Part shown: piece after piece, positions 1-64,000 of the stretch | Layout of the letters: each line of letters begins with the position of its first letter | How positions within the stretch are numbered: position 1 is the first letter of the stretch | Assembly (NCBI GenBank): GCA_963827655.1 | Contig: CAWHCF010000010.1 | Span: 1-64,000 of the forward strand | Length of the DNA stretch: 64,000 bases | Direction of reading: 5' to 3' | Source of the DNA: an uncultured Acidobacteriota bacterium | GTDB taxonomy: Bacteria; Acidobacteriota; UBA6911 | Made by a program: the position numbers and the translations under genes | Notes under the pieces: generated by a model | The model's input: only the letters and a program-made list of their open reading frames with translations | What the model was told of the DNA's origin: nothing | The model's database searches: none

Positions 1-682
1 CCTCGCGGAATCGATAGCCAAAGCCGCGAATAGTCTCGATCCAATCGCCACACCTGCCCAACTTTCTTCGGAGGGCCATCACATGCACATCGATGGTCCG
101 GTCAAGGACGGCTACGTCGCGGCCCAGCGAGCCATCGATGATTTCGCTGCGCGAGAAAACCCGTCCCGGGCGGTCTGCCAGGAACTGCAGGAGCCGAAAT
201 TCAGTGGCGGTCAAGAAAATGACCTTGTCCTTGCAGAACACCTCGCGGCGCGATAGGTCGATAACCAGATCGCCGCGCCGGACAACGTCGGGCGGTTCCT
301 GGTGGAGAGAAGTTCGACGCAATACGGCTTTGACTCGAGCGCCCAGTTCACGCGGGCTGAACGGCTTGGTTACGTAATCATCGGCCCCGAGTTCAAGCCC
401 GACGACACGGTCCGATTCCGCAGACTTCGCCGTCAGCATGATCACCGGGATGCGAGCCGTGCGGTTGTTAGAGCGAAGCGTGCGGCAAACGTCGAGCCCG
501 TCGATCCCTGGCAGCATCACATCCACCAGAATCACATCGGGCTGAGACTGGGCGGCCATTTTCAGCCCGGACTCGCCATCAGGCGCGCCTATGACATCGA
601 AACCTTCTCTTTCGAGATTGTACCGGACCAGCTCGATGAGATCCTTCTCGTCATCGATGACGAGAATAGTTCCTTTAGCCAT
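1..682 (-). CDS. phoB: PhoB/OmpR-family response regulator (3' end runs off window)
   Basis: Not in the ORF track. Manual minus-strand translation from ATG at 682 gives MAKGTILVIDDEKDLIELVRYNLEREGF...DVMLPGIDG...IPVIMLTAK...GADDYVTKPFS...RTIDVHV...IETIRGFGYRF, i.e. receiver plus winged-helix domains; directly downstream of phoU. Confidence 0.9.
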   Translation of the reverse strand, partial: MAKGTILVIDDEKDLIELVRYNLEREGFDVIGAPDGESGLKMAAQSQPDVILVDVMLPGIDGLDVCRTLRSNNRTARIPVIMLTAKSAESDRVVGLELGADDYVTKPFSPRELGARVKAVLRRTSLHQEPPDVVRRGDLVIDLSRREVFCKDKVIFLTATEFRLLQFLADRPGRVFSRSEIIDGSLGRDVAVLDRTIDVHVMALRRKLGRCGDWIETIRGFGYRFRE

Positions 683-725
683 GCCGAATGGATACCTCCA
701 TTTTGTGCGCCCAGAGGCAACGAAG

Positions 726-1427
726 CTAGGTGGGCGTGTCCACGCTTTCAGAAGGAACGGCGCGCGTGTTCATCTCATGCCGGTGCCGCACCTCCCGTCC
801 TTCGACCAGGTATATCACCTCCTCGGCGATGTTGGTCGCATGGTCTCCGACGCGCTCGAGGTTGCGCGAGATCAGGATCAGTCCCAGGGCGCGCTGGATG
901 GTTCCGGGATCGGCCATCATGTGAGTCAGGAGGATACGGAAGATCTGGTCCCGGAAGGCATCGACCTTCTTCTCCTCCTCCAGGACATGGTTGGCCAGGC
1001 TGCAATCTTTCCTGACCAGGGATTCAAGGCTGTCGCGCACCATCCTTTCGGCGATATCCCCCATCATGGGCAGGTCGACGATGGGTTTCAGCGGCGGGGC
1101 TTCCAGAACATGGTGCGCGTTCTGGCAGATGTTGACCGCCTGGTCTCCGATGCGCTCCAGTTCCGAAGCGATGCGAGACGCCATGAAGAGGAATCGAACA
1201 TCGGTGCCCACCGGCTGCTGGAGCGCAGTCAACTTGACCGCCCGGTCGTCGACTTCGATTTGCAGCTCGTTTACTTGCATTTCCTTGCGGTGGACCTCGT
1301 CGCAGAGGGTCTCGTCTCTTTCGATCAATGTCCTCAAAGCCCCCTGGATCATCGACTCCGCCAGGCTACCCATCACCATCAGCTTCTCCAGCAGCTCTTG
1401 AATCTTCTCGTCGAAGTGACGCTGCAT
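726..1427 (-). CDS. phoU: Phosphate signalling complex protein PhoU
   Basis: Two repeats of the LERIGD/LERVGDHATNIAE motifs and ALQQPV; located in the pst operon. Confidence 0.95.
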   Translation of the reverse strand: MQRHFDEKIQELLEKLMVMGSLAESMIQGALRTLIERDETLCDEVHRKEMQVNELQIEVDDRAVKLTALQQPVGTDVRFLFMASRIASELERIGDQAVNICQNAHHVLEAPPLKPIVDLPMMGDIAERMVRDSLESLVRKDCSLANHVLEEEKKVDAFRDQIFRILLTHMMADPGTIQRALGLILISRNLERVGDHATNIAEEVIYLVEGREVRHRHEMNTRAVPSESVDTPT

Positions 1428-2182
1428 TATCCGAACCTCCCTGAAATGTACTGCTCGGTTCTTGGGTCGGAATGGCGCGTGAAAATCGTCTGGGTTTCCC
1501 CGACCTCGACCAGCTCGCCCAACAGCATGAAAGCTGTATCGTCGGAGATCCGGGCCGCCTGTTGCATATTGTGCGTGACGATTACGATTGTGTACCGCTC
1601 TTTCAGCTCGATCAGGAGTTGTTCGATTCTCGCGGTTGCGATCGGATCCAGGGCGGAAGCCGGCTCGTCCATGAGGAGCACCTCCGGCTCAACGGCGAGG
1701 AGCCGCGAGATACAGATGCGTTGCTGCTGCTCCGGCGAGAGCGACAGGGCTGAATCGTCCAGGCGCTCCCTCAGGGCATCCCAGAGACCCGTCTGCCGCA
1801 AGCTCTTCTCGACCCGGTCGGCCAGATCTCCCTTGATGGCCAGATTGTGGATTTTAGGGCCATACGCCACGTTTTCAAACACCGACAAGGGAAAAGGATT
1901 GGGCCGCTGGAACACCATCCCGACCCGCTTTCGAAGCTGGCGCAGATCGATGTCCCTGGCATAAATGGAATGGCCGTCGAGAAGCGCCTCACCTTCAATC
2001 CGAACTCCCGGAATCGTGTCGTTCATCCGGTTGAACACCCTCAACAGAGTCGATTTGCCGCATCCGGATGGGCCGATTATCGCCGTAATGGCGCGCGGGC
2101 GAATGGCGATACTGACCGCCTTGAGGCCGTGAAAGCGCTGATACCACAGATCGAGTGCCCGGGTCTCGAGCTTGGGCGTCAT
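1427..2182 (-). CDS. pstB: Phosphate ABC transporter ATPase PstB (degenerate signature motif)
   Basis: Walker [49 protein letters not shown]; signature reads LSPEQ. Confidence 0.93.
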
Positions 2183-2982
2183 CCGAATCGTCCTGAGATA
2201 TAGTCTGCCGTTTTCGGCTCGCGCGGCGTGGTGAAGAGCTTCTCGGTGAGATCGAGTTCAATCAGCTCGCCAAAGAGGAAAAAAGCCGTTCGATCCGACG
2301 CGCGCGCGGCCTGCTTGACATTGTTCGTGACCAGGATGACGCCAAGATCGGCCTTCAACTCCTGGAGTGCCTCCTCGATCTTCGCGGTCGAAACCGGATC
2401 GAGTCCGGAACTCGGCTCATCCAGCAAGAGCACCCCCGGTTCCAGCGCCAGCGTGCGTGCCAGGCACAGCCGCTGCTGCTGCCCGCCCGAGAGATTGCGG
2501 GCGGGCTCATCCATCCGATCCTTTACTTCGTCCCACAGATATGCCGACCGCAGGGCTTTTTCGACCCGTTCGGCGTATCGGTTTTGCGCGCCTTCTATCA
2601 GGCGCAGCCCGAAAGTCAGGTTCTGGAAGATGGTCATCGGCAGGGGCACGGGAACCGAGAAGACCATTCCTACCTTGCGGCGCAAAACAGCTACATCCAC
2701 TTCGCGGTCATAGACCGACACTCCGTCCAGGAGAACCTCGCCGGAGACTTGAATATCGGGATCAAGGTCATTCATTCGGTTAAGGCAACGGAGAAAGGTT
2801 GTCTTGCCTGCGCCTGCGGGACCGATTATCGAAAGGATCTCGCCGCGGCGGGCGTCCAGGGTGATCCCTTTCAAGATCTCGCTTCCGCCGGCGCGCACAC
2901 CCAAACCCTTGGTCCGAATCGGGACCGACCTCGCGTACCCCTCGTCGATGGGTGCCGCCAGGACTTCGCGATCAACGACCAT
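2179..2982 (-). CDS. pstB: Second phosphate ABC transporter ATPase PstB (degenerate Q- and H-loops)
   Basis: [30 protein letters not shown]; Q-loop reads VFS and H-loop reads VTNN. Confidence 0.9.
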
Positions 2983-3880
2983 AGCGGAGCCTCTTTCGAA
3001 TCCTGGCGCGAATCATGATTGCGGTGAAATTCAGCGAAAAAGTGAGCAGTAGCAGAACCAGCACCGTTGTGTAGAGGATCGGCTTGGTTGCTTCAACGTC
3101 GGGCGATTGGGTCGTCAGTACATAGACGTGATATCCCAGCTCCATGAACTGGCTGTTCAGCTGGGTTGGAAGCTCGGGGAGAAAGTACGCGGCGCCCGTA
3201 AACATCACGGGAGCGACCTCTCCCGAGCCCCGGCTCACCGCGAGAATCCCGCCGGTAAGGATGCCGCCCACCGCCTGAGGCAAGACCACGCGGCGAATCA
3301 TCTGCCAGCGAGTCGCGCCCAGCGAATAAGCGACTTCCCGATAACTCACCGGAATGGCTCGCAGAGCCTCTTCCGTGGCAACCACTACCGTGGGCATCGT
3401 CAGCAGCGCCATCGTCAAGGCGGCCCAGAGAATCGCGGGCTGGCCATACACCAGAGTGCCGCCGTAGAAGGCGCGGTCCACGCCACGCCCCACGAACTCG
3501 ACAAAGAACCCCAGGCCGAACAACCCGAATACAATGGCAGGAACGCCGGCCAGATTCTGGATGGCCAGCCGCACCAGGTGAACCATGCGTGAGCGCTTGG
3601 GCGCATACTCGTGGATGTAAATCGCGGTCGCGACACCCAGCGGGATGACAGCCAGGGTCATGAGAAGCACGAGGGCCACCGTGCCGAAAATGGCCGGGAA
3701 AATTCCACCCCCTGTCATGCCGGCTTCCGGCGCTTCAATGAGGAAGCTCAAGCTGAGCTTCTCCACCCCGTGGATCAGGATGTTGCCGATAATGATGACC
3801 ACCATCGCCACGATAATCAGGCAGGCGATTCCGGAGAGGGATTGGAGCAAGCCGCCCACGATTCTTGCGCGATCAAACAC
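2972..3880 (-). CDS. pstA: Phosphate ABC transporter permease PstA
   Basis: GGIFPAIFGT, LAGVPAIVFGLFG and an EAA-like loop; GTG start at 3880 with AGAGG SD (ORF track starts at 3904). Confidence 0.93.
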   Translation of the reverse strand: MFDRARIVGGLLQSLSGIACLIIVAMVVIIIGNILIHGVEKLSLSFLIEAPEAGMTGGGIFPAIFGTVALVLLMTLAVIPLGVATAIYIHEYAPKRSRMVHLVRLAIQNLAGVPAIVFGLFGLGFFVEFVGRGVDRAFYGGTLVYGQPAILWAALTMALLTMPTVVVATEEALRAIPVSYREVAYSLGATRWQMIRRVVLPQAVGGILTGGILAVSRGSGEVAPVMFTGAAYFLPELPTQLNSQFMELGYHVYVLTTQSPDVEATKPILYTTVLVLLLLTFSLNFTAIMIRARIRKRLRYGR

Positions 3881-3906
3881 GGCACCTCTAGCGCTACGGA
3901 ACAAAT

Positions 3907-3940
3907 ACCACTAAGGCGCGAAGACACAAAGAAACACTAA
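3907..3940 (+). repeat. ACACGAAG-family intergenic repeat (empty IS110 target-like)
   Basis: ACCACTAAGGCGCGAAGACACAAAGAAACACTAA. Confidence 0.8.
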
Positions 3941-3977
3941 AATCCCACTCAACTGGTGACGCAGGCACGCGACGAGG

Positions 3978-4976
3978 CTAAGACGCTCCTTGAAGCTTTT
4001 TCTGAAGACGACCTACCCACCAGTGTCCCGCCAGGTTTATCGAGAAAGTCAGAACGAAAAGAAAAGCGCCAATAAAAAAAAGAACGTGATAGTGAGCGCT
4101 GCCGACGACAACTTCGCCCAGTTCGGCGGCGATGGTCGCCGAGAAGGTCCGAATCGAATCGGTCGGCAATAGTGAAAGGACTGCGGCGTTGCCGGAAGCC
4201 ATCAGGACAATCATGGTCTCGCCGATGGCGCGGCCAAAACCTAGGACGCATGCCGCGAGCACTCCGGGCATTGCCGCCGGGAGCACCACGCGCCAGGCGG
4301 TTTGCCAGGAAGAAGCGCCCATTGCCAGCGAACCGTCCCGGTAGGTCTGCGGGACCGAGGTAAAGGCATCTTCTGACACGGTATAGACAATGGGAATCAC
4401 GGCCAGACTCAGGCCGATCCCGGCGGTCAGGGCGTTCAGCCGGTAAGTCCAGCCAAACGCGCTCTGAAGCCAGCCGGCCAGGACCATCAGGCAAAAGAAT
4501 CCCACCACAACACTCGGGATCCCGGCGAGAATCTCAATCGCCGGCTTGATGACCTCCCGGACTGCGGGGCGGGCAAATTCCGAAGTGTAAAGCGCCGCTC
4601 CTACCGCCAGCGGAATTGCGAGCACAACCGAGATGATCGTAACCTTCAAAGTTCCCACGAAGAGCGGAAGGAGCGCATACTTGGGCTTTTCAGAGACCGG
4701 CTGCCAGGAAAATACGGGAGGCGCTCCTTCATAAGACTGCGGGAAAAAGAGCGTTTGCAAGTTGACCTCCTGGCGAACTTCCTCGGAGGTCAGCACCGGA
4801 AGAGCCTCCTTCCCGATGAAGACAAAGATCAAGACTAATGAAATGATCGCCAGGAAAGCGCATCCGCGGATGATCAACGCTGAGAGTCGATCGCTCCATT
4901 TCCCGCTCCAGTGAGGGGCTGACGCGAAGCTGGCTCTGGGTTTTTCTGGAGAGGATAATAGCCCACCGCTTGGCAT
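3978..4976 (-). CDS. pstC: Phosphate ABC transporter permease PstC (start uncertain, overlaps pstS end)
   Basis: EILAGIPSVVVG and GRAIGETMIVLMASGN motifs; the ~100-nt overlap with pstS suggests an indel near 4900. Confidence 0.92.
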   Translation of the reverse strand: MPSGGLLSSPEKPRASFASAPHWSGKWSDRLSALIIRGCAFLAIISLVLIFVFIGKEALPVLTSEEVRQEVNLQTLFFPQSYEGAPPVFSWQPVSEKPKYALLPLFVGTLKVTIISVVLAIPLAVGAALYTSEFARPAVREVIKPAIEILAGIPSVVVGFFCLMVLAGWLQSAFGWTYRLNALTAGIGLSLAVIPIVYTVSEDAFTSVPQTYRDGSLAMGASSWQTAWRVVLPAAMPGVLAACVLGFGRAIGETMIVLMASGNAAVLSLLPTDSIRTFSATIAAELGEVVVGSAHYHVLFFIGAFLFVLTFSINLAGHWWVGRLQKKLQGAS

Positions 4977-5794
4977 ATCTTTTGTCCTTCCTCGCTGAGC
5001 ACCCAGTCGATGAATGCCTTGAGCTCACCCTCGGGCTCGCCCACCGTGTAGAAGAAGAGTTGACGCGACAACGGATAACGGCCGCTCCGCACGTTGTCAA
5101 GGGACGGCGGGACGGCTTCTCCGCTCCCATCGCTGCGGATCGGCAGCACCCGAATGCCCGATTCGTAGGCGATCCCTCCATATCCTACGGACCGCGTATC
5201 CTTACTCACGGCGTTGACGACCGCGGCGGTTCCGGGCAATGTCTGGACTTCGTTGGCGAAGTCCTCGTTACCCAGGACGTGCTCTTTGAAGAAGACGTAA
5301 GTGCCTGAGTTGTTTTCCCGGCTGTAGGGCACAATGGTCGCATCGTCCCAACCCAGTTCGCGCCAGTTCTTGGTTCGGCCTGTGTAGATCGATTTGAGCT
5401 GGCTCTGCGCGAGCGACTGGATCGGGGAAGATTGATGCACGTAGATGGCGACTCCGTCAAGAGCCACCGGAATTTCCTTCACATCCTTCCGGTGGCGGTT
5501 GCGGGCCTGTATTCTCTCTTTCTCTTTCATGGGTCGTGACGATTCGCAGACGTCGGTTCCACCATTGATTAGTGCGGCAATTCCTGTGCCCGATCCCCCG
5601 CCTGTAACCTGGATTCTGACCCCGGGGTTGCTGTGCATATACGTCTCGGCCCAGCGCTGTCCCAGAATCACCATGGTATCGGATCCCTTGATGGTGATCG
5701 GTTTCGATCTGCCGCCCGATCCGGAAACTCCGCCACAACCAATCGATCCCAGGATGCCGAGCGTGCTGACCGCTATCAGAAATCTGATCTTCAT
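4874..5794 (-). CDS. pstS: Phosphate ABC transporter substrate-binding lipoprotein PstS
   Basis: IKGSDT, GGGSGTGIAAL, SRENNSGT, YPLSRQLF; lipoprotein-like signal ending in IGC; SD AAGGGAG upstream. Confidence 0.93.
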   Translation of the reverse strand: MKIRFLIAVSTLGILGSIGCGGVSGSGGRSKPITIKGSDTMVILGQRWAETYMHSNPGVRIQVTGGGSGTGIAALINGGTDVCESSRPMKEKERIQARNRHRKDVKEIPVALDGVAIYVHQSSPIQSLAQSQLKSIYTGRTKNWRELGWDDATIVPYSRENNSGTYVFFKEHVLGNEDFANEVQTLPGTAAVVNAVSKDTRSVGYGGIAYESGIRVLPIRSDGSGEAVPPSLDNVRSGRYPLSRQLFFYTVGEPEGELKAFIDWVLSEEGQKICQAVGYYPLQKNPEPASRQPLTGAGNGAIDSQR

Positions 5795-5836
5795 CGTATC
5801 TCCCTTGGGCAAACTTCAAAGGTTTACCTGATCGTT

Positions 5837-5875
5837 GTGAGGGAACGGCTAGGTTTCGGTTAAGATTCCGTTAAG
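5837..5875 (-). promoter_or_regulatory. Putative Pho box array (four hexamers at 11-bp period)
   Basis: Minus strand reads CTTAAC-N5-CTTAAC-N5-CCTAGC-N5-CCTCAC (plus-strand starts 5870, 5859, 5848, 5837), about 45 bp upstream of pstS. Confidence 0.7.
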
Positions 5876-5922
5876 GTTCTTGGGAACTGTCTTCGCGCTA
5901 TAAACCCAAGTCTTCCACCGTT

Positions 5923-5957
5923 ACCACGAAGACTCAAGGACACCAAGAAACGCGAAG
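5923..5957 (+). repeat. ACACGAAG-family repeat
   Basis: ACCACGAAGACTCAAGGACACCAAGAAACGCGAAG. Confidence 0.75.
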
Positions 5958-5979
5958 CATCATGATGGGCTAGCCCGGC

Positions 5980-6741
5980 TCACTGACTCTTGAAGCGAAT
6001 GTTGATTCGTGTTTCCTGGCCTGGGCTGATCTGGACGCTGAGGGATTGAGTACCCAATTTCTCATGCCATGCCTTAAGCCGCCGGTCTCCTGCGGGAACG
6101 GAAGTCATGCGGAATTTTCCGGCGGCATCCGTCACGGCATGAAATCCATGATCGAGGACGAGTAAATAGCCGTTCATCCACGTGTGGCCGGCATCACATT
6201 TGAATGTCACCATGCCGGTCCGCTTCAGCGGGCGAGGGACTTCGACTCCTTTGAACGGCAGGCCCAGGTTGAAAAAAGTGGCGTTTTGCTCGAGATAGGC
6301 ATGGGTGTTGTGAAGAATATTATCGTCATTAGCTACGATAAGGGTGGCCCCCAGGCGGGCCGTCTGCACATGAGGCTGGAAACGGCAGTCGCGATTCGCC
6401 AGCCGGACCGACGGCGCTGGACCGGCAGTGCCGCGACCTCGGCTGCCTGGAGTATTTGCGGTGATGTCGTCCAAGTAGACGATCACGTTCTGCAGACCTC
6501 CCTCTTTGTCCACCAGAACACTCTCGTCCGGAATGTGCGCGCCACAAACCGGGGCGTCGGCCGCTTTCACGACTGCGGGAGGGCGCGGCGCAGGCGGCGA
6601 CCCGTCCAGTTTCACGTCGCCAACCAGAATGCCCTCGTCTTGAGAACTGCCAGAGTGAATCGAGCCGATACCGACAAGGGCGATCAGCCCCAGAAGCGTG
6701 ATGGTTTGACGTAGCGTCTTGACGTCCTGGTGGTGTGTCAT
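5980..6741 (-). CDS. Exported protein with cupredoxin-like and carboxypeptidase-regulatory-like domains
   Basis: Signal peptide; CRFQPHV, NDDNILHNTH, KCDAGHTWM and AWHEKLG motifs; ATGA overlap with the upstream gene. Confidence 0.7.
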   Translation of the reverse strand: MTHHQDVKTLRQTITLLGLIALVGIGSIHSGSSQDEGILVGDVKLDGSPPAPRPPAVVKAADAPVCGAHIPDESVLVDKEGGLQNVIVYLDDITANTPGSRGRGTAGPAPSVRLANRDCRFQPHVQTARLGATLIVANDDNILHNTHAYLEQNATFFNLGLPFKGVEVPRPLKRTGMVTFKCDAGHTWMNGYLLVLDHGFHAVTDAAGKFRMTSVPAGDRRLKAWHEKLGTQSLSVQISPGQETRINIRFKSQ

Positions 6742-7856
6742 CGGCCCAGATACTCCCAAAGCAAGTAAGCCGCGAATCCCGGGCGCAGATTGGAACCTCT
6801 AGAAACCGGCAGGAACGGCCCTATGGCAAATGCCCACCGCCCCATTCTGTCGATCGGCAGGCGGATTTGAGGAACCAGAGCAACCTCGCTGCGCCCTCCG
6901 CCTTTCAGTTCGCGACTCCCCACGACTTCGAGGGCGAGAAAAAGATCGCGCACGCCGCCGATCAGAAACAAAGGATAGCCGATTGCCACGCTGTATCCGA
7001 ACTCTCGTTCCGCCTTTCCAGTGTCCGTGGGCAGCTCCATCTTTAAACTCCCCTGTGCCACCCAACCCCTCATCTCCTTTCCCAGCGCCACGAAAGGCTC
7101 AAACTTCGTGGTTCCCGTCCCAAGTCCGTTCTCATCCGCCCCGGTGGGCAAGGACACCTCCAGACCAGAGCTGAGAATAAAACGGTGGGAGAGGCTGCTG
7201 ACGAGTACCTGCTTTATTCCGATTTCGATGTCTCCCACGCCGCTGTGCCTGGGACTGGCCGGATTAACCTGGGCGCTGGTAAAAGGGAGGGAAAACTCAA
7301 CTTCTGTCCTGGGGCCAATCCGCCGCTCCACGAGATTGGTCCAAACGAAACCGGTTCCTTCCTCTTTGCGTGGCTGCACACGCGGACCGATTACGAGCTC
7401 ATTTTCGGGATAGGCTTTTTCTGTAAAGAGCGGACGCTGAAAGTTGAGTTCTCCTCGGACCCAGCGCGGGTCCTGGCAGAACTCGCGCATATGAAGCAGA
7501 AGGCTGTCGATTTGCTCGCGCGTCAGGACATCGCCATACGCAGGCATTTGCGGTGAAAGCCCGAAGAGCACGCCCCCTTTTTCGATGATCAGACGCCATT
7601 GGTCATCGGGCTCTTCGGCCGACTCGGCGCAGCGAGCAAAGTTCGGCAATCGCGCATCCAACTGTATGTCGGTACGGTCCCCTTTCCGTCCGAGCCGTGA
7701 CAGCGGGCGCAGGCCTTTTCGTAAAGCTCTTTCCCCCGAAGGTTGGACGAATCGGAGGAAATCTGAGCAGCCGCGTGGCTCCGCGGGCCGGACGAGAGAA
7801 AGATGGTACAAGCACAAACGGGAGGCGAACAAGAAGAAGCCGGCTCGAGCCTGCAT
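6738..7856 (-). CDS. Cytochrome c fused to a predicted outer-membrane beta-barrel (frameshifted)
   Basis: An alternative frame reads GKELYEKACARCHGSDGKG (CxxCH at 7697-7711), continuing to GLSPQMPAYG; the C-terminal region has amphipathic beta strands (SGVGDIEIGIK, GLEVSLPTG). Confidence 0.65.
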   Translation of the reverse strand: MQARAGFFLFASRLCLYHLSLVRPAEPRGCSDFLRFVQPSGERALRKGLRPLSRLGRKGDRTDIQLDARLPNFARCAESAEEPDDQWRLIIEKGGVLFGLSPQMPAYGDVLTREQIDSLLLHMREFCQDPRWVRGELNFQRPLFTEKAYPENELVIGPRVQPRKEEGTGFVWTNLVERRIGPRTEVEFSLPFTSAQVNPASPRHSGVGDIEIGIKQVLVSSLSHRFILSSGLEVSLPTGADENGLGTGTTKFEPFVALGKEMRGWVAQGSLKMELPTDTGKAEREFGYSVAIGYPLFLIGGVRDLFLALEVVGSRELKGGGRSEVALVPQIRLPIDRMGRWAFAIGPFLPVSRGSNLRPGFAAYLLWEYLGR

Positions 7857-7894
7857 GGATCGTCTCAGTATAGCACGGGTCAGCCGCCGCCGTT

Positions 7895-7976
7895 CTTGGC
7901 CGTTTCTTCGTGTCTTCGCGTCCTGGTGGTATTTGTTTAGCAGCTCTAACCACGAAGACACCAAGAAACACTAAAG
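7895..7976. repeat. Inverted pair of ACACGAAG-family repeats
   Basis: GTTTCTTCGTGTCTTCGCGTCCTGGTGGT ... ACCACGAAGACACCAAGAAACACTAAAG. Confidence 0.82.
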
Positions 7977-8040
7977 GCACTTCCAGAATTTCGCTTGCTC
8001 GCGCGAGGCCACACGCGATAGAAACAGCTGCGGAGGAATT

Positions 8041-9303
8041 ATGAAGATATCGCGGAGAGAACTGCTGGCGGGACTGGGAGCGGCGCCCGCGATCTTGCGC
8101 GCCCAGGGACGTCCGGCGCGTCCCAAACTGGCCGCAATTTGCACGACCTACTTCAAGTACTCGCACGCCCAGCACATCGTGGACCGGTTCCTGGAGGGCT
8201 ACGGCTGGAACGGTATCCAGCATTATCCCGCCATGGACCTGATCTCGATCTTTATCGATCAAATCCGGGCCAACGATGTAAGCAAGAGTCGTCTGCAGAA
8301 GTTCCCGTCTCTGAAATTGTATCCGACGATCGCCGAAGCGTTGACGCTCGGCGGAAGCAAGCTCGCGGTGGACGGGGTGATCCTGATCGGCGAACATGGC
8401 CAGTATCCGCGGAACGAGAAGGGTCAGACTCAGTATCCTCGTTATCCCTTCTTCCAGGAAATCGTGAAAGTGTTCCGGTCCAGCGGCCGCTCGGTCCCGG
8501 TCTTCAACGACAAGCATCTGTCGTGGAACTGGGACTGGGCACGCGAGATGTACGATACCTCGCGGAGCATGGGATTCGCATTCATGGCCGGCTCGAGCCT
8601 GCCGGTGACCTGGCGTACCCCGTCGATCGAAATGCCGCTCGGGGCGCGGATTCGGGAAGCGATGTGCGTCTGCTACGGCGGCGTGGACAGCTACGACTTC
8701 CACGGTCTCGAAACCCTCCAGTGCATGGTGGAGCGCCGCAAGGGGGGCGAGACCGGGGTGAAATGGCTGCAGGCATATCGCGGCGACAAGTTCTGGCCGG
8801 CACTCGAGGAGGGCGCCTGGCCGAAAGACCTGATGGAGGCGGCCCTGTGCCGCAGCCATACGCTCCGGCCCTCGCGGGAGGGCTTCAACAATAACTTCCC
8901 CTCCCTGGACGACATGCGGAGGCTGGTCCGGAACCCGGTGGCTTACCGGTACGAGCACATGGACGGCCTGAAGTGCACCATGCTGCTCATGGGCGGCCTG
9001 ATCGAGGACTTCAATTTCGCCGCGCATCTCGAGGGACGGCGGGAGATACTCTCCACCCAGATGTATCTGCCGATGCCTCCCCGCCGGACCAGCCTGGCAA
9101 ACTTCTTCAGCCCGCTGGTGAATAACTTCGAGAAGATGTACCTCACCGGCAAAGCGACCTATCCGGTCGAGCGGACGCTCCTCACCACGGGACTGACGGC
9201 AGCCGGTGTCGAGAGTCTGCACCGGAATCAGGTCCGTTACGACACGCCGCACCTGGCCATCAGCTACCCGCCCCCGAGGGAATCGACTTTCTGGAGAACG
9301 TAG
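8041..9303 (+). CDS. Tat-exported conserved hypothetical protein (oxidoreductase-like)
   Basis: SRRELL twin-arginine motif; VDGVILIGEHG, FNDKHLS, AGSSLPVTWR; paralogue of the next gene. Confidence 0.75.
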   Translation: MKISRRELLAGLGAAPAILRAQGRPARPKLAAICTTYFKYSHAQHIVDRFLEGYGWNGIQHYPAMDLISIFIDQIRANDVSKSRLQKFPSLKLYPTIAEALTLGGSKLAVDGVILIGEHGQYPRNEKGQTQYPRYPFFQEIVKVFRSSGRSVPVFNDKHLSWNWDWAREMYDTSRSMGFAFMAGSSLPVTWRTPSIEMPLGARIREAMCVCYGGVDSYDFHGLETLQCMVERRKGGETGVKWLQAYRGDKFWPALEEGAWPKDLMEAALCRSHTLRPSREGFNNNFPSLDDMRRLVRNPVAYRYEHMDGLKCTMLLMGGLIEDFNFAAHLEGRREILSTQMYLPMPPRRTSLANFFSPLVNNFEKMYLTGKATYPVERTLLTTGLTAAGVESLHRNQVRYDTPHLAISYPPPRESTFWRT

Positions 9304-9304
9304 C

Positions 9305-10477
9305 ATGAAGCGCGTCGCGATCGTCACAACCGTCTATCGATATCTGTCTCACGCCCAGCACATCGGGGACCGGTTCCTGGTAGGGTATCCTCAGGCCGGC
9401 AAGTGGCACAAACCGGACATGAAGGTCGTGGCGCTTTACGTCGACCAGAAGCCGGACGGGGACCAAAGCGCCGCTCGGGGGGCGGAATTCGGCTTCACCG
9501 TCTATCCCACGATTGCCGAGGCCTTGCGCTGCGGGGGCGACAAGATCGCCGTCGATGCCGTGCTGTCGATCGGCGAGCACGGGGACTATCCGCGCAACGA
9601 CAAGGGGCAGATCCTCTATCCGCGACACGAGTTTTTCAAGCAGCTCGTCGATGTCTTCGAGAAGGACGGCGTCTCCGTTCCGGTCTTCAACGACAAGCAT
9701 CTTTCCTACAGCTTCGAGAAGGCGAAGTGGATGGTGGATGCATCGAAGCGCCTGAAATTCCCGATGCTGGCGGGATCTTCCCTGCCCGTTACCTGGCGGC
9801 TTCCGGACCTCGAGCTGCCGCTGAACTGCGAGATCGAGAGCGCACTGATGGTGGGAATCGGCGGCTCGGACGCCATGGATTATCACGCCTTGGAAGCCAT
9901 GCAGTGCATGGTGGAGAGGCGCCAGGGAGGCGAGACCGGCGTGAAGTCAGTCGAGCTGATCGAAGGCGACGCGGTATGGAAGGCGGGGCAAGAGGGCCGC
10001 TGGTCCAAGGAGCTGCTCACGGCGGCGATTTCGCGGAGCGACTCGCCGCAGGGACTGACCATCGAGGACGGCCGAACGCAAGACCTGGTGGGTAACGGCG
10101 AGCTGCCGAAGCTGGTGAAGAACCCCGCGGCCTACTTCATCGAGTACCGGGACGGCTTGCGGGCCACGCTGCTGATGCTCACCGGCGCAGTCAAGGATTT
10201 CACCTTTGCCGCGCGCGTCAAAGGCCGCGGCGTGCAATCGACCCAGTTCTTCCTTTCGCCGGAGCCGAACGTCACCTATTCGGCGTGCCTTGTAAGCAAG
10301 ATCGAGGAGATGTTCGAAACCGGAAGGGCGCCCTACCCCGTGGAGCGGACCCTGCTGGTCAGCGGCGTCCTCGAAAGCTGTCTGTCTTCGAAGATCGATG
10401 GAAACCGGCGGCTCGAAACGCCTCACCTGGATGTGAAGTATCGCGCGCCCAAAGAACCGCAGCATGCGCGAGCGTGA
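9305..10477 (+). CDS. Conserved hypothetical protein, paralogue of the upstream gene, no signal peptide
   Basis: ATG 1 nt after the upstream stop; shares SHAQHI, IGEHGxYPRN, VPVFNDKHLS, QCMVERRxGGETGV and YPVERTLL. Confidence 0.75.
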   Translation: MKRVAIVTTVYRYLSHAQHIGDRFLVGYPQAGKWHKPDMKVVALYVDQKPDGDQSAARGAEFGFTVYPTIAEALRCGGDKIAVDAVLSIGEHGDYPRNDKGQILYPRHEFFKQLVDVFEKDGVSVPVFNDKHLSYSFEKAKWMVDASKRLKFPMLAGSSLPVTWRLPDLELPLNCEIESALMVGIGGSDAMDYHALEAMQCMVERRQGGETGVKSVELIEGDAVWKAGQEGRWSKELLTAAISRSDSPQGLTIEDGRTQDLVGNGELPKLVKNPAAYFIEYRDGLRATLLMLTGAVKDFTFAARVKGRGVQSTQFFLSPEPNVTYSACLVSKIEEMFETGRAPYPVERTLLVSGVLESCLSSKIDGNRRLETPHLDVKYRAPKEPQHARA

Positions 10478-10486
10478 ACAATCCTG

Positions 10487-10522
10487 ACCACGAAGACACC
10501 AAGACACGAAGAAACACCAAGA
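10487..10522 (+). repeat. ACACGAAG-family repeat
   Basis: ACCACGAAGACACCAAGACACGAAGAAACACCAAGA. Confidence 0.82.
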
Positions 10523-10541
10523 ATCTCTTGTGCGCCCGTCG

Positions 10542-11765
10542 TTAGAGGCTGTCGGCTTCGCGAAGCAGCCGCGCGGTGAGTTCCTCGGGTTTGATCCCGT
10601 TGGTATTGGTAAAAACGATCGCCGCCGCACCATCATTCAGGCGAAAGCGGACGTCGGTGTTTATCCCGGGATCGCTCCCGCCGTGGCCCCAGGCGAGCGG
10701 CTCGCCTGAGCCGAATCCGTACCATGTCAGCCCCTGCACGCGCGCGCCCTCGGTACGCTGCGGGGTCAACATCTCGCGGACGGTCTCGCTCTGCAAGAGT
10801 CGTTTCTTCTCGAACGCGCCCAGATCAAGATAAGCGCGCACGTAGCGAGCCAGCTGCGCCACGCTGGTCCGCAAGAACCCGTCGGGGTAGTTCGGATGGT
10901 TGTACAGGCAGTTGGCCTCGTATCGATCTTTCCGGTCGGCCGGGTTCGCCGGCCGCTCGGAGCGGACCACTCCCAGTGGGACCCCGCCCCAGCTCGGCCC
11001 CCGGACCTTCCCGGACGAGACCCAACTGTAAGGCACGGCATGCCGCGCGGTGTCGATGCCGGACAGGTACCAGGATGTTTGTGTCATCTGGAGGGGCTCG
11101 AAGATCCACTGCTTGCAGTAGTCAGTGAACGGCGTTTTTGTGATCGACTCGACCAGGTGTGCGACAACGCCGTAAGCAACGTTGCAGTAGTCCCACTTCG
11201 TTCCGGGCGCCCATGAATGGTAGTTCTCCGAAGGCCGATAGAGCGTGCCGCCTGGCGCCAGGTACTGGCGCAGCCACTCACCCAGCGCCAGGGTCGGGTC
11301 GCCGCAAGCGTACTTCTCTGCGTAGGCCGACCCGTCCGCTATCGACGAGGTGTGGGTGAGCAGGTAGCGGAACGTGATCGGAACGGCCGGGTGTGCGGGA
11401 TTACGCACCGGAAAAGACAGGTAACGGCCGACGTCATCGTCGAGCTTGAAGCGGCCCTTTTCCCAGAGCTGCATCAGGGCCGTGGTGGCGACAGTCTTCG
11501 AGATCGAACCGATGTTCTGCAGCGTGTCGAGCGTCATCGGCGCGCGCTCGGCGAGGTTGGCATACCCATAGGTCGCCGACCAAACCACGGCGCCCCGCTT
11601 CAGAATGCAGGCGGCGACACCCGGGATGTGATCGGTTTCCATCTTGCGCCGGAAGAACTCGTCCAGGTCTGGCCGCGGCCCCTGGCGTTGCACCGCCGCG
11701 GCCCAGCTTGCGGTGCCGGCCAGGGCCAGGAACTTCCTGCGATCGATCGTGTGGTTCATCTTCAT
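10542..11765 (-). CDS. Serine hydrolase, beta-lactamase/AmpC family, Tat signal
   Basis: DRRKFL Tat motif; SISK (SxxK), YCN (YxN), HGGSDPG. Confidence 0.88.
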   Translation of the reverse strand: MKMNHTIDRRKFLALAGTASWAAAVQRQGPRPDLDEFFRRKMETDHIPGVAACILKRGAVVWSATYGYANLAERAPMTLDTLQNIGSISKTVATTALMQLWEKGRFKLDDDVGRYLSFPVRNPAHPAVPITFRYLLTHTSSIADGSAYAEKYACGDPTLALGEWLRQYLAPGGTLYRPSENYHSWAPGTKWDYCNVAYGVVAHLVESITKTPFTDYCKQWIFEPLQMTQTSWYLSGIDTARHAVPYSWVSSGKVRGPSWGGVPLGVVRSERPANPADRKDRYEANCLYNHPNYPDGFLRTSVAQLARYVRAYLDLGAFEKKRLLQSETVREMLTPQRTEGARVQGLTWYGFGSGEPLAWGHGGSDPGINTDVRFRLNDGAAAIVFTNTNGIKPEELTARLLREADSL

Positions 11766-12011
11766 GACGGTGAATGCCTCGATAAAGAGTAAAGAACCAG
11801 CGGCGCCGACGGACGCTGCCCGATACTATTTCCACAGCCGGGCGTCGTTGTCCATCAACAATTGATGCGATTTGTTGACCGGTTGCTCTCCTCCGATTGA
11901 CGGCGGGTTGTTCGTGCAGGATCCAACCACAACCACGCCGATGCGCCGGGACTTCTTTACCCGAATCGAGATTCTCCACTACACTATGGGTCTGATCAAA
12001 ACGCAGGAGGG

Positions 12012-13040
12012 ATGATGCGTCTTGGGTTGAACTTTGGATACTGGGGTTCCGGCCCGGCGGACAATGTTGCGCTTGCGCAAGAGGCGGATCGTCTGGGCTA
12101 CCACTCGATCTGGACCGCGGAAGCCTGGGGTTCGGACTGCATCACGCCGCTGACTTGGCTCGCAGCCAAGACCGAGCGCATCAATGTCGGGACGGCAATC
12201 ATGCAAATGGCCGCGCGCTCGCCGGCCAACACCGCGATGACCGCCGCGACCCTCGATCTGTTGACCGGCGGGCGAATGCTCCTCGGGCTGGGCGTCTCGG
12301 GACCCCAGGTTGTGGAAGGGTGGCACGGAGTCCCCTATGGCAAGCCGCTGGTTCGGACGCGCGAGTACGTCGAGATCGTGCGCGCAATCTTGCGGCGCGA
12401 CCGACCGCTGGAACACCACGGCGAACACTACGATATTCCGCTGCGTGGCGGGACCGGACTCGGCAAGCCTCTGAAGCTCATCCTGCATCCTTTACGCCCC
12501 AAGATCCCGATTTATCTCGCTGCGATTGGCCCTAAAAATGTGGCGCTGGCCGCCGAAATCGCGGATGGCTGGTTACCGGTCTTCTTCTCACCGCAACGCA
12601 TGGACCTGTTCCGGGAATACCTCGAGCAAGGCCGAGCGCGCGCAAGCGGGTCGAACGCCATTTCGAACTTCGAGATCGCCCCCACGGTCCACATCGAACT
12701 CGGGCCGGATGTCAACGCCTGCCGCAACGCCGTCAAGTCGACGCTCGCGCTATATATCGGCGGAATGGGGGCCCGGGGACAAAACTTCTATTACAACCTG
12801 GCTTCTCGCTACGGCTACGAGGAGGCGGCGGCGAACATTCAAAGTTTTTTCCTTCACGGGAGGAAAGCCGAAGCTGCGTCCGCGGTACCGGATCAATTGG
12901 TGGACGAAGTCGCGCTATGCGGGCCCAGGGAACGGATCGCCGACCGGCTCGATTTATGGCGGCGCTCCGGCGTCACGACGCTCATCTGCGGCACATCCAA
13001 AATCGAAACCGTGCGGACCATGGCAGAACTCGTTCTGTGA
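12012..13040 (+). CDS. LLM-class (probably F420-dependent) oxidoreductase
   Basis: [43 protein letters not shown]. Confidence 0.88.
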
Positions 13041-13132
13041 AAATAGGGACGTCCCGCACGTTCACTATTCGTGTCTTGAAACGGTCGCCGTCTTCGTAGA
13101 AATAGGGAAACGTGTGGGACGTCCCTGATTTT
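13040..13132. repeat. REP-like long inverted repeat
   Basis: Arms AAATAGGGACGTCCCGCACGTTCACTATTC and GAAATAGGGAAACGTGTGGGACGTCCCTGATTT. Confidence 0.75.
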
Positions 13133-13152
13133 TAGACTAGAATTCCCGGACC

Positions 13153-14062
13153 ATGCATATCCCCGACGGATTCTTATCCAATAAGATGTGGCTCGCCCTG
13201 GACGCGCTGTCCGGCGCCAGCATTCTCTATGCGGCGCGCCGCCTGCGCCTGGAAGCCTCGGCGCGGATTGTTCCCCTGATGGGAGTTCTCTCGGCTTTTG
13301 TCTTCGCCGCACAGTTGCTGAACTTTCCCGTTCTCGGGGGAACATCGGGACATCTCGTAGGAGGAGCCCTCCTGGCGATTCTTCTGGGTCCGCTGGCCGG
13401 CTTTCTCACCATGGCGACGGTTCTTATCGCCCAGGCGCTTTTCTTACAGGACGGCGGATTGGCGGCGCTGGGCGCGAACATCTTCAACATCGGCGCGGTT
13501 ACCTGCTTTAGCGGCTACGGATTGTTCCGGCTGCTGGCCGGTTCGCCCCCGCGGGAGAGACGCCTGGCCTGGGCGGGCTTTGTGTCGGGCTGGGTATCCT
13601 TGGTGCTCTCGGCAGTCTGTTGCGCGCTCGAGCTGGGTCTGTCGAGAGCCATTCCTCTCGAGGTCGGACTCCCTGCGATGGCAGGCTACCATGCGATCAT
13701 CGGTCTCGCCGAAGGCGGGCTGACGGCCGGCGTGCTGGTTTTCCTCGCGCGCGTCCGACCGGATCTCATCAAAGGAAAGTCAGACTTCAGGATGGGCCCC
13801 CTCGATTGGGCCGTCGCCCTGGGGTTTGTTGCGCTTCCGGTTCTGGTATTGATACTGGCCGGAAGCTCCAGCCTTCCCGACCCACTGGAGCGACTTCTTT
13901 CCTCAGCCGGCGCCATGACTGAGCCGCGCAACTGACGCGGGAGATCTTCTATCCCCCGATCGCTACCCGGAATACCTTCGGGCAGCGGCAATCCTCGTGG
14001 TCTGCACTGCTCTCGTCTACCTTGTGGCTCGCTTGGTTCAAGGCAGGAGCCGCAAATCGTGA
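13153..14062 (+). CDS. cbiM: ECF transporter S component NikM/CbiM with C-terminal PDGLE-like extension (frameshift near 13930)
   Basis: N-terminal [23 protein letters not shown]; a further TM helix continues in another frame to a TGA overlapping the cbiQ GTG. Confidence 0.85.
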
Positions 14063-14769
14063 GGCATAATTTCCTGGACCGTTACGCCGGTCTTGATTCT
14101 CCTCTGCACGCTCTGGAAGCTCGTACTAAACTCGTGGGCTTCCTTGCCTTGATTCTCGGTGTGCTCTGGATACCCGCAGGCAGCAACTTGATATTCTTTG
14201 CCTATTTCCTGCTCACCGCCGTTCTGATGGGGATCTCCCAGATTCCGCTTGGGTACATCGTCGGAAGAACGCTGGCAATCCTTCCATTTGTCGTGCTTGC
14301 CGGTCTCGCCGCTCCTTGGGCGGACCACTTCGAGGGCGTGAGGCTGGTGGCGATCGTCCTGCGATCGATTCTCTCCCTTCTGCTTCTTATCTTGCTGACC
14401 AGCACCACCGCATTCGCCGAGCTGCTGCGCGGGCTTCGTAAGCTGGGATGTCCCAAGATTCTGGTTCTCAATCTCGGCTTTCTCTACCGCTATCTTTTCG
14501 TCCTGACTGAAGAAGTGCTGCGCATGCGCCAGGCCAGGGACTGCCGGCGCGTCGGACGCGCCCCGGCTCTTGCGGAGTTCAAGCTGCTCGGGGCAATGCT
14601 CGGAACTCTTCTCGTGCGCTCGTTCGAACGCGCCGAGCGGATGTACCAGGCTATGCTTTCCCGAGGCTATGACGGAGACCTGCGCATTCTCGCTCCCCGC
14701 AAATTCACATGGCTCGACCTTGGATTCCTCGCGGGAGTGGCATTGTTCATCGTCGGTGTCAGGCCTTGA
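14059..14769 (+). CDS. cbiQ: ECF transporter T component CbiQ/NikQ
   Basis: SPLHALEARTKL, LYRYLFVL, RSFERAERMYQAMLSRGY. Confidence 0.9.
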   Translation: MRHNFLDRYAGLDSPLHALEARTKLVGFLALILGVLWIPAGSNLIFFAYFLLTAVLMGISQIPLGYIVGRTLAILPFVVLAGLAAPWADHFEGVRLVAIVLRSILSLLLLILLTSTTAFAELLRGLRKLGCPKILVLNLGFLYRYLFVLTEEVLRMRQARDCRRVGRAPALAEFKLLGAMLGTLLVRSFERAERMYQAMLSRGYDGDLRILAPRKFTWLDLGFLAGVALFIVGVRP

Positions 14770-14840
14770 AAATTCGAGTTTCGCTGCCGAGCAAGAAAAC
14801 ACCGCCCAAACTCAAGGAAGACCCAATCGAGCGTTAACCC

Positions 14841-15596
14841 ATGCCATCTTCATCTTCAAAATCTGACCGCTACGCAGTTCGCTTAACCCGTCTCAGCTAC
14901 ACTTACCCCGATGGAACCAGGGCCCTGGAGGGCATCGATCTTGATGTGGGCGAGGGTGAACGCGTCGCTCTGGTCGGTCCCAGTGGCGCGGGAAAATCGA
15001 CCCTGCTGCTCCATCTCAACGGAGTGCTGACGGGAACTGGAGGCGTTCGCGTCATGGGACAGCTGCTCGAAGGGGCCGATCTGCGAGAGATACGGCGGCA
15101 TGTCGGTCTGGTTTTCCAGGACCCGGACGACCAGCTTTTTTGCCCGACTGTTCTGGAAGACGTCGCGTTCGGCCCGCTGAACATGGGCTTTCCCGCGCAA
15201 GAGATTTCTTCCCGCGTGGAAAGAGTGTTGGCCGACGTCGGGCTCAACCAATCCTTCAGAAACAGGTCTTCGCACCATCTCTCTCACGGAGAGCGCAAAC
15301 GTGTGGCTCTGGCCTCCGTTCTGGTCATGGAACCGAAGATACTCGCGCTCGACGAGCCTACCAGCAATCTCGATCCGCGCAATCGCCGCCATCTGATTGA
15401 ACTGGTAGCCGCGCTGCCTATCACTCTTCTGCTTGCCACCCATGACCTCGAGATGGTTCTGGCCTTGTGTCCGAGGACAGTTGTCATGGATGGAGGGAAA
15501 ATTTGGGCCGAGGGGGAGACCGGCGCCATTCTTAGCGATTCGGCCCTGATGGAAGAACACGGCCTCGAGGTGCCTCTGAGTCTTCGCCGGCCTTGA
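14841..15596 (+). CDS. cbiO: ECF transporter ATPase CbiO/NikO
   Basis: GPSGAGKST, VFQDPDDQLF, LSHGE, LDEPTSNLDP. Confidence 0.9.
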   Translation: MPSSSSKSDRYAVRLTRLSYTYPDGTRALEGIDLDVGEGERVALVGPSGAGKSTLLLHLNGVLTGTGGVRVMGQLLEGADLREIRRHVGLVFQDPDDQLFCPTVLEDVAFGPLNMGFPAQEISSRVERVLADVGLNQSFRNRSSHHLSHGERKRVALASVLVMEPKILALDEPTSNLDPRNRRHLIELVAALPITLLLATHDLEMVLALCPRTVVMDGGKIWAEGETGAILSDSALMEEHGLEVPLSLRRP

Positions 15597-15956
15597 GGGC
15601 TTGCAGATTGGCTATTTCGCGGGCGCCCTTGGAGTGCAGCTCTACCCTGGAATGTGGCTCGGACACTTTCCGAAGCCTCTGTGGCGATCGGGTCATCAGA
15701 CCCGTTGCAAATAACGTGATCGGAAGGATTTAGCCTTAAAAGTTCTTTTGTGCCAAACTGGGGCGCCGGACGGGCTTGATAGCCCGTCCGCACATGTATC
15801 GGGAGTTTTTGCAAATCTGCACTCCAACTGCTCTGCACTTCCGCCAGGTCAGGAGCCTGGCAGCGCTGGTCCGGCGATTGCGTGATTCAGAAAAGGTTAT
15901 GGGGGAAGACGAAGTTATGACACCTGATCCGATTACGGCACGGCGCTCCGGTTTGC

Positions 15957-16869
15957 GTGGCGCTGCCTGACATGGGGATCCTCCAGACAGCGCGCGCCGG
16001 GATCCTGTTCCTTCTCCCGGGAGGTCGAGTCGAAAGAATTCTGTTGAGTTATCTGCTGCTGCTCAACTGCGCTCTCCTGGTCTGGCGGCCTCGAGGGCTG
16101 TGGCTACCGGCCCTTGCGCTGCATTGCGCAATGGCTGCAGCCATCCTGTGGCTGGCGCAGACGGCCCGCCGCCGCCCTTCCGGCATCCTTCACTTCCTGT
16201 TTCACTGGTACCCTCAATTTTGCTTCCTCTTCTTTTTTGAGGAAGTGGAGCTTTTAGTGCACATGATCCATCCGGGGTGGTTTGACCGGTATATCATGCA
16301 ATTCGATCTTTACTGGTTTCGGGTCCACCCCGCCCTCTGGCTGGAGCAGTATGCGGCTCCATGGCTGACAGAGATCATGCAAGGCTGTTACTTTTCTTTC
16401 TACTTGATGCTTCCAGGGGTCGGCGGTCTCCTGTATTTCCGCAGGAGGTGGCAGGAGTTTGAACTGCTCATGACGGCGTCGGCTGTGGGCTACACGACAT
16501 GCTATGGGATCTTCTATCTCTTTCCCGTCGAGGGACCCTACCACACGCTGGCTCCTTTCTATCGTGGCGAACTCGTGCGGGGGATTCTTCGATTCCCTCA
16601 TGGCGCAGATTGAGAGATTAGGCCGCGTGCACGGTGGCGCATTCCCCAGCACGCATGTGGTGGGAACGTTCGTTCCGTGGTTGACAGCCTGGAGATACCT
16701 GCCCAAGCTAGCCTGGGGAATGACTCCTTTCGTCGTCGGAATGCTGCTCGCGACGATCTACGGCAGGTATCACTATGTGGCGGATATCCTGGCCGGGATC
16801 GTGGTCGCTTTCATCGCATTCGAAGCGGCGCGGAGATTCCCATCCGCCAAGGCTATGAGCTATCACTAA
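15957..16869 (+). CDS. PAP2-family membrane phosphatase/phosphotransferase (frameshift near 16590)
   Basis: Two overlapping ORFs: LFPVEGP, then AFPSTHV and YGRYHYVAD; multiple TM segments. Confidence 0.8.
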
Positions 16870-16935
16870 AGCCTTTTGAGCCTTCGTCCTTATGGTTAAA
16901 CCGTTATGTCCGAGCTTATGAGAATTTTGTTCACA

Positions 16936-17127
16936 TAGAAGCCAGAAGTCAGGAGCAAGAATGTGTTGGTAAAAGGCGTTCATGGAATCCTTCCAGTTGG
17001 TTGGCACACTACCTAGGTTAGGGCGGACCTCAAGAAGGAAGGTTGAATCTCCTGGAGGAAGTCAGCCGCCTGCTGAATGCATATGCAAAGGCGATTCTGG
17101 CTTCTGGCTTCTGACTCCTGGCTTCTA
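16936..17127. repeat. Inverted pair of heptamer tandem arrays (AGAAGCC / GGCTTCT)
   Basis: AGAAGCCAGAAGTCAGGAGC at 16937 and TTCTGGCTTCTGGCTTCTGACTCCTGGCTTCT at 17095. Confidence 0.7.
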
Positions 17128-17193
17128 TCCCGCTGCTTTGGCGGGATATCTAGGGCGCAGCCCTTGCCCGGTTAGTTAAATTTCGAGGACTCG

Positions 17194-17832
17194 ATGACTC
17201 TGATGATTCCTGGCCGTTCGGTTCAGCTCGAGGCGATCTTGCGTGAGCCTGAAACCCAGGCGCCGCGAGCAACCGCGGTCCTCTGCCACCCGCATCCGGT
17301 CTATGGCGGGACGATGAACAATCGGGTCATCTATCGCGCTGCCAAAGCCGTGCGCGAGGCCGGACTCGTGGCGCTCCGCTTCAATTTCCGTGGTGTGGGC
17401 GCCAGTACCGGGTCATTCGACCAGGGAGAAGGGGAAAAGGACGACGTCGTCGCTGCCATCGATCATCTGGAAAAAAACTACCCCTCCCTACCTCTGGCGC
17501 TGGTTGGGTTTTCTTTCGGGGCGCGCGTTGGGCTGCAGGTAGGGTATCGCGATACCCGGATCGAGGCCATGGTGGGGCTTGGCGTCCCAGTGGGCCTTCA
17601 CGACTTCGACTACCTGGCCGAAAACCACAAACCCACCCTGTACATCGTCGGCGCCCTTGACCAATACTGTCCTCGCGAGAAAATGGACTCCCTGGCCCGA
17701 CGCTTCCCAACTACCTCGAAGCTGATTTGGATCGAAGGAGCCGATCATTTTTTTAACCCGGGGATAGAACAGGTCCAGACGCTGATCACCGATTTCTTCC
17801 GTGGTTTGCGTTTTTCTCGGAGCTCAGGATGA
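17194..17832 (+). CDS. Alpha/beta-fold hydrolase
   Basis: CHPHPVYGGTM, FNFRGVG, GFSFG nucleophile elbow, GADHFF. Confidence 0.88.
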   Translation: MTLMIPGRSVQLEAILREPETQAPRATAVLCHPHPVYGGTMNNRVIYRAAKAVREAGLVALRFNFRGVGASTGSFDQGEGEKDDVVAAIDHLEKNYPSLPLALVGFSFGARVGLQVGYRDTRIEAMVGLGVPVGLHDFDYLAENHKPTLYIVGALDQYCPREKMDSLARRFPTTSKLIWIEGADHFFNPGIEQVQTLITDFFRGLRFSRSSG

Positions 17833-18852
17833 GAGGAATGGGCGCTCTTGTTGCGGCGGCGTTACTGCTAACGCTGGAAGGCCTTCCCTCTTCCGCCGCG
17901 CCCCGACGATTCACGAAGGTGTCCGAACACTGTTACGTTCTCGAAGCCGAGCCGGGCTGGGGAAACGTCGGCGCGGTGATCAGTGACGATGGGGTTCTTC
18001 TGATTGACACGCCGCCGGCAGGCGAGATCCCCGCAATGCTCGAAGCGCTGAAGCGGGTTACGACCAAACCGGTGCGCTGGGTCGTGAACACCCATCACCA
18101 TGAGGACCACACGCGCGGAAATGCCTATTTCTCGGAACACAATGCCACGATCATCGGCGGCCGTGAGTTCCGCCGCGTTGACGAGAAACCCGCGGAGGTA
18201 GAGAGCAAGGAGCAAAAACCCAAATCAACCTTTGCCGAAACGCAGCTGGTTTTCGGCCGCCAGGCGCGGCTCTTCCCTGGAGGTGTGGAAGTACGGATTT
18301 TCGCCACCGAGCACAGGGCCCATACCAGCCGGGACGTGGTTGTGTGGCTGCAGTCGGAGAAGGTGCTGCATGTCGGAGACCTGTTTGTCCCCGGCAGCTA
18401 CCCCGCAATCGACACCTCCGAGGGCCAGGGAAGCGCGATCGGGTGGCTCGAGGCCATGCGCCAGGTGATCGAGTCCGTTCCTGTCCTCAAATCCGCAATG
18501 CCCCAGCCCAAGGCGCCTCCCTCAAAACCCCCTCCCTCAAAGACCCCCTCCCCCAAAGGCTCCTCCCTCAAAGGCTCCCCAGGATCCCACAGAGGTCGCT
18601 TTGGAGGAGAAGACGCTCGAGGAGCAGGTCATCGTAATCCCCGGGCATGGGCCCGTCTCGAATCTGCAGGAGATGAAGGATCTCTTCGAGACCTCCAGGA
18701 AATTGCGCCTTGAAGCAGGGCGCGCCGCAGCCGCGAGACGCAGCCGCGACGGCTTTCTGGCTTCTCCCGGCCTGGCCCCGTTCCGGGTCTACGAAAACTT
18801 CGAAGCCTTCGCAGCCCAGCTCTATGGCGAAACAGCAGGCGGCAGGAAGTAA
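17829..18852 (+). CDS. MBL-fold metallo-hydrolase (frameshift near 18590)
   Basis: NTHHHEDHTRGN, AHT, HVGDL; VIPGHG appears in the downstream frame (18601..18852). Confidence 0.82.
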
Positions 18853-18881
18853 GCAGCTCAATTCCACTGCCTACTGCTTCT

Positions 18882-20120
18882 TCAGATACGCAGGAACAAT
18901 CGCCGGCGATACATCCAGTAAAGCAGCAGCCAGAACAGGATCAGGACGGCTACCCCGAGAAGCAGCGGTTCATAGGCCGCTCCGAGGATCCTGAACGCAT
19001 CCTGGCCGAGATGGACTTTCAAGGTGGTCAGAAAGAAGTCTTCGAACAGCCAGGTCATACAGTATATGGCAATCGAGTTCATTCCGATGACCACGAGCGG
19101 AAACGCCCAGGACTTCCACCTCTTGATATCGGTTGCGATGTAGAGACCGGCCAGGATGAGAAAGCACCAACCGCCGCTGAAAAGCGTCCAGCTGGGCGTC
19201 CAGATCCTTTTCACCACAGGGCAGATTCCCAGCCAGCCGAGCAGCAAACCTGACAGAAGTCCGGCGCCGCCGGCGATGGCCAGCCAGCGCACCTTGGCCC
19301 AGGAAGCGCGGCTGCTGCGCAAGATTTCGCCGGCGATCAGCCCGAGAATCATCGTGCCGAGGGTTGGAATGAAGCTCAACGTGGCGTAGCCGCCTCCATT
19401 GAACTCGAAGGGCTTCGGGCGCGGAAATAGATTGAGAAACCAGGTATCGAATGCCCACGCCAGGTTGCTGTTTTTGTTCCAGTGGGCGGCAAAGCCGCTC
19501 ATCAAATGGGGCCAGCCGGACGGCACGCCCACCTTGCTATAGTCAAAATCCGCCGCCGGCAGCGGGTATAGCGCGAACGCCGCCCAATAGCCTGTAAGGA
19601 TCAGCCCGAGAGCGATAAACTGGTCGCGGAGCGGGCGCAGACTCAACAGGAAGAGCAGACCGTAACCGAACCCGATCTGGGACAGAGTGTCTTCGAAAGT
19701 GAAGTTGGTCTGCGGGCGGCCGATGGATCTCAGGAACACACCGAGGCCGACCAGAACCAGCGCCCGATAAAATGCGTGAGCGGACAGCTTAAGCCGGGAA
19801 TGTCCCTGGGCGAGACGGGCGGCGAGGGAAAACGGAAGCGCTACGCCCACAATGAAGGAGAAGGACGGCTGAATCAGATCGTGCAGGGAGCAACCGATCC
19901 ACGCCACGTGCGACTGGTGATAGCACAGGAAGCGCCAGAAACCGCTCCCGGAAAGCGCCTCGGAAACACGACAGAGGCGCAGCACCTCCGCCATCATCAG
20001 GAACATCACGAAGCCGCGGTAGACGTCGAGAGACGCCAACCGGGAGGGCAATGCGGCACCCTTGACCTCCGGGATGCCCGCGCGCGGCTGCACGCGATCC
20101 AGAACCTCGACCGTGGCCAT
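18882..20120 (-). CDS. DUF5009 / heparan-alpha-glucosaminide N-acetyltransferase-like membrane acyltransferase
   Basis: [39 protein letters not shown]. Confidence 0.82.
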
Positions 20121-20220
20121 ACGAATGTCTGACGTTAACACAAAACGACCGCAAAAGCACAACGACGGAGAGAAATGTTAAGAACTGCGCCCCTGGGCCC
20201 TGCGGTCTTGGTGTTTTTGA

Positions 20221-22026
<1,806 letters not shown>

Positions 22027-22349
22027 AACCCCTCGCGATTCCTGGTTCCAACCCAGCCGTGTTCGCAAACATTGCTCCGCCTGAAAAACCGCAACCGACG
22101 ACCATTTCCACGTGGACGTGATCGGCTTTTTGATTGATCGCGTCCGACGCTCGATGCTATGTTCGGCATCTTCCGGTCTATCGCGGCTCATGTCGTTGTG
22201 TGCCTGACACGCGTCAGGCATCGAGCCATGAATCCGATCGGAGAAGCCATCCGTAATAATGGATGGTTGATTGAACTAACCTTGTTCCCGCGGTGTCCTG
22301 GCATTGCCCTGGGCGCGCGTGACAAGCACTCTTTGAGGAGATTATCGAT

Positions 22350-22832
22350 ATGCGCAAATGGATCAGCATGTCTGCCCGAGCGGCTCTGGCGCTGTCACTC
22401 GCTTCCGGACTGTGCCTGCAACGGGGATTCACGGCCGACGGCGGCAATCAAGAGAAAGCTTCCAAGGCCTCCACCGACTCCCTCTTCAAACGCCTGGGGG
22501 GAAAAGAGGCGATCGTGGCGGTTGTCGATGACTTTGTCGCCCGGGTGGGAGCCGACAAGCGGATAAACAAATTCTTCGCCAAGACCGATCTCACTAAACT
22601 CAAGATGCACCTGGTAAACCAGATTTGTGAAGCCTCGGGGGGCCCCTGCAAGTACACCGGACTAAGCATGAAGGAAGCGCATAAAGGAATGGGAGTCAGC
22701 GGCGCCGACTTTAGTGCGCTGGTCGAAGACCTGGTAGCAACTCTCGACAAATTCAAGGTGGGAGAAAAAGAGAAAAACGAACTTCTCTCCGTGCTCGGGC
22801 CGATGAAGTCCGACATCGTCGAAAAGCCGTAG
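22350..22832 (+). CDS. Group I truncated haemoglobin with N-terminal signal-like sequence
   Basis: SLFKRLGG, GGPCKYTG, MKEAHKGMGV. Confidence 0.88.
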   Translation: MRKWISMSARAALALSLASGLCLQRGFTADGGNQEKASKASTDSLFKRLGGKEAIVAVVDDFVARVGADKRINKFFAKTDLTKLKMHLVNQICEASGGPCKYTGLSMKEAHKGMGVSGADFSALVEDLVATLDKFKVGEKEKNELLSVLGPMKSDIVEKP

Positions 22833-22841
22833 GATGAGATT

Positions 22842-22928
22842 CTCGGCGTTTCTTTCGAGTCTTTGCGTCTTTGTGGTTGGTTTGGTTCCAATACCGCGAT
22901 GACGCGAAGACTCCAAGAAACGCGACGA
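22842..22928. repeat. Inverted pair of degenerate ACACGAAG-family repeats
   Basis: GGCGTTTCTTTCGAGTCTTTGCGTCTTTGTGGT ... ACCGCGATGACGCGAAGACTCCAAGAAACGCG. Confidence 0.7.
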
Positions 22929-22972
22929 ATTCTCCGCTAGACTTTTGCTGCGCCGCGGGCCAGATTAGGACC

Positions 22973-24124
22973 GTGAGAAACTCCACCTTGGTCCGAATCT
23001 GGCGCGCGCTGGTCGTCTTACTCATTCTCCCTGAGATCGCGCTCCTTCAGACCAAGCCGCGAGCGCGAGACTTGGGAATCCCGCTTGAAGGCACACCCGG
23101 ACCGCTCAACGCCATCACTGACGTCAAGGGAGTCGAAGTAGGCCACAGCACAATAATCTCAGGAGAGGGAACCCTGAAGACCGGCGCGGGGCCGGTGAGA
23201 ACCGGAGTCACGGCTGTCGTGCCACGCGGCCGGAGCTCTTCCGATCTGGTCTTCGCGGGATGGTTTTCACAGAACGGGAACGGCGAGATGACCGGAACCA
23301 CGTGGATCGAAGAATCCGGTTTTCTCGAAGGTCCCGTGATGATAACCAACACCCACAGTGTCGGGATCGTTCGCGACGCCGTGATCGCCTGGCGAGTGCG
23401 AAACAAGCAGATGGCTCAGGCGTTTTCCTTGCCGGTGGTCGCGGAAACTTATGACGGCTATTTGAACGACGTCAACGGCTTTCACGTGAAGGAAAAGCAT
23501 GTCTTCGAGGCGCTCGATAACGCCCGCCCGGGCCCGGTCGCTGAAGGCAACGTCGGCGGCGGAACCGGAATGATCTGCCACGAGTTCAAGGGGGGTATTG
23601 GGACCTCATCTCGGCGGCTCAATGAAAGTTCGGGAGGTTACACCGTTGGAGTCCTGGTGCAGGCTAACTACGGTCTGCGCAGGCAACTGCGCATCGCGGG
23701 AGTTCCGGTCGGGGTCGAGATTACGGATGGCACGCTGCGGTCTCAAGAAGAGGGTTCGATCATCATCGTAGTCGCGACCGATGCCCCGCTGCTGGCGCAC
23801 CAACTCAAACGATTGGCGCGAAGAGCGACGATGGGGCTGGCGCGCATGGGAAGCACGGCGGGCAACGGCTCGGGAGATATTTTCATTGCGTTTTCGACTG
23901 CGAATCCCGAGGCCGCCAAACCTTCAGGGATCGCTAGTCTGACCATGCTGCCCAATGAACGGATGAATCCGATCTTTGAAGCCACCGTCCAGGCGACGGA
24001 AGAAGCCATCACCAACGCTCTCGTCGCTGCCGAGACGATGACGGGCGTCGATAATCACAGGGTGATTGCTCTGCCGCACGACCGGCTGCGGCAGGTTTTG
24101 AAAAAATACAACCGGCTTAAATGA
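22973..24124 (+). CDS. dmpA: DmpA / P1 (S58) family aminopeptidase
   Basis: NAITDVKGVEVGH, GNVGGGTGM, KGGIGTSSR, GSIIIVVATDAP, GSGDIFIAFST. Confidence 0.9.
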   Translation: MRNSTLVRIWRALVVLLILPEIALLQTKPRARDLGIPLEGTPGPLNAITDVKGVEVGHSTIISGEGTLKTGAGPVRTGVTAVVPRGRSSSDLVFAGWFSQNGNGEMTGTTWIEESGFLEGPVMITNTHSVGIVRDAVIAWRVRNKQMAQAFSLPVVAETYDGYLNDVNGFHVKEKHVFEALDNARPGPVAEGNVGGGTGMICHEFKGGIGTSSRRLNESSGGYTVGVLVQANYGLRRQLRIAGVPVGVEITDGTLRSQEEGSIIIVVATDAPLLAHQLKRLARRATMGLARMGSTAGNGSGDIFIAFSTANPEAAKPSGIASLTMLPNERMNPIFEATVQATEEAITNALVAAETMTGVDNHRVIALPHDRLRQVLKKYNRLK

Positions 24125-24240
24125 TGCGCGTGTCTTAGATCCTATGTAGGGCGCCAGCTCGCAGGGTCGAAAGCGCGGGCCGTTCTTGGTAAGCTCCTTT
24201 TGGGTTTAGTTGTTTAATCCAAAAACAAAAAGGAGAAACT

Positions 24241-25398
24241 ATGACCAAGAAGACGACCCGCAACCAACAGTATAGCGATATTCGACCGACATTGTTTATG
24301 GCATTTGAACTGGGGATGTCGGAATGGAAACTGGGATTCACGATTGGGCTGGGGCAGAAGGCGCGAAGGCGCACGGTCACAGCCGGCAACCTTGAAAAAG
24401 TACAGAGGGAGATCGTGGCAGCCAAGAAACGATTCGAACTTCCGGAGACGGCCGAGGTGGTGAGCTGCTACGAAGCAGGGCGTGATGGGTTTTGGCTGCA
24501 TCGATACTTGACGCAGTCTGGGATCGGGAACCTGGTGTTGGACTCAGCGAGCATTGAAGTGAACCGGAGAAAGCGGCGAGCTAAGACGGATCGCCTGGAC
24601 GTGGAGAAGTTGCTGACCATGCTGATTCGGTATCAGTATGGAGAGCACAGGGTCTGGAGCGTGGTGCGAGTACCTTCGCCCGAAGAGGAAGATAACCGGC
24701 AGTTGAATCGAGAGCTGCGCAGCCTGAAGAAGGAGAAGACGCGGACCACCAATCGCATCAAGGGACTACTGGCGAGCCAGGGGGTCAGGCTTGAGCCTGG
24801 GAAGGAGCTGTCGGACAAGAAACTGGACTCGATCAGGTTATGGGATGGCTCGCCTTTGCTGCCGGGGTTGAAAGGCCGCCTGCAGCGCGAGCGGGCGCAT
24901 GTGGTGTTTTTGAAGCGACAGATCCTGTCGCTGGAGGGGGACCGCAGGCGCGAACTCAGAGAGGGAGAGAACCCGGACCTGGACCAGGTACGCCAGCTTG
25001 CGTCTTTGCGCGGCGTTGGTGTCAACGGCGGTTGGGTGCTGGTGCGAGAGTTCTTCGCCTGGAGGGAATTTAACAACCGGCGCGAAGTCGGGTCGCTCGC
25101 GGGCCTGACGCCGACCCCATATCAGAGCGGGGAATCGAGGCGTGAGCAAGGGATTAGCAAAGCCGGCAACCGTCACGTCCGGGGGGTAATGATTGAGCTG
25201 GCCTGGTCTTGGGTGCGCTTCCAGCCCGAGAGCAAGCTCACTCGGTGGTTCGAGGAGCGTTTCGGCGGTGCGGGCAAGCGCGTCCGTAGGGTCGGAATCG
25301 TAGCGCTGGCACGACGCCTGCTGATCGATATGTGGAAATTCCTCGAGACCGGAGCTCTGCCCGAGGGCGCGCAACTGAAAAAAGTAGTTGTCGCTTAG
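24241..25398 (+). CDS. IS110 transposase/recombinase
   Basis: RuvC-like AFELG...CYEAG...KTDRLD; C-terminal GLTPTPYQSG, ISKAGN, VALARRL; SD AAGGAG. Confidence 0.95.
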   Translation: MTKKTTRNQQYSDIRPTLFMAFELGMSEWKLGFTIGLGQKARRRTVTAGNLEKVQREIVAAKKRFELPETAEVVSCYEAGRDGFWLHRYLTQSGIGNLVLDSASIEVNRRKRRAKTDRLDVEKLLTMLIRYQYGEHRVWSVVRVPSPEEEDNRQLNRELRSLKKEKTRTTNRIKGLLASQGVRLEPGKELSDKKLDSIRLWDGSPLLPGLKGRLQRERAHVVFLKRQILSLEGDRRRELREGENPDLDQVRQLASLRGVGVNGGWVLVREFFAWREFNNRREVGSLAGLTPTPYQSGESRREQGISKAGNRHVRGVMIELAWSWVRFQPESKLTRWFEERFGGAGKRVRRVGIVALARRLLIDMWKFLETGALPEGAQLKKVVVA

Positions 25399-25614
25399 AC
25401 GGAGAGAAACCAGAACGTGAGAACGTTCGAGACCTAAACAGCTTATGAAACCTCAGGTGTTGTTTTCCTCTTGCGGCCATTGTGCTCCGGCCGGCCCCAG
25501 CGGCGTCAAGGCTAAACCCTTTGGGCGCGCTGTGCGCGGCCTTGACCCCGCGGGCCGACCGGAATACTTGGCCGCTAAGAGGAAAACAACGGAGAGTAAA
25601 CCAACTTCTCGGCA

Positions 25615-25790
25615 TGGTGGGACTGCCCGAAAGAAACACTGGTATCCGCTTTGGAACCGGTTCTTAGATGGGGCGTCCCGAAAGCGCTCGCACATTTTTC
25701 GCCACCGCGCGAATACAGGATTGGGTGTCCGATCACTACACGATCGGCACGGATAGAAGTTTCATTCGGGGTCTATCCCCGAATCAGACA
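25615..25790 (+). ncRNA. Predicted bridge/seek RNA (target- and donor-binding loops), copy 1; ends approximate
   Basis: Stem GGGACTGCCC/GGGCGTCCC encloses loop strands AAGAAACACT and TTCTTAG, matching the insertion site; stem CGAAT/ATTCG encloses ACAGGATT and ATAGAAG, matching the joined element ends. Confidence 0.8.
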
Positions 25791-25928
25791 CCGAGCCACC
25801 AGCTGCAGACGTAACCAAGGAGGTCAACCGAAAAGGAGCTTGACACCCAAGACTACATAGAAGTGTTTCTTCGTGTCTTCGTGTCCTAGTGGTATTGTTG
25901 TGTTTGCGCACTCCAGAAGTGCCCTTCA

Positions 25929-26945
25929 CTAGAGATGCCGATCCTCCAGCGGAAGATACTTCGCGACCCCCGCCATCAAATTTTTGAATTCAGCAAAGGT
26001 TAACGACTGGGCGCCGTCAGACCAGGCCTCTTCCGGATTCGGATGAACCTCCACGATAATGCCGTCCGCGCCGGCCGCCACGGCTGATTTCGCCATAGGC
26101 CCTACCAGCGAGCGCTTCCCGGTGGCATGGCTCGGATCGACAACGACCGGCAGATGGCTGAGTTCGTTGAGCAGGGGAACTGCCGAAATATCCAGCGTGT
26201 TGCGGGTCATCGTTTCAAAGGTACGGATGCCGCGCTCACACAGAATCACGTTCGGGTTTCCCTGAGAGAGGATGTACTCCGCCGACATCAGGAATTCCTT
26301 GATCGTAGCCGAAAGCCCGCGTTTCAACAGAACGGGTTTGGTTGACTTGCCCACGCGCTTCAAGAGCGCAAAATTCTGCATATTGCGCGCGCCGATCTGC
26401 AGAATATCGGCATACCGGGCCACCAGGTCGACTTGTTCTGGGGTCATGACCTCGGTGCAGACCTGGAGTCCGGTGGCCTCTCGAGCTTCCGACAAAAGCT
26501 CCAACCCCTCTTCCTCAAGACCCTGGAAGTCATAGGGCGAGGTTCGAGGTTTGTAAGCTCCTCCTCGAAGGACGGTCGCGCCGGCGGCGCGGACGGCCTT
26601 CGCCGTTTCCAGAAGTTGCGGCCTGCTCTCGACCGAACAGGGGCCCGCAATCACCACGAACTGGTCAGCGCCAAAAGTTACGTCTCCAACGTGGATCTCG
26701 GTTTTGTCCGGCTTGAGCTCGCGGCCGACAAGCTTGAACGGCTGGCGAATGGCCACGACACTCTCCACCCCGGGCGCTCCCTCGAGAGCTTGAAGAGCGG
26801 CCCGGTTGTTGCCGGTCCCCACAGCTCCTATTACGGTACGGGTTTCTCCGAAGATGGGGTGAGCAACATAGCCATACGATTGGATCTTCTCGCAGACGTG
26901 GTCGATTTGTTCCTTGGTAGCGCCGGGCTTCATTGAAATGATCAT
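25929..26945 (-). CDS. aroF: 3-deoxy-7-phosphoheptulonate (DAHP) synthase, type I-beta with N-terminal regulatory domain
   Basis: [41 protein letters not shown]; ATG at 26945 with SD AGGAG. Confidence 0.95.
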
Positions 26946-26976
26946 CGAAGTAGCTCCTGCCCTGAAGCGAGAGGCC

Positions 26977-27016
26977 AAAAACAAAAAAGCCCACAACGGC
27001 TATCACCGAGGTGGGC
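26977..27016 (-). terminator. Attenuator terminator upstream of aroF
   Basis: Minus strand GCCCACCTCGG-TGATAG-CCGTTGTGGGC followed by TTTTTTGTTTTT. Confidence 0.85.
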
Positions 27017-27042
27017 CCCTTTAAGCGCAACTCTGGGGATGG

Positions 27043-27162
27043 TTAGCCCACCTCGCCTCCGTTGGGGCTGTTAAAGAAATACCAAAAGTACGCAAGGCGG
27101 TGCCGACCCCCAGCTTTCGCCGGATCGCAAACACCCATGCTCTTAGGATCAGTCTGTTTCAT
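27043..27162 (-). CDS. Aromatic amino acid attenuator leader peptide (39 aa, YFWYFF)
   Basis: Manual translation: MKQTDPKSMGVCDPAKAGGRHRLAYFWYFFNSPNGGEVG*; alternative start at the second ATG (27138). Confidence 0.8.
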   Translation of the reverse strand: MKQTDPKSMGVCDPAKAGGRHRLAYFWYFFNSPNGGEVG

Positions 27163-27177
27163 GCCGACACCGCGCCG

Positions 27178-27205
27178 ATCTTACTGAACCGGGGCCGATT
27201 GTCAA
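27178..27205 (-). promoter_or_regulatory. Sigma70-type promoter of the aroF leader
   Basis: TTGACA-16 bp-TAAGAT on the minus strand, 15 nt upstream of the leader ATG. Confidence 0.7.
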
Positions 27206-27432
27206 GCTCAAACAAGCCTCGGCCAGGTTCCCCTCATCCTCCGCCGAGAACCAATCGCTCGATTCACTCGGCAAACTTCTAGTGACTCGAGGGGCAGAAA
27301 AATATCTTTTCCTTCATTTTCGTGCTTTAGATCCTATGTAGGGCGCCAGCTCGCAGGGTCGAAAGCGCGGGCCGTTCTTGGTAAGCTCCTTTTGGGTTTA
27401 GTTGTTTAATCCAAAAACAAAAAGGAGAAACT

Positions 27433-28590
27433 ATGACCAAGAAGACGACCCGCAACCAACAGTATAGCGATATTCGACCGACATTGTTTATGGCATTTGA
27501 ACTGGGGATGTCGGAATGGAAACTGGGATTCACGATTGGGCTGGGGCAGAAGGCCCGAAGGCGCACGGTCACAGCCGGCAACCTTGAAAAAGTACAGAGG
27601 GAGATCGTGGCAGCCAAGAAACGATTCGAACTTCCGGAGACGGCCGAGGTGGTGAGCTGCTACGAAGCAGGGCGTGATGGGTTTTGGCTGCATCGATACT
27701 TGACACAGTCTGGGATCGGGAACCTGGTGTTGGACTCAGCGAGCATTGAAGTGAACCGGAGAAAGCGGCGAGCTAAGACGGATCGCCTGGACGTGGAGAA
27801 GTTGCTGACCATGCTGATTCGGTATCAGTATGGAGAGCACAGGGTCTGGAGCGTGGTGCGAGTACCTTCGCCCGAAGAGGAAGATAACCGGCAGTTGAAT
27901 CGAGAGCTGCGCAGCCTGAAGAAGGAGAAGACGCGGACCACCAATCGCATCAAGGGACTACTGGCGAGCCAGGGGGTCAGGCTTGAGCCTGGGAAGGAGC
28001 TGTCGGACAAGAAACTGGACTCGATCAGGTTATGGGATGGCTCGCCTTTGCTGCCGGGGTTGAAAGGCCGCCTGCAGCGCGAGCGGGCGCATGTGGTGTT
28101 TTTGAAGCGACAGATCCTGTCGCTGGAGGGGGACCGCAGGCGCGAACTCAGAGAGGGAGAGAACCCGGACCTGGACCAGGTACGCCAGCTTGCGTCTTTG
28201 CGCGGCGTTGGTGTCAACGGCGGTTGGGTGCTGGTGCGAGAGTTCTTCGCCTGGAGGGAATTTAACAACCGGCGCGAAGTCGGGTCGCTCGCGGGCCTGA
28301 CGCCGACCCCATATCAGAGCGGGGAATCGAGGCGTGAGCAAGGGATCAGCAAAGCCGGCAACCGTCACGTCCGGGGGGTAATGATTGAGCTGGCCTGGTC
28401 TTGGGTGCGCTTCCAGCCCGAGAGCAAGCTCACTCGGTGGTTCGAGGAGCGTTTCGGCGGTGCGGGCAAGCGCGTCCGTAGGGTCGGAATCGTAGCGCTG
28501 GCACGACGCCTGCTGATCGATATGTGGAAATTCCTCGAGACCGGAGCTCTGCCCGAGGGCGCGCAACTGAAAAAAGTAGTTGTCGCTTAG
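27433..28590 (+). CDS. IS110 transposase/recombinase (protein identical to copy 1)
   Basis: Same 385-aa translation in the ORF track. Confidence 0.95.
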   Translation: MTKKTTRNQQYSDIRPTLFMAFELGMSEWKLGFTIGLGQKARRRTVTAGNLEKVQREIVAAKKRFELPETAEVVSCYEAGRDGFWLHRYLTQSGIGNLVLDSASIEVNRRKRRAKTDRLDVEKLLTMLIRYQYGEHRVWSVVRVPSPEEEDNRQLNRELRSLKKEKTRTTNRIKGLLASQGVRLEPGKELSDKKLDSIRLWDGSPLLPGLKGRLQRERAHVVFLKRQILSLEGDRRRELREGENPDLDQVRQLASLRGVGVNGGWVLVREFFAWREFNNRREVGSLAGLTPTPYQSGESRREQGISKAGNRHVRGVMIELAWSWVRFQPESKLTRWFEERFGGAGKRVRRVGIVALARRLLIDMWKFLETGALPEGAQLKKVVVA

Positions 28591-28806
28591 ACGGAGAGAA
28601 ACCAGAACGTGAGAACGTTCGAGACCTAAACAGCTTATGAAACCTCAGGTGTTGTTTTCCTCTTGCGGCCATTGTGCTCCGGCCTGCCCCAGCGGCGTCA
28701 AGGCTAAACCCTTTGGGCGCGCTGTGCGCGGCCTTGACCCCGCGGGCCGACCGGAATTCTTGGCCGCTAAGAGGAAAACAACGGAGAGTAAACCAACTTC
28801 TCGGCA

Positions 28807-28982
28807 TGGTGGGACTGCCCGAAAGAAACACTGGTATCCGCTTTGGAACCGGTTCTTAGATGGGGCGTCCCGAAAGCGCTCGCACATTTTTCGCCACCGC
28901 GCGAATACAGGATTGGGTGTCCGATCACTACACGATCGGCACGGATAGAAGTTTCATTCGGGGTCTATCCCCGAATCAGACA
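28807..28982 (+). ncRNA. Predicted bridge/seek RNA, copy 2; ends approximate
   Basis: Same stems and guide segments as copy 1 (AAGAAACACT at 28823-28832). Confidence 0.8.
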
Positions 28983-29109
28983 CCGAGCCACCAGCTGCAG
29001 ACGTAACCAAGGAGGTCAACCGAAAAGGAGCTTGACACCCAAGACTACATGAAGTGTTTCTTGGTGTCTTCGTGTCTTTGTGGTTAGGATGTCTAACAAC
29101 TACCTCTAA

Positions 29110-29343
29110 GGGTTCGCGCAGAAATAAGTTCGCATTCTGCTGCAGGCCCCCAGGCCCGCTGGCGAGGCGCGAGCGACGATGCGTACCCGGCGCGGTACGT
29201 GAGGAGCGAGCAACAAAGCCAGCGGGCCTGCGGGCCGCAGCCCGAAGGGGCGCGATCCTCAGGGTGCGTCGCTGACGGAAACCGGTTCATGATTTGACCA
29301 CCGACTCTCGCGCCAGAATGTGAAGTTATTTTTGCGCGAGCCC
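29110..29343 (+). mobile_element. MITE, 234 bp, copy A
   Basis: TIRs GGGTTCGCGCAGAAATAAGTTCGCATTCTG / CAGAATGTGAAGTTATTTTTGCGCGAGCCC; TAA on both flanks. Confidence 0.85.
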
Positions 29344-29383
29344 TAAGACTCAAAGACACGAAGAAACCAGGGAGGTGTGAAAG

Positions 29384-30621
29384 ATGTCTCTCTCACGGCG
29401 GCAGTTGTGCGGGTGGCTTGCGGGGAGTGCGTTGACGGCTGGGGTTGAGACTTCGGCTAAAGCCGGACTCGGCTTATAGCCGCGCCTCCCCAGGCGGCGT
29501 CCGGCTCTCATATCGGCAATCTCTATCCCTTCGCGCAGAAGCAAGCGGATCGTTCGACGCTCGAGCTTTCCTTTCTACGGCCCGAGTTCCGCGATTTGAC
29601 GAAATGGCAAAAACTGGCGCGGGCGAAAGTGTTTGAACATCTCTTCTACGAGCCTGCGGCTGTATCGCCACAACCTCAAGTCATCCGGCGCACGGATAAG
29701 GGGGACTATATCGAAGAGTACCTGACCTTTCAGACCACACCGGATCTGCGAGTGCCCGCCTATGTGCTCGTGCCGAAAAGAGTCAAGCTCCCGGCCCCGG
29801 GTATCGTGGTCCTTCACGACCATGGCGGCTTCTATCTTTGGGGTAAAGAGAAAGTGGTCGAGCTGGAAGTCGAACCTCCGGCCCTGAGCGAGTTCAAGCA
29901 GCAGGCTTATGGCGGGAAGAGCATAGCAGTGGAACTGGCGCGCCGAGGCTTTGTCGTCATCACCATAGACATGTTCTACTGGGGAGAGCGCCGCATGATC
30001 CTCGACGATGATCCTGCTTCCTATCAGGAGCCCGCGAAAATGACACGGGAGGAAATCAGCACATTTAATCGGCGCTCGCAACAAAGCGAACAGCTCGTGG
30101 CGCGAACCCTGTTTGCCGCGGGAATCACGTGGCCGGGAGTGATTCTATGGGACGATCTCAGGACCGTGGATTATTTCAGGACCCGTCCCGAGGTGGACGC
30201 GAAGCGGATCGGCTGCGTGGGGCTCTCGGTCGGCGGTTACCGCAGTTTTGTGCTGGCCGCGCTGGACGAACGTATTCAAGCCGCCGTCAATGTCGGATGG
30301 ATGACGTCTCTTGCCTCTCAAATCAAACGCCACGCCGTGAACTCCATCGGGCTGACATTCCACATTATCGGCTTGTACCGGTATATGGACTTTCCCGACC
30401 TGGCCGCTTTGATAGCCCCCCGCGCCGTGATGGTGATGAATGGAGCTCAGGACCGGCTCTTTGCGCCCGAGGGAGTCCGGGCGGCCTTCGATAAGATCGC
30501 CCGTTGTTTTGCCAAGGCGGGAGTTTCAGAACGCCAGCGCTGCCGGCTTTTTGATTTGCCCCATGTGTTCAATCAGGAGATGCAGGCCGAGGCCTGGGAG
30601 TGGATCCAAGCGCGCGTGTGA
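29384..30621 (+). CDS. Tat-exported alpha/beta hydrolase (dienelactone hydrolase-like; frameshift near 29460)
   Basis: MSLSRRQL start after SD GGAGG; main ORF has LHDHGG, GLSVGG, LIAPR, HVF. Confidence 0.78.
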
Positions 30622-30779
30622 GCCATACAGTAAGTCATGACTCAGCCTTCACTTGACCAGGCCGCGTTCGAAGGATTCAGTGGATGGGGTACCCTGCCTG
30701 CAAGACCGCGAGGGGTTGTACTTTGGCGATGGACAGCGGCGCCCGCCAGGAATGGAGCTCTCGGTTCACGATCCGATGG

Positions 30780-31193
30780 TCAATGGTTTCGGCGGTAATA
30801 CTTCCGCGGCACGTAACTGCCGTAATGGCGGCCGTCGCCGCGGCGTGGGCTATAGCTGCGATAGCCGGGGGCCGGGTTCGGCGCCAGAACGTATCCCACC
30901 ACTGGGCCGGCTAAGTAAGGCCGGTAGCTGGGGACGGAGTAGGAGCCGAACGGGTAGTACTGCTGGTAGGTGCCAAAAGGATAATAGCTACGATAGGTGC
31001 CAAAGGGAGAATAATGACGATAGGTCCCGAACGGATAGTAGCCCGGAGAAGCGTAACTGTAGGGCGCGAAATATCCTCGATTGCCGATGCCGGAACCAAA
31101 TGAAGATCGACGTCCCCCAGCTTCGGCAGACAGAGCCGAGCCCAACAGCGCCACAAGAGTAAAGAGCGCAATAGATGCGACTTTATGTTTCAT
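30780..31193 (-). CDS. Small secreted Tyr/Gly/Pro-rich protein with 9-aa repeats
   Basis: Signal peptide ending AEA; four (Y)xPFG(T/S)Y units; SD GAGGTG upstream. Confidence 0.7.
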   Translation of the reverse strand: MKHKVASIALFTLVALLGSALSAEAGGRRSSFGSGIGNRGYFAPYSYASPGYYPFGTYRHYSPFGTYRSYYPFGTYQQYYPFGSYSVPSYRPYLAGPVVGYVLAPNPAPGYRSYSPRRGDGRHYGSYVPRKYYRRNH

Positions 31194-31372
31194 GACTCAC
31201 ACCTCACATTCAACTACCCAAGTCTACCTCTACGGATGCTTCGGGTGAATAGAAAGGTTCATCGGTGCAGGCATTTTTCATAACGGCACGCTGACCCCAG
31301 GACCTGACGCGGCTTGCGGCCGCAACCCGCGGGTTCTTCGTATCCCTTAGCGTCCTCGTGTCTTCGTGCTTA

Positions 31373-31605
31373 GGGCTCGCGCAGAAATAACTTCACATTC
31401 TGGCGCGAGAGTCGGCGGTCAATCATGAACCGGGTTTCTTTTGCTAAGCACGCTGAGGATCGCGCCCCTTCGGGCTGCGGCCCGCAGGCCCGCTGGCTTT
31501 GTTGCTCGCTCCTCACGTACCGCACCGGGTACGCATCGTCACTCGCGCCTCGCCAGCGGGCCTGGGGGCCTGCAGCAGAATGCGAACTTATTTCTGCGCG
31601 AACCC
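31373..31605 (-). mobile_element. MITE, copy B (inverted relative to copy A)
   Basis: Reverse complement of 29110-29343 with a few differences; TTA on both flanks. Confidence 0.85.
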
Positions 31606-31628
31606 TTAGCGAAACGTGACACGAAGCG

Positions 31629-32510
31629 TTACTGCGCGTGCTGGAGCAGCTCGATGAACCTGGCAGCAGGTTGGCTCAGCGATCGCTTGTGTTTGACGAT
31701 AATGCCCAGGGGGCGGAAGAATTTCTGCCCGACGAAGTGAACCTGAACCAGGGTCCCGCTCTGAACCTCGCGCTGGACGCTGAGGAACGGCACTATTGAA
31801 ACACCGGCTCCAATCTCGACGCTGCGTTTCAGAGTATCGATATTGTCGAACTCCATCACCACACGGACGCGAATCTTGTGTTTCCGGAAGATCTGATCGA
31901 TCGCCTGACGACTCGGTATGTCTTTTTCAAACGCAACGAAGTTCTGCCCGTCAAGTTTTTCGATGCCGATGTTGCGCCGGCGGGCAAACGGATGCTCGGG
32001 AGGACATATCAGGATTAGTCGATCGGCTGGAAGCGAGATGATCTCGATTCCCTTTCTCGCTTTTGGATAAGGGACGATGCCTAGATCAACCGCGCCTCTT
32101 AAACAATCCTCGTAAACCCGGTTGGCCCGGCTATACTCCACGTGCAGGTTTACCTTGGGATAGGTCTTCAAGAATGTCTTTATCACCGGAGACATTTCAT
32201 AAAGCCCGACGCTGTAAACGCTCGCCACCCGAATGGTTCCCGCCATCTCCTGGCCCGCCGACTTAAGGTCCAACTCCATCCGCGCATAGCGTCCGAGGAT
32301 TTCGCGCGAGGCCTGATAGAGCACCAGTCCCGCGTCGGTGGGAACAATCGACCGGCTCTTCCGTTCCAGGAGCGGCCTGCCAAACCGCGACTCGAGCCCC
32401 TTCACCTGCTGGCTGACCGCCGACTGGGTGATGAAGTTATGGGCCGCCGCCTGAGAAAAACTGCGGCTTTCCACCAAGTCACAGAACACCTTCAAGGTTT
32501 CAATCTGCAT
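31629..32510 (-). CDS. LysR-family transcriptional regulator
   Basis: SFSQAA...ITQSAVSQQVKGLE HTH; VEIGAGVSIVP. Confidence 0.93.
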   Translation of the reverse strand: MQIETLKVFCDLVESRSFSQAAAHNFITQSAVSQQVKGLESRFGRPLLERKSRSIVPTDAGLVLYQASREILGRYARMELDLKSAGQEMAGTIRVASVYSVGLYEMSPVIKTFLKTYPKVNLHVEYSRANRVYEDCLRGAVDLGIVPYPKARKGIEIISLPADRLILICPPEHPFARRRNIGIEKLDGQNFVAFEKDIPSRQAIDQIFRKHKIRVRVVMEFDNIDTLKRSVEIGAGVSIVPFLSVQREVQSGTLVQVHFVGQKFFRPLGIIVKHKRSLSQPAARFIELLQHAQ

Positions 32511-32563
32511 AAAAACGAGAAGCGCTCAGCCATTTCGCCTTAGCCGCAAGAGCCGGGCCATAC

Positions 32564-32578
32564 ATTAGGTCTACTAAT
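32564..32578. promoter_or_regulatory. LysR recognition box (T-N11-A palindrome)
   Basis: ATTAG-GTCTA-CTAAT perfect dyad, ~55 bp upstream of the lysR start. Confidence 0.7.
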
Positions 32579-32659
32579 CCATATGATCAAACTTATTCAT
32601 TTTACTTATTCTCTGACGGACATTAAAGTTTGACGCGAATCATGATTCAGGTAGTTCTC

Positions 32660-32948
32660 GGGTGGGCCCCCGTCCACGGGGGGCGGGGGCCAACAAATCC
32701 TGTCATCCATTGGATTCACTATCAGGCAAGCGCTTCGGCTTCGGTATCCTGGTTCGCGGGACCTGGGAGGCAGGAGCCGGAAGCCATTCCGGCTTCGGAC
32801 TTATCGCTTCTAACGTCACCAGAAATCCTCATATCGCGTCGTACAAGCGGCCAAAGGCGAGTGGCGGCAATCCGGATTCGGGAAATCACGTTCCAGTAGC
32901 GTGATGGCCTGATGTTCGGGCGCCTCGCGAGAGGCGCCCTTCGCATTT
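32660..32948 (+). ncRNA. Candidate structured non-coding RNA divergent from lysR
   Basis: Several hairpins, long-range ATCAGGC/GCCTGAT pairing and a terminal GGGCGCCTC-GCGA-GAGGCGCCC stem; no convincing ORF. Confidence 0.5.
32918..32948 (+). terminator. Probable intrinsic terminator
   Basis: 9-bp GC stem with GCGA tetraloop followed by TTCGCATTT (weak U tract). Confidence 0.6.
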
Positions 32949-33015
32949 CCCCTCCGCCGCCAAATCAACCTCCAGAGACTCGATACCACCGCGGGGGGAC
33001 GCCGGAACGGGCCGA

Positions 33016-34839
33016 TCAGGTTGCCGGATCGTTATTGGCGGTCTGGTCCGGAGGTTGCCAGGGTGTTCCCAGCCACGACTGATAAAGGGTCTTCTGCTCG
33101 GCCGTGGGGCTGGGGATGCGAGTTATCTTGTATTCCGCTCTTTTCTGCCCCAGCACAACGGGGAGAACCCGCAGCTTGCCCAAACGCGAAATGGTAATGT
33201 CCAGCGTGGCGCCCGGTCTCTTCTCTTCGATGCGCGCATTCAGGCTCTCCTGGTCGACACGATATCCGTCTGCCGCTATGATCTCGTCTCTGACGTTGAT
33301 GCCATGGTTGTATGCTGGCGTCGCGGCAGGAACCGACGTCACGAGGATTTTGCCCTCGGATGCCTTCGTGGAAATGCCCAGGTAGCCTTTGGGCGCGCCA
33401 TCCTCCCGCCTGGGCCCCAGCAACGTCAACCCGGCGCCAAGCAGGTAATGGGCAAAATCTATTTCCCTGGTTCCGTAGGCGTAATCGTCGAAGATCTCCG
33501 CCAGAGAGCCTCCGGCTACCTCCTCACAAGCCGCTCGAAACTCGTCTTCCTCGAAACCCCGCTGACACTGCTCGTAAAATCGCGCATAAAGCAAGCGCAT
33601 AACATCGTCAAGGCTCTTGACGGTAGCGGTTCTATTACGGATTTCCAGGTCCATCACCAGTCCGATCAATTCACCCTTGAGGTAATAAGAAATACTGGCG
33701 TTCGGAGAATGCTCGTCCCGCCTGTAGAACTTGATCCAGGCGTCAAAGCTCGCCTCGGCTGCCGACTCAATCAACCGGCCGGGAGTCTGCTGATAACCGC
33801 TGATGGTTTTCGAGAGAGTCTCCAGGTATTTGTCTGCGCTGATCAGGCCCGAGCGCAGGACCAGGTGGTTGCCGTAATAGTTCGTAAAGCCTTCGGAAAC
33901 CCAGAGCATGCGCGTGTAATTTTCCCTGTTGTAGTCGAAGGGGCCAAGGCCCTTCGGCCGGATCCGTTTGATGTTCCACACGTGGAAGTACTCGTGCGCC
34001 ACAAGCGAGAGAAACTTGCGGTAACTCTCCTCCGGCTGAAAACACCAGCGGGAGACTTGAAGCGAACTGGAGTTCATATGCTCCAGTCCTCCGCTCGCGT
34101 TATCCAGCAGGTGCACAATGAAGGTATAATGCCGGTACGGTATTTCTCCGAAAACGTCAGCGGCCGTTTCGACGATCCGGTTGATATCGGATCGCAGTTT
34201 CGCCAGGTCGCAGTTCCCGTCGCCGTAAATCGCGATGAAGTGAGGAGTCCCGCGAGAATCGAAGCTGAGGATTTCCTGATTTCCAATCTCGATAGGGCTA
34301 TCCACGAGCGTGTCAAAGTCAGGCGCCAGGAATGCATTGGATTCGCCCGCAACCAGATCGAGCCCGGTCGAGATCCGGTTCCATCCCGGATAAGGATCGA
34401 TTGCGACGCGGTAGGGTCGTTCGAGGAATCCCTCGAGGTACATGAACACACTCGCGCCATTAATGTAGGCGTGACTGTCGTCCAGGAAGCTGGTGCGCAC
34501 CGATAACTCAAAGGCGTAAACGCGATACTTCACGGTAACTTCTGACGAGTCTCCGGCATAAACCCGCCAGGTGTTCTTGCTGGTTTTTTCCCAGCGCAGG
34601 TTCCTCCCGGCGGCGTCGACCGACGAGAACTCTTGGACATTGCGGGCGAATTCCCGGACCAGGTACGATCCCGGAGTCCAGACGGGCATGACGAAGTCGA
34701 GTTCCCCTTCCGGAGCTCCGGAGATATTGATGACCACGTCAAAATAGTGCGTCCAGGGCTGGCTCATGCCGACCCGGATCACGATCTCGGGGCCATGATC
34801 CTGCTCAGAGTTGTCGGGAATCTTGGAAATCAGTGTCAT
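33016..34839 (-). CDS. M61-family metallopeptidase with C-terminal PDZ domain
   Basis: MPVWTPGSY, GGLEH, AHEYFHVWNIKRIRP, LWVSEGFTNYY, SYYLKG, GYLGI. Confidence 0.92.
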   Translation of the reverse strand: MTLISKIPDNSEQDHGPEIVIRVGMSQPWTHYFDVVINISGAPEGELDFVMPVWTPGSYLVREFARNVQEFSSVDAAGRNLRWEKTSKNTWRVYAGDSSEVTVKYRVYAFELSVRTSFLDDSHAYINGASVFMYLEGFLERPYRVAIDPYPGWNRISTGLDLVAGESNAFLAPDFDTLVDSPIEIGNQEILSFDSRGTPHFIAIYGDGNCDLAKLRSDINRIVETAADVFGEIPYRHYTFIVHLLDNASGGLEHMNSSSLQVSRWCFQPEESYRKFLSLVAHEYFHVWNIKRIRPKGLGPFDYNRENYTRMLWVSEGFTNYYGNHLVLRSGLISADKYLETLSKTISGYQQTPGRLIESAAEASFDAWIKFYRRDEHSPNASISYYLKGELIGLVMDLEIRNRTATVKSLDDVMRLLYARFYEQCQRGFEEDEFRAACEEVAGGSLAEIFDDYAYGTREIDFAHYLLGAGLTLLGPRREDGAPKGYLGISTKASEGKILVTSVPAATPAYNHGINVRDEIIAADGYRVDQESLNARIEEKRPGATLDITISRLGKLRVLPVVLGQKRAEYKITRIPSPTAEQKTLYQSWLGTPWQPPDQTANNDPAT

Positions 34840-34869
34840 TCGCATCTCCGGCTCGGAGGCTCTAAAAAA

Positions 34870-34905
34870 ACCACTAAGACTCAAAGACACGAAGAAACAC
34901 CAAGA
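34870..34905 (+). repeat. ACACGAAG-family repeat
   Basis: ACCACTAAGACTCAAAGACACGAAGAAACACCAAGA. Confidence 0.82.
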
Positions 34906-34927
34906 ACGTTGTCAAGGACGTAGTAAT

Positions 34928-36040
34928 TTAAAGCGTCAACACCGTCTTGATCTCGCCGCGACGCTTCTGCGTCAGGTACTGGGAAAAATCTTCCATGGGA
35001 GCGCGCTTAGTGATCAGCGCCTGGATTGTCTCGGGATATCGCTCCGCGAGGATCGCAAGATGCTCCACTCCCCTTCGAAACGCCTCGATGTTGGCGTTGA
35101 CGACACCTAGGACCACCTGGTTGTTCAGGACCAGGCGCCGCATGATATCGTCGCCGTCAATCGTGACCTGGTTCCCGAGTCCGGGCACTCCGGTCATTAA
35201 ATAGATGCCGTTGATCCCCAGTATCGAGAGATACTCGAAGCTCAGCTGGGAGTTCCCAGCGGCTTCGAAGATCAAGTCGACGTTTCCTATTGCGGCGCCG
35301 ATTTCTTGAGGGGACTTGACGGCGCTGCAAAAATAGTCGATTCCCGCGTCGATCAGCACGCGAACTTTCGGATCATCGGGCGGGTTTCGACTTGCCACGT
35401 AGGTTTTCATTCCCAGGTCAGCGAGCGAAATTGCCGCCAGAAATCCGACCGGCCCGGCGCCCAGAATCAGGGCCGAACGGCAGCCATACTTGCCGCCGGG
35501 AGTATCCGGCGCGCACTCCCAGGGCAAGCGGCTCTGAACCTGGTCGAGTTCCTTGAGCGCCTTCTCGGTCAGCGTCAATGGCTCTACGAGGATGGCCACG
35601 GCGCGCAGATCCCTGGGAATCTTGGTAAGAAATGCCGGATGCTCCGCAATCAGCTCCGTCAGGTAGCCGCTGGCAGAACGGATGCCGCGCTCCGTATAAC
35701 AGCCGGTGAAGCACATGTCGGATTGATGGGTCCGGCATGGAATACAGGATGGATCCGGGCACGGCCGTCTGACCGTCGGGACCACGAGATCGCCTTTGCG
35801 GAACCCCTCGACGCTCTTTCCGACTTCCACGACCTCCCCGATAGTTTCGTGCCCGAGGACCAGGTAGTCCAACCCTTCCGGAGGGGTTCCGAACTCAAAA
35901 CGGACGATGTCCCGGTCGGTGCCGCAAATTCCCACCTCGAGCGGATGGATCAGGACCTGATCCGGCGAATCCAGACGCGGTTCCGGAACTGAGATCAACC
36001 TCAGGTCCTTTTCTTCAGGATAAACAGCCAGGGCTTTCAT
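34928..36040 (-). CDS. Zn-dependent glucose 1-dehydrogenase-like (MDR family)
   Basis: GICGTD, LGHE, VVPTVRRP, ERGI, GAGPVG, GVVNA. Confidence 0.85.
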   Translation of the reverse strand: MKALAVYPEEKDLRLISVPEPRLDSPDQVLIHPLEVGICGTDRDIVRFEFGTPPEGLDYLVLGHETIGEVVEVGKSVEGFRKGDLVVPTVRRPCPDPSCIPCRTHQSDMCFTGCYTERGIRSASGYLTELIAEHPAFLTKIPRDLRAVAILVEPLTLTEKALKELDQVQSRLPWECAPDTPGGKYGCRSALILGAGPVGFLAAISLADLGMKTYVASRNPPDDPKVRVLIDAGIDYFCSAVKSPQEIGAAIGNVDLIFEAAGNSQLSFEYLSILGINGIYLMTGVPGLGNQVTIDGDDIMRRLVLNNQVVLGVVNANIEAFRRGVEHLAILAERYPETIQALITKRAPMEDFSQYLTQKRRGEIKTVLTL

Positions 36041-36228
36041 TCATTCTCTCGTGTCAATGAATGACGCAAAAAAACCACAAACGCGCGAAGATTCTACACG
36101 AAACCGGCGTCTTCGGGCGAATTGATTAGGCGTGGTATGCTACGCGATTCCTGGCGTATTCGCGGTTGGTAAGTGTCGACCCTATAGTGGTCAGCTCAGC
36201 CGGGCGAAGCCAGCGGGCTGGCCAACAT

Positions 36229-37396
36229 ATGAAAAACAATCTCGTTGCTTATCTCGCAATCAGCGCGTTGCTGAGCCTGGCCAATTGGATACTGCTGTTA
36301 CTCCCTAACTTTCTTGCCGAAAGACACTGGTCTTCACAAGAAATCGGTTGGGCAATCGGCTGTTTCTTCCTGGTCAATTTGATTTTCCAGATTCTTTCGG
36401 GGCCCGTGGCCCATCGCCGGGGGAACTTGTCCACCGCGCTCGCCGGCGCGGGATTGGGGTTTGCCGGTGGACTGCTCTACCTCGGCGCGCTCTGGTTTAC
36501 GGGCATGATTTTTCCGGCTCGAGTTTTCCATGCGGCGGGGGCTGCCATGGTATTTGCAGGCGCGCTCATGGAACTGGTCAAATCGGTTCCCCTTCACCTT
36601 AGAGGGAGGATGATCGGCTACTACGGACTCCCCGGTTTCGTGATGATGGGACTGGGGCCCATGACCTCCGAATGGTTTGTTTATCGCTGGGGGTTTGCGA
36701 GCTATTTTTCTCGCAATCCCCCTGATTTATGCCGCTCTCGCGTTGATCTTGAGCTGGCTTCCCCGTCCTCTGGCAGCGGGAAGTCCACGACATCCCTTTT
36801 CGGAAGCCTTTCGCGATAGCGTTCTGCGACTGAGGTCGATTCTGGTGCTTTCGGTGTTTTTCGGACTCTGCTTTTCGGCGTGGAACACCTTCCTTGCGCC
36901 CGCCGTGCGCTCAGTCGGGACCGGCGCGGTTTCCAGCTTCGGGTTGGGCTACGGAGTCGGAGCGGTGATTACCCGATTGGGGACCAGTAAGTGGCTGGAC
37001 TCTCATTCACGCCGTCTGGCGTCGATTTCGACCCTGCTTCTGTACAGCCTGAGCCTGGCGCTGATTCCGTTCGCAGTAGCAATCTGGCAACTGATTCTCC
37101 TGGGCCTCGTGTGCGGCATGGTCCACGGAATTTATTATCCGAGCCTCAGCTCCATCGCGGCTGAGCGATTTCATCCGCTTCATGCCGGCCAGGCTCTCAG
37201 CTTGTATGTTTCAGCCTCCGCAATCGGGATGTTTGTCGGACCCCCGCTCTGGGGAACTGTTGTCGACCTGGCGGGTTACCGGGTCATGTTCGCCTTATCC
37301 GGCGTGGTACTGGCATTGAATGCGATTGCATTCGTTGCCTGGCAGCGGCGTTTGAAACTGCTCAGGGCGTCAAGACATTCGACGGTGTATCATTGA
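36229..37396 (+). CDS. MFS transporter (frameshift near 36710)
   Basis: Two overlapping hydrophobic ORFs together give ~12 TM segments; T6 homopolymer at the junction. Confidence 0.78.
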
Positions 37397-37417
37397 CCTG
37401 TTGGGCTCACGAACTAA

Positions 37418-37496
37418 GGGTTCGCGAGACAGAAACCGATTCATGATTGACCACCGACTCTCGCGCCAGAATGTGAAGTTATTTCTGCGCGAGCCC
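37418..37496 (+). mobile_element. Internally deleted MITE, copy C
   Basis: Starts TAA|GGGTTCGCG and retains the right ~60 bp ending GAGCCC|TAG. Confidence 0.8.
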
Positions 37497-37541
37497 TAGG
37501 TGCCGGTTTTTGTACTGCAAGACCCCAAGAACCGAGGGTAA

Positions 37542-38487
37542 ATGAATCGCCGATGTTTCCTGGGCCTTTTGATCGTCGCTGCTCTGGTGACCAATGCTTT
37601 TCAGAGCGCGCTCGGCGGTCAAACGACCCCCGCTGAATCCGGCAGGACTTCCGAGCAGGCGAAGGAATCGACTGCCCTGCGGGAGGCATGGTTGCGCTTC
37701 CATGAGGCGGAATTGTGCCAGGGGATCGATGCGGTGTTTCAAATTCACCAGAAGGGGATGGAAGTCTGGTGTCGCGTGGAAGACGAGAAGACCTACCAGA
37801 AGTTTCTGGAACTGGTCGAGCCTTTGCGCGCTTCGTACGAGATCGACCTCTACACCACGCGCCCCTTGGCGGAAAAGAAGACCATCGACGACAACGATCC
37901 TCCGCCCAGCATCTGGAACAATGCCGAAATCCGCAGTTACCTTCAGGATCCGTTTGGAAAGAATCCGACGCGGAGGCGGCATCAGCATCCGTCCGGCCTC
38001 GGGCGGCGAAAGAGATGCCGATTATTTCCTCAAGCAGCGGATGCTGATGTTTGCGCAGCAGACACTGGAGTGGAACGAAAAGATGAAGAGATACGCCCTG
38101 GACCTTCCGGACCTGGCGCAGGCGGCCTTCGGCGGCGACGCTGTCCCCGGGCTGCGCGCCCGGGTTGTGGCTGCCTCCCAGGCGCATGCCGAAGGTGTCG
38201 ACAAGTACGCCGAGAGGCTGACGGAAAATCTCTCGCACGCTCTCCCCAAAGCCACCAAGCGCTTTCGTCCCACCGACAAAGAGAAATTACCCGCGGCGGC
38301 CGCCTCTGCAGACACGAGCGCGGAACAGGTTTCCAACGCCGGCCAGAGTATCGCGCGCCGGATCTACCGCTTTATCCATCCTCAGCATCACACGGTTGGT
38401 CTGGTCGATTTGAGAGAGCCCAGTTTACTGGAGTCACTAAAGACCCTGAGAAACATGGTGGACGGCTTTCAGCGCGCCGCGCGCTAA
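37542..38487 (+). CDS. Exported hypothetical protein (frameshift near 37965)
   Basis: Signal-peptide ORF 37542.. is continued by the helical C-terminus of ORF 37594..38487. Confidence 0.6.
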
Positions 38488-38503
38488 CCGGTTTGAGATG
38501 TTT

Positions 38504-38539
38504 ACCACGAAGACACGAAGACGCTAGGACAACGCGAAG
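38504..38539 (+). repeat. ACACGAAG-family repeat
   Basis: ACCACGAAGACACGAAGACGCTAGGACAACGCGAAG. Confidence 0.72.
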
Positions 38540-38547
38540 CATCGAGG

Positions 38548-39642
38548 TTAGCGCACCAGACCACGCCCCTCGACTTTCCAGTCGTCCACCACCTCGTCCT
38601 GCGAAACCCGCCAGATCTCGTTCTGCATGTTGACCGTGGCGCACACGTGGTTAGGAATGAAGCGCAATCTCTCGCCGATCTTGAATCGGTACGGCGAGCC
38701 TTCAACATTGAGATGGCCATGCTCCTCGGACATCGACTCCAGGATCACTCCCGGATGATCGAGCAGGTAACCAAAGCCAAGTCCGGCGCCCCCCCGGAGC
38801 GGGTCGCTCGAGAAGGTCTTGGAACCGGCGTCGACGACGACACGCCCTTTCACAGCCGCGCTTACCACCGTGGTGTGAACCGTCAGCGCGCAACGCGACA
38901 GATCCGTTACCCCGATGCTGACCGTGTTCATGTCATTGAACACATAGGTGCCCGGGCGAATCTCCGTCACGGTTTTCATGTGATGGCTCTGAAAGGCCGT
39001 CGGCGTCGACCCGCCGCTGACCACGCGGAGCTCAATGCCGGAGCCGAAAAGCTTGTCCTGGGCTTCCTTGAGCCGCCGGTCGATTCCCTCCAGAATCGGG
39101 ATTTGATCCCCGGGGGCGGCGCGGATGTGTCCGGGAAAAAACATGAATCCGAGAAAATCAACATTGGGCAGCCGAGTCATCGCCTGCGCCAGCGAAACCA
39201 GCTCCGCCGGTGTCTGAACGCCGCAACGCCGGAGGCCCGCGTCCATTTCCGCCAGAACCGCGATCCTCGTGCCGGCGGCGCGAGCCGCGCGCGAGATGCC
39301 TTCGGCTACCTCGACCGAGTCCATGGCAACGATGATGCGAGCTCTTCGCGAAAGCTCGACCAGCCGCTGCAACTTGGAGACTCCAACCAAAGGGTAAGCG
39401 ATCAGGATGTCGTCGAATCCTTCTCGAACCATTAACTCGGCTTCACCGAGTTTCGCCACCGTAATCCCTCGGGCTCCCGACCGAATCTGCATTCGAGCGA
39501 TTTCCGGTATCTTGTGGGTTTTGGTGTGAGGCCGCAAGCTGAGACCGTGGCCGGCGCAATAGGCAGCCATTTCCCGCAGGTTCGTCTCGAGAATATCGAG
39601 ATCGACCACGACCGCCGGTGTATCCAGATCGGAGACGCGCAC
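38548..39642 (-). CDS. PLP-dependent D-threonine aldolase / D-serine dehydratase-like (alanine racemase fold)
   Basis: LDTPAVVVD, LRPHTKTHK, SGGSTPT, EIRPGTYVFND, SEEHG, IPNHVC. Confidence 0.88.
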   Translation of the reverse strand: MRVSDLDTPAVVVDLDILETNLREMAAYCAGHGLSLRPHTKTHKIPEIARMQIRSGARGITVAKLGEAELMVREGFDDILIAYPLVGVSKLQRLVELSRRARIIVAMDSVEVAEGISRAARAAGTRIAVLAEMDAGLRRCGVQTPAELVSLAQAMTRLPNVDFLGFMFFPGHIRAAPGDQIPILEGIDRRLKEAQDKLFGSGIELRVVSGGSTPTAFQSHHMKTVTEIRPGTYVFNDMNTVSIGVTDLSRCALTVHTTVVSAAVKGRVVVDAGSKTFSSDPLRGGAGLGFGYLLDHPGVILESMSEEHGHLNVEGSPYRFKIGERLRFIPNHVCATVNMQNEIWRVSQDEVVDDWKVEGRGLVR

Positions 39643-39653
39643 AAGAACCACCG

Positions 39654-40187
39654 CTAAGATGCGAACCGGCTTTCCAGGATTTTGCCCATCAGGAGATTGA
39701 ATTCGATGGCCGCCACGCGCTGGAGCAGAGAGCCAGGCGCGGACTCGCCGGAGCTGGCCTTCCGGCACAGATCGACCATTCGCCGGGGGTTCCAAACGGG
39801 TTCTGTCAGGAGTTCCCGGATGGTGCCGGTGTCACCGGCTTCGCCGCCGACCGACTCGACCTCACTGCGGAGTCTGGAAAAGAGCGAGTGCTCTCCCACT
39901 CGTTTGTACCAGTAGAGCGAATTCTCGAAATCGCCTTCGCTTCGATGAACCAGCGCATGCCAATAGGAGCCTTCCGCCGACGGATTCTGCTGGGCGAGGG
40001 CGTGCGCTTCCTCGATAAAGCCATAGAGCCAGAGGGCCCCGGTCTTTACCAGGCTGTCATCGACCATCTTCAAACGCTCGCGCCAGTCGGTTTCCTGTAT
40101 GACCTGGCGAATCTCTTCGGGGCCTCTGGGAGGGCGTACGGGAACAGGCAAGCCTTCGGGCGCCGGATAGAAAAGTTCGCTGCTCAT
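39654..40187 (-). CDS. Conserved hypothetical protein
   Basis: 177-aa ORF with AHALAQ...GSYWHALVHRSEGDFENSLYW; probably co-transcribed with the PLP enzyme. Confidence 0.7.
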   Translation of the reverse strand: MSSELFYPAPEGLPVPVRPPRGPEEIRQVIQETDWRERLKMVDDSLVKTGALWLYGFIEEAHALAQQNPSAEGSYWHALVHRSEGDFENSLYWYKRVGEHSLFSRLRSEVESVGGEAGDTGTIRELLTEPVWNPRRMVDLCRKASSGESAPGSLLQRVAAIEFNLLMGKILESRFAS

Positions 40188-40189
40188 AG

Positions 40190-40224
40190 CTTAGTGTTTC
40201 TTCGTGTCTTCGTGTCTTAGAGGT
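40190..40224 (-). repeat. ACACGAAG-family repeat (best empty IS110 target)
   Basis: CTTAGTGTTTCTTCGTGTCTTCGTGTCTTAGAGGT. Confidence 0.85.
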
Positions 40225-40423
40225 ATTTGTTCCATAAGGAAAACGAGGACCGATTCTCCTACTTTCAACCTTCACAATCATCAAGAAAACTTCCGGCTCC
40301 CGAAGGCATCGAACCGGCAGTGGCTCAACCGGGCAGGAAGCGGGATTGTGGTTCGGATCGTGCCAGTGCTATTCTGTCTGCGAATCGACCAGCATCGGAC
40401 GCCACCTGAGGCTAACTATCAGA

Positions 40424-41008
40424 ATGAAATCGATCACCAGAACAGGACCGCCACTTTTGCTGATTGGATTTTTGCTGCTTTCCGGTTACGCCGCAGCAGC
40501 GCGACAGGAAGTAAAAGTCAGCGAGACTGCGCGCATATTCCAGGAATTTGCGAAACGCGTCGAGGAATATGCCAAATTGCAGAAGCAGGCCAAACGTGAG
40601 GTTCCGCCAATTGGCGCGGATGCGACTCCCGCAATGATTTCGAATTACCAGAGCGCGATAGCTGCGGCGATACAGGCCGCCCGGGCGAACGCCCTCGAAG
40701 GGGATATCTTTTTCCCGGAGGTCAGGTCTGAATTCCGTCGCATCATAGCGCTCGAGTTCGGGGGGCCAGCCGGGGCGGGAGCTCGCGCGCTCATTACGGA
40801 GGACACGCCGCGAAAAATCTTTCTGCGGGTGAACGCCTCCTATCCTGAGGAATGGCCGCTCGCTGCAGTCCCTCCGAGCCTGTTGATGAATCTTCCAGGC
40901 CTGCCGCCTGAACTGGAGTATCGCTTCGTCAATCGAGACTTGATCTTGTTGGACACCTCCGCCAATTTGATTGTGGACTTCATGCGGGACGTTGTTCCAA
41001 GATCGTAG
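40424..41008 (+). CDS. Exported hypothetical protein
   Basis: Signal peptide; C-terminal LPPELEYRFVNRDLILLD. Confidence 0.7.
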   Translation: MKSITRTGPPLLLIGFLLLSGYAAAARQEVKVSETARIFQEFAKRVEEYAKLQKQAKREVPPIGADATPAMISNYQSAIAAAIQAARANALEGDIFFPEVRSEFRRIIALEFGGPAGAGARALITEDTPRKIFLRVNASYPEEWPLAAVPPSLLMNLPGLPPELEYRFVNRDLILLDTSANLIVDFMRDVVPRS

Positions 41009-41015
41009 CCGAGCT

Positions 41016-41961
41016 ATGCGTCGTTTTCTGATATCAGCGCTTCTTCTCCTCAGCCTTTCGTTCCCCGGGCCGGCGGGCGATCTCCTGCTGCCGCTCAGAA
41101 CGAATTCGATTCGTTTTGCGGTCATCGGAGACAGCGGAACCGGGGATAAGGGTCAGCTTGAAATAGGAGGGCAACTCGCCGACTTCAGGACAAGATTTCT
41201 CTTTGAGTTTGTGATCATGTTGGGCGATAACCTTTACGGTGGTGAAGGACCGGGAGACTACCAGCGGAAATTCGAGCGTCCTTACAAGGCCCTTCTGGAT
41301 GCCGGCGTCAAGTTCTATGCCTCCCTGGGAAATCACGACAATCCCAACCAGCGGTTTTACAAGCTGTTCAACATGGATGGGCAACGTTACTACAACTTCA
41401 AGCCCCAAGACCGAGTACGGTTTTTTGCGCTCGACAGCAACTACATGGATAAGCCGCAGCTCGCGTGGCTGGAAAAGGAGCTGCGCAATTCCGACGGAGG
41501 AATGGAAGATCTGCTTCTTCCACCATCCACTGTATTCGTCGGGCGAGAGGCATGGTCCTGATCTGGAGTTGCGCTCGGTACTGGAGCCGCTGTTCCTGAA
41601 ATACGGCGTAGATGTCGTGTTCGCGGGGCACGAGCACTTCTACGAGCGACTCAAGCCGCAGAACGGGATCCAATACTTCATCTCGGGCGGAGCAGGCAAA
41701 GTGCGCAAGTCGAACATTGCCGTCACCGGCCTGACAGCCAAGGGATTCGATCAGGACCTGCACTTCATGCTGGTCGAAATCGACGGCGATGAATTTCATT
41801 TCCAGGCTATCTCTCGCACCGGAGCTACGGTTGACTCCGGCCTGATACGACGACAGGAGAAAACCAGCTCGAGATCCGGCGCCTCTGCGATTCCGATTCT
41901 CGAGTTCGGATCAAGTCCAGGTCCGGTGATCGCAAGCATGCCGGTCCAGGTTCCCGCCTGA
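41016..41961 (+). CDS. Metallophosphoesterase (frameshift near 41495)
   Basis: GDSG, LGDNLY, LGNHD, then FHHP and AGHEHFYER in the second frame. Confidence 0.85.
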
Positions 41962-41986
41962 AAACGAACGCCAGATTCGGGGGATT

Positions 41987-43039
41987 ATGAGTGTCATCAG
42001 CGCCGTCGGCACAGCCGTTCCGTCCTATGGCTACGGCCAGGAGGTGGCGAAAGAATTCGGCCGCGCGCTGTTTCACGAAGCCTTTCCCGAAATCGATCGC
42101 CTCCTGGCAGTTTTCAACCACGCTTCGATTGATCGGCGATATTTTTCGGCCCCGAAAGAGTGGTTCGAAAGCGAACACTCCTTCGCCGACAAGAACAAAC
42201 TCTACAATGAAACGGCCCTCGAAGTCGGCAAAGCCGCGGTCCTCGAATGCCTCACAGCGGCGCGCCTCCGCCCTGAAGACGTCGACCATTTTATTTTTGT
42301 GTCGACGACCGGACTGGCCACACCCAGCATCGACGCGCGCCTGATCAATATTCTCAAGATGCGCAACGACATCTGCCGGACTCCGATCTGGGGACTTGGG
42401 TGCGCGGGCGGCGCCGCAGGCCTTTCCCGGGCCTTCGAATACACGCGGGCGTTCCCCGGCAAGCGCGCCCTGGTTCTCGCCCTCGAGCTATGCGGGCTGA
42501 CCTTTCAGCGCAACGACCTGAGCAAGAGTAACCTGATTGGCGTGTCTTTGTTTGCCGATGGAGCCGCGGCGGCGATGGTGGAGGGAACTGAAGCCGAAGC
42601 GAACGGTCCGCGCATACTCGGGGGCCGCAGCATGCTGTGGTACGACTCGCTGGATGTCATGGGCTGGGACATCAACGATAAGGGCCTGAAGGTGATCTTT
42701 TCTCGAGATATTCCCGCCATCGTAAAGACTTCCGTGCTCCCGAATATTCTGGAGTTCCTGCGAGGACACGGTCTCTCTCTCAGTGCGATCCGCCATCTCG
42801 TCGCTCACCCGGGCGGAGCCAAAGTGCTCGAAGCGTACGAACAGACCCTCCAACTGACCGACGGCCAGCTGAACCACTCCCGCAACGTTCTACGCCACTA
42901 CGGTAATATGTCGTCTCCAACCGTGCTCTTTGTGTTGAAGGAATTCCTCTGCTCCGGAGAGATCCGCGCCGGCGATTACGGTCTCGTGACCGCCCTCGGG
43001 CCTGGCTTCAGCTCGGAGATGATCCTGATTCAGGGGTAG
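41987..43039 (+). CDS. Type III polyketide synthase (BpsA/SrsA-like)
   Basis: GLGCAGG, LFADGAAA, HPGG, GNMSS, LGPGF; Cys-His-Asn triad present. Confidence 0.92.
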   Translation: MSVISAVGTAVPSYGYGQEVAKEFGRALFHEAFPEIDRLLAVFNHASIDRRYFSAPKEWFESEHSFADKNKLYNETALEVGKAAVLECLTAARLRPEDVDHFIFVSTTGLATPSIDARLINILKMRNDICRTPIWGLGCAGGAAGLSRAFEYTRAFPGKRALVLALELCGLTFQRNDLSKSNLIGVSLFADGAAAAMVEGTEAEANGPRILGGRSMLWYDSLDVMGWDINDKGLKVIFSRDIPAIVKTSVLPNILEFLRGHGLSLSAIRHLVAHPGGAKVLEAYEQTLQLTDGQLNHSRNVLRHYGNMSSPTVLFVLKEFLCSGEIRAGDYGLVTALGPGFSSEMILIQG

Positions 43040-43046
43040 TTCAACT

Positions 43047-43628
43047 ATGTTTGCGGCCCTGGTCGCGTTTCTGCTGATCCAGCGCGTCTTCGAGCTTGTG
43101 CTGGCCGAGCGTAATCGAAGGTGGGCCAGGGAGCAGGGGGGCAGGGAAAGCGGCCAGTGGCACTATCCTTTGATCGTCGCGGTGCACGTCGCGTTTTACC
43201 TGTCCCTGGCGCTGGAGTACCGCTATCTTTCCAGCGGGTGGAATGCGCTGTGGCCGGTGTGGCTGGCGATTCTGGCGCTGGCGCAGGCGATGCGCATATG
43301 GGCGATCGCGTCACTCGGACGTTACTGGAACACGCGCATCATCGTGATCCCGGGAAGGAAGCCGGTCATAAGAGGCCCCTATCGCTGGATACGACACCCG
43401 AACTACCTGGTGGTTGTGACCGAGATTTTCGTGATTCCGGTCCTGTGCGGCGCCTACTTCACGGCGGCGTCCTTCTCGGCCATCAATGCGGTTGTGCTTT
43501 ACCTGCGGATTCGCGAAGAAGAACGCGCGGTCGCCAGCCTCGGAGGCATCGATCTCAGCCGGTTCCCCCGTTTTATCCCCAGGATGTCAGGCCTTGAGAA
43601 TTCAGTTTCGCGCCCGGGAGACCCATGA
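43047..43628 (+). CDS. Isoprenylcysteine carboxyl methyltransferase family (BpsB/SrsB-like)
   Basis: LGRYWNTRI, GPYRWIRHPNY, RIREEE; directly follows the PKS. Confidence 0.9.
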   Translation: MFAALVAFLLIQRVFELVLAERNRRWAREQGGRESGQWHYPLIVAVHVAFYLSLALEYRYLSSGWNALWPVWLAILALAQAMRIWAIASLGRYWNTRIIVIPGRKPVIRGPYRWIRHPNYLVVVTEIFVIPVLCGAYFTAASFSAINAVVLYLRIREEERAVASLGGIDLSRFPRFIPRMSGLENSVSRPGDP

Positions 43629-43996
43629 TCTTACCGCTTGTGCTTCGGAGGACGGTACGACCTGATGATTCACGATCTCCTGAACGCCCGAACAGTTCCG
43701 ATGACATCTCTGAGGAGGCCATCGCTGCCAGGAAGCGGCGCTCTCGCCTCAATGCGGTTATCCTGGCTTTGGTCTTTCTGGTCTACAGCTTCGCTCCTCC
43801 GCGCTGGAAACTCTTTGCGCCTCTATTGTTCCTGCTGCCCGTCTTGTATTCACTCTTGAGCCGGCTGCGCGGGGCCTCGATCGAATCTGACCGGCCCGTC
43901 ACCAGGGAAATCGATGCGGAACCGCCCGTTGCAGAACCCTATTCCTACACGCCGAGAGATCCCAACGATCCCCGCCGATACAAGCCGATTGAATGA
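43625..43996 (+). CDS. Small membrane protein
   Basis: Two TM segments; ATGA overlap with the methyltransferase gene. Confidence 0.55.
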   Translation: MILPLVLRRTVRPDDSRSPERPNSSDDISEEAIAARKRRSRLNAVILALVFLVYSFAPPRWKLFAPLLFLLPVLYSLLSRLRGASIESDRPVTREIDAEPPVAEPYSYTPRDPNDPRRYKPIE

Positions 43997-44192
43997 TTCC
44001 GATTGCGGATTGCAGATTGAAAGAATGCTGAAACTCTCGAGGCTCGAGAGCGAGCTTTCAGCGGTCAGCGTCAGCTTCTCAATGAACGCTGTCCGTATGC
44101 GTTTTGCCTCGATGGTGCGCTAAGCCCATTGCGTCGGAATCTAGATACCATATCTGCCCCCACAGCTGATTGCTGATGGCTGAAAGCTGAGC
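43995..44192. repeat. Cluster of degenerate heptamer arrays
   Basis: GATTCCGATTGCGGATTGCAGATTG at ~43995; CTTTCAGCGGTCAGCGTCAGC at ~44055 inverted against GCTGATTGCTGATGGCTGAAAG at ~44165. Confidence 0.6.
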
Positions 44193-44258
44193 GCTCTGCC
44201 GCCGGGTCCAACGGCGGAAATCTGATGAGATGAATTCTCAGATGGACTGGGATTAGAT

Positions 44259-45416
44259 CTAAAGGACGGTAGTTTCGACGATGAGATTTCCTTCCCGGAA
44301 GCGTTCGAGGCGCAGCGCGGATACATCGAGGAAGCGGCATTGCCCGAACGCAATCAGTTCGGCAACGGCCCGGCCGGTTGCGGGCGCATGCATGATGCCG
44401 TGGCCTCCAAAGCCAACGGCCAGAAAAAAACCGGGAAGCTCGGGCACCGGCCCGAGTATGGCGTGATGATCCGGCGTTTCCGGATAAAGACCCGCCCAGC
44501 AACGGCGCGGCTGGATCCGCGCGTCGGAGAGAAATGGGAAACGATGGCTGGCTTTTTCCGAAACAATTTCCAAGAACGCCGGGTCGAAACTGGTGTCAAA
44601 GGTTGATGGATCATTCGGATCCGAATAAGCAAACAAGATTCCGGTGCCTTCACGCCGGATCAAGAGTCCCGTGTCGAGGTCGACCGTCATGGGGATAATC
44701 GGCGCGGCGCCTCCGGTATCTTCAGAGCAGGCGAGCATCCTCTTATAAGGCTTCAGTGGAATCTCGATGCCGGCCCTTTGAGCGAGAATTCCTGCGAAAG
44801 GTCCGGCGGCATTGACCACGGTGCGAGAGAAAATATCCCCTGTCGTCGTCCTGACGCCCAGGACCCCCTGAGAGTCGCGCATGACCTCGATCGTCTCGGA
44901 ATCGGTCATCAGACGAGCGCCGAGCCTTTGCGCAGCTCTGAGGTAACCGTGGGTTGTCCCGTGTGGGTCGATGAAACCGTCCTTAGGGGAGTAGGTGCCG
45001 CAGCGCAGGTCATCCGACCGGACGTAGGGGGCAAGGTCCGAAATCTCTTCGGGAGCAAGCCAGCGATTGGGAACTCCAAGCTTCTGCTGCAGGGCAAAAT
45101 TGGAGCGCAAGCTTTTTTCCCCTTGCTCGGTGGCGGTGATGAAGAGATATCCGGCCTGGAGAAGACCGCAATCCCCGCCGGTCTCATCGCCGAAGCGCTC
45201 GAACGCGGCAATCGAATAATTCGAAGACTCGATGTTGACTGCAGTCGACCATTGGGCGCGGATGCCTCCGTTAGCGCGGGCTGTCGATCCCTGCCCCGCC
45301 GCTGGTTCCTTTTCCAGGAGAGCGACATTGTGGATGCCCAGGGCACAAAGGTGAAACGCGATGCTGCACCCGACCACGCCGGCGCCTACGATGACTACGT
45401 CCGCCGCATCCGGCAT
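44259..45416 (-). CDS. FAD-dependent oxidoreductase (DAO / sarcosine oxidase beta family)
   Basis: VGAGVVG, GSTARANGGIR, WAGLY...TPD, GFGGHG. Confidence 0.9.
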   Translation of the reverse strand: MPDAADVVIVGAGVVGCSIAFHLCALGIHNVALLEKEPAAGQGSTARANGGIRAQWSTAVNIESSNYSIAAFERFGDETGGDCGLLQAGYLFITATEQGEKSLRSNFALQQKLGVPNRWLAPEEISDLAPYVRSDDLRCGTYSPKDGFIDPHGTTHGYLRAAQRLGARLMTDSETIEVMRDSQGVLGVRTTTGDIFSRTVVNAAGPFAGILAQRAGIEIPLKPYKRMLACSEDTGGAAPIIPMTVDLDTGLLIRREGTGILFAYSDPNDPSTFDTSFDPAFLEIVSEKASHRFPFLSDARIQPRRCWAGLYPETPDHHAILGPVPELPGFFLAVGFGGHGIMHAPATGRAVAELIAFGQCRFLDVSALRLERFREGNLIVETTVL

Positions 45417-45470
45417 CTTATCGTCTGCCCCGTTGGAATTTCACGCGTTCACCACAAGACGAAAACAAAT

Positions 45471-45505
45471 ACCACTTGGACACGAAGACACGAAGAAACA
45501 CCAAG
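45471..45505 (+). repeat. ACACGAAG-family repeat
   Basis: ACCACTTGGACACGAAGACACGAAGAAACACCAAG. Confidence 0.82.
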
Positions 45506-45520
45506 TATATATTGCAGGTC

Positions 45521-46675
45521 ATGGAACGGCGCCGTTTCTTGCTTGAGAACTTGAGTCGATGCGCGACCCTGAGCGAGTTGCGCCGCACGGAATTCTTTGC
45601 CCGCTGCAGCCAGGAAATCGAAGAACTTCTCAGCCAGGCCCGCATAGTCCGATGTCCCGAAGCAGTTCCTCGACTCAAGTCGTTCCTCAGAGTGGCCCAG
45701 TGGAACCTCGAAAAAGGCGTGCGGTTCGCACAGATCCTCGAGACCCTGAGGTCCGATGAGGCGCTGAAATGGGCCGATATCATCCTGCTCAATGAAGCGG
45801 ATGTCGGAATGAGCCGGTCGGGAAACCGCGATGTAGCTTGTGAACTGGCGGAATCATTGGGAATGCATATGATTTTCGGGGCGGCTCATCTCGAGCTTAC
45901 GGGCGGCAATCCGGATGCAGAGGGCGAAAATCAAGGAAGTCTCCAGGGAAACGCAGTGCTGAGTCGATATCCCGTTCGAGAGGCTCGAATCATCCCCCTC
46001 CCGACTTGTTTTGAGCCTTACGAATTTCAGGAAAAGCGCTACGGCCGGCGCAACTGTGTCTGGGCCTGCCTCGCCGTCGGCAACAGGGCCTGGTGGGTAG
46101 GATCGACTCACCTGGAGGTAAGAAATACGCCCCGGTGCCGGGCGCTTCAGATGCGCCGAATAATGGAGGCGCTCCCCGGGCAAAACCACGAACCCCACCT
46201 GCTGGGCGGTGATTTCAATTCGAACACTTTTCTCCGCGGGACGTCGTGGCGCACTCTTGCCGCCGCCTGGCGATTGGCGATGAATTCGCCGTCAAAAATG
46301 CAGGCAGAGCTGATTCGCCCGTATGCCGGGAAAGAGCCGCTGTTTCAGGTAGCGCACGCCGCGGGTTTCGGTTGGAAGGAGTTCAACAGCCATGAACCCA
46401 CGGCCTGTGCGCCGCTGGAAGGCCTGGAGGACGCCCGGCTTCTACCCAAATGGGTGCGGAGATCGATACAGAAACGCCTCGACCGGTACCACGGTTACCT
46501 CAGCCTGAAATTGGACTGGTTTCTTGCGCGCAACGCGCGCGCCTTAACCGAGAAGGAAATGCGAGACTCGGACTCTGGCGTATTCTCTGCCGCGCCGGGG
46601 CGCGTAGCCGTGATCCGGAAGGGCCCCAGCCGTTTGTCCGATCACTCTCCCATATACACCGACCTGCGCTTGTGA
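45521..46675 (+). CDS. Endonuclease/exonuclease/phosphatase-family protein
   Basis: QWNLE, LNEAD, GNAVLSRYP, THLE, GGDFN, LDW, SDHSPI. Confidence 0.88.
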   Translation: MERRRFLLENLSRCATLSELRRTEFFARCSQEIEELLSQARIVRCPEAVPRLKSFLRVAQWNLEKGVRFAQILETLRSDEALKWADIILLNEADVGMSRSGNRDVACELAESLGMHMIFGAAHLELTGGNPDAEGENQGSLQGNAVLSRYPVREARIIPLPTCFEPYEFQEKRYGRRNCVWACLAVGNRAWWVGSTHLEVRNTPRCRALQMRRIMEALPGQNHEPHLLGGDFNSNTFLRGTSWRTLAAAWRLAMNSPSKMQAELIRPYAGKEPLFQVAHAAGFGWKEFNSHEPTACAPLEGLEDARLLPKWVRRSIQKRLDRYHGYLSLKLDWFLARNARALTEKEMRDSDSGVFSAAPGRVAVIRKGPSRLSDHSPIYTDLRL

Positions 46676-46680
46676 AGATC

Positions 46681-46715
46681 CTTGGTGTTTCTTCGCGTCT
46701 TCGCGCCTTGGTGGT
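46681..46715 (-). repeat. ACACGAAG-family repeat
   Basis: CTTGGTGTTTCTTCGCGTCTTCGCGCCTTGGTGGT. Confidence 0.8.
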
Positions 46716-46724
46716 ATTCAGCAC

Positions 46725-48200
46725 TCATCGAAACAGCGGCTTCACGGTCAGGGCCGAAAACTGGCCGGGCGAGTTCCCCAATTGCAATGCCGTTACCGCA
46801 AGGAGCGTATTCCGGCTCACGATGCGCAAGGTTCCTTGAAATCCCGAAAGGTCGAGGCCGCTGTAAAGCTGAAACAGAAATCGGGCAAAGTGGCCGTTAG
46901 CCGGAACCGTGGTGTTCCGAATCCCATCGGACCTGCGTCCCGAGCTGTCCCAGAGCTCGAGGCGGATGTCCGCCGGCTTGTTGGTCAGGTTCGACACCGC
47001 CAGCCCGGTGAAAACTCCTCCGCCAGGACCTGGAATAACGGGCAGATCGAACCCGCCGGCCACTTCACTCGAGGCGATTCCGGTGATACCGAGACCGGGC
47101 ACGAGGAACAAGACGTTGCCGGTGACGAGAGAAGAGCCGCGAATCAAGGCGGTTCCCGATCGCAACGATCCCGTCCCCGGGGTGGTAAAGACCGTGGTCT
47201 GATTGGTTTCCATGTTTCCGATTACAAAAGTAGAAGCGGAGCCCTGGCCAATGAAAGGGATGCTCAAGGGCGCCCCGTTGTCATCGCGAAAACTCACGTT
47301 GATCGAGGTAACGTTGCCATGACTGGTATTGGTGAGGACCAGGGAGGAAACGTTCCCTTCGCCATCGGCAATCTGCGGGAAGACAAGGTGAGGAGCGCTC
47401 GGACCGGCCGAGGGATTGCATAGAAATGCGACCAGATTCATGAACAAGGCGTCGGTGACCGGTAGGCTGGGTTCGGAGGTGTTGGTACTCACGTCGCGCT
47501 CGGCGGTCGTGAGCGCGTCCACATCGGCCAGCAAAAGCACGGCCCCGGCGCTCGGACTCAGGCTACCCCGGGGAATCAGGAGCATCGAAGGCCCGGCGCT
47601 GCTCGAGGCGAGCAGCAACGTCCCGGAAGGCCAGCCCCGGAAATATCCTGATTGCGAGGCTCCGCGAAACTGGGTGATTCGGCCGAAGGGACCGGCAAGG
47701 ACCGGGTGGTCCGGAAGGGCCGTCGTGTTCATTTCGCTTCCGGAGGCGTTGAATACCACCCCGAAGAGATCAGAAATGTCGGAGCCAGGATCATCCGACG
47801 TGACCACCAGGCTCATTCCCGCTCGCACGGCAGCCAGGATATCGGCCCTTTCGGCCGGCGTGTAAGTGGACGCCTGAGTATTGCCGGTGAAAAAGATGTT
47901 CACACCTGCCAGGGTTGACGGGATTGCCGTTCCGGTGCCGGGAAACACCGTCACGGCGCGGTTCACGATTCCGGAAGGGCCGAAGAAAGCCGGGTCGCTC
48001 AAATTGGCTCGAGCGCGCCCGAAGTGTGAACCGCTGGTGAAAGACCACTCCGGATTGGGCGCCGTCCGGGTACTGTTGAATCCGCTGCAAACACAGTTCT
48101 GGGCCCACACGGCCGGAGCCATGCCAACAAAGAGAACGAGCCAAACGAAGCGATTGACGATTGACGATTGACGATTGACGATTGAAAAGCATCGACGCAA
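46725..48200 (-). CDS. Secreted hypothetical protein (start uncertain)
   Basis: Signal-like FVWLVLFVGMAPAVWA; C-terminal FPQIADG / TGLAVSN beta-rich modules. Confidence 0.65.
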   Translation of the reverse strand: MRRCFSIVNRQSSIVNRFVWLVLFVGMAPAVWAQNCVCSGFNSTRTAPNPEWSFTSGSHFGRARANLSDPAFFGPSGIVNRAVTVFPGTGTAIPSTLAGVNIFFTGNTQASTYTPAERADILAAVRAGMSLVVTSDDPGSDISDLFGVVFNASGSEMNTTALPDHPVLAGPFGRITQFRGASQSGYFRGWPSGTLLLASSSAGPSMLLIPRGSLSPSAGAVLLLADVDALTTAERDVSTNTSEPSLPVTDALFMNLVAFLCNPSAGPSAPHLVFPQIADGEGNVSSLVLTNTSHGNVTSINVSFRDDNGAPLSIPFIGQGSASTFVIGNMETNQTTVFTTPGTGSLRSGTALIRGSSLVTGNVLFLVPGLGITGIASSEVAGGFDLPVIPGPGGGVFTGLAVSNLTNKPADIRLELWDSSGRRSDGIRNTTVPANGHFARFLFQLYSGLDLSGFQGTLRIVSRNTLLAVTALQLGNSPGQFSALTVKPLFR

Positions 48201-48330
48201 TCGTAAATCGATTTCTAAATCGTCAATCGCTGAATCTTTCGATTCATGGTAGCCAAGAACGTCGCCTCCAATCGTCAATCGTCAATCGTCAATCGTCAAT
48301 CGTCAATCGTAAATCGTAAATCGTCAATCG
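48151..48330. repeat. Inverted heptamer tandem arrays (GATTGAC)n / (CAATCGT)n
   Basis: About 4-5 units at 48151-48185 and about 8-9 units at 48269-48330. Confidence 0.9.
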
Positions 48331-49238
48331 GGTGACGGTGGTTTACGCCCAAACTGTTGTTTAACCAGATCGTACACCTTTAGCATCTCGGTGATGGTGC
48401 GCGGCACGTAATCCGATTTGAGGTAAACCCAGCCCGTCTCGCGATAGAGCTTGCGAGCCTTGATAGGCGTGTAAGAAAAGCGCTTCTGGCGGATGTCCTT
48501 GGCGATGGCCGTATAGGGAATGATCGTGATTCCGATTCCATTCGCGACCATTGCCTTGATGATTTCGACATTCTCGGTTTCCATCGCGATCTCGACCGGT
48601 ATGTGCTCCTCGAGAAAAAACTGATCCAGCACCTTGCGTGTGTTGGAGCCCTGCTCGAACAGAATCAGGGGAAACTTTGCCAGATCCTGCGGCTGCAAGC
48701 TTCGCTTGCGCGAGAGCGGATGTCCCGGGGCCGCCACCACTCCCATCTCTTCCTTCAAGGCGGGAATCACTTCTAAATCCTTGGCTACGATCGGCAAGGT
48801 CAAGAGTCCGAGATCTACCTCGTGATTGCGCACCAGCTTGAGGATGCTTTCGGATGTCCCCGAGGTGACCCGGAGGTCTACCTGCTTGTACAGGCTGCGG
48901 TACTTCTTGAGCAGCTTGGGGAGGATATAGATGCACACGGTCATCCCTCCTCCCAGCCGCAGCGTTCCGCGACGGAGCTGGTGAGTCTCTGAAATTTGCC
49001 AAACCACATCCTGAATATCGCGGAACAGTCGATTGCCGGTCTTGAGCAGCAATTCTCCGGGGTGGGTAAGAACGACTCCTTTCCCGCGCCGGTGCAGCAA
49101 CACGCCGCCCAATTCTTCCTCAAGAAGCTTGATCTGCCGGCTGACTGCGGATTGAGAAACGTGGAGCCGCTCGCCGGCCCGGGTAAAGCTCCCTTCCTCG
49201 GCCACGGCCTGGAACATCTCGAGCTGTCGGATATCCAT
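48324..49238 (-). CDS. LysR-family regulator divergent from gltB
   Basis: MDIRQLEMF...SFTRAGERLHVSQSAVSRQIKLLE; MVANGIGITI. Confidence 0.93.
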   Translation of the reverse strand: MDIRQLEMFQAVAEEGSFTRAGERLHVSQSAVSRQIKLLEEELGGVLLHRRGKGVVLTHPGELLLKTGNRLFRDIQDVVWQISETHQLRRGTLRLGGGMTVCIYILPKLLKKYRSLYKQVDLRVTSGTSESILKLVRNHEVDLGLLTLPIVAKDLEVIPALKEEMGVVAAPGHPLSRKRSLQPQDLAKFPLILFEQGSNTRKVLDQFFLEEHIPVEIAMETENVEIIKAMVANGIGITIIPYTAIAKDIRQKRFSYTPIKARKLYRETGWVYLKSDYVPRTITEMLKVYDLVKQQFGRKPPSPD

Positions 49239-49356
49239 AGCTATTCCAAAATTCGATGGCTTTGATTCGGATGTTGCATCGTGATGATATATCAAAAAGA
49301 GATAATCCGCATGACAATATTCAATTTTACTTATGCATCGGATCCAGGGTACAACC

Positions 49357-49567
49357 ATTGACGATTCACGATTGACGATTTACGATTTGGACCCCAGTGG
49401 CATCGTCAATCCTCAGCCGTTTCATCCCGCGAATCTAACAGGGTGTGCGAAAAGCGTGAACGAGATCGCTGGCAGGTTACAAAAGTTTGAGAATTTCAGA
49501 AATCCAGGATTGATTCGTCAATCGTCAATCGCCAATCGTCAATCGTCAATCGTCAATCGTCAATCGA
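49357..49567. repeat. Inverted heptamer arrays in the gltB 5' region
   Basis: ATTGACGATTCACGATTGACGATTTACGATT at 49357; about 7 CAATCGT units ending just before the gltB ATG. Confidence 0.88.
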
Positions 49568-49568
49568 G

Positions 49569-52500
49569 ATGAAGATCCTTACCGGCACGCTATACGATCC
49601 GGCTTTCGAGCACGACGCCTGTGGTGTGGGCTTCGTGGCCGACGTCCAGGGACGGGCCGGGAAGGAGATCCTACCCCTGGCGCTGAGCGCGTTGGAGCGC
49701 ATGGCCCATCGCGGCGCCGTAGACGCGGATGGCAAAACGGGGGACGGGGCGGGTGTCACAACCCAAATCCCCTACGCCGTTCTGGAACCTCAGCTCGAGC
49801 GCATGGGCATGCAGCTGGCGAGCCCGAACGACCTGGCGGTTGGTTTGTTATTTCTCCCCACCGATCCCGATCGCTGCCGCAGCTGCAAGAAAATCGCGGC
49901 TGAGACCCTGGTGAGACAGGGACTGCGCTTCCTCGGTTGGCGAGCTGTGCCGATTGACGAAACCGTGCTGGGCGAGAAAGCTCGCCGGTCGCGGCCGGTC
50001 ATTTCCCACCTGCTGGTCGGCCGTCCTTTCGGTCTTTCGCACGACGAGTTCGAGCGGCGTCTTTTTCTCGCGCGCAAGGAGATGGAGGGTCGCCTAAAGT
50101 CGTTGAGCATCGACGAATTCTATGTGGCGTCTCTCAGTCACCGAACCCTGGTTTACAAGGCGCTGATTCGCGGCGTTGATCTGGCCCGGTTCTACTGCGA
50201 CCTCAAGCATCCGGAGTTTTCCACTTCGTTCTCGCTTTTCCACCAGCGCTACAGCACCAACACGTTCCCTTGCTGGGGCCTGACTCATCCGTTCAGGTTT
50301 CTCGCGCATAATGGCGAAATCAATACTATCCAGGGGAACCGGAACTGGATGAAAGCTCGGGAAGCCGAGCTGGAATCATCCCTGTTGCAGACCGGATCTT
50401 CCTGGCTCCGGCCTTTGATCCAGGAAGGGATGAGTGATTCCGCCAGCCTGGACAACGCCCTGGAACTACTGACCATGGCAGGGCGCGAGGCGAGCCACAG
50501 TATGGCCATGTTGATGCCTCCGGCCTGGGAGAACGACGTCGAGCTCGCTCCCGAAGTGCGCGCTTTCTTCGAGTACCACTCCTGTCTTACCGAACCCTGG
50601 GATGGTCCCGCGACCGTAGTTTTTACCGATGGGCGCGTGGTAGGCGCCGCGCTCGACCGCAATGGCCTGCGTCCCGCTCGCTACCTTGTCACCAAGGATG
50701 GGCTGGTTGTGGTTTCTTCCGAGGTTGGCGTGGTGGATGTGCCCGCGGAGCGGATCCTGAGGAAGGGTCGACTGGGACCCGGCGATATCGTAGCCGTCGA
50801 TCTGAAGTCGAAAAAATTCCTGGAGCGGCAGGAGATTCACAGCGGGCTGGCGGCACGCAATGACTATCGAGAGTGGCTCGAGGCCCGCCGGATGACCGGA
50901 ATGTCTCAAAAAAGCAGCCCGGTCCCTCTGTCATCTGATTGCGACATCAAGGTTCAAAAAGCTCTGGGATACACGCGCGAAGAGATGGAGCTCATCCTGG
51001 GGCCCATGTTCCGGGAAGGCCTGGAGCCGCTCGGGTCTATGGGAGATGATACTCCGCTCGCGGTCCTCTCTTCGAGGCCGCGTCTCCTCTTCTCTTATTT
51101 CAAGCAACGGTTTGCGCAGGTGACGAATCCACCGATTGACCCGATCCGCGAGGCTCTGGTCATGTCGCTCACCACCCACCTGGGACCGTGCCTCAATCTT
51201 GCGGCGGAAACACCCCAGCATGCAGCGCAGCTTCACCTGGCGAGCCCGCTGCTGCTCAACGAAGAGCTGCGCGACCTGGCCGTCTGGGAGATGGAAGGTT
51301 GGACCTCCCGAACCTTGAGTTTGCTCTTCCGCGCGGACGGAGGTTCGCGAGCTTTCAAGAAGGCGCTGGATAATCTCCTGCTTCAGGCCGCCCGAGCCGT
51401 GGAGGACGGCGCCGCGATATTGATACTCAGCGATCGAGGTATTGATCCCGGCCACGCGGCGATACCAATCCTCCTTGCCGTGTCTGCCGTGCACCACCAC
51501 TTGCTGCGCCAGGGACTCCGGCTCCGAACCAGCCTGGTCGCGGAAACGGGGGAGGCGCGCGACGACCATCAAGTATCCATGCTGTTCGGGTTCGGGGCCA
51601 GCGCCGTCAATCCTTATCTGGTTCTGGAAATGATTGCCGTCGCCGCGCGGGAGTCCGGCGGGTCCGAGCGTGAAGCCGATGAAGCCGTGGCACGCTACGT
51701 GAAATCCCTCAGCAAGGGCATCCTGAAGATCATGTCCAAGATGGGAATTTCGACGCTCCGCTCTTACCAGGGCGCCCAGCTTTTCGAGGCTCTCGGAGTC
51801 GGCACGGAACTTATCCAGGATCACTTCACCGGCACACCCTCGCAGATCGGAGGGGTGGGACTCGACGAAATCGCCCTCGAAGTTCTGGAGCGCCACACCC
51901 TGGCTTACGGACCCGAAGCGTTGTCCCAGCTCGAGGACGGCGGCTTCCATCGCTACCGCAAAGGGGGTGAAGTTCATGCGTTCGCCCCGCAGGTTATCAA
52001 GACTCTTCATGCGCTGGTGGCGAGCGGCGAACCGTTACGATATGAGGCCTACGCGGAACTGGTGCATCAACGAGACCCGATCGTACCCCGCGACTTGCTG
52101 GAATTTGTCAAAGGCGAACCGGTTCCCCTCGACGAAGTGGAACCGGTGGAAAAAATCTTTCCTCGTTTCATGACCGCGGCCATGTCACTCGGCGCGTTGA
52201 GTCCGGAGGCGCACGAAGTGCTGGCCATCGCGATGAACCGCATCGGAGGCCGGAGCAATTCCGGTGAAGGAGGAGAAGATCCGGCGCGATACTGGGAGGT
52301 CGGGAAAAACGGCGATTCTGCCAACAGCCGGATCAAGCAGGTTGCGTCCGCCCGATTCGGCGTCACTGCCGAATATGTAATGTCGGCGCACGAGCTGCAG
52401 ATCAAAATGGCTCAGGGATCGAAGCCGGGCGAGGGAGGGCAGTTGCCGGGACACAAAGTTGCCCCGCACATTGCGCGCCTCCGCCATTCTTCGCCGGGCA

Positions 52501-54110
52501 TCACCCTCATCTCGCCCCCGCCCCATCATGACATCTACAGTATCGAAGACCTGGCGCAGCTGATCTATGACCTGAAGCGCGTCAATCCAAGAGCCAAGGT
52601 CAATGTCAAGTTGGTCTCCGAGGTGGGCATCGGCACGATCGCCGCCGGCGTTGCCAAGGCATTCGCCGACGTGATTCTGATCAGCGGACATGACGGCGGG
52701 ACCGGAGCATCGCCCCGAGGATCCATCAAGCATGCCGGCACTCCATGGGAGCTCGGACTGGCGGAGACTCAGCAGGTACTGGTAATGAGCGGGCTGCGCG
52801 ACCGCGTGCGGCTTCAGGCGGACGGAGGGTTCAAGACCGGACGAGATGTCGTAATGGCGGCGCTGCTCGGCGCGGAGGAATACGGTTTCGGTTCGGCCGC
52901 GGTAGTGGCGGCCGGGTGCGTCATGGCCCGGCAATGTCACTTGAATACCTGTCCGGTCGGTATTGCCACCCAACGCGAGGATCTGCGCAAGAAATTCACC
53001 GGCACCCCGGAGATGGTCATCAGTTTCCTTGCCGCGGTGGCGAACGAAATCCGGCAGATTCTGGCCTTGCTTGGTTATCGCACTCTTGGCGAAATCATAG
53101 GACGGACGGAGCTTCTTTCGGTCCGCATGCCGCCGGCGAGATTCAAAGTTTCCACGGTCGAGCTCGATCGTGTCCTTGCGGGAGCGCGACTCAACGGACA
53201 GCCAAGGCAATGCCGGGTGACACGCAACGATCCACCCGTTGGGGAAGGCCATCTCGATGATCGCGTGCTCGAAGTCTTGCGCCTCGAAGAGGATGGTCCG
53301 GTCCCCCTGGAGATGGACCTGGAGATCAGGAATTCCGATCGCGCCGTGGGAGCGCGGATTGGCGGAAATCTGGCGTATCGCTACCGGGACCGAAAGCTGG
53401 CGCCCGGAACGGTGAAGTTGAATTACACGGGGACCGCCGGCCAGAGTTTCGGCGCATTCTGCGTCGACGGAATCCAGATGGTGCTGCGGGGTGAAGCGAA
53501 CGACTATGTCGGAAAGAGCATGTCGGGCGGAGAAATCATTGTCTCGCCCCCCGCCGCGCTCAACGATTCCAGCCACGATCACATCATCGCCGGGAACACG
53601 ATTCTTTACGGAGCCACCGGGGGGCGGCTTTTCCTGGGAGGGCGCGTAGGAGAAAGATTTGCGGTACGAAACAGCGGCGCCCTGGCGGTGGTGGAAGGTA
53701 CCGGCGATCACGCATGCGAGTATATGACCTCGGGTGTAGTAGCTATTCTAGGTGAAACCGGCCGGAATTTCGGGGCCGGAATGTCCGGTGGGGCTGCCTA
53801 CGTTTTTGACCCCGAGGGTATTTTTCAGCGTCGTTACAACCCCGAACTGATAACCCTCGAAGCCAACCTGCCCACGAAGGATCAGGAACTTCTCCGCCAG
53901 ATGATTGCCTGGCACTACAAAGGGACCGGCAGCGCCCGGGCGCGCGAGATCCTCGACCGCTGGGAAGAGTTGCTTCCTCTTTTCTGGATGGTCGTTCCGA
54001 AAGACGCCGCTCAGCTGAAGGCCCCTCGCTCACAACCTGCTTCGGCCCCCGTCCGGCGCGTCGTCCCCGTCCTGCGCACTGCTTCGGTGAGAGCCTCCGG
54101 CATCGCCTGA
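49569..54110 (+). CDS. gltB: Glutamate synthase large subunit
   Basis: HDACGVGF, HQRYSTNT, AHNGEINT, IKMAQGSKPGEGGQLPG, CVMARQCHLNTC, GXGXG repeats. Confidence 0.97.
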   Translation: MKILTGTLYDPAFEHDACGVGFVADVQGRAGKEILPLALSALERMAHRGAVDADGKTGDGAGVTTQIPYAVLEPQLERMGMQLASPNDLAVGLLFLPTDPDRCRSCKKIAAETLVRQGLRFLGWRAVPIDETVLGEKARRSRPVISHLLVGRPFGLSHDEFERRLFLARKEMEGRLKSLSIDEFYVASLSHRTLVYKALIRGVDLARFYCDLKHPEFSTSFSLFHQRYSTNTFPCWGLTHPFRFLAHNGEINTIQGNRNWMKAREAELESSLLQTGSSWLRPLIQEGMSDSASLDNALELLTMAGREASHSMAMLMPPAWENDVELAPEVRAFFEYHSCLTEPWDGPATVVFTDGRVVGAALDRNGLRPARYLVTKDGLVVVSSEVGVVDVPAERILRKGRLGPGDIVAVDLKSKKFLERQEIHSGLAARNDYREWLEARRMTGMSQKSSPVPLSSDCDIKVQKALGYTREEMELILGPMFREGLEPLGSMGDDTPLAVLSSRPRLLFSYFKQRFAQVTNPPIDPIREALVMSLTTHLGPCLNLAAETPQHAAQLHLASPLLLNEELRDLAVWEMEGWTSRTLSLLFRADGGSRAFKKALDNLLLQAARAVEDGAAILILSDRGIDPGHAAIPILLAVSAVHHHLLRQGLRLRTSLVAETGEARDDHQVSMLFGFGASAVNPYLVLEMIAVAARESGGSEREADEAVARYVKSLSKGILKIMSKMGISTLRSYQGAQLFEALGVGTELIQDHFTGTPSQIGGVGLDEIALEVLERHTLAYGPEALSQLEDGGFHRYRKGGEVHAFAPQVIKTLHALVASGEPLRYEAYAELVHQRDPIVPRDLLEFVKGEPVPLDEVEPVEKIFPRFMTAAMSLGALSPEAHEVLAIAMNRIGGRSNSGEGGEDPARYWEVGKNGDSANSRIKQVASARFGVTAEYVMSAHELQIKMAQGSKPGEGGQLPGHKVAPHIARLRHSSPGITLISPPPHHDIYSIEDLAQLIYDLKRVNPRAKVNVKLVSEVGIGTIAAGVAKAFADVILISGHDGGTGASPRGSIKHAGTPWELGLAETQQVLVMSGLRDRVRLQADGGFKTGRDVVMAALLGAEEYGFGSAAVVAAGCVMARQCHLNTCPVGIATQREDLRKKFTGTPEMVISFLAAVANEIRQILALLGYRTLGEIIGRTELLSVRMPPARFKVSTVELDRVLAGARLNGQPRQCRVTRNDPPVGEGHLDDRVLEVLRLEEDGPVPLEMDLEIRNSDRAVGARIGGNLAYRYRDRKLAPGTVKLNYTGTAGQSFGAFCVDGIQMVLRGEANDYVGKSMSGGEIIVSPPAALNDSSHDHIIAGNTILYGATGGRLFLGGRVGERFAVRNSGALAVVEGTGDHACEYMTSGVVAILGETGRNFGAGMSGGAAYVFDPEGIFQRRYNPELITLEANLPTKDQELLRQMIAWHYKGTGSARAREILDRWEELLPLFWMVVPKDAAQLKAPRSQPASAPVRRVVPVLRTASVRASGIA

Positions 54111-54116
54111 AAAAAC

Positions 54117-54151
54117 ACCACTAAGACACGAAGACCCAAAGAAACGCCAAG
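54117..54151 (+). repeat. ACACGAAG-family repeat
   Basis: ACCACTAAGACACGAAGACCCAAAGAAACGCCAAG. Confidence 0.8.
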
Positions 54152-54316
54152 CAATCACCCACGGCTTAAACGAAACAGCCCGGATTTGGGGGCGTAATAA
54201 TTGAGTGGTCGCTAGTGGAGGCGTCAGTAAAAAACCGTCGCTCGAAGAACTGGACTGTCGCTACGAGCCCTGCTATCCTCAGCGGATCGTAACCCTGACT
54301 CTAGTTTGACTTAGCT

Positions 54317-55555
54317 ATGAAGAAGCTCCTTTTCCTGATTATTGCCCTGGGCTGCGCCGGCCTTGTCGGCTTTCGAGCTTACAACGCCTATAAGGCCAAG
54401 GCTGCTGGACCCGCGCCCGGAAGCGTCAGGGAGACAAAGTCGTCCGGAAGAGGCGGCGGCGTTGCGCTGATACGGGTGCCGCTGGTCGATACGGCTATCG
54501 CTTCCGAGGGCAGTCTGGAAGATAAAGTGTCTCTTGTCGGAAGCCTCAGACCCATTGCCGAAGTCCAGGTAATGTCGAAGATTGCAGGAAGAGTCGAGAA
54601 GGTCCTGGTCGACGTCGGCGACTCCGTCCAGGCCGGGCAGCTTATGGCCCAGGTAGAAGACCGGGAAATCCAGCAACAGATTCAAGAGGCCGAGGCGTCG
54701 CTCTCGGTGGCCCGCGCGTCTATTCGAGGACGGGAAGCCGAGCTGGCGAACGTGATCCGGCAGGTCAAGCGCTTCCGCGAGCTTCACGAACAAAACTTGA
54801 TAGCGCGCCAGGATCTTGACGACCTGATCACACGACAGCAGTCCGCCGAAGCGCAGCTCGAGCTGGGAAAAGCTCAGGCGACGCAGGCCGAGGCCAACGT
54901 CAACCAGTTCAAGATCAATCTGGAAAACACGCGCAGTAATGCTCCGATGGATGGTTTCGTGGCAAAACGCAACATCCATCCCGGCGCGCTGGTCGCCATC
55001 AACACTCCCATCGTAAACCTCGTCGATCTGCGAACGCTTCGGATGGTGATTAACGTGGTCGAGCGGGACATTGTCCGGGTCAACAAGGGAGTGAGCGCAG
55101 AAGTTTCAGTGGACGCCTTTCCGGGCAGAACCTTCGCCGGAAAGGTTCTCCGGGTTTCCCCCGTGATGGATCCGGCCACGCGAACGGGCGAAGTGGAGAT
55201 TCACGTCTCTAATCCAGGCAACCTGCTCCGAGCCGAGATGTTCGCCCGGGTGACGCTGGATCTGGGCGGCAACCGAACAGGAATTCTGGTGCCGCGCGAA
55301 GCCCTGGTCTACAAAGGGGACCAGAGCGGCGTGTTCACGCTGGAGGGCTCGGTGGCCCGATTCCGTCCGGTCGAACCAGGCTTGACACAGCAAGCCTCGG
55401 TCGAGATCGTGCAGGGTCTGAAATTGGGAGAAAAAGTGGTCGCCATGGGAGCTTCACTCCTGAAGGATGGCGACCAGGTGCGTTTGAAAGGGGAAGGCCC
55501 GCCTCCAGGAAGAGGAGGGAGGTCAGGGGGACCCGGTCCGGCGTCAAAAATGTGA
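54317..55555 (+). CDS. RND efflux periplasmic adaptor subunit
   Basis: N-terminal TM; lipoyl-like VDVGDSVQAGQ; coiled coil; APMDG; DPATRT. Confidence 0.9.
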   Translation: MKKLLFLIIALGCAGLVGFRAYNAYKAKAAGPAPGSVRETKSSGRGGGVALIRVPLVDTAIASEGSLEDKVSLVGSLRPIAEVQVMSKIAGRVEKVLVDVGDSVQAGQLMAQVEDREIQQQIQEAEASLSVARASIRGREAELANVIRQVKRFRELHEQNLIARQDLDDLITRQQSAEAQLELGKAQATQAEANVNQFKINLENTRSNAPMDGFVAKRNIHPGALVAINTPIVNLVDLRTLRMVINVVERDIVRVNKGVSAEVSVDAFPGRTFAGKVLRVSPVMDPATRTGEVEIHVSNPGNLLRAEMFARVTLDLGGNRTGILVPREALVYKGDQSGVFTLEGSVARFRPVEPGLTQQASVEIVQGLKLGEKVVAMGASLLKDGDQVRLKGEGPPPGRGGRSGGPGPASKM

Positions 55556-55561
55556 CCTTTC

Positions 55562-55684
55562 CGATTGCGGATTTTATCGATTGCGGATTGCGGATTTCAG
55601 ATTGCGGATTATCACTATTGAAAATCCCGACTTCCAACTGAGGCTGTCTTCAATCCGAAATCCGCAATCTGCAATCCGAAATTG
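55562..55684. repeat. Inverted heptamer arrays (GATTGCG)n / (AATCCGC)n between RND genes
   Basis: GATTGCGGATTGCGGATTTCAGATTGCGGATT versus CAATCCGAAATCCGCAATCTGCAATCCGAAAT. Confidence 0.85.
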
Positions 55685-55686
55685 AC

Positions 55687-58600
55687 ATGAGCCTCTCCAG
55701 TTTTTCAATCGAGCGACCCATCACGACCTACATCATGGCAGCGGTGGCCGTGCTGCTAGGCGCAATCTCCTTCTATCGACTCCCCGTCGACCTGATGCCC
55801 GAAAGCGAGTATCCCACCATATCGGTGCGCACCGGGTATCCGGGAGTGGGTCCGGAAGAGATTGAGACGATCATCAGCCGCCCGATGGAGCGTACCCTGA
55901 CGTCAGCGCCCGGGGTCGACCGGATCACCTCGACCTCATCCGAAGGGTCGAGCAGCATCCGGGTTATGTTTACCTGGGGAACCAATCTGGACGAGGCGGC
56001 CAACGAGATCCGCGCCCGAATCGATCGAGTTCGGGGCACCCTCCCTCCCGAAGTCGAGCCACCGACGCTCTACAAGTTCGACGCATCGCAGTCTCCCATC
56101 ATGTTCCTGTCTCTCTCCGGTGACATGGATCCCCGGACGCTGCGGCAATTCGCCGAAGACGAGATTCAGTACCGGATTGAGCGGGTCCCCGGGGTCGCAG
56201 CCGTAGATGTCCGGGGCGGGTTGAAGCGCGAGATTCATGTCGATCTCATTCTGGAAAAGATCAAGGCGCTGGATCTGTCGCTGGCCCAGGTTGTCAGCGC
56301 CATTCGCGCCGAGAACATGAATCTGCCGGTCGGGCCGGTGAATGAGGGAAGGTACGAGCTCCTGATCCGGACCCAGGGAGAATTCGAGAACGTCGATCAG
56401 ATCCGCAACATGGTGGTGGCCGTGCGCAACGGCGTTCCGGTTTACGTGAAGGACGTCGCCTTCGTGGATGACTCCTGGGAGGAAGTGCGCAGCCTGGTTC
56501 GCATCGACGGCCGGCCGGGAATCCGCATGTCGGTGCGCAAGCAGTCGGGGTCCAACACCGTGGAAGTGGCGGACAATGTCAACAAGGAGCTGGAGCGCAT
56601 TAACCGGGAGCTTCCCGGAGTCAGTGTTATCGCGACCATGGACAGCGCCAAGTTCATCAAGAGCGCCATCGCCAACGTGCGCGAATCGGCGATCTATGGC
56701 TCGATCCTGGCCATCCTGATCCTCTTCATTTTTCTGCGCAATGTCGTCAGCACCCTGATCATCACTGTTTCTATTCCGATCACCATCATCGCCACCTTCG
56801 CCCTGCTTTACTACTATAACTTCACGCTCAACACGATGAGTTTCGGCGGCCTCGCTCTCGGGGTGGGGATGATCGTGGATAATGCCATCGTGCTGCTCGA
56901 GAACATCTTCCGTCATCGAGAGGCAGGAAAGGAGCGTAAGGAAGCGGCGCTTATCGGCACGCGCGAGGTGGCGATGGCTATTACCGCTTCGACTCTCACC
57001 TCCGTGGCCGTATTCGTGCCGCTGATTTTCTTGACCGGGATGTCGGGCATCATGTTCCGGCAGCTCTCCTATGTCGTGATCTTCTTCCAGGTTTTCTCTC
57101 TCTTCATGGGTCTGACCCTGGTTCCGGTCCTCTGCTCAAAGTATCTGCGGGTCCGGCCGGTATCCGAGGCGCGCCATCCCATGCTGAACCACATCGCATT
57201 GGCGGGGCAGCGGATTCTGGACAAGCTGGACGAGAAATACCAGGGCGGAATTCACTGGGCGCTCGATCACCGTAAGTCTGTGGTCCTGGTCTCGGTGGCG
57301 CTCATGGGCGCTACGCTCCTGCTGGTCCCGTTGATCGGGGTTGAGTTGATGCCGGAGACGGATGAAGGGGAAGTGCGGGTTCGTGTCGAGATGCCAACCG
57401 GGACGCGCATCGACGCCACGGACGAAATCTGCCGGCGCATCGAAACTATGGTGTTACGCGAAGTCCCCGAAGCGGAGCATATTCAGACGGAGATCGGCGG
57501 CAGCAGCTTCTTGGAGACGTCGTCTACCCATGTCGCTGATATCCGGCTGACCTTGAAGGACAGAAAAGAGCGCACGCGCTCGACCCAGGAAATTGCCGCG
57601 GCCATTCGCCAGAAACTGCCTCCCATGCCAGGGGTCCTGATTCGGACCCGAGCCGGCGGAAACCGAATGTTCCGCATGGGGAATGAGAGCGAAGATCGGC
57701 TCAGCGTCGAGGTGCGAGGCTTCGACATTCGGGAAGCGTCGGAGCTTGCTACCAGGTCAAGACGGTGATGGAGCGGACTCCCGGCGTGGTCGACGCCCAG
57801 ATCAGCCGCCGGGAAGGGATGCCCGAGATGCTGGTTCACGTCGATCGCGACAAAGCCTCCCTCATGGGGCTCTCGGTTGCGCAACTCGCCAATACGCTTC
57901 GCACGGCGGTCGGCGGGACGCGCGCCAGCGTGTTCCGCGAGGGTGGCGATGAATTCAATATTCAGGTTCGACTCCAGGAGCGGGATCGGAATGATCTCAA
58001 CCAGATCGCTCAGGTCCCCATTGCCGCGCCCGTAGGCCGCACTCTTCCGGTCAGCAGCGTTATCCAGACCGAGAGGGTCGAGGGACCGGTGAGCATCGAA
58101 CGCAGGGACCAGGAACGGATCATCACAGTCAGCGCCAACCTTTCCAACCGCGACATGGGGAGCGTCGCGAGCGACATCAATGACGGTTTTCAAAATCTGA
58201 AAATTCCCAATAATTTCTATCTGCTGTTCGGCGGAGAGCTGGAAGAGAAGGAGCGGGCGTTCCGCGAGCTCCTGTTCAGCCTTATTCTGGCCATCGCGCT
58301 CGTGTACGCCGTGATGGCCGCCCAGTTCGAATCATTCCGGGATCCTCTGATCATAATGTTCTCCATTCCGCTGGCTGGAATCGGCGTGGCGCTCGCCTTG
58401 TTCCTCACCAACACGGTCTTCAACATGCAAGCCTTCATTGGATTGATCATGCTGGCCGGCATTGTGGTGAACAATGCCATCGTCCTGATCGACTACACCA
58501 ACCTGCTGCGGCGCGAGTACGGTCACTCTCTGCGCGAGGCGATCGAGCTGGGGGGAAGGCGGAGGTTGCGGCCCATCCTCATGACCACCCTGACGGCCAT

Positions 58601-58769
58601 TCTCGGTCTGATTCCGATGGCTATGGGATTCGGCGAAGGCGGAGAAGTTCAATCCCCCATGGCTCGTGTCGTTATCGGCGGACTCACTACTTCCACTCTT
58701 ATCACCTTGATTTTCATTCCAGTGCTCTACTACATTGTCGAGCACCGGATGGAACGCAAAAAAGTGTGA
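55687..58769 (+). CDS. RND efflux permease AcrB family (frameshift near 57750)
   Basis: GMIVDNAIVLLENI in the first ORF; GIVVNNAIVLID and RLRPILMT in the second. Confidence 0.9.
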
Positions 58770-58853
58770 CAGGCCTACCCTTTCACCCTTTTTTCTCTTC
58801 GATGACCGAAGTGCTCCGTTCGCGACCAAAAAGGTGAAAGGGTAGCCTGTCAC
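58766..58853. repeat. REP-like long inverted repeat
   Basis: GTGACAGGCCTACCCTTTCACCCTTTTT versus AAAAAGGTGAAAGGGTAGCCTGTCAC. Confidence 0.78.
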
Positions 58854-58866
58854 CGATTTCAAAATC

Positions 58867-60387
58867 ATGGCCACGCCTCTGATCCGGGAAGAACCCGGCC
58901 CGGCACCAATCCGCCATTTGAGATGGTACATATGCGGGTTGCTGTTCCTGGCCACCACGATCAATTACCTCGACCGGCAGACCATCGCCGTCCTGAAGCC
59001 CATTCTTCAGAATGAGCTTGGCTGGACCGAAGCCGGCTACGGTTGGATCAATTTTTCATTTCAGACCGCTTACGCGATCATGCTGGGCGTTTCGGGACGA
59101 CTCCTGGATCTTTTCGGAGTGCGCACCGGGTTCATCGTTGCGGTCATTGTCTGGAGCCTGGCTGCCATGGCGCACGCGCTCAGCCGGGGAACGCTGAGTT
59201 TCGCCCTGGCCCGTTTCGCCCTGGGTGTAGGGGAGGCGGCCAACTTTCCCGCATCGATCAAGGCTGTGGCAGAGTGGTTTCCCAAGAGAGAACGAGCCCT
59301 GGCCACCGGCATCTTCAATTCCGGAACCAACGTCGGAGTGATGCTATCCCCGCTGGTGGTCATGCTCGCAAGCATCTACAGCTGGCAGGCGGCCTTCATT
59401 TTGACCGGTCTTACCGGTTTTGTCTGGCTGGTTGGATGGATCTGGTCTTATCGTCCGCCTGAGGACCATCCCAGACTTTCAGCGAACGAACGGGCGCTGA
59501 TCGAGAGTGACAAGGAAATTCAGACAAGCGCGGCCAAGGTTCCCTGGATTTCACTCCTGCGCTATCGCCAGGCCTGGGCCTTCCTGCTGGGAAAAATGAT
59601 GACCGATCCGGTCTGGTGGTTCTACTTGTATTGGCTTCCCCCGTACTTGAATAAGGAGCGCGGGGTCTCTGCCCTGACCGGAGCCGTCATGTTGATTATC
59701 CCTTACATAGCTGCTGACATCGGCAGCGTCGGCGGAGGGTGGCTTTCCGGGTCATTCATCAATCGCGGCTGGACTGTGGGGCGCGCGCGGGTCATCACCC
59801 TCATGATTTTCGCGCTGTGCATGCCCGGCGCTATCTGGGCGGTTTTGACCGATAGTTTCTGGGTGGCGCTCTCGTTGATCAGCCTCGCAACGGCGGCTCA
59901 TCAGGGGTGGTCGGCCAACATGTTTACCACCGCTTCAGACATGTTTCCCAAGGCGATCGTGGGCTCGGTCGTCGGCCTCGGTGGAATGTGCGGCGCCATT
60001 GGCGGCATGTTCATGACCCTGGTCGCCGGGGGTATTCTGCAATGGTTCGGAACTTATGTTCCGCTGTTTATAGTGGCCGGCGTCATGCATCCCCTGGCTC
60101 TGCTCGTCATACTGTTCTTCGCAGGCTCAGATTTGAAGGAAGCCGACGTCAAAGAGGGAGCTCGAGGCGCCAGTCCGGTGCTCGTGACCGCAGGGGTCGG
60201 GGTGGCAGCGGTCGGCATTATCCTGGTGGCGCTGGTGTGGAGTAACTGGAGTTATATCGCCGAAGCCGCGAAGTCGGTCAGCACCGCCGCCGCCGGATTA
60301 GTCGCTTCCTCGGGAGTCGCAGTCCTGGGTCTGATACTGGTTTATGCCGGGCTGGGAAAAACCGGCACGGGCTCCAGATCTCTATGA
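58867..60387 (+). CDS. MFS transporter, ExuT/hexuronate (ACS) family
   Basis: TINYLDRQ, GEAANFPA, ATGIFNSG, DPVWWFYLYWLP, AHQGWSAN. Confidence 0.88.
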   Translation: MATPLIREEPGPAPIRHLRWYICGLLFLATTINYLDRQTIAVLKPILQNELGWTEAGYGWINFSFQTAYAIMLGVSGRLLDLFGVRTGFIVAVIVWSLAAMAHALSRGTLSFALARFALGVGEAANFPASIKAVAEWFPKRERALATGIFNSGTNVGVMLSPLVVMLASIYSWQAAFILTGLTGFVWLVGWIWSYRPPEDHPRLSANERALIESDKEIQTSAAKVPWISLLRYRQAWAFLLGKMMTDPVWWFYLYWLPPYLNKERGVSALTGAVMLIIPYIAADIGSVGGGWLSGSFINRGWTVGRARVITLMIFALCMPGAIWAVLTDSFWVALSLISLATAAHQGWSANMFTTASDMFPKAIVGSVVGLGGMCGAIGGMFMTLVAGGILQWFGTYVPLFIVAGVMHPLALLVILFFAGSDLKEADVKEGARGASPVLVTAGVGVAAVGIILVALVWSNWSYIAEAAKSVSTAAAGLVASSGVAVLGLILVYAGLGKTGTGSRSL

Positions 60388-60626
60388 CCACTGCTCTGTT
60401 TGTGAGTGAGATCAAGACCGCCGAAGGTAGATACCCGAGCCAGGTTGTGCTGCGCGAGGTAAAGTCCAGAACCTACGCAACTCACATCAAAGTCCTTCCT
60501 CCGGGCGAGGAACCGTACTACATATTAGGCCGCTACTTTTTCAGTTTCGATGAAGCTCAGGACGATTTCCACAAACGATCCCGAGAGCTGGAAGACCTTC
60601 AGAGCAGCAGCGAGAGCAAATCATAG
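60384..60626 (+). CDS. Small hypothetical protein
   Basis: 80-aa ORF, ATGA-coupled to the MFS gene and 8 nt before hemE. Confidence 0.6.
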   Translation: MTTALFVSEIKTAEGRYPSQVVLREVKSRTYATHIKVLPPGEEPYYILGRYFFSFDEAQDDFHKRSRELEDLQSSSESKS

Positions 60627-60634
60627 TTGACTCG

Positions 60635-61681
60635 ATGGATGCGGAATCAAGATTCCTGCGGGCCGGCCGGCTTCAAATAACCGACAGTACGCCGGTCTGG
60701 TTCATGCGGCAGGCAGGCCGCTATCTGGCCGAGTATCGCAAGATCCGAGAGAAGTGCGGTCTTCTGGAGATGTTCAAAACGCCGGAGATCGCGGTCGAAG
60801 TCACGCTGCAGCCCTTGAAGATCTTGCCCGTCGATGCCGCGATTATCTTTGCCGATATCCTCCTCCCGCTGGAACCTATGGGGATAGCCCTGGAGTACTC
60901 GAAAGACGAAGGTCCAGTGATCCACAACCCCGTGCGGACGGGCGCCGACGCGCGCGCGCTTCGCGTGCCCGATCCTGAAGAGGAACTCGGTTATGTTCTC
61001 AGCAGCCTCCGGCTCGCGCGGGCCGAGCTCAACGGCAGGGTTCCATTGATCGGCTTCGGAGGAGCTCCCTTTACCCTGGCGAGCTACATGATCGAGGGGG
61101 GGACCGGACGGAATTACCTGATGACCAAGAAGTTGATGTATGGAGAGGGAGACACCTGGTCGGTTCTGATGACCAAAGTGGCGCAGACGATCAGCCGGTA
61201 TCTACTCGCCCAGGTGAAGGCGGGCGCTCAGGTCATCCAGTTATTCGATTCATGGGTGGGATGCCTGAGTCCCTCCGACTACCGGGAATATGTCTTGCCC
61301 TATTCCAGAATGGTTTTTCAAGCCCTCGAGGAACAGGGTGTACTCTCGATACATTTCGGCACTGGAACGGCCGACCTGCTCCCCTGGATGCGGCAAGCGG
61401 GGGGCGATGTCATCGGCGTAGACTGGCGGACGCCGCTGGATGATGCCTGGGCTCGCGTGGGCGATGGAGCCGGCGTTCAGGGAAATCTCGATCCGGCCAC
61501 ATTGATGGCTCCCTGGACCGTTGTGCGAGAACGAGCGCGGGAGATCCTCGATCGCGCCGGGGGTCGTCCCGGTCACATTTTCAACCTCGGCCATGGAATT
61601 CTGCCTCAAACCCCCGTGGACTCAGTCAAGGCGCTGGCAGACTTCGTGCACGAGTACACGTCGGTTAGCCGTGATCACTGA
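60635..61681 (+). CDS. hemE: Uroporphyrinogen decarboxylase
   Basis: PVWFMRQAGRYL, GAPFTLASY, QLFDSW, QGNLDP, IFNLGHG. Confidence 0.96.
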   Translation: MDAESRFLRAGRLQITDSTPVWFMRQAGRYLAEYRKIREKCGLLEMFKTPEIAVEVTLQPLKILPVDAAIIFADILLPLEPMGIALEYSKDEGPVIHNPVRTGADARALRVPDPEEELGYVLSSLRLARAELNGRVPLIGFGGAPFTLASYMIEGGTGRNYLMTKKLMYGEGDTWSVLMTKVAQTISRYLLAQVKAGAQVIQLFDSWVGCLSPSDYREYVLPYSRMVFQALEEQGVLSIHFGTGTADLLPWMRQAGGDVIGVDWRTPLDDAWARVGDGAGVQGNLDPATLMAPWTVVRERAREILDRAGGRPGHIFNLGHGILPQTPVDSVKALADFVHEYTSVSRDH

Positions 61682-61685
61682 ACCT

Positions 61686-63015
61686 GTCGATGGCGAATTG
61701 CTAATTTGGGGCATTTCTTGGATTTCGCGCTCTGTTACGATGCTCTGTCATGCGTGATCTAGCTGTACTTTTCATCCATCTCATTACGACGATCGCCCGA
61801 CTCGCAGGTCCCGGCGGCGCGCGTTCTGTGGTCGCCGAATCTGTTCTGGTCAAGCAGCAGCTCCTGATCCTGAATCGTTCCCGACACCGTTCACCCAATC
61901 TGCGCGTCTGCGATCGCGTCGTCGCCGGCTTGTGTGCTCTCCTCATGCGCCCCGGCCGCCTGATCCGTTCCGCAATCGTTTTGAAACCGTCAACTCTCTT
62001 GAGCCTTCATCGAGCGCTGAAGAACCGTAAGTACCGGCTACTGTTCTCGCCCAAACTGCGGAAGAAGCCGGGCCCAAAAGGACCGAGCCCAGAAGTCATT
62101 GCAGCGGTTGTCCAAATGAAGCAACGGAATCACCCTCTGCCACCCGCGCATGCCGTTCCAACGTGGGGCTGTCCGCGTATCGCCCAACAAATCGCTTTGG
62201 CTTTCAATATTCAAATCAACAAGGATGTGGTTCGGCGGATTCTCGCTGCTCGTTACCAACCAGAGCCAGACTCGGCTGGTCCTTCATGGCTCACTTTCCT
62301 AGGTCACATGAAGGACAGCCTTTGGAGCCTCGACCTCTTTCGATGCGAATCCGCAACCTTGCGGACACATTGGGTTCTGGTCGTGATGGACCAATTCACG
62401 CGGCGCATTGTTGGGTTTGGTGTTCACGGCGGCATCGTGGATGGAGTGGCGCTATGCCGGATGTTCAATCGAGCGATTCGCGGGCAAAGTCTGCCAAAAT
62501 ACCTCAGCTCGGATCATGATCCGCTGTATCGGTTCCACCAATGGCAAGCCAATCTTCGAGTACTCGAGGTGACGGAAATCAAGACGGTGCCTTACGTGCC
62601 GCTCTCGCATCCGTTCGTAGAACGCCTTATCGGTACGGTTCGGCGCGAATACCTCGACCGGATTCTATTCTGGACCACGGCAGATCTGGAGACGAAGCTA
62701 CTCGATTTCCAACATTACTATAACAGTCATCGAACGCATGCCGGCCTGGACGGGCGCACGCGGAACCGAGCCTTGACGCATGTCGCTCACATGCAAGTTT
62801 CAGGTCATACCGATGGCAGCAGCATTGTCGCGGACTCTATCAAACGCCAATAGCGGCATGAAGCTCTGCAGTGGTGAGCGTCAGGCAAGTGAATAGGACT
62901 GAGCAATGGCTCAGCGCGTCGGACTAACACGTTCGCCTTTGAATAGCCCGGTTTCAACCTGGTTGCCGCGTTTGAAAATCGGAAAATCGAAGGATTGCGA
63001 CAATTCGTCCTGGAC
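61686..63015 (+). mobile_element. Putative IS carrying an rve integrase-core transposase; ends tentative
   Basis: Imperfect IR GTCGATGGCGAATTG (~61687) / CAATTCGTCCTGGAC (63001) flanking the transposase. Confidence 0.5.
61750..62861 (+). CDS. Integrase-core (rve, DDE) transposase, frameshift near 62760
   Basis: WSLDLF, SSDHD, VERLIGTVRREYLD, YYNSHRTH; the C-terminus YRWQQHCRGLYQTPIAA* lies in another frame. Confidence 0.85.
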
Positions 63016-63124
63016 GCGTGGATGGAAATGACGGCAATTCGGAATTCGCCAGGAACACCATGGATGCCGACATTCGGCTCGTCGCGCTTCTTTGGAGTAA
63101 CATGCGAAACCTCAGGAGGCCCCA

Positions 63125-64000
63125 ATGGAATGCCACGAGTGCGGCGCTGCAGTGTCAGTGGACGCAAAATTTTGCTGGAGTTGCGGTGCCCCCATCCAGA
63201 CGCTGCACTCTGTAACCGATCCGCTCCGCGTCGCTTTGGAAAAAGCCATAGGTTTTCAGTATCGAATCGAGCGTCTCCTGGGGCGTGGGGGGATGGGTGC
63301 AGTTTATCTGGCGCACGAACTGGCTCTTGACCGAGATGTCGCGATTAAGGTCTTGCCTCCAGAACACGCCGGTGCCGCTCAGTTACGAGACCGATTCCTC
63401 CGTGAAGCGCGTACGGCTGCTCGACTGAATCACCCGAACATTGTTCCCCTGTACACCTTCGGTGAAGTTCATGGCCTTGTCTTTTTCGTGATGGGCTACG
63501 TTCCTGGCGAGTCGCTCGCTTCGCGACTGACTCGGGGAGGCCCCCTTGCATCCGACGAAGTGAGGCGGCTGCTTGCCGAACTCGCGGATGCGTTAGCGTA
63601 TGCGCACCGGCTTGGCGTCATTCATCGCGACGTTAAGCCGGATAACATCCTGATTGACGCCGATACCGGCTCTCCCCGCTTAACGGATTTCGGAATTGCA
63701 AAGGCCTCGTTTACCGATGCGAGGCTCACGCTCGAAGGTCAGTTAATCGGCACGCCAGCCTATATGTCGCCGGAGCAGGCGCTCGGGCACACGGACATCG
63801 ACGCGCGCACCGATATCTACTCGCTGGGGATTGTGGGGTTCCAGTTGGTATCGGGCCGCCTTCCGTTCGAAGCGGCTGCTCCAGTGGACGCCCTAAGGCA
63901 GCGACTCACGACACAACCGCAGCGACTCCGCATCGTGGTGCCGAGCGTCGCGGAAGATCTGGCTGTCGCGATCGATCGATGCCTGGAACGGGATCCCTCG
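63125..64000 (+). CDS. Ser/Thr protein kinase with N-terminal zinc ribbon (runs off window)
   Basis: Not in the ORF track. MECHECG...KFCWSCG, LGRGGMGAVY, VAIK, HRDVKPDN, DFG, GTPAYMSPE; SD GGAGG. Confidence 0.92.
   Translation, partial: MECHECGAAVSVDAKFCWSCGAPIQTLHSVTDPLRVALEKAIGFQYRIERLLGRGGMGAVYLAHELALDRDVAIKVLPPEHAGAAQLRDRFLREARTAARLNHPNIVPLYTFGEVHGLVFFVMGYVPGESLASRLTRGGPLASDEVRRLLAELADALAYAHRLGVIHRDVKPDNILIDADTGSPRLTDFGIAKASFTDARLTLEGQLIGTPAYMSPEQALGHTDIDARTDIYSLGIVGFQLVSGRLPFEAAAPVDALRQRLTTQPQRLRIVVPSVAEDLAVAIDRCLERDPS

What the first reader, a model, noticed from the sequence alone, without database searches (positions are those of the whole stretch)
25615..25790. RNA-guided IS110 recombinase whose guide can be read off the sequence and points at a host repeat family
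Seen: removing either IS copy restores (c)TT-AG-TGTTTCTT, which reads AAGAAACA-CT-AA(GA) on the other strand. In the 3' non-coding end, a stem (GGGACTGCCC 25619 / GGGCGTCCC 25671) and an inner hairpin (GGTATCC..GGAACC) enclose an internal loop. Its 5' strand AAGAAACACT (25631-40) is identical to left target plus CT core at 10/10 positions, and its 3' strand TCTTAG (25662-67) is the reverse complement of CT-AAGA. A second stem-loop (CGAAT/ATTCG, inner GTGTCCGATC/GATCGGCAC) carries ATAGAAG (25753-59, a 7/7 match to the right end plus core) and ACAGGATT (a partial match to ATAGGATC of the left end). Established: IS110/IS1111 elements use bridge/seek RNAs with such two-loop guides, IS621 uses a CT core, and IS1111-type elements encode the RNA downstream of the transposase. 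Inference: this is a natural, probably uncharacterised bridge system programmed against the ACACGAAG repeat, and a candidate reprogrammable recombinase.
Basis: partly seen in the sequence, partly recalled or inferred. Interest (0 to 1): 0.9.

Follow-up and report, generated by a model that had tools for sequence, protein, structure and literature searches.

The report
RNA-guided insertion sequence aimed at host repeat
This is a mobile element of the IS110 family that carries, behind its recombinase gene, a guide RNA whose loops spell out both the element's own ends and a very abundant host repeat; the guide can be read from the sequence, but it is a new member of a mechanism described in 2024.

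Summary
The element (window 24139-25863; second copy 27331-29054) is an IS110-family insertion sequence with an IS1111-like layout: short left end, 385-aa recombinase, then a structured RNA of about 180 nt (25619-25796).

- **Within this lineage:** sublineages 97-98% alike differ in the RNA almost only at guide letters, and their insertion sites differ to match.
- **In a same-family genome:** all 8 copies of a 60%-identical relative sit at the site spelled by its own loop.
- **Across distant relatives:** over 41-47 non-redundant relatives from many phyla, both target guides and the left donor guide match their own flanks or ends far better than shuffled ones (0 of 10,000 permutations); the right donor guide tracks the right end in 37 of 39.

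One correction: the proposed CGAAT/ATTCG stem under the donor loop is not conserved. Three hairpins and a probable long-range helix frame the donor guides instead.

The target is a REP-like palindromic repeat with 57 free perfect sites in this assembly. RNA synthesis, protein binding and present-day activity are not shown. This is a new member of a known kind, of moderate interest.

The parts
24139..25863 (+). IS copy A: 1723 nt of element plus one AG core, 25862-63. The other core copy lies at 24137-38.
   Evidence: Boundaries come from the two-copy alignment and from unoccupied repeats that start at 25862/63.
27331..29054 (+). IS copy B, 99.4% identical to A. Its right end lacks one base (CTACAT-GAAG), so it no longer matches the right donor guide.
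24142..24149 (+). Left sub-terminal inverted repeat CTATGTAG, 3 nt inside the left end. The left end ATCCTATG belongs to the family pattern AT..TATG.
24241..25398 (+). Recombinase gene, 385 aa. Conserved acidic residues E23, E78, D117, D120 and Ser296-Gly297.
25451..25585 (+). 135-nt perfect-looking long hairpin between the gene and the RNA. Found only in this IS lineage; function unknown.
   Evidence: A contig in run X16 joins 25450 directly to 25586 (table 7).
25619..25679 (+). Target-binding stem-loop: outer stem 25619-28 with 25671-79, and inner hairpin 25641-58.
25630..25640 (+). 5' target guide AAAGAAACACT. It is the reverse complement of the core plus right flank, AG-TGTTTCTT.
25660..25667 (+). 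3' target guide GTTCTTAG. It is identical to the left flank plus core, TCTT-AG.
25686..25690 (+). 5' half (GCTCG) of a probable long-range helix that pairs with 25792-25796 and closes the donor domain.
   Evidence: Support is moderate: 57% of cells pair, with compensatory changes in all 5 pairs.
25698..25713 (+). Small hairpin TTCGC/GCGAA directly before the left donor guide.
   Evidence: 75-81% of cells pair
25715..25722 (+). 5' donor guide ACAGGATT. Its middle AGGAT (25717-21) is the reverse complement of the left end ATCCT.
25725..25750 (+). Donor-domain hairpin GTGTCCGATC/GATCGGCAC.
   Evidence: 94% of cells pair, many compensatory changes
25753..25759 (+). 3' donor guide ATAGAAG, identical to the right end plus core (ATAGA-AG).
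25764..25784 (+). 3' hairpin ATTCGGGG/CCCCGAAT. A hairpin stands at this place in nearly all relatives.
25792..25796 (+). 3' half (CGAGC) of the probable long-range helix.
25840..25845 (+). TTGACA, 10 nt before CATAGAAG at the right end. It keeps this place in the right ends of the relatives. Possibly the -35 box of a promoter completed in a circular form; this is inference.
25853..25860 (+). Right sub-terminal inverted repeat CTACATAG, 1 nt inside the right end.
25864..25899 (+). Half-site of the host palindromic repeat interrupted by copy A (TGTTTCTTCGTGTCTTCGTGTCCTAGTGGTATTGTT).

Best explanation
The element is an insertion sequence of the IS110 family with the IS1111-like layout. It has a short left end, a 385-aa RuvC-like/Tnp recombinase, and a structured RNA of about 180 nt encoded downstream on the same strand.

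The RNA's first stem-loop displays two short guide strands.
- The 5' strand (AAGAAACA-CT) has the sequence of one half of the target plus the core.
- The 3' strand (TCTT-AG) is complementary to the core plus the other half.
- Together they pair with opposite strands of TCTT-AG-TGTTTCTT, the edge of a REP-like palindromic host repeat.

The second domain displays two more strands in the same geometry. AGGAT matches the left end and ATAGA-AG matches the right end plus core. Both would pair with the junction CTACATAGA-AG-ATCCTATGTAG of a circularised element.

The recombinase-RNA complex would bring junction and target together and exchange strands at the shared AG (CT on the other strand). That inserts the element without a target duplication.

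Shown here: the anatomy, the conserved RNA structure, covariation of all four guide strands with flanks or ends, and the protein family and fold.

Inferred from IS621 and ISEc11 work: RNA synthesis and binding, the circular intermediate, strand exchange at the core, and present-day activity.
For: 1. **Anatomy.** All strings are at the stated coordinates. AG flanks both ends of the four full-length copies.

2. **Natural retargeting within one lineage.**
- Copies A, B and C20 carry AAAGAAACACT/TTCTTAG. A and B sit at TT-AG|TGTTTCTT; the 5'-truncated C20 keeps only its right flank, also TGTTTCTT.
- Copies C44 and C37 carry AAAATACCACT/TTCCTAG. C44 sits at TCTT-AG|TGGTATTTG, 10/10 to its own 5' guide.
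- Of the 5 differences between A and C37 inside the 183-nt RNA, 4 fall in the 19 guide letters (hypergeometric p = 4e-4).
- Three metagenome contigs (L129, L141, L191; 97.7-97.8% identical) carry a third combination, AAAATACCACT with TTCTTAG. All three sit at CTT-AG|TGGTATTTGTT.

3. **A relative in a same-family genome.** G005 holds 8 copies of a 60%-identical element. All have CGATCAGC on the right, and the guide reads GCTGATCG-C. Five of the 8 have CTTTC-AG on the left; the others have CTGTC-AG or CCTTC-AG.

4. **Distant relatives (49-62% protein identity, many phyla).**
- 5' target guide against its own right flank: summed contiguous matches 129, against 29.9 +/- 6.4 permuted (maximum 59; 0 of 10,000; n = 41).
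- 3' target guide against its own left flank: 180 against 36.8 +/- 6.6 (0 of 10,000; n = 47).
- 5' donor guide against the left end: 21 of 37 match 5/5; sum 163 against 128.7 +/- 3.8 (0 of 10,000).
- 3' donor guide against the right end: 37 of 39 match 7/7, including 6 where A>G changed on both.

5. **RNA structure.**
- A covariance model finds the RNA downstream of the gene in 78 of 79 sources.
- On 78 distinct sequences, 78.4% of cells pair, against 34-48% when partners are slid.
- 411 cells have changes on both sides, against 202 or fewer in the slid controls.

6. **Protein.**
- NCBIfam NF033542 'IS110 family RNA-guided transposase': 173.1 bits, cut-off 140.
- PF02371: 65.6 bits.
- AlphaFold model pLDDT 81.9. 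Best fold matches are IS621 and ISCro4 synaptic-complex chains: E about 1e-13, 363-369 aligned columns.

7. **Target supply.** 57 free perfect 14-nt sites, against 0.016 expected.

8. **RNA libraries.** Contigs from three metatranscriptome studies cover 25346-25876.
Against: - No direct evidence of a transcript with defined ends or strand. The RNA-library data are assembled contigs of 90-97% relatives, and DNA carry-over cannot be excluded.
- No sigma-70-like promoter was found ahead of the RNA.
- No circle-junction joint was seen (table 5).
- Three of the five copies in the genome are damaged: C44 has a frameshift with 1 stop, C20 is 5'-truncated, and B lacks a base at its right end. Current activity is therefore open.
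- Some insertions match their guides only partly. C37 matches 4 of 8 on one side. 10 of 41 relatives show 0 contiguous matches for the 5' guide in my fixed register; some of these are register errors of my parser.
- The 5' donor guide matches only 5 contiguous letters of the left end and is flanked by mismatches.
- The Pfam DEDD-domain hit is below its cut-off (26.7 against 29).
- In ISPpu9, a REP-targeting IS110-family element, a downstream small RNA was reported not to be needed for transposition (abstract, PMC12288879). Position alone therefore proves nothing.
- Relatives are not independent, so the permutation figures overstate significance.
Confidence: 0.9

Rival explanations
1. The short identities arise because the non-coding end once captured a piece of the host repeat, through an old insertion or recombination. 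On this view they are shared ancestry, not a guide.
For: The repeat is extremely abundant: 804 matches at up to 4 mismatches. The element lives inside it, so repeat fragments could easily be picked up.
Against: - The two matching segments are 6-10 nt long, split and in opposite senses. They sit exactly on the two strands of the internal loop of a conserved stem-loop.
- Relatives with unrelated targets show the same arrangement at the same RNA positions.
- BLAST of the element against the genome finds repeat matches only from 25862 onward, outside the element.
Confidence: 0.02
2. The conserved region acts as DNA, for example as recombinase-binding sites or a folded single strand at the element end, and not as a transcribed RNA.
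For: - No transcript ends or strand are shown.
- No promoter-like site was found before the region.
- Compensatory changes would also preserve a single-stranded DNA fold.
Against: - The region lies 65-245 nt inside the right end, not at it.
- The protein's nearest solved relatives are bridge-RNA recombinases.
- For IS1111-family elements the downstream region was shown to give RNAs that co-purify with the transposase (PMC11187229, section read).
- RNA-library contigs from three studies cover the region.
Confidence: 0.04
3. The RNA system is genuine, but this lineage is a fossil. The copies are decaying remnants that no longer move, so the element would not work as a recombinase without repair.
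For: Three of five copies in the genome are damaged. No circle junction was seen.
Against: - Copies A and C37 have intact reading frames, ends and guides.
- A and B differ at 6 positions in about 1720, which points to recent copying.
- Three further full-length copies, 97.7-97.8% identical, sit at new sites in metagenome contigs.
- Guide letters changed and the sites followed, which needs movement after the change.
Confidence: 0.2

Closest known systems
IS1111-family elements with seekRNA: ISEc11, ISPa11, ISKpn4 (Siddiquee et al. 2024, PMC11187229; abstract and sections 6, 8, 9, 13 read, plus passages)
   Same: - RNA encoded downstream of the transposase gene.
- Sub-terminal inverted repeats.
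- The guide that pairs with the top strand lies 5' of the one that pairs with the bottom strand.
- GL-P----SG motif (AGLTPTPYQSG).
- REP targeting, as for ISPa11.
- Natural retargeting between close relatives, as for ISEc11 and ISXne4.
   Different: - The transposase is 385 aa, against 330-350 aa.
- The inverted repeat is 8 bp, against the usual 11-13.
- Terminal extensions are 3 and 1 nt outside the core, against 7 (or 6) and 3.
- At E <= 1e-10 the tblastn tally by organism for plasmids lists no enterobacterial genus among its top ten; whether IS4321/IS5075-type genes match was not tested.
- No phylogeny was made.
IS621 bridge RNA system (Durrant et al. 2024, PMC11208160, passages read; structures 8wt6-8wt9)
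   Same: - Two guide-bearing domains, target first and donor second.
- In each, the 5' strand has the sense of the left half plus core, and the 3' strand is antisense to core plus right half.
- The core dinucleotide reads CT in the guide frame (the CT core of IS621 is recalled, not seen in the passages read).
- The full-length predicted fold matches.
   Different: - The RNA is downstream of the gene, not in the left end. In the frame where the core reads CT, gene and RNA lie on the bottom strand.
- Protein identity is about 20%, and only the C-terminal domain aligns by sequence.
- The donor guides sit between three hairpins closed by a probable long-range helix, not in a simple internal loop.
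- The first acidic residue is Glu in most of the clade.
- No Rfam family matches.
ISPpu9 and ISPpu10 of Pseudomonas putida (PMC12288879 and bioRxiv 10.64898/2026.03.19.712850; abstracts only)
   Same: IS110-family elements that insert into repeated palindromic intergenic sequences. For ISPpu10, a target-encoded stem-loop adds specificity. The targets here also lie in a hairpin-forming repeat.
   Different: - Different proteins and RNAs.
- In ISPpu9 the downstream small RNA was reported as dispensable and separately mobile. Here no orphan RNA copies exist: the only 5 RNA matches in the genome are inside IS copies.

Membership tests
IS110 family RNA-guided (bridge/seek RNA) recombinase elements | Recombinase with an N-terminal RuvC-like DEDD domain and a C-terminal Tnp domain carrying a conserved Ser | tested here: met
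   - NF033542: 173.1 bits, cut-off 140.
- PF02371: 65.6 bits. PF01548: 26.7 bits, below its cut-off of 29.
- The fold matches IS621/ISCro4 over 363-369 columns.
- S296-G297, E78, D117 and D120 are invariant and E23 is at least 90% conserved among 30 relatives.
- That E23 stands for the first Asp is inferred from its place at the end of strand 1; it was not mapped residue by residue.
IS110 family RNA-guided (bridge/seek RNA) recombinase elements | The same core dinucleotide at both junctions, with no longer target duplication | tested here: met
   AG stands on both sides of copies A, B, C44 and C37 and of L129, L141 and L191.
IS110 family RNA-guided (bridge/seek RNA) recombinase elements | Non-coding RNA with guide strands that covary with target flanks and with element ends | tested here: met
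IS110 family RNA-guided (bridge/seek RNA) recombinase elements | The RNA is made and binds the recombinase; a circular intermediate forms | not testable with these tools
   The only data are RNA-library contigs over the region from 3 studies, which show neither strand nor ends. No junction joint was seen.
IS1111 group (Partridge & Hall; Siddiquee 2024; Durrant 2024) | Long non-coding end and RNA downstream of the transposase gene | tested here: met
   The left non-coding end is 102 nt and the right one 463 nt. The RNA model matches downstream of the gene in 78 of 79 sources.
IS1111 group (Partridge & Hall; Siddiquee 2024; Durrant 2024) | Sub-terminal inverted repeats: 7-17 bp per Durrant, usually 11-13 bp per Siddiquee | tested here: met
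   CTATGTAG 24142-49 and CTACATAG 25853-60, 8 bp. This lies inside Durrant's range and is shorter than Siddiquee's usual length.
IS1111 group (Partridge & Hall; Siddiquee 2024; Durrant 2024) | The guide complementary to the top strand precedes the one complementary to the bottom strand | tested here: met
   Relative to the gene's strand, the 5' guide is the reverse complement of AG-TGTTTCTT and the 3' guide equals TCTT-AG.
IS1111 group (Partridge & Hall; Siddiquee 2024; Durrant 2024) | Terminal extensions of 7 (or 6) bp on the left and 3 bp on the right | tested here: not met
   The extensions are 3 nt (ATC) and 1 nt (A) outside the core, or 5 and 3 if a core is counted on each side.
IS1111 group (Partridge & Hall; Siddiquee 2024; Durrant 2024) | Transposase of 330-350 aa that clusters with IS1111 in a tree | tested here: inconclusive
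   The length is 385 aa, outside the range. No tree with named IS1111 and IS110 members was made, because no such reference sequences were available from a tool.
IS621-like (IS110 group) bridge RNA | Bridge RNA encoded in the long left end, upstream of the recombinase gene | tested here: not met
   The left end holds only 102 nt before the ATG, and the RNA lies downstream.

The most novel reading that the evidence does not exclude
The element represents a large clade that may not have been characterised. Its features are a recombinase of about 380 aa, mostly Glu at the first catalytic position, and near-invariant ends CATAGA-AG-AT..TATG. It occurs in Chloroflexota, Rokubacteriota, Armatimonadota, Gemmatimonadota, Planctomycetota, Acidobacteriota and others.

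Its guide RNA may be a distinct structural subtype. The donor guides are presented between three hairpins closed by a long-range helix, not in an internal loop. In most members the 5' target guide covers only the first core base.

If so, the clade offers about 80 natural guide/target pairs on one scaffold, and a second architecture to compare with IS621.
Probability: 0.3. Interest if true: 0.55.

Novelty: new member of a known kind. Interest (0 to 1): 0.4.

Why it matters
- It is a clean natural example in which the target of a mobile element can be read from its own RNA.
- Three near-identical variants were retargeted by one to four letters to two places in one host repeat.
- The element comes with a ready comparative set: 78 distinct RNAs on one scaffold, each with its own flanks. 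This set could inform rules for guide length and mismatch tolerance in IS1111-like systems, which are less studied than IS621.
- For genome annotation, it explains why this repeat family is interrupted. It also gives a covariance model that finds the RNA in many uncultured soil phyla.
- It does not open a new mechanism.

Tried and rejected
- **Rfam** (E up to 10): only five weak chance-level matches (E 0.35 to 9.6, all far below gathering scores). No known RNA family.
- **Single-sequence folding**: I did not rely on it.
rejected on comparative grounds. 34.5% of cells pair, against 75-81% for the small hairpin that uses the same CGAA.
- **Long-range helix:**
  - The MAFFT alignment of the 3' tail is poor (48.5% paired).
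  - The duplex-energy permutation is positive (own sum -1092.9, permuted -979 +/- 22, 0 of 5000) but noisy. Only 5 of 65 sequences rank their own partner in the top 3.
  - The model-fitted alignment gives 57% paired and leans towards the structure it was built on.
  - I report this helix as probable only.
- **Promoter and terminator scan**:
  - There is one promoter-like site, on the minus strand inside the gene.
  - There are two terminator-like sites, no more than in shuffles. One is on the plus strand at 25671-25689 plus a T run, and the T run is not conserved in relatives.
  - I draw no conclusion.
- **Junction promoter:** TTGACA is conserved near the right end. The best -10-like hexamer in the left end would lie 19-20 nt away, so this stays an inference.
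- **Profile comparison with another IS110-type protein of this genome**: probability 7%, uninformative for mapping the first catalytic residue.
- **PDB sequence searches**: only the C-terminal domain aligns.
- **Circle junction:** no joint in the four RNA runs laid (table 5). These are contigs, so this says nothing about absence.
- **Parts of the element without cover in those runs:** not interpreted.
- **Metagenome scan with a 17-mer**: 93 stretches were fetched and all 93 were screened with the RNA profile. Only 3 hold the RNA; I take the other 90 for chance matches of a short word.
- **Plasmid tblastn**: only generic 'IS110 family transposase' names. The best hits are 52% identical (Paraburkholderia, Cupriavidus). 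No named IS was obtained, and ISfinder is not available here.
- **Host taxon:** not determined, and no sample was traced.
- **Not in print?** I make no claim that the clade is absent from print. My only literature searches were made, and supplementary tables of the 2024 papers, which list predicted bridge RNAs per ISfinder element, could not be seen.
Full report
**1. What is there**

The window holds two direct copies of a 1.72-kb element: A at 24139-25863 and B at 27331-29054. They are 99.4% identical. The genome, 53 contigs and 8.18 Mb, holds three more:
- one in contig C37;
- one in C44, whose gene carries a frameshift;
- one in C20, which is 5'-truncated.

Each full copy is bounded by AG on both sides...TT-AG|ATCCTATGTAG ... 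CTACATAGA-AG|TGTTTCTT.... An 8-bp inverted repeat, CTATGTAG/CTACATAG, lies 3 and 1 nt inside the ends.

The single gene (24241-25398, 385 aa) scores as follows:
- PF02371 at 65.6 bits, and PF01548 at 26.7 bits, just under its cut-off of 29.
- The NCBIfam model 'IS110 family RNA-guided transposase' at 173.1 bits, cut-off 140.

An AlphaFold model built on 30 relatives has mean pLDDT 81.9. Its best fold matches are chains of the IS621 and ISCro4 bridge-recombinase complexes: E about 1e-13, 363-369 aligned columns, about 20% identity. By sequence only the C-terminal domain aligns to them, including the Ser-Gly of AGLTPTPYQSG.

Among the relatives E78, D117, D120 and S296-G297 are invariant. E23 is at least 90% conserved, and a few members have Asp there. 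That E23 takes the place of the first Asp of the DEDD set is my inference from its position at the end of the first strand.

**2. The observation**

The right flank belongs to a host repeat. A 22-nt core has 804 matches at up to 4 mismatches and 363 at up to 2. Of those 363, 117 have an inverted partner within 120 nt and fold into hairpins of about 90 nt. This is a REP- or MITE-like palindromic family.

The restored site TCTTAGTGTTTCTT occurs 57 times unoccupied, against 0.016 expected. The variant with GG in place of the AG core is commoner: CTTGG+TGTTTCTT occurs 166 times and CTTAG+TGTTTCTT 85 times. No copy sits at the GG variant.

**3. Test of the guide reading inside one lineage**

The C44 and C37 copies are 96.5-97% identical to A. 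Within the 183-nt RNA they differ from A at 5 positions.
- Three are in the 5' target strand: AAAGAAACACT becomes AAAATACCACT.
- One is in the 3' target strand: TTCTTAG becomes TTCCTAG.
- One is in the apical loop.
- The chance that 4 of 5 fall in the 19 guide letters is p = 4e-4.

C44 sits not at the edge of the repeat but further in, at TCTT-AG|TGGTATTTG. On the other strand that reads CAAATACCA-CT, 10/10 to its own guide. C37 sits at GCCT-AG|TGTTTGAT. It matches its own 3' strand (CCTAG) and only 4 of 8 letters on the other side.

A scan of metagenome contigs with a 17-mer from the right end gave 93 stretches, of which 3 hold the RNA. These three (L129, L141, L191) are full-length copies, 97.7-97.8% identical. 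They carry a third combination, AAAATACCACT with TTCTTAG, and all three sit at CTT-AG|TGGTATTTGTT. So the guide letters changed and the sites followed.

**4. Test in relatives**

A protein-pattern scan of species genomes gave 80 loci at 49-62% identity. They come from Chloroflexota, Rokubacteriota, Armatimonadota, Gemmatimonadota, Planctomycetota, Acidobacteriota, delta-proteobacteria and others.

The RNA region is recognisable by sequence just downstream of the gene in 64 of them. A covariance model finds it in 78 of 79 sources given.

The element ends are conserved: TTGACA, then 10-12 nt, then CATAGAAG| on the right, and AG|AT..TATG on the left. I located these ends by those motifs alone, then compared the variable loop strands with the flanks.

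| Comparison | Observed | Permuted | n |
|---|---|---|---|
| 5' target strand with own right flank (summed contiguous matches) | 129 | 29.9 +/- 6.4, maximum 59, 0 of 10,000 | 41 non-redundant |
| 3' target strand with own left flank (summed contiguous matches) | 180 | 36.8 +/- 6.6, 0 of 10,000 | 47 |
| 5' donor strand with left end (summed matches over 5 positions) | 163 | 128.7 +/- 3.8, 0 of 10,000 | 37, of which 21 match 5/5 |

The first two rows are and the third. The 3' donor strand equals the right end plus core in 37 of 39, including all 6 in which A>G changed in both.

In a genome of the same bacterial family (G005), 8 copies of a 60%-identical element all have CGATCAGC on the right, and the guide reads GCTGATCG-C. 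Five of the 8 have CTTTC-AG on the left; the other three have CTGTC-AG or CCTTC-AG. That target lies in a different host repeat.

Two cautions apply. Relatives are not independent, and my fixed-register parser misplaces some guides: 10 of 41 show 0 contiguous matches. The figures are therefore rough, but the direction is unambiguous.

**5. RNA anatomy**

RNAalifold on 40 sequences supports three helices with compensatory changes:
- the outer stem of the target stem-loop;
- the inner hairpin of the target stem-loop;
- the donor hairpin.

On the model-fitted alignment of 78 distinct sequences, 78.4% of cells pair, against 34-48% for slid partners. There are 411 double-change cells, against 202 or fewer in the slid controls. 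That alignment leans towards the structure it was built on.

- CGAA pairs with an upstream TTCG in a small hairpin at 25698-25713 (75-81% paired).
- ATTCG is part of a 3' hairpin at 25764-25784, which is present in nearly all relatives.

A helix between 25686-90 and 25792-96 probably closes the whole donor domain. Its support is compensatory changes in all 5 pairs, 57% of cells paired, and a positive but noisy duplex-energy permutation.

In most distant relatives the 5' target strand matches only the first core base. In this element, and in two of the three same-family relatives with a readable RNA (G019, G033), it ends in CT and matches both; the G007 guide ends in GT.

**6. Expression**

Only assembled contigs were available. 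Contigs from three metatranscriptome studies cover the region:
- X15, 25346-25870;
- X16, 25559-25863;
- X18, 25626-25876.

They are 90-97% like the window, and several of their differing letters fall at 25631-25636, the guide. They cannot show strand, ends or level, and DNA carry-over is possible. No promoter-like site precedes the RNA. [quoted passage not shown]

**7. How it most likely works**

By analogy with IS621 (PMC11208160, passages) and ISEc11 (PMC11187229), the recombinase binds the RNA. The donor strands pair with the two strands of the circle junction CTACATAGA-AG-ATCCTATGTAG. The target strands pair with TCTT-AG-TGTTTCTT. Strands are then exchanged at the shared core.

The geometry of each guide pair is that of IS621. 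The 5' strand has the sense of the left half plus core, and the 3' strand is antisense to core plus right half. Relative to the gene, however, the order is 'top-strand complement first', the IS1111 order described by Siddiquee et al.

**8. Comparison and novelty**

The element meets the tested features of the IS110 family of RNA-guided elements. Against the features of the IS1111 group in the strict sense:
- **Met:** RNA position, guide order, the GL-P----SG motif, and an inverted repeat within Durrant's 7-17 bp range.
- **Not met, or outside the range:** terminal extension lengths and transposase length.
- **Not tested:** placement in a tree.

REP targeting and natural retargeting are both already in print for this family, for ISPa11 and for ISEc11/ISXne4. 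I therefore file this as a new member of a known kind.

The clade-level features may or may not have been described: the donor-domain architecture, Glu at the first acidic position, and the wide spread in uncultured soil phyla. The supplementary tables that could settle this were closed.

**9. Verdict**

I put 0.9 on a genuine RNA-guided IS whose guide points at the host repeat. Activity of the present copies is open. Interest is moderate, 0.4.

Noticed in passing
window 25451-25585: A 135-nt near-perfect long hairpin (-83 kcal/mol) lies between the recombinase stop codon and the RNA. It is present in all 5 copies in the genome and nowhere else in the genome or in the relatives, where the RNA starts about 50 nt after the stop. 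One RNA-library contig (X16) joins 25450 directly to 25586, so a variant without the hairpin exists. Function unknown.
   Followed up: partly
window 25929-26996 (minus strand), between IS copies A and B: A DAHP synthase gene (PF00793 and PF18152) is bracketed by two direct copies of the IS, like a composite unit. Recombination between the copies could delete or mobilise it. Not examined further.
   Followed up: no
whole genome; in the window e.g. 40193-40231 and 45464-45501: A very abundant host repeat: 363 copies within 2 mismatches of a 22-nt core and 804 within 4. About a third are paired as imperfect palindromes that fold into hairpins of about 90 nt. It holds two related sub-sites, TTAG|TGTTTCTT at the edge and CTTAG|TGGTATTT near the tip. 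Both are used by variants of this IS.
   Followed up: partly
G000 contigs C49:476705-476956, C50:128497-128742, C53:86850-87095 (L001, L007, L008): Three further IS110-family transposase matches (PF02371), unrelated to this element. The C50 locus (L007) has a 458-aa protein with a canonical GIDPGK start; the C53 match scores the same but its ORF was not read. The RNA profile of this element does not match near them. Their own guide RNAs were not sought.
   Followed up: no
L092, L096, L099, L101, L103, L104, L106, L107 (genome G005): Eight copies of a 60%-identical relative have CGATCAGC on the right and mostly CTTTC-AG on the left. The site lies inside runs of a heptamer-like host repeat (AGCTTTC/AGCTGTC). 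This is a second case of a repeat family serving as landing pad.
   Followed up: partly
protein of 24241-25398, residue 23: The position expected for the first catalytic Asp is Glu (FELG) in most of the clade and Asp (FDLG) in a few members (L048, L051, L053). This is an E/D alternation at a catalytic site. The mapping is inferred, not shown.
   Followed up: partly
window 22871-24124: A peptidase family S58 gene (PF03576, E 1e-121) ends 13 nt before the left core of IS copy A. The insertion is intergenic, in a repeat just after the stop codon.
   Followed up: no
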